A stretch of 40,584 nucleotides of DNA from Octopus bimaculoides (Eukaryota), in assembly GCF_001194135.2 (NCBI RefSeq), contig NC_068981.1, positions 43,376,374 through 43,416,957 of the forward strand. The letters run 5' to 3'. The stretch's first letter is position 1. Every line of letters begins with the position of its first letter. The position numbers were made by a program, and so were the translations under genes. The notes beneath the pieces are model-generated. The model saw only the letters and a program-made list of their open reading frames with translations, made no database searches and was not told the origin of the DNA. Of this stretch, positions 1 through 40,584 are shown one piece after another.

Positions 1-161
1 GGCTAAATAAACCTGTCGCCTAGCCTCCCTTCTGGCACATTGGTACAATTCCCTGCTACCACCGTTCTTCCAGTCCTTCCAAGCCTGTTTCTTTTGTCTA
101 ATAGCCCTGTCTACCTCCTTGTTCCACCACCACGTTACTCTGGGTCGGGAGGGGACCTTAC
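1..161 (+). mobile_element. Possible 3' end of an LTR (unclassified)
   Basis: AATAAA near position 6 and a GC-richer tract ending ...GGGGACCTTACA before (AT)n. CCTTACA is the typical TG...CA LTR terminus. The 5' end lies outside the window. Confidence 0.35.
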
Positions 162-164
162 ACC

Positions 165-232
165 ACATATATATATATATATATATATATATAGATATAT
201 ATATATATGTATATATGTATGTATGTATATAC
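165..232. repeat. (AT)n/(ATGT)n microsatellite
   Basis: Direct reading; explains ORFs 40..279 and 119..370. Confidence 0.95.
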
Positions 233-334
233 ACAAAGAGAATGGAGATCTACACATCCATATTTTATTATACAGTTAATAGCAGCGTTCTTCCTTTGGA
301 TTACTATACTTTCACACAATTTGCAACAACTGTA

Positions 335-452
335 TTCATCTACAAGGCAGTAGTTACCCTGGGGCTATAGTAGATGACACTTACTCAAAGTGTTGTGGAA
401 TAGAGGCAAATCTAAAGCCATAATGTTTGGAAGTGAACTACTTAACCACAGT
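335..452 (-). mobile_element. Degraded SINE family A head
   Basis: Reverse complement resembles the CTGTGGTTAAGTAG...TGTCATCTACTATAGCC head of the intact copies at 7598 and 38056. Confidence 0.6.
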
Positions 453-943
453 TAGAAAACAAAATTGTATAGAGAATAGATTACTCTGATATATTTCCTA
501 TTAGCTTTTTGACACTACTTGCATTAACTATGTTAACTGTAGTTAATTAATGGTTTTACATTCAGTTAACATCATTGTGTAATAAACTCTCAATGGCTGA
601 ATTCATCTTTCTCTAAATATTTTGTGGTTTATTTGTTTAAAGACTGCTCTGACTGAACAAACTAGTGATCAAAGATATTTTATTCATGAACATCCCTTCA
701 TATATTCAAGCCCAGTGAAACACAAGGCTTCCATGTAATTAAGCGTAAAGTAAACTATAAACTTTGCAGAAGTTCAACTTCTCTTCTTGCAAATAGTGCA
801 AACTATACAATTCAGATATGACAAAATTAATTTCTAACATGAGAACTGTGCCACAAATTGTGGGAGAAGGTACATCCAATTAAATCAGCCTTAGTACTTA
901 ACAACTGGTATTGTATTTTAACAACTCTGTCTGGATGAAAGGT

Positions 944-1262
944 GAAGGCACATGGCTTAGGGGTTAGGGTATTTGGCTCACAACTGTAAGGTTGTGAGTT
1001 CAATTCCCAGCAACATATCGTGTCCTTGAGCAAACACTTTATTTCACATTGCTCCAGTGCACTCAGCTGGCAAAAATGAGTAGCACCTGTATTTCAAAGG
1101 GTCAGCCTTGTCACACTGGGTCATGCTGAATCTCCCTGAGGACTATGCTGAGAGTTCATGTGTCTGTGGAGTGCTCATCCACATGCACATTAGTTTAAAA
1201 AGCAGGCTACTCTGTTGATCAGATCAACCTGAACCCTCGCTGTTGTAACTAATGGAGTGCAA
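944..1262 (+). mobile_element. tRNA-type SINE, family D
   Basis: Head GGCACATGGCTTAG..., B-box-like GAGTTCAATTCCC, core GTGTCCTTGAGCAAACACTTTATTTCACATTGCTCCAG; homologous copy at ~21160. Confidence 0.8.
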
Positions 1263-1561
1263 GTTAGTTATTTGGATGAAAAGCACAGTTGAACATGTCA
1301 AGACTTACACTCAGAATATGAAAAATTTGAAGCTAAACACCACCAGACAATTTTCTTCAATGCTCTAAAGATATGTGAATCCACTACCCTAGAATATTGC
1401 TTTACAATCAACTAGAAATCCTTTCCAATCAACTAGAGATACTTTATATTTGGACACTAGAAAGATCATCTAATTATGAATTAAGAGTCCAAGCTTTCTT
1501 AAACATCTAACAATAGTGAATATATTCATATATATATGAAGTAAAAATACTGACTTAAAGG

Positions 1562-1631
1562 TGTAACAGCTCATTATGAAAATAGATATCGGCTTTGTAG
1601 CCAATATCTATTTTCTTAATGAGGTGTTACA
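1562..1631. repeat. 70-nt hairpin (33-bp stem, 4-nt loop)
   Basis: TGTAACAGCTCATTATGAAAATAGATATCGGCT / AGCCAATATCTATTTTCTTAATGAGGTGTTACA, 3 mismatches. Confidence 0.9.
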
Positions 1632-1821
1632 GCTCTTTTTATTTATGTTCTTGTTCTGATGTATTTCTAGTTAATTCAGTATAAGACTATGTCGTTTGTG
1701 GTAACATATTTTAAGCCTTAAAGTATAGAGGATTTCTTTTGAGTTGACACTCAGTCATATTTTGTAGTATAATAAAATAATTATTCAAAGCACTTTACTT
1801 TACTACTGTAACATATTGCCT

Positions 1822-2330
1822 GGAAGTTAAAAAAGAAAGCGGTAAATTCTTTCAGTTACCCTGGCAGCAACATAACATCTATAGAAGCAGCTATAAAGCA
1901 ATATATTAGCAAAGGTTTGGTAGCACTTAAAATGTCAGCCTAATATGGAAATCTAAGCTCTCAGAGAATCTGAAAAGAACTTCTTACACTCAGTCATTCA
2001 ATCTGTATTACTTCATGGCTCTTTGGCCTGGACATAAACCATAACACTTGAAACAATACTAGATGGCACTTATACACACATATTACATACCATTTTGAAT
2101 ATGTCCTGGAAAAAATACTTCACTGAAGACAAATTGCGCAATAATCTTCCATAAGTATTAAATAACATTAGAGGATGAAGTGCTGTCTTTGCTGGATTAG
2201 AAAGGATTTTAGTGTTACCCTACTTTGTAATGTCATTAGGCAGTGATTAGTTAAAAGGTGATACTAGATATCACTGAGAGAAACTATCACCCACCATAAA
2301 AGATAAAGATGAGTAGAGGATGAGAGCTAT
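1822..2330 (+). mobile_element. Degraded RTE/RTEX-type LINE, RT C-terminal region
   Basis: Manual translation across frameshifts: FSYPGSNITS...IWKSKLSENLKR/NFLHSVIQSVLLHGSLAWT*TITLETILDGTYTHILHTILNMSWKK, matching the RTE-group FxYLGS...IWKS...ESVLLYGxExW...LDGxYTRML...SW pattern. Confidence 0.8.
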
Positions 2331-2842
2331 GCATATCTGAGCAAGGGTGTCCATTGACTATTGTGCTATTGCTGGAGAGTTGATAGTTTGTTTAAAATAC
2401 TAAACATAAAAAAGATACAATTAAATATCACAAAGCATTTTCCCAACACTCGAATCTGTCTGCAAGTTCATAACATATAAATATCTTTTTTTAATATGAG
2501 CAGCACAAGACCTCAACATTTGGAGAAGGGGTAGAGTGAAATAAAAATAAATGCAGATTTTTGCTGTTACTTGCTTAACAAACAATAGAAAGGATAGCTA
2601 AATATTACAGTTAATTTTATTTGATACTCTACCAATTTAGCCAATCCATCTCATCAGAATATTGATAACAAGCCATAACATTTTTTATTACAATAACAAA
2701 ATTAATTTAATTATGTCAAAAATTATTTTTGTTTTATTGTATTTCTGATTCACTGAAATAAAAGTAAAAGGGAAACAGTAAAAATATTACCATTAATTTC
2801 CTTGTTGCTTTCTTTTTGTTTTTCATAATGATTATCATTTAG

Positions 2843-2947
2843 TCAAATGACTTAAATTTGGTATTGGTACTATTAACCAGATTAATGGGGAATGAAACTG
2901 AAGAGAAAACAACTGAACCAGATTTGAATACTAACATGAATTTTTGA
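2843..2947 (+). CDS. Candidate terminal coding exon of an unknown gene (SNDLNLVLVLLTRLMGNETEEKTTEPDLNTNMNF*)
   Basis: Long polypyrimidine tract and TTTAG acceptor at 2841-2842, open phase-0 frame to TGA, AATAAA motifs ~190-240 nt downstream. No homology recognised. Confidence 0.3.
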   Translation, partial: SNDLNLVLVLLTRLMGNETEEKTTEPDLNTNMNF

Positions 2948-5574
2948 GCTGATTTATGTAATATGATTAAACTTAGATTACTTAAAAAACAGTTTTCAGG
3001 AACTAAAATTCCTTCAAATTATTTTTATTGAAACCAATTTCAGTTGTGTGAACTGTGTGTATATTGGTGGAGAATATGCGTGTGTGAGTGTGTGTAAGCA
3101 AAAGGAATATTTGTAGTAGATTGATGTTTTGAATTATGAATAAAGTTTGAAGAATGAACTTAAAAGTACTTATGGCCTAATCTCAAATAAAATATAAAAA
3201 GGATTAAATGAAATTGCCATGTGACCTTAATTCTATAATAAGGTTGATAGAATACTGACAGATTTAATATATTCTTTTTTTTCAAAATCAAGTGATTTAA
3301 TAATCTGGAAAATTTTGCGTTGAACACTCTTATTGCTTTAGTGGTGACCCAGGGAAGATTACTAACAACTATTGTGACAAATTATGCAGGACAGTAAATT
3401 GACAGAATCATAAGAGCATTAGCCTAAAGGTCAGGTTTGCAATTTCTCCTTGTGCAGGTGTGATGCGGAGGGTGATCCATTGGCAGTAAAGAAAGATTTT
3501 AGGGTGATGCTCTGGCAGTGAGGGAGGAAGTGATGCCACGTAATGAAACAAGCTTTTGAACAATCTCTTTCTTGGATGAGAAGCCAGTGTGAACAGATGT
3601 GTGTAAGAAGTTTTGATGTATTGTAGAGTTCTGACCAAGAGGTTTGGGTTAGTGAACATATAGGGTCTCACATCAAGTTCCACTCAGATTGTAGAGTAGT
3701 TTTCGTTTTTGCAGTTGTTTCATCAATCCAAGTTAAGAGCCTTTATTTTGCCATCCTTCATACTTCGGTGGTCATTAAAATACTAGTCAAAAACTGGAAT
3801 CAGCTTAATTGTCAGTACACATGCCTAACAATCAATGTGTTGCTCTTTGACTATGTGTTACAAAATCAATATCATGGTTAGTCATATAATAAGCCATGTG
3901 AATATGTTTTTCTGTATCTGCAAGGCATCAAATAGCAAAAGAAGGGAGGGGAAAAAATAGACAAAAGAGCCAGATAGTCAGCAAGTGAGGAACAGATGGA
4001 GTGAATGCCGCTAATGTAAACAGAAGCTATGATATTCACTCATTGTTCAATTATAACATATTATCCAATAAATTTTAGTCTTTTGCATCCAATATTTTCT
4101 ACAATACAATTTCTTTCTTTTCTTTTTTTATCTTGTTAAAAAATCTTTAAATTATTTTTTAAATGATTAATGTAACAATTAGCAGAGGAATTAACAAGAA
4201 ACTAGCCTTCTGTGCAATAATTCACCATGTTATTAATACTGCAATAAACTACATGAAAACTTCTGTGTCAAGTCAAGGAGATTATCAATATAGCTGTTCA
4301 TCACTTTTTCAAACAATATCGATCACAATATGGTATTATTTAATTATTTTTGTTTGCCTTTTTTCTCATTTATAGATGTTATTTTAATATTTTATTCTTT
4401 TCTTTCTTGGCATGTCATAGTTGCATTTTCCTTTTAATGTTCTTTCTTATTTGATGCTTTTCATGTTCCCATAGTTTCTTTATGTGTTTATACATTTTTC
4501 TATTTATTTATGCAATAAAATGCAAAGAAATACCTTATAAAAAGATTTAAAAAATATTGTTTTGATGCTGTCAACATAGGATTTTAATGAATCTACAACT
4601 CCAAGGCTATTGAAAGTGTTAAAGATTGCTGTCCAAAGAAGCACAGAAAAAAAGCAAAAAAACAAAAACAACTGCTCTTTGTTCTTTGTTTCATTCAGAG
4701 GAAAAGAACAAATAGTGCTTGAATATTGCCTAAGAAATAGAGAAACATATATTGCAATTATATATATTTATTAATCATAAATATGCATAATTTTAATTGG
4801 ATACATTGGATTATGTATCCCTAGAAATCCTCTAGTAAGATGAGTTGGTCCTATCTGAAATGCTCAGTCAGTAATGACATGGAACTAGATAACAACAATG
4901 TAGGAGGAAAGGTAATTCTTGTGCTTATAATATGTATCAAGGCTTGGCAGATTGGTGGAATGAGTAAAGCAGGGGGAAAAAGAGACAAAACAATATTTAA
5001 TCATGTTTCTTAATGTTCTTCGCTCAAAATCCATTGATGTCAATTGCATTTTTCATTCTTCCAGGGTTGATAAAATAAACATCAATAAAGTATACACCCC
5101 TCCTTTGTGCTTTTGCTAGAAATCAATATTACGTGTGATGATCAATTCCTAGTGTACTTTTATAAATTGTTAAGTCACAAATATCAATGTTGAAATTGGC
5201 TGGAAAATTCTGTATAGCCACCAGTTGGATTTCATTTCCATTACATTGCCAATGCATTTGGGAAAGCCATGAATATCTAAATATTCCATTTCTTCTCTTT
5301 TGAGACTTTATTTTAAATTAACAAAGCTAGGATGGGACCAGTGTATTAATTTGTAATTTCTTGATACATGTGTTTATCCTGGCTTTTAGAATAGGTACAC
5401 CATATATCTGCTTGTTATAAGAAGCAATTAAAGTAGCTAGGATCAGAAACTGTCTCTGGTCGTAACCCATCCAAAACCTACCAGCAAGGAAAAACATATA
5501 TAAAATTTATCATATTTGCCACAGGGGTGTTTTGTGAAGGGAGCATTGCAAAGAAATATTACAACTGAGTGGAG

Positions 5575-6489
5575 AGTTACATAAAAACATTGAAGGAACA
5601 AGGAAAAGAAGAGTGGAGAAGTAAGATAAAAAGTACACATAGTATACAAGGTATGTGAATATGTGTATGAACCAGTCCTCTTGATACAGAAGAGCCTCCA
5701 ACTAGAGCTAATCGAGGAACCTACAGAGCTAAGATCATTCTAATCACTGAGGACATGGGCCTTCATCTAACTGTTGTTTTCTAATCTACAAGCATATGAT
5801 TAGAGTCACTCCATTCACTCTAACCATTTTCACCACAGCCACCCATTATCATCTCCTGCCCACCATCACTTTCCTTTCCAAGCAGGATGTGAAAATATTG
5901 ATGAAGGTTTGACTGAAGTGGAAGGTATCTGCTTTCAATTCTTTCAGTCTCATCCTTCGTACAAAGTGTGCTTACACCACTAGTTTTTATGCAACAAATA
6001 TGGATTTCCAACCACAAAGAAATAGTATTACCACAAACCAGAGAAGGTCCTAGAAAATCAGATTGTGAAACTCTTGTGGGACTTCACAATCCAAACCGAT
6101 AGAGTTTTTGAACATACAAGGTCAGACATAACTTTGGTGGTGAAAGGTACCGTAAGTAGGTGTTTGTCTGATGTATCTTGACCAGGAGATGATTACATTG
6201 ATAGTAAAGAAAACAAGAAAACTGCAAAATATGCAGACTTGAAAATAGATTTTGAGAGAATGTAGAATATAATAGGATGAGTAGTACCACTTGGGATTGG
6301 AGCACTTGGATCAGTGACGAAAAGGCTTCAGAAATACCTTGACAAAATTGGAATCCCAGCATTATAATATTACAAATGACAATCCTTTTGGGAACAATGA
6401 AAATACTTTCTATTTCAGGTTACATATTTTGATAGGGAGTCAGTTAAATGATCTAGTGTTAACAAGAAAATCATTATACAAATTAAGGT
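5575..6489 (+). mobile_element. R4/Dong-clade non-LTR retrotransposon 3' remnant 1 (restriction-like endonuclease)
   Basis: LCNKYGFPTTKK*YYHKPEKVLENQIVKLLWDFTIQTDRVFEHTRSDI...PGDDYIDSKENKKTAKYADLKIDFERM*...VVPLGIGALGSV; followed by an (AAT)n tract. Confidence 0.85.
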
Positions 6490-6516
6490 ATAATAATAAT
6501 AGTAGTAGTAGTAGTA

Positions 6517-6571
<55 letters not shown>

Positions 6572-6589
6572 TAATAATTATAATAATAA
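6490..6589. repeat. (AAT)n/(AGT)n microsatellite
   Basis: Direct reading; source of poly-N in ORF 6339..6638. Confidence 0.95.
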
Positions 6590-6810
6590 CATGAAAATTG
6601 CTAATCCAAATGCAGAAACTTTAGCACTGCTTGGATAGATTACAAGAAACTAAAACACAGTTTAGTACAGCTCCAGAAAACAGTGTTATTAGGGACAACT
6701 AGGATACTTAGGAGGGTTCTTGGCATCTAAGGTTACTTGTTGTAACCCGATGTTAGGATTCTTTTCCAGCAGTCTAATCTGTTGAGTGTATATGAAAATA
6801 ATAATAATAA
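6590..6810 (+). mobile_element. R4/Dong-like 3' remnant 2, heavily 5'-truncated
   Basis: LQKTVLLGTTRILRRVLGI* at 6671-6730, short 3' UTR, AATAATAATAATAA tail at 6797-6810. Confidence 0.75.
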
Positions 6811-7032
6811 CCTTTTCTACTACAGGCACTACAGGCACAAGGCATGAAACTTGTGAGGTGGGGGTAGTCAATTACATTGACCCCAGTGTGTAACTGACAC
6901 TTATTTCATTGACCTCGGAAGGATGAAAGTCAATGTCAATCTTGGCAGAATTTGAACTCAGAATGTAAGGACAGATGAAATTTGCTAAGCATTTTGCCTG
7001 GTGTGCTAACGATTTTACCAGCTTGCTGCCTT
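6811..7032 (-). mobile_element. SINE family B
   Basis: Reverse complement of the GGCGAGCTGGCAGAA...GAGTTCAAATTC...GTAGAAAAG family (cf. 36063-36269). Confidence 0.85.
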
Positions 7033-7078
7033 ATATAATAATAGTAATGATAATAATAATAATAGTAATAATAATAAT

Positions 7079-7525
7079 GTTTATTAATTGACATGAGTAT
7101 TCCTTGCGATCATAATATAGTGGCGAAAGAATTTGACAAGATCAGTAAATATAAAGACTTACTAATAGAAATTGAAAAAATGTGGCACCTCAAGGTGACT
7201 ACCATACCAGTGATTGTAGGATCTCTAGGAATGATAAAAAAAGGAACTGAAACCTATTTGAAAATGATACCAGGCTTACCATCCCTACAGGAAGTGCAAA
7301 AATTCATGTTAACTGGAACGATTCATGTACTGAGAAGAGCATTATCGCTGTGAAAACAACATCCATTCTTGAATTTATTTATTTATTCATTTTTTTTAAA
7401 ATACATATTTTACCTGTGAACTTGCGTGTGTTAACTGGGAATGCATACAATGAGCTTCTCTGCCTTAGGTGTATGGAAAACACTTGGCTAGAAATGGAAG
7501 AAAATTAGAAGAAAGAAGAAAAAAC

Positions 7526-7526
<1 letters not shown>
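7079..7526 (+). mobile_element. R4/Dong-like 3' remnant 3 (ORF 7093..7353 open)
   Basis: LLIDMSIPCDHNIVAKEFDKISKYKDLLIEIEKMWHLKVTTIPVIVGSLGMIKK...EVQKFMLTGTIHVLRRALSL*; flanked on both sides by (AAT)n (7037-7078 and 7527-7590). Confidence 0.9.
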
Positions 7527-7567
<41 letters not shown>

Positions 7568-7597
7568 GTAGTAATAATAATAATAATAATCAACATA

Positions 7598-8020
7598 GGC
7601 ACAGGAGTGGCTGTGTGGTAAGTAGCTTGCTTACCAACCACATGGTTCCGGGTTCAGTCCAACTGTGTGGTACCTTGGGCAAGTGTCTTCTACTATAGCC
7701 TCAGGCCGACCAAAGCCTTGTGAGTGGATTTGGTAGACAGAAACTGAAAGAAGCCCGTCGTATATATGTAAATATATATATATGTATGTGATGTGTGTGT
7801 ATATGTTTGTGTGTCTGTGTTTGTCCCCCTAGCATTGCTTGACAACCGATGCTGGTGTGTTTATGTCCCCATCACTTAGTGGTTCGGCAAAAAGAGACCG
7901 ATAGAATAAGTACTAGACTTACAAAGAATAAGTCCTGGGGTCGATTTGCTCGAATAAAGGCAGTGTTCCAGCATGGTCACAGTTGAATAACTGAAACAAG
8001 TAAAAGAGTAAAAAGAGAGT
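7598..8020 (+). mobile_element. SINE family A, near full length
   Basis: GGCACAGGAGTGGCTGTGTGGTAAG head, GGTTCAGTCC B-box-like motif, internal (AT)/(GT) tract, GTAAAAGAG tail; homologues at 9121 (-) and 38056 (+). Confidence 0.92.
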
Positions 8021-8300
8021 AACATAGCAATTTGAAATGACTATACTGTTGCGCAGAGGAAGCAAGATAGGCCTCTAAGAATATACACTGACTTAGCATA
8101 GTTGAATTAAATAGAATAAGGCAGTTAAGGTATGTATCCATCACTTCATTTGTAATTGGTGCAACTGGAATGATACATGACCAGTTCTATGAAGACATTG
8201 ACAGATTACTGTTAGAATAGATGTGGGAACGTTCAAGGAAATAGCAATACAAGGTTCTGTAAATATTATTCGGGCATTTCTCAAACAGCATTTGTCAAAC
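8021..8300 (+). mobile_element. R4/Dong-like 3' remnant 4, degraded
   Basis: YTDLA/VELNRIRQLRYVSITSFVIGATGMI.../DVGTFKEIAIQGSVNIIRAFLK, the same C-terminal motif series as remnants 1-3. Confidence 0.65.
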
Positions 8301-9120
8301 ATGAACATATTTTGTGATGTGTGTTTTCAAAGATATACTGAATGCATTTACGTATTAGAAAAGAAACTCATGCAGTATTTCTTAAATAACAACAACAGCA
8401 GTAGCAGCAGCAATAACAACAACAGCAACCACAAAAACAATCTACTGTGACATATGAATGAGAAAGGAAGGAATGATAGATGAATAAGTAAGAAAGGGTA
8501 ATGGCAAACTTGGCAGTGGGGTGATGGAAATTGTACAGTGGAAATAAAAAAATCAAACGTTTCAACTCTGTGTGAGTATATGTGTGTGTGTGTATGTAAA
8601 TGTTTGTGCTTGTGTATGTATGGGTGTGTGTGTGCAATGAAAGTGGGACGGTGAACATTCAATGCTGAAAAGAAAAATCAAACAGCGTTTCAACTCTGTG
8701 TGAGTATATGTGTGTATGTGTGTGTGTGTGTGTGCACAAGGGAAGTATGTGAATGTTTGTATCTGTGATTATTATGTACCCTATTTTGTACCTTATTTAT
8801 ATATAAAATGCTACAGTTAGCTGTCATTTTTGACAGTATGGGGCCAGCTAGTAAGAATAATAATGATGATCACAATAAATAATGATAGCAATTCGTCATG
8901 GTGGTGATTATTTCTTAGTTTAGTAGTTTAGCACAGGCCACATATTTTCAGGAGTGAAATTAATTAAAATTGAAGCCTGTACTTGACTGTTTTTTTTGGT
9001 TTTTTTTGAGATCACCAGGGTAAGGCAAAGATGAGTAGAGAAGTCAATGAGAAGGATTTTTATATTTGCTTGACAGGTTAGAAAGAGTAGTCAGAGTTTC
9101 CTTAAATGTCATCTTGCTAT

Positions 9121-9519
9121 ACTCTTTTACTCTTTTACTTGTTTCAGTTATTTGACTGCGGCCATGCTGCAACTCCGCCTTTAGTCGAGCAAATCAACCC
9201 CGGAACTTATTCTTTGTAAGCCTAGTACTTATATTATCGATCTCTTTTGCTGAACCACTAAGTGACGTGGACATAAACACACCAGCATCGGTTGTCAAGC
9301 AATGCTAGGGGGACAAACACAGACACAGAAACACACACACATATATATACATATATACGATGGGCTTCTTTCAGTTTCCGTCTACCAAATCCACTCACAA
9401 GGCCTTGGTTGGCTCGAGGCTACAGCAGAAGACACCTGCCCAAGATCCCACGCAATGGGACCAAACCCGGAACCATGTGGTTGGTAAGCAAGCTACTTAC
9501 CACGCAGCCACTCCTGCGC
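9121..9519 (-). mobile_element. SINE family A, near full length, inverted relative to 7598-8020
   Basis: Reverse complement aligns end to end with 7598-8020. Confidence 0.92.
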
Positions 9520-9594
9520 TATCTTGAAAATTGAAGAACACATTGGATAATTTTATCTAAAATAAAAAGTTAAAATTACTGGATTTTTTTTTTA

Positions 9595-9947
9595 GATGGA
9601 ATACCTTTGATCACAGTTTTGCAAGAAATAGCTGCAAAATCTCCCTCAAATCACATCCTGCTATCTTAAAATTGGAAAAATGCAGTGAGTAATATGGTCC
9701 AAAAACTAAAGTAAAGTAAAAAAAAAAAAAAAAAAAAAAAGAAAAGGAAAAAAGACTAGGGTTTTTTTTTCTAGGTTGAATGTCTTTGATCATAGTTTTG
9801 CAAGAAACAGCAGTCAAATCTCTCTCAAACTGCATTCAAAATCTTTAAAATAGAACATATTTGAGTTATATAGTTTAAAAAACAGTAGAAACAAGATGTT
9901 ATCTAGATTAAATACCTTTGATGATGGCTCTGCTTAACTGGTGCCAA
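9595..9947 (-). repeat. Three degenerate copies of a short dispersed repeat (GAATACCTTTGATCA core)
   Basis: Related cores at ~9595, ~9774 and ~9905; the same core occurs on + at ~660-700 and ~14262-14325 and on - at ~25880-25920. Confidence 0.55.
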
Positions 9948-9954
9948 CCTCAGG

Positions 9955-10110
9955 CTAAATCAACAACAACAAGAACGAAAATGACAACAACAGGGATGAT
10001 GAGGATGATGATGCTAATGTTGCTGCCACCACCACCACCAGCAGCAACATGGACAATGATGATGCCAATCTTGTCACTCCCTCTGCCACCACTACTAACA
10101 ACAATAACAT
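9955..10110. repeat. Compound trinucleotide microsatellite (CAA/GAT/CCA)
   Basis: Direct reading. Confidence 0.85.
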
Positions 10111-10270
10111 AACAAAACCAAATTTACTGCAGAAGCATTTGAGCTCAAAAGGCAGAGATAGAAAAGTAAATATAGCAATACTGGCAAAGTAAATCTGCTG
10201 CTCTACTATTTCTGCTGAGTCACACTTCTTACCTTAACAAAACAATAAAATCAATTAGGCCAAAAAAAAA

Positions 10271-10308
<38 letters not shown>

Positions 10309-10767
10309 GAAAATGAAGTTGAACAACAGCAATAACAACAAACAACACAATAGTGAAAAAAAAAAAAAAAGACAAGGCAATAAATTTACAACAATAACAA
10401 CAACATTAACAGCAAATTAACATAAAGAAGAGAGATCAAAAACAATTCAGAGAAGACATCTATGGGGAAAAATAAGAGTGTAAATAAGAAAGTCTGTAAG
10501 TGAAATAAGAGGTTGAAACAAAGTATGATTCTGGGAGAACACGAGAGCAAAGTAGAGACGTATGGAGGTGTGATGCAAACCTACTCTGAAATTAATCAGA
10601 AGGAACTGCCAAAAAAAACAAAAAGACAAAAAAAAAGAACTGAAAAAAAAATCAGTAAAAGAAAATAAAAACAAATTGTATTATTACTTTCGTAATTGAA
10701 ATTTAAAAATTTAAACTAAATTTATATTTCATGGTTCTTTATGTTCATGTATGCAAACACTTTTCAA

Positions 10768-10965
10768 ATGCATCAGCATCACCATCCACATCATCATCAT
10801 CATCATCATCACCATCATCATCCTTCTCGTGATAATCATTATCATCAACATTCATCATCAATCATCATCATTTCTATCACTACCATTACAATTTCACTAC
10901 CAATACTACCACCACCACCACCACCGCCACCACCACTGCCACTATTTTCATCACCATCACCATCT
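10768..10965. repeat. (CAT)n/(CAC)n microsatellite
   Basis: Direct reading; source of the poly-His/Pro ORFs. Confidence 0.9.
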
Positions 10966-11318
10966 TAGTAATGGAAATTGCAGCCATGTGTCTTTTTTCA
11001 TTTCAAGAAGAGTATCTTTGTGATAAAACGGTCACCTATAGTTATTATCTTGGTGTAGCATATATCTAGATATTTTGTCAACCACTACAAACAACTAACT
11101 AGAGTCTAATTGATTCAGTAAAGCTGCCAGGAAGCCAGCCACTCACTCTATGACATACGAAACTGAATTTAAACAAAAACAGAGACAGCCTGGCAAGAAG
11201 TGTTGTTATAAACACAGTACATAAGTAAGCTCATATATACAATAGAACCTATCTAGCTTACAGTATTACAAAACATACCTATAGATTTTTAGCCAATACT
11301 AAAATACTTGTAGATACA

Positions 11319-11480
11319 GAGGTGGTTGTGCAGATAAAGAATTCATTTTGTAAGTATGAGGTTTCGAGTTCTATCTCACTGTGTGGAATCTTGGGCAAGT
11401 ATCATCTGTAGGCTTTAGGTTGACCAATACCTTGTGAGTGGAATGGGAAGTGGGAAAACAATATGAAATCACATTATATA
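11319..11480 (+). mobile_element. Degraded SINE family A head
   Basis: GGTGGTTGTG...GAGTTCTATCTCACTGTGTGGAATCTTGGGCAAGT...TTGACCAATACCTTGTGAGTGGA. Confidence 0.65.
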
Positions 11481-11489
11481 TGTTTCAAG

Positions 11490-11680
11490 GTTCGGAGACA
11501 ACAGGTGGACCTGTGCAATTGTCAAGTGGTAGACAGGAGATGTTAAAGACCACTTCAGAAGGCCTTCAGAATAATGGGAAGATGATTTAGTTTAAGGATT
11601 TGGGCCAAGATGGGAAAGAATGGCACGATCAAGAAAGAATTGGAAGCACATCATGACCAATGATGTATACAACATTTGAT
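11490..11680 (+). mobile_element. RTE-type LINE extreme 3' remnant
   Basis: RRPSE*WEDDLV*GFGPRWERMARSRKNW matches the RTE C-terminal GRPxxRWxDDL...WxRxAxxRxxW motif. Confidence 0.6.
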
Positions 11681-12354
11681 AGTCAGATCAATACAGTGAT
11701 AAACATACACACACACACAATATACATATGTATATATAACTACTACATACAGGCACCCCAATAAACCAATCTACATCTCCACATCTCTTCTCTTCCTCAC
11801 ATTTTCTCCTTCATACACTATGCCTAGCTCTCACTCCCCAATCCTGTCCTCACAGTTCTGTTCCTCTGTATTATTGCTATCCGGTAGCCACTCTACAACT
11901 CTATACATGCTCAGGTTTTCACCACTCACTCCCCACCTCTGCACTCTTTAATCACACTTCCTTCGCAATATCCTGCCACTTATATTATGATGTTCGAGCC
12001 TCAAAGGTATGCTCTGGAACTTGCTGCCATATATCTCTCTTCTTTTACTCAACCATCCCATTTATATCCTGATCCCCGTTCCTTGTGAGTATGCCCAGCA
12101 TTTTGCCACCGTCTCTATCCTGCTGTCTCCCACTCTCTCTCCTTCTCCTGCACTTCCCTCAAGGTGGGTAACCATGTATTTCCTATGTGGTAGCATACCT
12201 GTTTCTGTCTTTATTCCTGATCTCTCTCTCTCTTCGGCCGGGTAACCTTGTATTTCCTCTACAACAAGATACCTGTTTCTGTCTCTCTGTCTCACTATAG
12301 CCTTTCATTATCTGACACAAGATCAACTCCTCCAATATCCCCCTCTCCTCACAA

Positions 12355-12680
12355 ATGATTTTTGTCTTGCAAGTTACTTGGTGACCCTGTCAGTGCAGGT
12401 GTCACTTATAAAGCATCCAGTCCACACTGTAAAGTGGTTGATGTTTGGAAGTGCGTCCAACTGTAAAAACTTTGCCAAAACTGACCTCACCTGCGCTTGT
12501 GCCATATACAAAGCACTACATCCATTCTGCTGAGTGGTCGGTGTTAGGAAGGGCTTCCAACTGTAAAATCCTGCTAAAGCAGTTACAGACATCCAGTACA
12601 GGTTCTGCCTGGCTGACTCTTATGAAACCGTCTCACGCATGCTAGGACAGAAGTTAAACGTTAAACGATGATGATGATGA
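12355..12680 (+). mobile_element. SINE family C (GTTAAACGATGATGATGA tail)
   Basis: CTTGCAAGTTACTTGGTGACC head, duplicated GGAAGGGCxTCCAACTGTAAAA module, tail shared with 13459, 34151 and 35317. Confidence 0.75.
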
Positions 12681-12704
12681 TATATACTCAGAAATATATG
12701 TGAA

Positions 12705-12990
12705 AGGACATGGCTCAATGATTAAAGCATCAGGCTTACAATTGTGAGGTTGTGAGTTTGATTCCCAGATTGTGTTGTGCTGTGTTCTTGAGCAAGCTAT
12801 TTTATTTCACGTATGTGATATTACTGGTGCCAAACTGTATTGGCCTTTATCTTTTCCTGGATGACATCAGTAGCATGGAGAATGGAGACTGGCATGTATA
12901 GTCTTCCACAAACACAACCTTGCTCTGATTTCTACTTCAGAGGGGAACTTTCTAGGGGCAATCCCATGGTCGTTATGACATACATACACA
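12705..12990 (+). mobile_element. SINE, family D head with an alternative body
   Basis: Head matches 944; body ACTGGTGCCAAACTGTATTGGCCTTT matches the minus-strand copy at ~15780-15912. Confidence 0.7.
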
Positions 12991-13027
12991 CACATATATA
13001 ATTATATGTATATGCATATAACTGTAA

Positions 13028-13348
13028 GGCAGTGAGCTGGCAGAAATGTTAGCACACTGGGTGAAATGCATAGCGGTATTTCATCTGTCTTTACATTCTA
13101 AGTTCAAATTCTCCCGACGTTGACTTTGCCTTTCATCCTTTTGGGGTTGATAAATTAAGTGTTTATCACTATATTGACCTGGCTATCAAATATTGTATAC
13201 ATCATTGGTCATGATGTGCTTCCGATTCTTTCTTGATTGTGTAATTCTTTGTGATAGTGATATATATGTACCAGTTGCATACTGGGGTTGGTTTAATCGA
13301 ATGACCCCTGCCCCCAAAATTTCAGGCTTTGTACCTAGAGTAGAAAAG
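13028..13348 (+). mobile_element. SINE family B interrupted by a ~100-bp insertion
   Basis: Collinear with 36063-36269 except for extra sequence at ~13161-13267. Confidence 0.85.
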
Positions 13349-13458
13349 TATATGTGTATGTCTGTCTGTGTCTCCTTAAATGTTTATACTCTCTCTCTTT
13401 GCATGAAATAATCTGAGCAAAATTGTGATTCCATGTTACCCTTAACTGTTATCTTTGT

Positions 13459-13560
13459 AGATCTTGGAGCCTGGTGCAGCCATCTGGTTCGTCAGTCCTC
13501 AGTCAAATCGTCCAACCCATACTTGCATGGAAAACAGACGTTAAATGATGATGATGATGA
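13459..13560 (+). mobile_element. SINE family C 3' fragment
   Basis: GGAGCCTGGTGCAGCC...CAGTCAAATCGTCCAACCC...GTTAAATGATGATG. Confidence 0.85.
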
Positions 13561-14472
13561 TCTTGCACTTTTGAAGAGATGTGAACTGAAAAAAAAATCC
13601 CTTACTTGAAAAACTGTTAAAAATAAGTAACATTAACATCATCTGCTGGTAAAATAATGCTTTAATAATAAATATTCACCCAACCCATGCTGGCATGAAA
13701 AATGGAACATAAAACAAAAGAATAAAACAAATCAGCAGAATATATGGACAAATGTCAAACCCCAAAATGTCTCTACTTAGTATGGAACATTCAACATTAT
13801 GCATAATGAAAATACTATCTTTGTAAGATTTGTCAACTTTCCAGTACGTTCTACTAATTGGCCTGCTTTCCTAAAGCTAAATATGTCGGAAAAAGCATTA
13901 GTCTAGATTTGAATGCTGCAACTTGCTACTGCTGTTTAATATTTACATAAGGCATAATCATATTTCTGCAAGTATAATGGAGAAATTTTATACCAGAATT
14001 AAATATTAAAGTCGAGGTTACATTGCACAAGAGGTTAATATTTACAATAAATTTATTTGGCCAACATCAGTTATCTTTCATTTACACTACTAATTGAACT
14101 ATCTTATAATTCAATAATAATTCATGTATTATATATTTATTTAACTAAACAAAGTTCTAATTAGCATTCAAGTTCAAAGCAAACAAGCTACCATTGGATA
14201 TAATTTTGCTGGAACTAAGTATTTTTCTATACTTATGCATAGATCTTTTGCAATTGTTCAGCTCCAGGTCAGCTTTGTTCAAGCAGATCTCTGATCAGAA
14301 GCAATCTAGCCATGACCACCCCATCATCATCATCATCCACCACCACCATAATACATCAAATTAGTTTTAGAATACACTTTAATCATCACAATATTATACA
14401 AAATTGGAACATATAACTACCTTTACTTTAAGTATTCAACGATAATATGAACAGTCTTTTACAATGTTTCAT

Positions 14473-14945
14473 AACATTATTTAAGTAATATATAACGTTC
14501 GTATTTGCTATAGTTATTATTCTGCGTAAATCTGAGAGTTTTAACTATTTTATTAATCTTCAATAAACTTTTTATTTTAGGTTGATTTTCTTTTTCGATA
14601 TTATTTTAATAATTTTAATAATTATAATACGTATTTACCTCTGGTAATGGACACCATGTTTATCACGTGACTTTTCAGTATTAATTTTTAGAACATTATT
14701 TACGTAATATAGAATTCTCGTATGTGTATAGTTATTACACTGCGTTAATTTGCAAGTTAAAGTATTTTAGTATTTTTAATCCTCAAGTAACTTTTTATTT
14801 TAGGAAGATTTTCTTTTTCGATATTTTCGTTATTATTTTAGTAATTATAATACGAATGTACTTCTGGGTATTAGACGCCATATTTATCACGTGACCTTTT
14901 AGTATAAATTCTATAGCATAGCGATTTTGGTTTAATCTTCAGTCA
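14473..14945. repeat. Diverged tandem repeat, ~220-bp unit, two copies plus a partial third
   Basis: Anchors AACATTATTT (14473, 14692), TTAATCxTCA (14553, 14776, 14932) and TTATCACGTGAC (CACGTG at 14664 and 14888). Confidence 0.85.
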
Positions 14946-15711
14946 CCAGCCGGCAGATAAGTCATGTTTTCTTATTTTAATTTTATAAACAATATTGACA
15001 TCCGTCTTTTAGTAACTTTATACACTAACACATTGTTTCACTACTATCTACTTATTCCATAATGTTTTAATCTTGTTTACTATAATACTCTTTTTCAATA
15101 TTTTTTATTGTAACTCTTAATAATTATATTAATACCGTTAATGTAGGGATTACTTTACAGATTTTGTCTCTATATATATATTTATTTCTCATGTTTATGT
15201 TTATTCCTTGAATGATTTTAGGTATTTTCTTGGGGATTTGACCTGAAAAGTGACTGATTTTGGGAGTAAAATCATTTTCCCATTCTAATGAACTCGGATA
15301 GAATTTGCTTATGATTTTATATAGTCCTATTTCAGCCATGAATTCGCGTAGTCTATGTACTAGAACTAACATTTTACATTTATACTTCCATACTGTATAT
15401 TATCGTATTAATTTTTACTGTCCAATTTATAAATTTGACTTTTAAATTTTTTAAAATTTATATTTCTATGATTTCTATGATTTATTTATGTAATATATTA
15501 TTTAATTAAAATTTTTAGATTAAAATCTTAGATATATTAAGATGGTATATGTCTCACAGCATGGATTTGGACGGGTTCTGAGTTGGCTGAGTTGTAGAGT
15601 GGTGGTTCGTCTCTATATATACACATATATTATGTATTAGGAAACCCAGTATAATATTATACCGATTTTTGCCTGTAAGGTTGGAATAAATTTTTTATTC
15701 CCTAATATTAT

Positions 15712-15760
<49 letters not shown>

Positions 15761-15779
15761 TATGTGGCACATCACCACT

Positions 15780-15912
15780 GTCCAAATGGTAACACGGTAT
15801 CAATGGAAAGGTAAAGGCCAATACAGCTTGGCACCAGTGAGTGAACTGCAGCAACATGAATAAAGTATCTTGCTCAAGAACACAACATACAGCCCAGTCT
15901 GGGAATCAAACA
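15780..15912 (-). mobile_element. SINE fragment, same subfamily as 12705
   Basis: Reverse complement GTGTTCTTGAGCAAGATACTTTATT...ACTGGTGCCAAGCTGTATTGGCCTTT. Confidence 0.7.
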
Positions 15913-16118
15913 CACGTGTCTATACATATATACATGTGTGTGTGTATGAGAAATACACAGAAGTGGGAAATAAGGCTATGTAAGTGCTATGGTACGACCG
16001 TAGTTACACTCTCGGTTCAATAATAATATGAGTGAGGAGTTTAATGTGGGTCTTGTGTTAGCATGTATATGTTAAATAAAATGAGACAACACAGCCAAGG
16101 CAGTGTGAAATTTCATTT

Positions 16119-16178
<60 letters not shown>

Positions 16179-17135
16179 NNNNNNNNNNNNNNNNNNNNNN
16201 NNNNNNNNNNNNNNNNNNNNNNNNNNNNNNNNNNNNNNNNNNNNNNNNNNNNNNNNNNNNNNNNNNNNNNNNNNNNNNNNNNNNNNNNNNNNNNNNNNNN
16301 NNNNNNNNNNNNNNNNNNNNNNNNNNNNNNNNNNNNNNNNNNNNNNNNNNNNNNNNNNNNNNNNNNNNNNNNNNNNNNNNNNNNNNNNNNNNNNNNNNNN
16401 NNNNNNNNNNNNNNNNNNNNNNNNNNNNNNNNNNNNNNNNNNNNNNNNNNNNNNNNNNNNNNNNNNNNNNNNNNNNNNNNNNNNNNNNNNNNNNNNNNNN
16501 NNNNNNNNNNNNNNNNNNNNNNNNNNNNNNNNNNNNNNNNNNNNNNNNNNNNNNNNNNNNNNNNNNNNNNNNNNNNNNNNNNNNNNNNNNNNNNNNNNNN
16601 NNNNNNNNNNNNNNNNNNNNNNNNNNNNNNNNNNNNNNNNNNNNNNNNNNNNNNNNNNNNNNNNNNNNNNNNNNNNNNNNNNNNNNNNNNNNNNNNNNNN
16701 NNNNNNNNNNNNNNNNNNNNNNNNNNNNNNNNNNNNNNNNNNNNNNNNNNNNNNNNNNNNNNNNNNNNNNNNNNNNNNNNNNNNNNNNNNNNNNNNNNNN
16801 NNNNNNNNNNNNNNNNNNNNNNNNNNNNNNNNNNNNNNNNNNNNNNNNNNNNNNNNNNNNNNNNNNNNNNNNNNNNNNNNNNNNNNNNNNNNNNNNNNNN
16901 NNNNNNNNNNNNNNNNNNNNNNNNNNNNNNNNNNNNNNNNNNNNNNNNNNNNNNNNNNNNNNNNNNNNNNNNNNNNNNNNNNNNNNNNNNNNNNNNNNNN
17001 NNNNNNNNNNNNNNNNNNNNNNNNNNNNNNNNNNNNNNNNNNNNNNNNNNNNNNNNNNNNNNNNNNNNNNNNNNNNNNNNNNNNNNNNNNNNNNNNNNNN
17101 NNNNNNNNNNNNNNNNNNNNNNNNNNNNNNNNNNN
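16179..17135. other. Assembly gap (N)
   Basis: N run; ORFs 16063..17163 and 16118..17509 are artefacts. Smaller gaps at 32801-32811 and 38959-38968. Confidence 1.
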
Positions 17136-17580
17136 GGGGGTAGAGGTAGGGGTATGTGGGTAGACAGAGGTTGGGGTGGGTGTAAGGAATTGGATGGGGT
17201 GGGGTGGGAAGGTAGAGTAGGAGTGTGTTGGGGTGGGATGAGCTTATGAGGGAGGGTTGACGATGAAGGGGAAGGTGGATATAAGAGAGGGGGAAAGCGA
17301 GGAGAAAGAGAGTGAGAGAGAGGAAGACTGAGTCTCAAAGTCATGGCTGCCACTACAGAGCCTGCGTAGACGGAGGAATTGGGAATAGGGGATGGAAAGC
17401 TCGGTGTGTTTAGGGTGGGAGGAGAAGTTAAGATAAGAGTGTGAGTCTGTGTGTTTGTAGTGGATGGAGGTGCTAAGAGTGGAGTGATGGATGCTGACGG
17501 AAATGTCAAGAAAGGGGACAGAAGTGTCAGAGATAGTGGAGGGCAGGATGGAAGGATTGAACAAAGGAGAGGAACAAGTC
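17136..17580 (-). mobile_element. Penelope-like element, RT thumb region
   Basis: PFLDISVSIHHSTLSTSIHYKHTDSHSYLNFSSHPKHTELSIPYSQFLRLRRLCS is the characteristic PLE RT C-terminal FLD...YxKxTD...SxHP...IPYSQFLRLRRxCS. Confidence 0.92.
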
Positions 17581-17636
17581 AAGATGTTTGCATATATATA
17601 TATGTGCGTGTGTGTGTACGCACAAATATAAAATTA

Positions 17637-17678
<42 letters not shown>

Positions 17679-17704
17679 GATATATCTTCAATTGAAATTG
17701 GCAT

Positions 17705-17925
17705 ATGAATGTTCAGCTTTTGCCGAATGACCTGCATAAATGATTTGCTTATAGTGATCAAGTGTCCATGCTGTACAGTAGCTCAGTCCCCCCATCAAAT
17801 CGAAGTTGTCTGAACAGGTACACTGTGTACCATACATCAGGCTTCAAAGTGATCACAGAGCAATGTGAGATTAAATATTTTGCTCAAGAATGTACCACCC
17901 AGTTTAGGAATTGAAACCACGATTT
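17705..17925 (-). mobile_element. SINE, family D-like head
   Basis: Reverse complement has GGTTTCAATTCCT...CTTGAGCAAAATATTTAATCTCACATTGCTC. Confidence 0.6.
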
Positions 17926-17929
17926 TGTG

Positions 17930-18075
17930 CTGTCATGGGTTGGATGGTTGATAGGATTTGATGAGTGCAGAGAACTGTGTCAAATTCCAATGTCTGTTTT
18001 GGCATGGTTTCTACAAATTTACAAAGGGTATGGCGAGTTGTATGTATGGCACCAGCAAATGCACCCCAAAACACT
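17930..18075 (-). mobile_element. Degraded SINE family C
   Basis: Reverse complement GTAGAAACCATGCCAAAA...TCAAATCCTATCAACCATCCAACCCATG. Confidence 0.6.
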
Positions 18076-19914
18076 CTATAACGTGATGTATGTGTGTGTG
18101 TGTGTATGGAGAATGAAAGACAGAGACTGACAGATAGATAGACAAGTATATATCAATACATGCATATACACATACACCCCCACACACACACACATGTGCA
18201 CACTTCATTCACAGACACATACACAAGGCGTTCATTCATTCTAAATGGGAATAAAAATAGTCTGTTTAAACTTCCTTTTGTGCTTTGGCATTAAGCAAAG
18301 GAATGTACAGCATACACATGCTGTAGGTGTTGAACAATTCAGTTTCACTGACCTGTGAGTTATGTGTATAAAATCTCTAAGTGAAGGTAAGTGTTTTTAA
18401 AAGTACACATTTACCAATGATACATAGCATTTTCTAATGAAGTAAAGCCATTATACACTCTGAAAATGTCAGAAAATGGCTATTTGTAAAGAAAATTGCA
18501 GTTAAGTACACATGTAGTATTAACATAGTTAGGAGAAATCGAGGATGTTGCAAGAAGTTGAATGGGCTGGAGAAGCTATTGTTATAGAAAAACTTGCTAA
18601 ATTGGAGGCACAAAGAGTTCTACATCATAACATGCTGCTTGAAAATGGGGTACTTATTCATCAAAATGTTTATTAACTTACAAACTATCGTTGATGGAAT
18701 TGTGGTTTTGTAGCTAGAACAACCAGTTATCTTCATGTCCATATTGATCAAAATAATATAAATTTGATATGGACCATTTGTAATCACCTTTGTACAACAT
18801 TTGCAGGTCTAAGGATAAACATATATAGTCATCAAATAGAATAAATTAATTTCTACATAACTGTATAGTAAATACATAGCGTGCTTCTAGTGGTTCATTG
18901 ATTATAGGGCAGACAATGTCTTCTGGATTAAGTTAGGGCAGTTTTGAAAATTTGTAATTTACTTTAAAGAAGAAAAGAATAGCATTTCATATTTTTTTTT
19001 ACACATTATAAAGTTCTTAAAGCTTTTTTGTCATTGGTAGTCATATATAGGGTTATTTCATCCTTCTTTAGAATCATCAGCATGACATCACCTGAGACAA
19101 ATAAATTAAGCTAAATTCAACAGTTTATCAAGTTGGACATTACTTACAGAGATAAAATAGTTTATAGTTTAAAAGGCATTCTTGTTTAATTTTTTTTTTA
19201 CCCTCAATTTTTGAAAATAAAGGTACACTTGAAAGTTGTGTAAAATGATTCATACAAAACTATATTGAAAATAACAAATATAAAATAAATTACTTCAACG
19301 TATTCATATGTAGACAATCAGTTCTGCATCTGTATTTTCCAACTAGTCTAGAGTTTTGTGTTTGTTTTTTAGGTTTATGATACATTATTCCATCCAAATG
19401 GTTGTATGTTTTGGATATTGTTGTCCATTCATTATTTCAAGATGACAAGAATTATTATTCAGGGTCAACACTGATATTGAAAGTTAACAACAATGAGGAT
19501 AATGATGATGATAATCATCATCATCATTGTTGTTGTTATCATCATTTAAAGTTCACTTTTCCGTGCTTGCATGAATCAGACACAATTCATTGAAGCATAT
19601 TCTCCATAGTCAGGTGCCTTTCTTGCTGCCAGCCCTTATCCGTTTCCATGTAAGGTAAAAATACTTTCCTTTATTGAACAACTCAAACATAGTTACAAAC
19701 TGCTGTTTTAGTTATAAAGATCACACAAATTATCAAGAAGTCTTTGTATGATTTTGTAGATGACTGTAAGCATATAACACTGTTTGCATTGATGGCAAGG
19801 ATGTTGATTTTCTTTCCACTCAGCAAGCATGCATAGCAACAAGGAGAAAATATGATATCGGTCACATTAATACATGCACACACACACACAAACACTGATG
19901 TACATACTTGTATA

Positions 19915-19951
<37 letters not shown>

Positions 19952-20055
19952 TAAACAATAAGAGTGACAAATTGAATATTAATTTGATTAATATCAATTT
20001 AAAACCAGTGGCCTAGCATATTGAAAAAAATTGAAGATTCAGAAAAATTATATTA

Positions 20056-20219
20056 CATACATATAAGAGGGATGACCACTGAGTGGGCATCCATTATGCT
20101 AGAAGTAGATCACCTACGATCTGACCACTAAGAAAAGATTTTCTTAGGGTTCAGATCGTAGGTAATCTACTTCTGGCATAATGGATGTCCACTTAGTGGT
20201 CATCCCTATTATATGTATA
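20056..20219. repeat. ~160-bp palindrome (MITE-like fold-back)
   Basis: CATATAAGAGGGATGACCACTGAGTGGGCATCC...CTAAGAAAA ga TTTTCTTAG...GTGGTCATCCCTATTATATG; ~78-bp stem, 2-nt loop, few mismatches. Confidence 0.92.
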
Positions 20220-20359
20220 TATGTGTGTGTGTGTGTATGCATGTATATATGTTTGTATATACACAGATGACACACATACACACACATGTATGATCTATAC
20301 TGACTTCTCCTCAACAGGCCCCGCACTATTTAATGTTATTCCAAAACAAATCGAAGTAG

Positions 20360-20450
20360 AAAAGATCTCATGACCTTCAAATGACATCTAAACAAATTTC
20401 AAGGGACACCAGGCAGGCTACTTATACTTGGATACACCCAACAAAACCTT
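20360..20450 (+). mobile_element. Possible LINE 3' remnant (Nimb/I/L2-type FKxxLDKFL...PGY end)
   Basis: DLMTFK*HLNKFQGTPGRLLILGY; short and degraded. Confidence 0.35.
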
Positions 20451-20627
20451 CCAATTTCAATGGGCCATGCTACCACAAAAGTTGAAATTGAAAATAACTT
20501 AAGAGAATCTATCAGAAGGTGCTATAAAATTAAATATAGCCTGGGCAAAATTTTGGCCGAAACATATCTAAGTTTACCAAATATATAACGACATCATCAT
20601 CATTACTCCACCTCAACCACCCACATC

Positions 20628-20790
20628 ATAAATATCATTTAAAATCCCTTTTTCCATGTTGGTATAAGTTGGATGATTTGATAGGAACCAGCAAACTGGA
20701 GAGCTGCTCCAAGTGACAGTTTCCACAGTTTAATGCCCTTCTTAATGCCAGCCATTTTATAGATTGTACTGGATACTATTTTCATGGTTT
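20628..20790 (-). mobile_element. Degraded SINE family C
   Basis: Reverse complement ...TCAAATCATCCAACTTATACCAACATGGAAAAAGG. Confidence 0.55.
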
Positions 20791-21159
20791 CTTCAGTTAC
20801 TGTCTACAAATTTCGACCACAGGATATTGGTCATCCTATCACTGTAGTATAGAACATCAACCAAAAATATTCACACAGAGGTATCAAACCCCTAATCCCT
20901 TGGTTCAAATTCAAAAGCAAACTTTGTAACCATACAGCCATACCTGTACCCCAAATATTCATTACAAATTGTATGAGTGACACATTCTTTAACTGCCATA
21001 ATATTTTAAATGCAACAGCTAGGTTGATGGAATTCTCTGGCTTTTCTCCTTACATTTGCACAAATTTATGGTCATTTGTTACTGCTATGTCAATATGCCA
21101 CATTCTCGTTTGTCATTGCTCATTATGTCTTATCTCATAGTCTCTATGTGAAAAGCATA

Positions 21160-21420
21160 AGGTTTAGTGAGCAGGGAATTTGGTTGTGGGTTTGATTCCT
21201 GGTGGCACATTGTGTCTTTGAACAAAGCACTTTATTTCAAGTTGCTCCAGTCCATTCAGCGGGCAAAAATGATTTGTACCTATAATTCAAAGAGCCCACT
21301 TGTGTTACAGTCTGTGTCATTCTTAACCTCTTTTAGAACTACGTTAAGAGCACTTGTGTCTCTGGAGAACTCAGCCATTAGTACATTGACTTCATGAGCA
21401 GGCTATTCCATTGATATGAT
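21160..21420 (+). mobile_element. SINE family D
   Basis: Collinear with 944-1262. Confidence 0.75.
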
Positions 21421-22309
21421 TAACTGGTACACTTATCAGTGTAACTGACAGATAGCCAGGATGTGAAAGTTCCAAACTATTTTCAATGTCATTTTCTGAA
21501 ATAGCTGGTTGTTCATGTGAATTGCCACAAAGCATTTTTTTGTTCTTTTTGCAACAGATGAAATTTATTTATTTTCTTCTTAGTGTAGATTTATATAGAG
21601 CAACATTGCTATGTCACTGTATCTCTTAGAAATATTTTCCAGGGCTATTTGTTATAATGCAGGCATTTTTGATATTCCTTATCATATATCTAGTAGTATT
21701 ACTTACTCTTGTTAGTCCAAAGTAATCATGAACATGTATTTTCCATGATTGGCTCTTGGAAGCAAACCTCCTGTGGGACTTTATCATACATGTGCATATC
21801 TATACAATCACTTTTGATTCTCTTAGCTTCTATGTAAGCAAGCACAGTTTTTTCATAACCTATCCCTTTAATGTCTCTTTATCCTTTGTGGCAGTAACAA
21901 AGAAATTATCATCATCATTATTATTATTGTTATTGTTGTCTTTGTTGTTGTTAGCTCATTGTCTTTTAGCTTTTGTAAATATTTTTCACTGGGTTGTTAT
22001 AATTAACCCTGGGTATTGGATATGTTCAAAGAACATATAAATATGCAATTACATATGCTTTGATAAGTGTTTTGTTTGTTTGTTTATAAATGTGTGTGCA
22101 TCTTAATATGTGTGACTGTATCCAAAGATGTGTGATATGAAGAGGGTGACAGAGGCTGTTGTAAAGGTGGCTTGTTCATATTATACCGATCATTTCTTTT
22201 CTAGAATGGTTGTTGACAACATTGTTGTTGCTAATACTGCTACAGCTAATATTTCTACCATTTTTGTTTTTTTGATAGCATTCTTACTGCTATATTTTTT
22301 GCTCTTGTC

Positions 22310-22391
22310 TATGTGCATGCACACACACACCCACATATATGTGTGCATGAGTGTATATATGAATGTATATATATGTATATATACATATATA

Positions 22392-22426
<35 letters not shown>

Positions 22427-22804
22427 GCATATATAGATATGTGCATATGTATATATATATATGTATATGTGTGTATATATATATATAATATGAATATGTA
22501 TATATGTATATATATATACATACATATATGTACACGTATATGTATTCATACAAGCATGAATGTATGTGTATGTATATATTCATACATACAAGCACAAACA
22601 TATATATACATATACATACATACACACACACATATTTATGTGTATGTATATACATACATATATATATAAATATATATAGATATATATAAATGTGTATATA
22701 TATGTATATATCCATATATACACACATATATGTGTGTATGTTCATATATATATATGTGTGGGTATATGTGTGTATATGTACACTCACACACATGCACCCT
22801 CCCA

Positions 22805-22852
<48 letters not shown>

Positions 22853-22872
22853 GCATACATATATGTATATAC
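22310..22872. repeat. Large compound (AT)/(GT)/(AC) microsatellite field
   Basis: Direct reading; all I/Y/H/C-rich ORFs here are artefacts. Confidence 0.95.
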
Positions 22873-23691
22873 GTATGGTGATGTTGTTCACTTGGTTTAC
22901 CTTGACAATATGGTCGTTTCCATGTTGTTGCTTTTCTAATTTATTTTCTTCTTAGCCCTTTATGTTTTTCTTTTGCTACATTTGTTATTGTGATTATCAC
23001 TTGAATATCTATCCCAACGTGTATTTGCATGACAAAATCTGTAATATGCAATTCAACATAACTGTAATTGAAGTTTACACTCAAATGGAAAGTAGATAAT
23101 TGATGCAACTTTTGCCAGTTGGTGCATAAATATCAGTGAGGCATTTGCATTTCGTGTTGGAACATTTCCTTGATATGAAAAACAGCAGAAGGCAGAAACA
23201 AAATAATAATGATTACTTTTTGTTGGCAATCATGAGGAATTTTGCAATAAAGCAAAAAGAAACAATAACACTGATACATAATTGTTTAAATCTATCTGCC
23301 AAGAAAATAATCTCAGATATCTAATTTACTGAATACCAGAAATATGCAAGAATAGTGATTCATAGAGTAAATTGTAAATATTGCTTGTAATTTAGGGCCA
23401 TGGAGCAGCAATTCTGAAGGGAGGAGATGGTTAGTTTATTTCATTAACTCTTGTTCATGATTGGTACTTTATTATAACAACCAGAAATAGATGAAAGACA
23501 GTGTTGATCTCAGTAGGGCTTGAACTTAGGACAGAGATTTCTAAATTCTAGGCATGTTAACATTACAGTTAATTCTTTGGGATCAAAAAAATGAAGTGCT
23601 ACTCATGCACTTGAGTTGATATCCACTTATCCTTATTAAAAATAGTGTATTTGTGCTGAAATTAGGAATGACTACATTCTACATTTAGAAA

Positions 23692-24019
23692 AAAAGGATA
23701 TCTAACCTGCTAGAAAGAGCAGCCAAAGCTCTACACTACAAAATTAGGTATTCCGCACATGCGCAGTAATTTTTGAAAAATTAGACATACATGCACAAGT
23801 CATGTTCTCTATGTAGTACCTCGTGCATGCATGTCGGTCTAGGATATTCTGCTGATGATAGTTGGTCTTGCAAAATAGTTTGTTTTGCTAAAATAACTTG
23901 AAACCTGGGTTCGGAATATTGATGGTAAATGTTTTTATTTTTCATTCCTTTTCGAAATTATCCCTAATTTTGTTGTGTAGAGCTTTGGCTACTCTTTCTA
24001 GCAGGTTAGATGTCCTTTT
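23692..24019 (+). mobile_element. ~330-bp inverted-repeat unit (PLE pLTR- or MITE-like) with ~57-bp terminal inverted arms
   Basis: AAAAGGATATCTAACCTGCTAGAAAGAGCAGCCAAAGCTCTACACTACAAAATTAGG (23692-23748) versus its near-exact reverse complement at 23963-24019. Confidence 0.85.
23843..23920 (+). ncRNA. Minimal type-I hammerhead ribozyme motif (possibly degenerate)
   Basis: Helix I GATATTCTG/CGGAATATT, core CTGATGA (23852), helix II AGTT/AACT with inner GCAAAA/TTTTGC, GAAA (23900), short helix III CC-TG-GG, GUU triplet. Confidence 0.6.
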
Positions 24020-24189
24020 ATGGGCATCTCTAATGTATATTAAATGTACACTGTATTTTACATGAATAATATATAGTCTGTTGACTAATTTTTCTCTCGC
24101 TACACCACTGGTAGTAAATTAAATTTCTTAATTTTCTTTGCTACCCTAAGTCTTATTAATTCTACATTTAGATATGTAAATATCATCAC

Positions 24190-24332
24190 TGGCTATGTGG
24201 TTAAGAAGTTTGTTTCTCAGTCATGTGGTGTTGGGTTCAGTTGCTCTGCAAGGTACCTCAGGCATGTGTCTTCTACTATAGTTCCAGAATGACCGAGGAT
24301 TTTTGAGTGGATTTGATAGGCAGAAACCCACT
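24190..24332 (+). mobile_element. Degraded SINE family A head
   Basis: GGCTATGTGGTTAAGAAG...GGGTTCAGTT...TGTCTTCTACTATAG. Further degraded A heads at ~24601-24706 (+), ~25520-25636 (-) and ~20860-20948 (-). Confidence 0.65.
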
Positions 24333-24867
24333 GCATGGTTTTATGATATTTTATATAGAATATTCCATTTTTTCAATCTTTTATGTATTTCTGCCATTTT
24401 ATTTACAGATATGTTGGGATACTGCCTTGAAGGATTTGGTGAATCGAATCGACACCAATATATTTTTTAAAGTTTGGTATTTATTCTGTCAGTCTCTCTC
24501 TTGGCAAAACCACTAAATTATGGGGATAAAAATAAATCAACGCTGGTTTTCAAGTGGCAAGAGACAAATACAAAGATGCGCGCACACACACACACACGTA
24601 TAGTTAAGACGTTTGCTTCACAGCCATATGGTTCTCAGTCCAGTATCACTGCATAGCACATTGGGCAACCCATATAACTGGGTTGACCAATACCTCATGA
24701 ACACATTTGTGTGTGAGTGCGTGTGTGTTTGTGTATTCTCTCTCTTAAATGTGGTTAGCAATGTAGCTCCTGTACAAATATCTGCTCTACCCTAACCTCT
24801 TCCTTCATACTGTAACCTCCATCTAACATACAAATGCAACACTCTTCCTCCTTGAATTATTTCACTT

Positions 24868-25510
24868 GCAAGCTACATGGTGAGCACAATAGTGCTGGTG
24901 GCATGGAAAAAAACTCTCAGTACATTCTGCAAAAGTGATTGGAATTAAAAAGGGTATCCAGTGATAAAAAAACATACCAAACAACCAGACACTGAAGTAC
25001 AATGTACTCCTTGGACTCATCAGATCATTGTCAAATCATCCAGCCCATGCCAGCATGAACATGGAAAAGCAGCAAGCTGGCAGAAATGTTAGCACGACGG
25101 ATGAAATACTTAGCAGTATTTTGCCTGCCGTTATGTTCTGAGTTCAAATTCCGCCGAGGTCAACTTTGCTTTTCATCCTTTCAGGGTCGATAAAATTAAG
25201 TACCAGTTATGCACTGGGGTCGATGTAATCGACTTAATCCCTTTGTCTGTCCTTGTTTAGCCCCTTGTGGGCAATAAAGAAATAAGAAATGTAAGCACGC
25301 TGGGTGAAATCGTTAGCAGTATTTTGTCTGTCTTTACGTTCTGAGTTCAAATTCTACTGAGGTTGACTTTGCCTTTCATTCTTTTGGGGTCAATATAATA
25401 AGTACCAGTTGCGTACTGGAATCGATCTTGTTGGCTGGCTCTCTCTCCCAAAATTTTGTGCCTAGAGTAGAAAAGCATGGAACATGGATATAAAATGATG
25501 ATAATGACAT
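24868..25510 (+). mobile_element. SINE family C interrupted by a tandem pair of family B SINEs (~25070-25476)
   Basis: C body stops at GCATGAACATGGAAAAGC, two B copies follow, and the C tail resumes CATGGAACATGG...ATGATGATAATG. Confidence 0.75.
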
Positions 25511-26969
25511 ATACATATGCACAATGAGTTTTTCACATAGTTTCTGTCTGTCAAATGCATTCACAAAGCATCGGTCAACCCAAGGTGACATGTAACGGCA
25601 CTAAACTGAGAACCATATGGTTGTGGAGCATGCATCTATAGAAAACATCTTTTCAGGTATGATGCCAGTCATACCTGAAGCTATATAACACTTTAAAACA
25701 TCAATTCTGGTTAGGAAAAATAGTGCACTTCTTAAAAATACAAGAAAATAGGAATCTTCAAATGTTCATTTTATTTGTTAAAAGAGTGGTCAAATCGCTC
25801 AAGTGATACCCTACTTTTTCAGAAACATGAAGACTTGTTGAATAAACTTCTGAAATATGAGATGGTTATAATCACAATGCCTTTGGTCAGTGGTCTGTTT
25901 GATCAGGATTGTCCCAGGGCTAAAGAACAACAAAAGCAACACAAGGAAGTTTAATTTTGTGTCTGTAAACTGGTAGTTCTATATTACTTTTGAATATCCA
26001 CTTTTATTACCACTACTGTGATTTAGTTAGTTAGGTAAAGGAGGAAAAGAAGAGGAGGAGGAGGAGGAAGAAGACATGAGGAAGAAGGGAAAAAGAAGAA
26101 GAAGAAAAAGAAGAAATTGATGGTGAGCATGAGTATGCAGCAGAAAGAATTTGAAGAAACTGAAGAAAATGACTACCATAAGTCTCTCTCTCTCTCTCAC
26201 ACACGCACACACTAAAAAAAAAAAGAAGAAAATCGTGAAATGAAGGATAAGAAAATAAATAGAAAGGAGAGGGTGGGAAGAACAGACAGATGAAATAAGA
26301 AGAATAGGAAGAACATTACTTTTGATTGCAAGTATGTTTCTGCATTTTCTTTTTGTTTTTTACTTTTTTTTTCTCTTAAGAAGATCTAAAATGTTTTGAA
26401 TTAGTCAATTAGTAGATTTGGGTTATGAACAATAATGCTATAAATTTGTATATAATTCTATTAGTTGTTGGCTTCTGGCATTTTACCATATCTAAAATGA
26501 CTGTTATTCTGGCAGAAAGCAATCACAGGAGATGAGCTGATGAAAATGTACCCTATTTTTAAATTTTCTTTTTTTGTTTTTGTTTTTATTATGTGTTGAG
26601 GTATGTAAATATGTCTGTGGATAGTACTGCAAGTGAAAATGATAGTTAATCAATAGGTGTTATATATATTAATTTGTTAATAGATTAATATATATGTGTG
26701 CATATATAAAAACATAATGATGTTTATGTATGAAGTATGTGAAATATTTACCAGTAAGAATTTATATATTTGAAATATTTCTATTGTGTCAACAGTCCTT
26801 GCAGATAAAAAAAAAATATAAGATGACTACTTCATTAATTTAATATCTTAATGAAAGCAATATCTTGATTGAAGCTGATTTTGGTTACTAACTATTATTT
26901 TAACTAATATAAATCTTAAATTACATTAAAGAACTCAATGTCTACTAATGTTATATTTTTTTTTTTTAG

Positions 26970-27022
26970 AAAATGGATTTATATATTTTGAGAAATATCT
27001 TCAAATGGGGACAGAATACTGA
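26970..27022 (+). CDS. Candidate short exon (KMDLYILRNIFKWGQNT), gene unknown
   Basis: T-run plus AG acceptor (26968-26969), one open frame, GA|GTATGT donor (alternative TAT|GTGAGG at 27026). No homology recognised. Confidence 0.25.
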
Positions 27023-27559
27023 GTATGTGAGGACAAAACATTTTTATGCATATTTTACTAGCAAAACATGAAAAAACCACTGATGTTACCATACATAAAC
27101 TTTTTCTGATAACCAGTCTTGAAAGAGTCTGGATTATCAGTCATAGCAGTTGGAAACTCCCTATCATATATGCTAGGTCTTCTGGTTAACAATACATTCC
27201 CAAGCTTCCTCATAAAATACCTGTTAACACACATATATATATATAAATTTATTGCTGTAAATTAGAAAATTGTCAACATATCACCACAACATTGAGAAGA
27301 TAACAGATTAACAATACCTAATTATCGAATCATTACTTATCAAAAGTTTTCAAACTAACATCAATAAACAAATCTTCTACCTGAAAAGGTAAAAGCAGAG
27401 AATCAGTTTTTTACTGGTCTTGATTCCCAACACTCTTTTAATACAAATTCTAACATTCATATAGAATTTATATATCAAGATCAGTAAATTTGTTTGGGTG
27501 TTGGTTTATCTAAAGTGTGAGTTGTAGTGATTAGAACTGTTACAATTATGTGATTCATT

Positions 27560-29480
27560 TCATTCTCAACAGCCCAGGTTTCTGACTGAATATTAGGTTC
27601 ACTGAGGAAGTGCCTCTCATCATCAGTGATAGAATTGTAAAATTTACAAATACTTCATGATCTTATTGTTGTTAAATTAATTAGTTTAACTTAACAAGAT
27701 GTCATTTGCCTGTTACATTTGTATGTACAAATCAATGTTCTTACTCTCTGGACATTTGACTTTTCAAGTTATTGTCTGGTCAGAGCTCCAGTAGTTTTAA
27801 TCTATTCATAAATGCTTGTACTTCACTTCTTGCCTATTGGAGAGAGTTAGTTGGTGAATAAAACTATCCTCTTGGATATGTTCCTCAACATCCCTCTCAC
27901 AACCAAAACATAATGCAAAATCCCCAAAGTAAGCTTCTAGTCATGCATTGCATGAAGAAGTTTTATTTTTACCCTTGACTTCCTTCAAGACAATATAAAG
28001 CCTAATGGATTCTTTCATGCATTGCACATATTGCAACTTCAGCCATCTTCTAAAATCCAACCTACTGTTTTAGTCCATTGCCAAAACTATTTCTTCCATC
28101 TCTGTATAATTCTCTTAGCCTTCACTTCAAAATGACTTTGTAAGCAGTACTCCATGGAAATGCCTTTGAAACTTCTGCTCGATTTGCATTCGGCTCCACA
28201 CTGTACACACAAGGCAAGAGTCTTCTCAATCTTTCCTACCTCACATTGCTAGGAATTTCCCCATATATGTCAAGTTGAAAGCAAGTCAGGTAACTTCAAA
28301 CAAACAATAACACTAGCCACTTCAGTGTGTCCCATTCTCAAGACTGTTGATCTCTTTGATCCCACAATCTATCAATCCACTGCTTTCAATCCCAAAGTTG
28401 TTAACAATCACCTTATGTTTCCCTTCCTCCTCAATAACCATTATTTTGGCTTCCATAAAACTAGATTTATTGTAGACCTTGTGTCATTCAACCATGAGAA
28501 ATTTGGCATTATATCTAACATCAGAAAAGCATTTCATAGTGTATAACAAGTGAATCTCTTAGCCAAGCTTCAGACTGGCCTGCATCTATCTTTTGTCTAT
28601 TAGATTGAAAGCTGTCTATTAGATCATTCCCCCAACTCTGATATGCTCTAACATTACATTTTATTCTCTACACTTTTTGTGCTGTGCATCAGCAGCTTTT
28701 AACACTCATGTCTAATAATACACAGTCTTGTGCAAGTGCTACTGCCTTTCATTCCTCTATACAGAAGCACCATCCTAAACACTTCACAACAAAATTGCAT
28801 GCATTCCATGAAGCGACATCACTGTCTCCTTAGCAACACAAAGATACAATCAATAGAAATGGGATATCTTGTATTTCACCCATTCTTGGTCATAGACAAC
28901 TCAGAGCTAAAACACAAAATTATCAAAATTACCGTAAATGCAAAAAGGCGATCTCATATTCACGTTATGGGGGACAAAAAATGCATCTTAAAGACTAATG
29001 TTCTTTTGACGAGCCAGAAAATCCTACAGCTCTCTGCAGTTGCTGACTTTTTACAAAGTTCAAGTGAGAACCACATGGAAATACTGCTCCCACATCTGTG
29101 ACAGTACTTCTGCTACATATATGAACATTCTAAAATGCACAAATTCTGAGTGATTGACTACAAGTCACTCAACCATAAATTTCAACTGCCCACCCACAGA
29201 TGTACAGTTTTCATACTCTGCCTTTTATATCACTGCTACAATGGCCCTTTGCTCTTTGCAGTTAGCAGGTTGTGTAACAACTCCTCCAAACTCATTCTAC
29301 ACACTTTTCTCCTTTCCTCTCCTCATGCATCCACATTGTTCCTCTACTTACAAGGTCCTGCATCTTTTCTCAAAATACTTCCTCTCAAATATTGCAATCT
29401 TCTATAATTCTGTCCTTGCCAACATTTTGTCTGCAGTAATAGTTTTATAGATATGTAAGATGAATGTCAACATCATCACT
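27560..29480 (+). mobile_element. Old APE-type LINE ORF2 remnant (CR1/L2/Jockey group, clade uncertain)
   Basis: LDMFLNIP (endonuclease end, 27872), FGFHKTR...IRKAFHSV (RT motifs), YKVQVRTTWKYCSHICD (29052), THRCTV...YHCYNG/CSLQLA...HP...YNSV C-terminus; many stops and frameshifts. Confidence 0.8.
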
Positions 29481-30194
29481 TTTGGAGGGCTACATTGGGA
29501 AGGTTCATGGGCACAGACTCTTTCTCTTCACTAAAGCATTGCAATAAATGCATGAGAAAAGAAACCAAGTACACAATATTTTCTGAACAGTATGTAAATA
29601 ATTATGACAGACGAGATAAAAAAATCTATCCACAAATATTGTCTATTTCTTCAATATTTCCTCAAAGAATCAACTGATCAGACATTTGGCAGAAAGTGAT
29701 TTCAGATACAGAGAATTGTCCGGGAATATACCTATCTACAATCTATTTACTAGATGCCACTACTTCAAACAAAAAGTTCTTATCAAATAAGAAAAACTTT
29801 CATGCATAAAAGATCTGTTGAAAATATCTTGGAGTAGTTTGTCAAATTCAGAAGTTCTCATTTCTTTTAAGTTAGCATCAATGAAATGCCCTACATCACT
29901 TTTGGCTAAAATTCTATTTACCTTGTTATTGCTTGGATCAATAGATTTGTTATTGTGCATCATAAACTAGTCACACACACACGCACACATTCCCACACAC
30001 ACATACATATATACATATGTATGTGTGTATGAGTGTGTGTGCTTGAGTATACATGTGCATGTTCGGCTATAATTGGGATTATATGTATATGCAAATACTT
30101 ATATAAGTATACACATATAAATATATATTCCAACTTTATCACTTATACCACGACATGCTGTTGATTTTGTTGTTCTTGTTGTGGCTGTTCTTGA

Positions 30195-30470
30195 TGACGA
30201 TGCCTTACTGGACAGAGGTGTGTGAAGCTTTCTTTGCAACCATGTGGTTTAGAGTTCAGTTACACTGTGCAGCATCTCGTGCAAGTTTCTTCTGCAATAA
30301 CTCCAAACTGACCAAAGCCTTGCAAGGGAATTTCATAAAGGGAAGATATTACCTAGCCTTGAAGCAGTTAAGAGAAGATGATAGGAAGGGCATATGGCTA
30401 TAGAAAATCTTCCTAAATGAATTCTATCTGGCTGATGCAATCACGAAAAAGTTGATGTTAAACGGCTATT
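30195..30470 (+). mobile_element. Chimeric SINE: family A head plus C-like tail
   Basis: AACCATGTGGTTTAGAGTTCAG...CTGACCAAAGCCTTG head followed by AGGAAGGGCAT...TAGAAAATC...GATGTTAAACG. Confidence 0.6.
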
Positions 30471-31724
30471 AGGATATGAAATATATTCATTCACATGTGT
30501 GTGTGTGAGTGCATACATATGATATACGCAAATACACATATCTCTATATTAAAACAGATCATGAACAAGTCTAGTTTTAGTGGTAAACCAAATTGAGTAC
30601 TCATAATACATACCCACTACATTATATCAATTGATGAAAATCTTTTTTATACACACTACGCACACACATACTCACACAGACGCACACATACATATATGTA
30701 TATACACATCTATCATTGTATATTCGAATATATATACATATATGCATAAATATGAATTATTTAGTAAAAATATATCTCCAATAATAAAAAAATGTGGTTG
30801 TCACAATTGTTGTAGCTGCATGAACATTATAGAAGTCACATTTTGTAAATTCAAATCAGGACATATCATTGGTGTAAAATATCACTTCACTTGTTCATCA
30901 AAAATATTTAATTTATGCTGTTTAAACATAATGGTTATAACAAAACTCACCAGAAAGATATGACAATCAGACTCACTAATGATTGGTAGCAAATATATCT
31001 TAATACTAGACAAATGCCTTTAAGCAAATGCAGACAAATGTGCAACAAAAAAATCCCCCAAAGTCCTAATCTTCCATTTTATTTTTGCTCTGTCATAATT
31101 ACAGGTCTAATATGGAAAGTAAAAAAATATGTTTATAAAAACACATAAACCATGACTTAAGCTATAGCAACATATTGTACAGGCATGTCGCAGATATCTG
31201 ACAAAAGTTTGAACCTGAAGGGATTATTCAGAAAGCATTGATAAAATCTTTGATAAAAAAAAATGAGAGAACTTCCAAACTAAGTATTGATGTCATCAAA
31301 AGATCGACTAAAACTCACTTTGATCAGAACACCTAACTGATCTTTAGATGTCAGCATGATAAACCAACTGAAGACGCCAAATGCCTAAAATTTGAAAACA
31401 TAACGTTTCGTTTGGAAATCTTTAATAAAATCATTGATGAAAAAGAAAAAGGAAAACCTGTCACAATAATTTTTTGTGATAAAATCCACTAAAAATTCAG
31501 CCCATACAAATACAATATAGCCCCAGGACTCTCTAAATTTCATTCCTTCTGAAAATCATAAATATTGTGACATCTTTACATTACTATGAATATATTTTCT
31601 TAAAGTACATTTTAAACTTTCCTTTTCATTACACACACACATGACCATATGTGTATGTGTGTATACATGCATGCCTGTATACATGTATGTATATGCATAT
31701 ATATAGATATACATATTGCATTGA

Positions 31725-32480
31725 TCAAAAACTCCATCTGGTTCTTGTCAACACTAAGATTTAAGTACTTTAATAAGTAGCTAACTTCAGTCTGTCTCTT
31801 GTGCATGCACACTTGTTGTATACTCAACACTTCAATGTAGTTCGATGCAAACTTGCAGCAACATAGGTTGTATTTTGTGTGCTAATGATCTTAACGAAAA
31901 CAATGTTTGTCTTCATTGAGTGAAGGCACTTACAATGACTCATTTAATTCCACTGCAGATGGTGCTCTCTATGGCCTTCAGGACCTCACATTGGAGCTAG
32001 TTGTAGTACTCCTACCCAAGGCTTTTTGAGAACTGCTTGAGGATATGTGTTGGATTCCTCCTCAGGCACAAACGGCAAGCTGGTGGTTTTATAATTCCTC
32101 AGCAGAACAAAGTGAGTGTTTTCAGTGGAACAGGGTGACAGCTTGAATCAAAAATCAAAGGAGTTCAGATTTCCAGACTTCTGACTATAAGATTTTATGA
32201 TCAACTGCTTGTTTCCTTAAACAGGCTTCTCCGTCTGGATTCCAGTAAACCTGATAGCTTGTTGCTTCTTAAAGGACATTCACATGTTGCTCTGGATAAG
32301 CAACCTACAGTTTACCCACTGTCTCTAGTTACAGTAAAGTACCATAATGTTACTCAAGCCAGCCCTTCTACAAGGCAGTATGTCCCCAGTATTCTATATC
32401 TTAGCAGTAATTTTGATGCACCCATGGCCTTTGCTGCTTTCCATTTTTGTCCTGTTCTGACCAGCATGAGAGACATTTGG
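31725..32480 (-). mobile_element. HERO-like (RLE-type) non-LTR retrotransposon remnant
   Basis: SEVWKSELL*FLIQAV...EL*NHQLAVCA*GGIQHISSSSSQKALGR and LSVDKNQMEF match the HERO/NeSL-type IWxxE...FLIQAVYD...CxxC...HILSxCxKALG...LxVDLxxQLxFP series. Confidence 0.7.
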
Positions 32481-33013
32481 AAGAAGTAGTGTTGGCTATA
32501 TTAATTAATTCATAAATTAGCTTTCAAGTGTGTGTGCATGCATGAGTGCATACTTGTTTGCACGCTTGATTCTAAAAGTATACCAAAAATGTATTTATGA
32601 GCGAAAGATACTATGAATACCTGATGAACAGAGTTCAGTACTATGTAGCTTATGAGTCAATATATCACATATGAAAACTAAATAACTAGAATAAGAATTT
32701 GGACATCTGTACACTAAATAAAACAATGTGTTTCTACTGGATATATTACCTTTATATCACATACAACTCATATAGACACATATATATATATATATATATA
32801 NNNNNNNNNNNATACATACATACATATATGCACATAAACACATATTATACATATATAATACACAGACACACACCCATGTAACGGATGCTGGGCACAGACC
32901 TTGTGCAAACTAAGTTTACACACTACATAGCTAGATGGATTTAGAAGAAAAGCTGTAGCATTTATTCATCATCATCATCATCAAAATATTAATATATGTA
33001 CATATATTCTTTT

Positions 33014-34152
33014 TTAACCTGTTTGCATCTAAATCAGCCATATCCAATACAAATATTCTACATTTTCATTTATGTTGAAACTGATCAGATTTGATGTCTT
33101 ACACACACCATTCAGAGACGTTCTAAAAATATATACACTCACATCATCGAAATCTTGAAGATACAAAATAATGTAATGCTTGATTAATTGAAAACAATGC
33201 AAATGATTATACTGCTAACATGCTCAGTAGTTGTTCACATGAATTATCATTTTTAGCTATGACATAAATCTAAAGAGAAAAAATATATAAGGCATATTTA
33301 TTCACATTTGACAAAATAATGTGGATGCTAAAAGGTTAAATACTTTTGTAGTAAATGCACGCTTGTAGTGTCAAACTTCAAAGAATATAAATAATGTTCA
33401 GTAAATGTTCACATAAATTTAAAACAAAGCTATCAGTCATGTGGAGTCTGATGTAAAACTATCCTTATAAGAATGATGAAAGAGAAAAAAAAAATAAATA
33501 AATAAAACAGTTACATTTATATCCAACCAGATGAAGCTGTCTTTTGAGGAAAAAGTTATCTGTAAGTATTCAACACAAGAGTTACTTCCTAAGAGCATAA
33601 ATACACAGAATTATGTCATAGAAGATATCTTAATTAGTCTTACACAACTTAAATGGAATATATATGATTGTACCTCACAAAAAAGTTTTCATCCTTCTTA
33701 TAAGGATAGTTTTTATATCAGATTTTACATGATTGATAGCTTTGTTTAAAATTTATGTTAGCATTTATTGAACACTGCTAATATTCTTTGAAGTTTGAGA
33801 CTACAAGTTGTGTATTTACTACAGCGTATTTAACCTTTTAGCATTCACATCATTTTGTCAAATGTGAATAAATATGCCTTATATATTTTTATTCTTTAGA
33901 TTTGTGTCATAACTAAAAATGATAATTCGTATGAACAACTTCTGAGCATGTTAGTAGCATAATTATTTACATTGTTTTCAATTAATCATGCATTACATTA
34001 TTTTGTATCTTCAAGATTCCGATGATGTGAGTGTATATTTTTAGAATGCCTCTGAATGGTGGGTGTAAGACATCAGATCTGACCAGTTTCAATATAAACA
34101 ATTATGTAGAATATCTGTACTTAATATGGCTGATTTAAATGCAAAAGAGTTA
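33014..34152. repeat. Inverted duplication, ~465-bp arms (33014-33481 / 33687-34152), ~205-bp spacer; each arm = TTAA-flanked ~325-bp MITE plus ~140 bp of flank
   Basis: Arms align along their length. MITE ends TTAACC(C)TTTAGCAT...ATGCTAAAAGGTTAA are piggyBac-like; similarity continues past the inner TTAA into flanking sequence. Confidence 0.92.
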
Positions 34153-34302
34153 CTCTAGGAGTGGTTGGCATTAGGGAGGGCATTCAGCTGTAGAAACTCT
34201 GCCAGATCAGATTGGAGCCTAGTGCAGCCATCCGGTTCATCAGTCTTCAGTCAAATCGTCCAATCCATGCTAGCATGGAAAGCGGATGTTAAACAATGAT
34301 GA

Positions 34303-34306
<4 letters not shown>
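34151..34306 (+). mobile_element. 5'-truncated SINE family C
   Basis: GAGTGGTTGGCATTAGG...GCATGGAAAGCGGATGTTAAACAATGATGATG. Confidence 0.88.
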
Positions 34307-34344
<38 letters not shown>

Positions 34345-34429
34345 ATTTTTTCTTTCTAAATAAGTTTTTTTACACAATTGCTTGAAAGTGCTCAGGTTGA
34401 ACTCGAGATGCTAAACATTATATAATTTG

Positions 34430-35312
34430 GTTTAAGAAGAGACAAAATTTATGTAATCATCCTATAGTTATAATTTACATCAACATAATAAATACATATA
34501 ACACAATAACAAATATAGCAAGACAAGGAACATATTATTTAGAATGGAAATAAGAAATACATGAGGTAAAAATATATATGGAAAGTATAAATAAATAAAG
34601 AGTGATACATCGATTAAAAATCATATTAAATTCAAGATTTAAAATGTTGAATTAAGAATTAAAAGTTGTATAATATATCGATGGCAGTGAGAAATCTTAA
34701 TGATGGATTTAAAAGTCAGAGAAATAATAAGGATAAATTTGATTTAAGAGTTCTAAAAAAATATTTAAAGAGGGTTATAGCACCATATAAGATATATTTC
34801 AACAGCCGTTTCTGGAGTCTATTTTTCTTACAATCCTTTAATTTTACACTATCTATTTTCTTATTTCCTGATGAAGGGGACATTGTTAGTATGAAACTAA
34901 AGAATTCATACCTTGTAAACAAAGAGACTCCAGAAATGGCTGTCGAAATACATCGTATAGAGTGTCATAACCCTCTATAAACATTTCTTTGGAACTCTTA
35001 AAACAAATTTATCCTTATTATTCTCTGACTTTTAAATCCATCATAAAGATTTCTCACTGTCGTCAATCTATTGTACAACTTTCTTACTTCAACATTTTTA
35101 ATCTTAAATTTAATATGATTTTTAATCGATTTATCACTCTTTATTTATTTATCCTTTTCACATATATTTTTACCTCATGTTTTTCTTACTTCTATTCTAA
35201 ATAATATATTGATATGTTCCTTTTCTTGATGTATTTATTATGTTATATGTATTTTATGTTGATGTAAATCATAAGTATTGGATGGTTATCTAAATTTTGT
35301 CTCTTCTTAAAC
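34430..35312. repeat. Inverted duplication, ~390-bp arms (34430-34820 / 34925-35312), ~105-bp spacer; PLE inverted-pLTR-like
   Basis: Arms align from AGACTCCAGAAAxGGCTGT to TTTTGTCTCTTCTTAAAC. Confidence 0.92.
34862..34950 (+). ncRNA. Minimal type-I hammerhead ribozyme motif
   Basis: Helix I TATTTC/GAAATA, core CTGATGA (34868), helix II GGGGAC/GACTCC with inner GTATGAA/TTCATAC, GAAA (34933), short helix III, GUC triplet at 34942-34944. Confidence 0.7.
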
Positions 35313-35316
35313 AAAG

Positions 35317-35733
35317 TCAGTACTGCCTGATTGGCACCTGTACCAGTGGAATGTTAGAAGCACCATTCACGTGTAATCATTGCCAGGCCCACTGACTGGT
35401 TCCCATGCCAGTGACATTGCTAGCATCACCTGATTGGCTTCTGTGCCAGTGGCACATAAAAACACCATTCGAGCATGGTCATTACCAGTGCCACCAGACT
35501 GGCTCCTGTACAGGTGGTGCATAAAAAGCACCATTTGAGCATGGCTGATGACAGTACCACCTGACTGGCCCTCGTGTTGGTGGCACGTAAAAGTACCCAC
35601 TGCACCCTCATAGTACTTGGTGTTAGGAAGGGCATCCAGCTGTAGAAACTTTGCCAGATCAGATTGGAGCCTGGTGCAGCCTTCTTGCTTGCCAGCCCTC
35701 AGTCAAACAGTCCAACCCATGCCAGCATGGAAA
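35317..35733 (+). mobile_element. SINE family C with an internal ~65-bp tandem array
   Basis: About four units of CTGACTGGCxxxxGTGCCAGTGGCACATAAAAAGCACCATTxGAGCATGG..., then the C tail. Confidence 0.85.
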
Positions 35734-35900
35734 GCTCTCTGAACTTCCTCCACCTGGATATATCTACTACTTCAGTAGGGAGCTTTGTCTCACTACAATA
35801 GGGAGCTCTGTCTCCTTTGCCAGTTTGTAAGATAGTGCTTTTTGTGGTTAATGAGTCATTTTGACTCTTATTTCTAGCAATGCTGGTACTACTTTGTACC
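35734..35900 (-). mobile_element. RTE-type RT fragment with an internal deletion
   Basis: ...TKLPTEVVDISRWRKFRE(L) joins the RTE motifs LEVVD and WxKFRELL. Confidence 0.45.
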
Positions 35901-36062
35901 CTTGTCACTTTAGGAGTACTTAGCTAGCTACTCTTCAGGCTGAAGATTACATTGTCATTAAGGAATCTCAAGTTAACTCACTGAAGATTTTTTTCAGCTT
36001 ATCAAACTTCAATATGGTAGAAGCCTACAGCATTCAATGCCAATAAATTATTATTGTAAAGT

Positions 36063-36269
36063 GGCGAGCTGGCAGAAATGATATCATGCTGGGCGAAATG
36101 CTTAGCAGTATTTTACCTGTCTTTACGTTCTGAGTTCAAATTCAACCGAGGCCGACTTGGTATTTCATCCTTTCGGGGTCAATAAATTAAATACCAGTTG
36201 CATACTGGTCAATCTAATTGACTGACTCCCTCCCCCAAAATTTCAGGCCTTGTGCCTAGAGTAGAAAAG
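36063..36269 (+). mobile_element. SINE family B, full length, with probable target-site duplication
   Basis: AATAAATTATTATTGT (36042-36057) versus AATAAATTATCATTGT (36270-36285). Confidence 0.92.
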
Positions 36270-36364
36270 AATAAATTATCATTGTTCCTGAAAGTTGTTT
36301 TTTATACCTACCACAGGCTGCTCGAAGATTACAAACTTCCTGCACTTAGATTCTCAGATCTTAT

Positions 36365-36531
36365 AATTACACACACACATGCACACCACACATGCACACG
36401 CACATGTGCGTGCATGCACATGTGTACATATACATATTGATATATATATATATTGATAAATTGTATTAGTTTATTCATATTGCATTCACACCATTGAGCA
36501 TATGTGTATGTGTGTGTGTGTGTATATATAT

Positions 36532-36562
<31 letters not shown>

Positions 36563-36564
36563 TG

Positions 36565-36598
<34 letters not shown>

Positions 36599-36715
36599 TA
36601 TATGTATGTATGTATGTATATGTATGAGCATATACATGTACACAGACAGTCACATACACAAACACATATATAATTGTGTGTATGTCTGTGTGTATGTTCA
36701 TATATATCTTTGCAA
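36365..36715. repeat. Compound (CA)/(AT)/(GA)/(GT) microsatellites
   Basis: Direct reading; similar fields at 37080-37480, 37740-37890, 38600-38960 and 40150-40570. Confidence 0.9.
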
Positions 36716-37337
36716 AAACACTCAGCTAAACTCAAATAGATATAGATCCTTTCAAGACATTACAATTCGTAACTTCTCTAACAGTGTTCAGGTGCATTAC
36801 ATTGTATATATATTCACGTGTTTTTCTTTTTAGATTGTCATATCTTTGTCTGGATTGGTAATAATTTATAACTGTTGCTTTTGTCCAAGATTGAATTGCA
36901 CTAAACAAGAAATATCTACCTTGAATTGAACTGTACAATACAAGAAATCTCCACCTTGATCTATCTACCTGTCTATATTTTATTTCTGTCTATCTATTAA
37001 GCAAACTTGGAATTCTCTTGATATAAAAGTACCACAATAGTAGCAGCAACAATATTGTTAGTGTTGGTAATAGAATGCTATGACCATGCATATATACGTA
37101 TGTATATGTGTGTGTGTGCCTGTATGTATGTGTATGCATATATATATGCTATATGAATGCATGTGGGTAAGTGTAGATGAGTGTGTATGTGTGTGTGTTA
37201 CCGAAATCAAAGTGAGTGTTATACAAAGAATAAAAGAGAGAGAGAGATCGATAAGAAAAATATATATTTATATATATAAAAGGAAAAGAATGAGGAATCC
37301 AGAGTTAGTGTTAGGGCAAAAGACAAGTATATATATG

Positions 37338-37396
<59 letters not shown>

Positions 37397-38055
37397 GTGC
37401 ATTGTATGTGTGTGTATATACATATATATACTCAGTATATGTATGTACATTCATACACCCACATACACACACACGCATGCTGACTTAGTTCAAAGAGTAT
37501 ACGGAAAAGTTCTTTTGTAGTTGCAAGGTTCTGTGGTGCTGTACATATTAGAGAAAACAAAATTGCAGTACTTTGTCGATGGAGTAGATTCTCTCAGCTT
37601 GTGACAATGCAATTTTATGATCTACAATGCATATATTGAAGCAATTTTAAAAATTTGTAAAATGAATTATGATACTACTGCGAGACAGGAATTATTTTTA
37701 TCTAAAAATGAATTACGAAGAGAAGAATAATGTAAAATTTGTCCATATAAGCACACTTATACATAGAAACAAACACATATACAAACACAAATGTACAAAC
37801 ACACACTCATTTTTATACCAACATACAGACACATGCATGCACTAACAAACACACACATATATGCATATATATATGTATATATATGAGTAAAAAACACAAA
37901 TGGTTAAGATTGTAACTATAAAATATATGTAAATCATTTAGAAGCTGAATGTAGGACAAGGCAAAGGCAATAAATTTATAGGCTGAGGACATAGTGAGAA
38001 TATGGTCTTTCTTCCTTGTACTTGAACTTGTCTAATATACATGCATGCATACATA

Positions 38056-38215
38056 GGTGCAGGAGTGGCTGTGTGGTAAGTAGCTTGCTTATCAACCACA
38101 TGGTTCCTGGTTCGTCCCACTGTGTGGCACCTTGGGCAAGTTTTTTCTGCTATAGTCTCGGACTGACCAAAGCCTTGTGAGTGAATTTTGCAGAAAGAAA
38201 CTGAAAGAAGCCCGT

Positions 38216-38263
<48 letters not shown>

Positions 38264-38472
38264 TGTGTGTATATATGCTTGTGTGTCTGTCTTGTTCCCC
38301 CAACATTGCTTGACAACTGATGTTGGTGTGTTTATGTACCTGCAAGTATCGGTTTGGCAAAAGAGACCAATAAAGTACTAGGCTTACAAAGAATAAATCC
38401 TGGGTCGATTTGTTTGAATAAAGGCAGTGCTCCAGCATGGCTGCAGTGAAATGACTGAAGCAAACAAAAGAA
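38056..38472 (+). mobile_element. SINE family A
   Basis: Collinear with 7598-8020, with a small internal deletion. Confidence 0.9.
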
Positions 38473-39028
38473 TACATACATACAAACATACCTACTTTCA
38501 TATATACCAATCTTGAGAACTTAGGCTTTTCAAAATCAGAAAGGAGAAAGCTGATTTGAAGACTACAGATCGAATCCATCACTGGAACAGTAAAATTCTG
38601 TAAGACTTTCCAGAAGGTTATCCTTTAAGTATGTATGAGCATGTTTAGATATGCAAGTATATGCATGAGAAGACATACAAAAAACAAAAGACATACAAAT
38701 CTGCACATATACATACATACATACAAAAATAACCTGTTCTTGATGTTGAAATTCCAATGAAGGAGCCTTGGATCTAGGTTAGAAACCGACTCTTTCTCTG
38801 TTGGCAACAAATCTTGAAATAAAACTGAATAATTACAATCATGCATACATACGCACATATAGTTATACGTACATATATATACATAAATATATATGCACAC
38901 ACACATATATTGGTGCTAGGAAAAGCACTTATATATTATATATATATATATATTTTTANNNNNNNNNNGCAAAAATATTGTATCTGTTAACAAATGTAGC
39001 AAAATACTCACAAATGAGTATTTGTATT

Positions 39029-39132
39029 TATATCGATTTAAATGAGAACTCAAAACTGATCCATTGAAAATACTTTATTATAATAATGTATTTTCAATGG
39101 ATCAGTTTTGAGCTCTCATTTAAATCAATATA
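39029..39132. repeat. ~104-bp loopless palindrome
   Basis: TATATCGATTTAAATGAGAACTCAAAACTGATCCATTGAAAATAC mirrored around 39080/39081, about 3 mismatches. Confidence 0.92.
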
Positions 39133-39689
39133 TATATATATAAATAATGTGATAATTATTCGGTAGCCATAATAAAACTCTGAGTTTTGAAGTTTTATCA
39201 TATCTATCGAATACTTGTCACATTATTTACAGATAAATTCCTCTATTTACATAATATCGAGATCTCTTTCTTTCTTTTTTTGTTTTACCGTTTCTATCAA
39301 TTTTATATATATATATAGATAGATAGATACATAGATACATACACTTGGATGCACATATTTAAGTCTGTATGTATGCTATTCACAGCTTATAAAATTGAAC
39401 ATAGATTAATTGGTCAAATGCCAAGTTAGCTGGACTTTCTCATTATATTTATCATTTTGAGTTTTTGAATGGTGCTTTTATGTTATACAATGAGCTTCAG
39501 GTGAATGTTCAAATAGCAACTGTAATATGTCTTTAAACACAACAACAGTAGCTATATGTAGATAAATATTTACATAGCAACATTACCTATAAATTGTGGT
39601 AGTGCTGCATAGCTAAAGGGAGAGAATACTTACAAGCTGTACAACAGATTTTAATGAATATTATTTTGAAATCAAATTAAATTCATGTC

Positions 39690-40090
39690 AATATGACTGT
39701 CCATTCAAAACTGCTTTGAACTTTCTAATATAGTTGTTTATTTTTGCTCTTTTGTTAAATTCATTTGAATCATAAAATTTATAAATTGAAAACATAAAAA
39801 AAATTGTGGTATATTTCCAATTGATAGGGTCTTTAATTTTCTGCCATTGCATTCGTATTTGTTATGGCAATGAATTTCCAGTCTGGCCAATATATATTTC
39901 TTTGCAATTTTGGCTTTTGACAGAATAAATCAGATTTCTTTAACAGTTCATATTTGCATTCACAGATATTTTTCTTTCCATCTTTGTGTTGATATAATGA
40001 CCACCATGTATAATTGGCATGTACTACAATGAAAAACACATCATTGACTCTAAGTGGTATAACAATTTTATTGCTAAGTTCAAGCACTTT
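39690..40090 (-). mobile_element. Penelope-like GIY-YIG endonuclease remnant
   Basis: CSTC...VNANMNC*RNLIYSVKSQNCKEIYIGQTGNSLP*QIRMQWQKIKDP...YKFYDSNEFNKRAKINNYIRKFKAVLN; YIGQTG at 39877-39894, in a different frame from the tracked ORF 39833..40087. Confidence 0.85.
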
Positions 40091-40584
40091 CTGAATGGAG
40101 AGTAATGTTAATTTGAATATTCAGCCTAGCTGGATTTTGATTGGCTAATATATGTAATACATATGTACATATATACATGCATACATACACACAAACACAC
40201 ATATATATATATACATATCTATACATACATGTATATATATATGCATATATATATATATATATATATATATTCATGGATAAAATTTCACACTGCACCTGAC
40301 AAGGTAGCAGTTAGTTAATGATATATATGTGTTTATGTATGTATGTACGTACATATGTGTGTATGTGTGCATGTATACCTGTACATGTGCATACGTGTAT
40401 GCATGCATATATGCCCATACGCACTATGTATGCATGTATGTACATAGATATGTGTGTGAGTATTTAGTTATGTAAGTCTGTAGATGTGTCTGCATATGTG
40501 TATATGTGTATGTACATGTAAACATAAGTTTATGTACTGATATATGTGTCTGTTCAAGTTGTATATATGACTGTTACTCTGTTG

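What the first reader, a model, noticed from the sequence alone, without database searches (positions are those of the whole stretch)
5575..8300. Four different R4/Dong-like retrotransposon ends stacked in one (TAA)n microsatellite field
Seen: four diverged restriction-like-endonuclease C-termini, all on +, within 2.7 kb. Copies 2 and 3 are flanked by (AAT)n on both sides, copy 1 is followed by it, and copy 4 sits behind (AAT)n once the intervening SINE is removed. Established: Dong (R4 clade) elements target TAA repeats. Inference: several distinct Dong lineages reused one landing pad, each insertion leaving a target for the next, and SINEs A and B also entered the same tracts.
Basis: partly seen in the sequence, partly recalled or inferred. 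Interest (0 to 1): 0.7.

Follow-up and report, generated by a model that had tools for sequence, protein, structure and literature searches.

The report
Stacked Dong-like retrotransposon remnants in TAA repeats
Four decayed, unrelated-looking tail ends of Dong-type jumping genes sit head-to-tail in one TAA microsatellite of what looks like an octopus genome; this is the ordinary, already described behaviour of that transposon family, not a new kind of element.

Summary
Window 5885-8441 holds four 5'-truncated remnants of non-LTR retrotransposons, all on the + strand. Each encodes the C-terminal restriction-like endonuclease (RLE). Each is followed after a 49-175 nt 3'UTR by a (TAA)n tract, which is degenerate after copy 4. 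Copies 2, 3 and 4 begin exactly where the previous tract ends, once SINE B and its 7-bp target duplication are removed from in front of copy 4. The copies share no DNA similarity and only 16-42% amino-acid identity, so they are independent insertions of different lineages, not a duplication. Full-length relatives have a central RT, a CCHC knuckle and a C-terminal RLE, with no AP endonuclease and no N-terminal zinc finger. The RLE model superposes on R2 structures (TM 0.78). In 11 loci fetched from other assemblies (including Octopus sinensis and Exaiptasia), 18 of 21 element 3' ends have a sense-strand (TAA)n within 300 nt and none has an antisense one. Solo copies are flanked by (TAA)n on both sides, and same-strand stacks recur. 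This matches published Dong behaviour in insects, molluscs and cnidarians. R4/Dong membership by RT phylogeny was not tested. Interest is low.

The parts
5885..6489 (+). Copy 1. A 5'-truncated, decayed Dong-like remnant: degenerate CCHC region, RLE domain, C-terminal helix in a shifted frame, and a 3'UTR of about 49 nt. It has three in-frame stops and at least one frameshift.
   Evidence: tblastn from 5885/5888 to 6355. HMM hit 5978-6361, i-E 5.5e-40. Translation. Best relatives 47-49% identical.
6490..6589 (+). Tract T1. (ATA/TAA)n of 33 units with an in-phase (TAG)6 block. It is the 3' flank of copy 1 and the 5' flank of copy 2.
   Evidence: TRF period 3, 33.3 copies, 93% matches. Sequence.
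6590..6796 (+). Copy 2. The RT motif 'AWIDYKK' fragment (6593-6649) is fused in frame to the last ~27 codons of the ORF (6647-6727). A stop and a 3'UTR of about 69 nt follow. The copy is 5'-truncated and has an internal deletion of roughly 550 codons.
   Evidence: Full-length HMM hits hmm 508-526 (i-E 0.0066) and hmm 1081-1107 (i-E 6.6e-4) in one frame. blastp/tblastn to many relatives. Peptide against the RLE HMM, E 2e-7.
6797..6810 (+). Tract T2a. (AAT)4, the left part of the tract behind copy 2, which SINE A splits.
   Evidence: Sequence. Exact tract listed.
6811..7033 (-). SINE A. A SINE copy on the minus strand, inserted inside the TAA tract.
   Evidence: 75-79% identity to four other copies in the window. 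Boundaries from alignment A3.
7034..7078 (+). Tract T2b. Imperfect (ATA)n, the right part of the split tract. It abuts the 5' end of copy 3.
   Evidence: TRF 7035-7078, period 3, 14.7 copies. Junction shown.
7079..7525 (+). Copy 3. A 5'-truncated remnant with 91 uninterrupted codons (second half of the RLE to the natural stop at 7351-7353) and a 3'UTR of about 172 nt. It is the least decayed of the four.
   Evidence: HMM hit 7075-7344, i-E 6.8e-31. 80-81% identical relatives, and 68% to Octopus sinensis LOC115230721.
7526..7591 (+). Tract T3. (ATA/TAA)n of about 22 units behind copy 3.
   Evidence: TRF 7526-7590, 96% matches.
7599..8020 (+). SINE B. It is inserted at the junction of T3 and copy 4. 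A putative 7-bp target duplication, AACATAG, lies at 7592-7598 and 8021-8027.
   Evidence: 81-85% identity to copies at 9106-9527 (minus) and 38051-38490. Alignment A2. Junctions.
8021..8384 (+). Copy 4. The most decayed remnant: the second half of the RLE spread over three reading frames with stops, then about 88 nt of presumed 3'UTR.
   Evidence: Single-frame HMM hit 8101-8220, i-E 0.013; no shuffle reaches this. Stitched peptide E 3.6e-14, hmm 100-184. 67% DNA identity to the minus-strand remnant.
8385..8441 (+). Tract T4. A degenerate trinucleotide tract (ATA/ACA/GCA/GTA units in one phase) at the position where relatives carry (TAA)n. I infer it is a mutated TAA tract.
   Evidence: TRF period 3, 17.7 copies, 76% matches. 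The distance from the ORF end (88 nt) lies within the 63-145 nt range seen in most relatives.
20945..21154 (-). A fifth RLE remnant outside the reported field, on the minus strand. It belongs to the same family as copy 4 and is cut off by a SINE-like sequence.
   Evidence: HMM i-E 5e-5 and 2.2e-4. DNA alignment to copy 4. Sequence.

Best explanation
The field is a pile-up of independent insertions of (TAA)n-specific, Dong-like non-LTR retrotransposons. These are RLE-type elements with a single ORF: an N-terminal region without an AP endonuclease, a central RT, a CCHC knuckle and a C-terminal PD-(D/E)XK restriction-like endonuclease.

Inferred mechanism, by analogy with R2-type target-primed reverse transcription:
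1. The element's protein recognises and nicks the bottom strand of a (TAA)n tract.
2. The 3' end of the element RNA (a 3'UTR, probably ending in UAA repeats read from the downstream tract) is reverse-transcribed from that nick.
3. Synthesis often stops early, which gives 5'-truncated copies.
4. The cDNA end is joined to the upstream part of the tract.

Each insertion therefore splits a tract into two tracts of the same polarity, and both remain targets. Later insertions, from any lineage with the same specificity, land next to earlier ones in the same orientation and build head-to-tail stacks.

Here at least four lineages did so, and copy 3 is the least decayed. Two SINEs, mobilised by some other LINE, later landed in or at the edge of the AT-rich tracts.

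Shown: the identity of the domains, the independence of the copies, the exact abutment of their ends to the tracts, and the family-wide strand-specific TAA association.
Inferred: the nicking specificity, the priming mechanism and the order of events.
For: Four RLE remnants lie on one strand, and shuffle controls are clean. The copies share no DNA similarity and are 16-42% identical at the amino-acid level.

Full-length relatives have RVT_1 plus zf-RVT plus a C-terminal RLE, with no Exo_endo_phos and no N-terminal zinc finger. Their best matches among solved structures are R2 proteins. An AlphaFold model of the closest relative of copy 1 (pLDDT 96) superposes on the R2Tg, R2Pm and R2Bm C-terminal modules with TM 0.69-0.78.

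Every copy's 3'UTR runs into a TAA-type tract, and copies 2-4 begin at the end of the preceding tract.

Outside loci:
- 18 of 21 element 3' ends have sense (TAA)n within 300 nt, 15 of them at 60-200 nt, against a 2.7% background. My binomial arithmetic gives about 1e-19; this is indicative only, because the loci are not independent.
- No antisense tract lies downstream of any 3' end, and tracts are 52 sense to 3 antisense overall.
- Solo copies are flanked on both sides by (TAA)n.
- Same-strand stacks recur in L003, L004, L010 and L011.

Literature:
- Dong elements target TAA microsatellites in Bombyx, Anopheles and the snail Biomphalaria (PMC3812793).
- The Octopus bimaculoides repeat library holds a full-length Dong (PMC9115989).
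- Octopus vulgaris transcripts are masked as LINE/Dong-R4.
Against: - No RT phylogeny with named Dong/R4/Rex6/HERO references was possible, so the clade name is not proven.
- Copy 1 has no (TAA)n at its undetermined 5' end.
- Copy 4's downstream tract is (AAC/AGC/ATA)n, not clean (TAA)n.
- Three of 21 outside 3' ends (two in L001, one in L011) lack a nearby tract, so specificity is not absolute or tracts decay.
- The outside loci were chosen by protein homology and number only 11, from a handful of assemblies. This is not the genome-wide test in the host.
- Endonuclease specificity and priming are inferred, not shown.
Confidence: 0.85

Rival explanations
1. The elements belong to another RLE clade, for example HERO, some of whose families are reported to be microsatellite-specific, or to an unnamed sister lineage that acquired TAA specificity independently. 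The biology at this locus would be the same, but the name 'Dong/R4' would be wrong.
For: [quoted passage not shown] No named Dong, R4 or Rex6 reference was recovered in the protein searches. The family profile hits 23,710 cluster representatives at E <= 0.001, so it probably spans more than one clade.
Against: (TAA)n with fixed polarity is the specific published hallmark of Dong in insects, molluscs and cnidarians. The lack of N-terminal zinc fingers matches the R4/Dong description. Octopus repeat libraries and RepeatMasker already label such sequences Dong-R4. Close full-length relatives occur in Lepidoptera and in Exaiptasia, hosts listed for R4/Dong-like elements.
Confidence: 0.1
2. The (TAA)n tracts are only tails carried by each element, as poly(A) is for L1. 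Insertion would then be essentially untargeted, and the cluster would reflect chance, a regional hot spot or AT-richness.
For: Every tract here lies directly behind an element's 3'UTR. Copy 1 has no tract on its 5' side. Many LINE families carry microsatellite-like tails (general knowledge; PMC3812793).
Against: Three successive 5'-truncated copies, each truncated at a different point, start exactly at the end of the preceding tract. Solo truncated copies in other genomes have (TAA)n on both sides with no upstream element to supply it (L002, L008). Four of the window's five remnants lie within 2.6 kb and all four share one orientation. Untargeted insertion would not give this.
Confidence: 0.04
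3. The block is one element, or one element-plus-tract unit, that was tandemly duplicated or amplified by unequal crossing-over within the microsatellite and then diverged.
For: The units share one orientation and alternate regularly between element and tract.
Against: blastn at word size 7 finds no significant similarity between any two units. The 5' truncation points and 3'UTR lengths (49, 69, 172 and 88 nt) differ. Protein identity between units (16-42%) is lower than identity of copy 3 to elements of other species (59-81%).
Confidence: 0.01

Closest known systems
Dong elements (R4 clade): Dong of Bombyx mori, DongAg of Anopheles gambiae, DongBg of Biomphalaria glabrata, and Dong of Darwinula stevensoni
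   Same: They have a single ORF with an RT and a C-terminal restriction-like endonuclease, no AP endonuclease and no N-terminal zinc fingers. They insert into (TAA)n microsatellites. They occur in molluscs and cnidarians. Relatives of the window copies show all of these features.
   Different: Membership by RT phylogeny was not tested. Only C-terminal remnants are present in the window. At least three or four mutually very divergent lineages (16-42% amino-acid identity) share one tract, and I did not find that described in the papers I could read.
R2 elements (R2Bm, R2Tg; solved TPRT complexes 8gh6, 9dou, 9nl3)
   Same: They show the same overall architecture and the same fold of the CCHC knuckle plus RLE module (Foldseek TM 0.69-0.78). 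They are the best RT matches among solved structures (E 4.5e-32). They supply the TPRT mechanism taken here as the model.
   Different: R2 targets a single site in 28S rDNA and has N-terminal zinc-finger and Myb domains. No rRNA is present in the window, no N-terminal zinc-finger or Myb domain is found in relatives, and identity in the RLE module is only 12-19%.
Other microsatellite-specific LINEs: Kibi (TC)n and Koshi (TTC)n of fishes, Togen (TG)n, Waldo (ACAY)n and Mino (AC)n
   Same: They share the strategy of using a simple repeat as a multicopy, harmless target.
   Different: They use different repeat units. Several of them (Waldo, Mino) are AP-endonuclease elements of the R1 clade, and Togen is near NeSL/HERO.
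HERO clade
   Same: It is an RLE-type clade, and some families are reported as microsatellite-specific.
   Different: It is mostly non-specific. No evidence obtained here ties the window copies to HERO, and I could not test this directly.

Membership tests
RLE-type non-LTR retrotransposons (R2 group sensu Repbase) | A single polyprotein with a central reverse transcriptase | tested here: met
   In sixteen full-length relatives (1045-1304 aa), RVT_1 lies in the middle of the protein, starting between about aa 380 and 640, with E 1e-21 to 1e-31. Copy 2 retains the RT motif 'AWIDYKK'.
RLE-type non-LTR retrotransposons (R2 group sensu Repbase) | A C-terminal CCHC knuckle followed by a PD-(D/E)XK restriction-like endonuclease | tested here: met
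   The motifs C-x2-C...H-x4-C, RHD, RPD, D-[IV]-A-V-P and K-E-x-E-K appear in alignments A1 and A4. zf-RVT hits are. The AlphaFold model (pLDDT 96) matches the C-terminal module of R2 structures with TM 0.78 and E 4e-11.
RLE-type non-LTR retrotransposons (R2 group sensu Repbase) | No N-terminal apurinic/apyrimidinic (APE) endonuclease | tested here: met
   No Exo_endo_phos hit appears in 16 full-length relatives, even at E <= 5.
R4/Dong clade | Dong-type target: insertion into (TAA)n with the element's sense strand on the TAA strand | tested here: met
   In the window, copies 1-3 run into (TAA)n and copies 2-4 start at a tract end. Outside the window, 18 of 21 element 3' ends have a sense tract, none has an antisense tract, and solo copies are flanked on both sides.
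R4/Dong clade | No N-terminal zinc fingers; only a highly diverged Myb/SANT-like domain (PMC7998251) | tested here: inconclusive
   Pfam finds no zinc finger or Myb upstream of the RT in 16 relatives, which agrees with the description. The diverged Myb-like domain itself was detected in the paper only by HHpred and was not detected here.
R4/Dong clade | The RT domain groups with Dong, R4 and Rex6 references in a phylogeny | not testable with these tools
   No named reference sequences could be obtained. The founding papers are not held. The Dong-annotated octopus transcripts are listed, but their sequences are not held.
R2 clade | Site-specific insertion in 28S rDNA; N-terminal zinc-finger and Myb domains | tested here: not met
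   No Rfam family (rRNA or other) matches in the window. The flanks are TAA microsatellite. No N-terminal zinc finger or Myb is found in relatives.
HERO clade | The RT domain groups with HERO references | not testable with these tools
   No HERO reference sequences are available. Only the literature statement that some HERO families are microsatellite-specific could be used.

The most novel reading that the evidence does not exclude
TAA microsatellite fields act as self-renewing, shared safe-harbour landing pads. Every insertion splits a tract into two same-polarity targets, and may lengthen it through the element's own UAA-tailed RNA. Several anciently diverged Dong lineages could then coexist in one genome by using the same pads, and head-to-tail multi-lineage stacks would be conserved genome architecture from cnidarians to cephalopods. 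In this reading the elements would be a main generator of (TAA)n tracts in these genomes, and AT-seeking SINEs would secondarily exploit the same pads.
Probability: 0.3. Interest if true: 0.4.

Novelty: new member of a known kind. Interest (0 to 1): 0.2.

Why it matters
The main use is for annotation. Four short, stop-riddled fragments and their tracts can be labelled as Dong-like (TAA)n-specific LINE remnants with two nested SINEs. The locus needs no gene or regulatory explanation.

It also gives a compact, readable example of how a microsatellite-specific retrotransposon turns one tract into an oriented stack, and of several very divergent lineages sharing one target. If quantified genome-wide, such stacks could show how much of a cephalopod's TAA microsatellite content is made or maintained by these elements. 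They could also show how target-specific LINE lineages coexist.

None of this would surprise a transposon specialist.

Tried and rejected
- Pfam on the four peptides found nothing; there is no Pfam model for this RLE.
- Names from protein databases were only generic, such as 'uncharacterized protein' or 'reverse transcriptase'. A reference-based clade assignment therefore failed.
- Supplements of the octopus LINE paper list transcripts masked as LINE/Dong-R4 (R4-1_AC, Dong, R4-1_BM), but the sequences of those transcripts are not in the stored part.
- Xiong & Eickbush 1993 and Biedler et al. 2015 are not held.
- The first structure prediction, from a 17-sequence alignment, was poor (pLDDT 53). 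I did not use it. A 55-sequence alignment gave pLDDT 96.
- Tandem duplication of one unit is rejected because the units share no DNA similarity.
- An rDNA, snRNA or tRNA target is rejected. ARAGORN and Rfam find nothing in the window.
- I tested whether the other clean (AAT)11 tract at 10271-10305 also carries an element. No RLE or RT signal is present, and the four 3'UTRs have no DNA similarity to it. A fragment consisting only of 3'UTR from an unknown family cannot be excluded.
- A fixed phase at the 3' junction is not decidable, because the 3'UTRs end in A/T-rich bases.
- I considered 5'-truncation hot spots. Copies 3 and 4 and L010-C all start near the 'LIDxxVP' motif, and copy 2 and L011-B both start near RT motif A. 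The junction sequences differ and the sample is too small, so I dropped the idea.
Full report
**What is in the sequence**

Translating 5400-8400 in the three forward frames shows four peptides of the type ...LWDFxIQTD...RPD...IDxAVPxDxN...KExEKxxKYxDL...VxGALG...LLGTAxILRxVL. I built a profile from database relatives and searched it against the six-frame translation of the whole 40,584-base window. It hits only five places:

| Copy | Coordinates | Strand | i-E |
|---|---|---|---|
| 1 | 5978-6361 | + | 5.5e-40 |
| 2 | 6644-6721 | + | 1.1e-3 |
| 3 | 7075-7344 | + | 6.8e-31 |
| 4 | 8101-8220 | + | 0.013 |
| 5 | 21142-20945 | - | 5e-5 |

- **Controls.** None of 30 block-shuffled windows, nor the reversed window, gives a hit as good as the weakest of these. 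The best control hit is 0.037.
- **Copy 4.** With its three frames stitched (my choice of frames), it scores E 3.6e-14 over profile positions 100-184. It also aligns at the DNA level (67% over 135 bp) with the minus-strand remnant.
- **Copy 2.** A full-length profile shows it has two parts in one frame. The first part is the RT motif around 'AWIDYKK' (6593-6649, profile 508-526). The second is the last 27 codons of the ORF (6647-6727, profile 1081-1107). The copy is therefore 5'-truncated and internally deleted.
- **Copy 3.** It has 91 uninterrupted codons up to the natural stop.
- **Copies 1 and 4.** Both carry stops and frameshifts.

**Layout of the field**

Tandem Repeats Finder and the sequence itself give the order below. 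The SINEs were delimited against other copies in the window.

| Feature | Coordinates | Note |
|---|---|---|
| copy 1 | about 5885-6489 | |
| (ATA)33 | 6490-6589 | contains a (TAG)6 block |
| copy 2 | 6590-6796 | |
| (AAT)4 | 6797-6810 | |
| SINE A | 6811-7033 | minus strand |
| imperfect (ATA)n | 7034-7078 | |
| copy 3 | 7079-7525 | |
| (ATA)22 | 7526-7591 | |
| SINE B | about 7599-8020 | plus strand |
| copy 4 | 8021-8384 | |
| degenerate trinucleotide tract | 8385-8441 | |

SINE B is bracketed by AACATAG at 7592-7598 and 8021-8027. The other two SINE B copies also appear to show short flank duplications. Removing SINE B and one copy of the duplication puts the 5' end of copy 4 directly behind the tract. 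Each copy's ORF end is followed by a tract after 49, 69, 175 and 88 nt respectively.

- Copy 1 is detectable only from about 5885.
- Copy 1's 5' flank is not TAA.
- The tract behind copy 4 is not clean TAA.
- The feature extends to 8441.

**The copies are independent insertions**

- blastn at word size 7 finds no significant similarity between any two copies or their 3'UTRs.
- On profile-aligned columns, amino-acid identity is 35% (copies 1 and 3), 16% (1 and 4), 19% (3 and 4), and 41-42% for the short copy 2 against copies 1 and 3.
- Copy 3 is 80-81% identical to proteins from other assemblies, 68% to Octopus sinensis LOC115230721 and 59% to an Exaiptasia element. That is closer than it is to its neighbours.
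- Their 5' truncation points and 3'UTR lengths all differ.

A tandem duplication is excluded.

**What kind of element this is**

A profile search of 1.84 billion cluster representatives finds 23,710 relatives at E <= 0.001. Many are 1,000-1,300 aa long with the domain at the extreme C-terminus.

- **Domain architecture.** Sixteen full-length relatives have RVT_1 in the middle and a weak zf-RVT (CCHC) hit before the C-terminal domain. They have no Exo_endo_phos domain and no recognisable N-terminal zinc finger or Myb.
- **Solved structures by sequence.** The best matches are R2 retrotransposon proteins (E 4.5e-32), ahead of L1 ORF2p.
- **Solved structures by fold.** An AlphaFold model of the closest relative of copy 1 (pLDDT 96) superposes on the C-terminal zinc-knuckle plus RLE module of R2Tg, R2Pm and R2Bm. 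TM is 0.69-0.78 and E goes down to 4e-11. More distant hits are viral cap-snatching endonucleases, which share the PD-(D/E)XK fold.

These are RLE-type non-LTR retrotransposons of the R2 group, but not R2 itself. Rfam finds no rRNA or other RNA gene in the window.

**Target preference tested on related loci**

The host genome is not available, so I fetched 11 loci encoding relatives (72 kb). They include Octopus sinensis (L009), Exaiptasia (L008) and several ENA and Logan assemblies.

- **3' ends.** Of 21 element 3' ends, 18 have a sense-strand (TAA)>=3 within 300 nt, 15 of them at 60-200 nt. None has an antisense tract.
- **Tract polarity.** Tracts relative to the fetched element's strand number 52 sense and 3 antisense. 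Two of the three antisense tracts flank a minus-strand element and are sense for that element.
- **Background.** The frequency of a tract start 60-200 nt downstream of a random strand-specific position in the first eight loci plus the window is 2.7%. Fifteen of 21 corresponds to a binomial probability near 1e-19. That is my arithmetic and is indicative only, because the loci are few and not independent.
- **Solo copies.** Solo 5'-truncated copies have (TAA)n immediately on both sides. Examples are L002 (tract ends 5835, homology starts 5836), L008 (3977/3979) and the minus-strand copy of L001.
- **Stacks.** Head-to-tail stacks of three or four elements in one orientation, separated by (TAA)n, occur in L003, L004, L010 and L011.

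The window's architecture is the usual one for this family.

**Comparison with the literature**

- Dong elements of Bombyx, Anopheles and the snail Biomphalaria target TAA microsatellites (Kojima & Fujiwara 2004 and Xiong & Eickbush 1993, as summarised in PMC3812793).
- Schön et al. [quoted passage not shown] They also state that R4/Dong elements have RT and REL-endonuclease domains, lack N-terminal zinc fingers, and have only a highly diverged Myb-like domain (PMC7998251).
- Petrosino et al. 2022 found a full-length Dong in the Octopus bimaculoides repeat library (PMC9115989). Their RepeatMasker table labels O. vulgaris transcripts as LINE/Dong-R4.
- Kojima & Jurka 2015 note that some HERO families are also microsatellite-specific (PMC4640811). 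HERO therefore remains a naming rival that I could not test, because no reference sequences could be obtained.

**How it most likely works**

Shown:
- the identity of the domains;
- the independence and common orientation of the copies;
- their exact abutment to the tracts;
- the strand-specific TAA association across hosts.

Inferred from the R2 paradigm and from other target-specific LINEs:
- The protein nicks the (TTA)n strand of a tract.
- Reverse transcription is primed there on the 3' end of the element RNA, probably helped by pairing of read-through UAA repeats.
- Synthesis often aborts, giving 5' truncation.
- The cDNA is joined to the upstream part of the tract.

An insertion thus converts one tract into two of the same polarity, and these remain targets for any lineage with the same specificity. 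That explains both the stacks and the uniform orientation. SINE A (inside a tract) and SINE B (at a tract edge) are later arrivals. Other copies of these SINEs in the window are not in TAA tracts, so their presence here probably reflects an AT-rich target preference of their own LINE partner. That last point is inference.

**Verdict**

The locus is a new instance, with several divergent lineages, of a known kind of element behaving as published. It is not surprising to a specialist. The only modestly interesting aspect is that very divergent lineages share one pad and that such stacks recur from cnidarians to cephalopods. Both points could be quantified genome-wide.

Noticed in passing
window 20945-21154 (minus strand), with 21905-21950: A fifth RLE remnant of the same family as copy 4 (67% DNA identity) lies 13 kb away on the opposite strand. 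It is cut off on its 3' side by a SINE-like sequence. A mixed (AAC)/(AAT)/(GAT) tract lies upstream on its sense strand, but continuity between that tract and the remnant could not be shown.
   Followed up: partly
window 6593-6727: Copy 2 joins the RT motif 'AWIDYKK' in frame to the last 27 codons of the ORF, an internal deletion of roughly 550 codons. I did not examine whether this is a one-off deletion or a non-autonomous deletion-derivative family.
   Followed up: partly
L003 1-9387; L004 1-8886; L010 1-5321; L011 1-5330: Other assemblies hold same-orientation stacks of three or four Dong-like elements separated by (TAA)n. They include full-length copies whose 5'UTR starts directly after the previous element's tract.
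   Followed up: yes
L001 1-687 and 1007-3666 (+ strand): Two stacked relatives of copy 3 have no (TAA)n after their 3' ends, while a minus-strand copy in the same locus is flanked by (TAA)n on both sides. This may be a sub-lineage with a lost or changed target, or the tracts may have decayed.
   Followed up: no
window 7592-7598 / 8021-8027; also around 9106-9527 and 38051-38490: SINE B copies appear to carry short target-site duplications of 6-8 bp (AACATAG here). This allows the empty site to be reconstructed.
   Followed up: partly
window 10271-10305: A clean (AAT)11 tract preceded by poly(A) has no recognisable RLE or RT remnant next to it. Trinucleotide-rich, coding-like repeats (GAT, CCA, CAT, ACC) lie around 9960-10100 and 10771-10964.
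   Followed up: partly
window 22354-22871: A very long imperfect (TA)n tract of about 518 bp.
   Followed up: no
window 35427-35592: A 66-bp tandem repeat with 2.2-2.5 copies at 76-79% identity.
   Followed up: no
window 16063-17509: Two long overlapping ORFs lie on opposite strands (366 aa on +, 463 aa on -) and have no Pfam match. They begin next to (CA)n/(AT)n tracts at 16119-16178. They may be an artefact of low-complexity sequence or an unrecognised element.
   Followed up: partly
P0181 aa 1016-1080; model m535c329892c3: The RLE domain gives a weak Pfam hit to L_protein_N and Foldseek hits to bunyavirus and arenavirus cap-snatching endonucleases (TM about 0.3-0.45). This reflects the shared PD-(D/E)XK fold and no closer relationship.
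   Followed up: no
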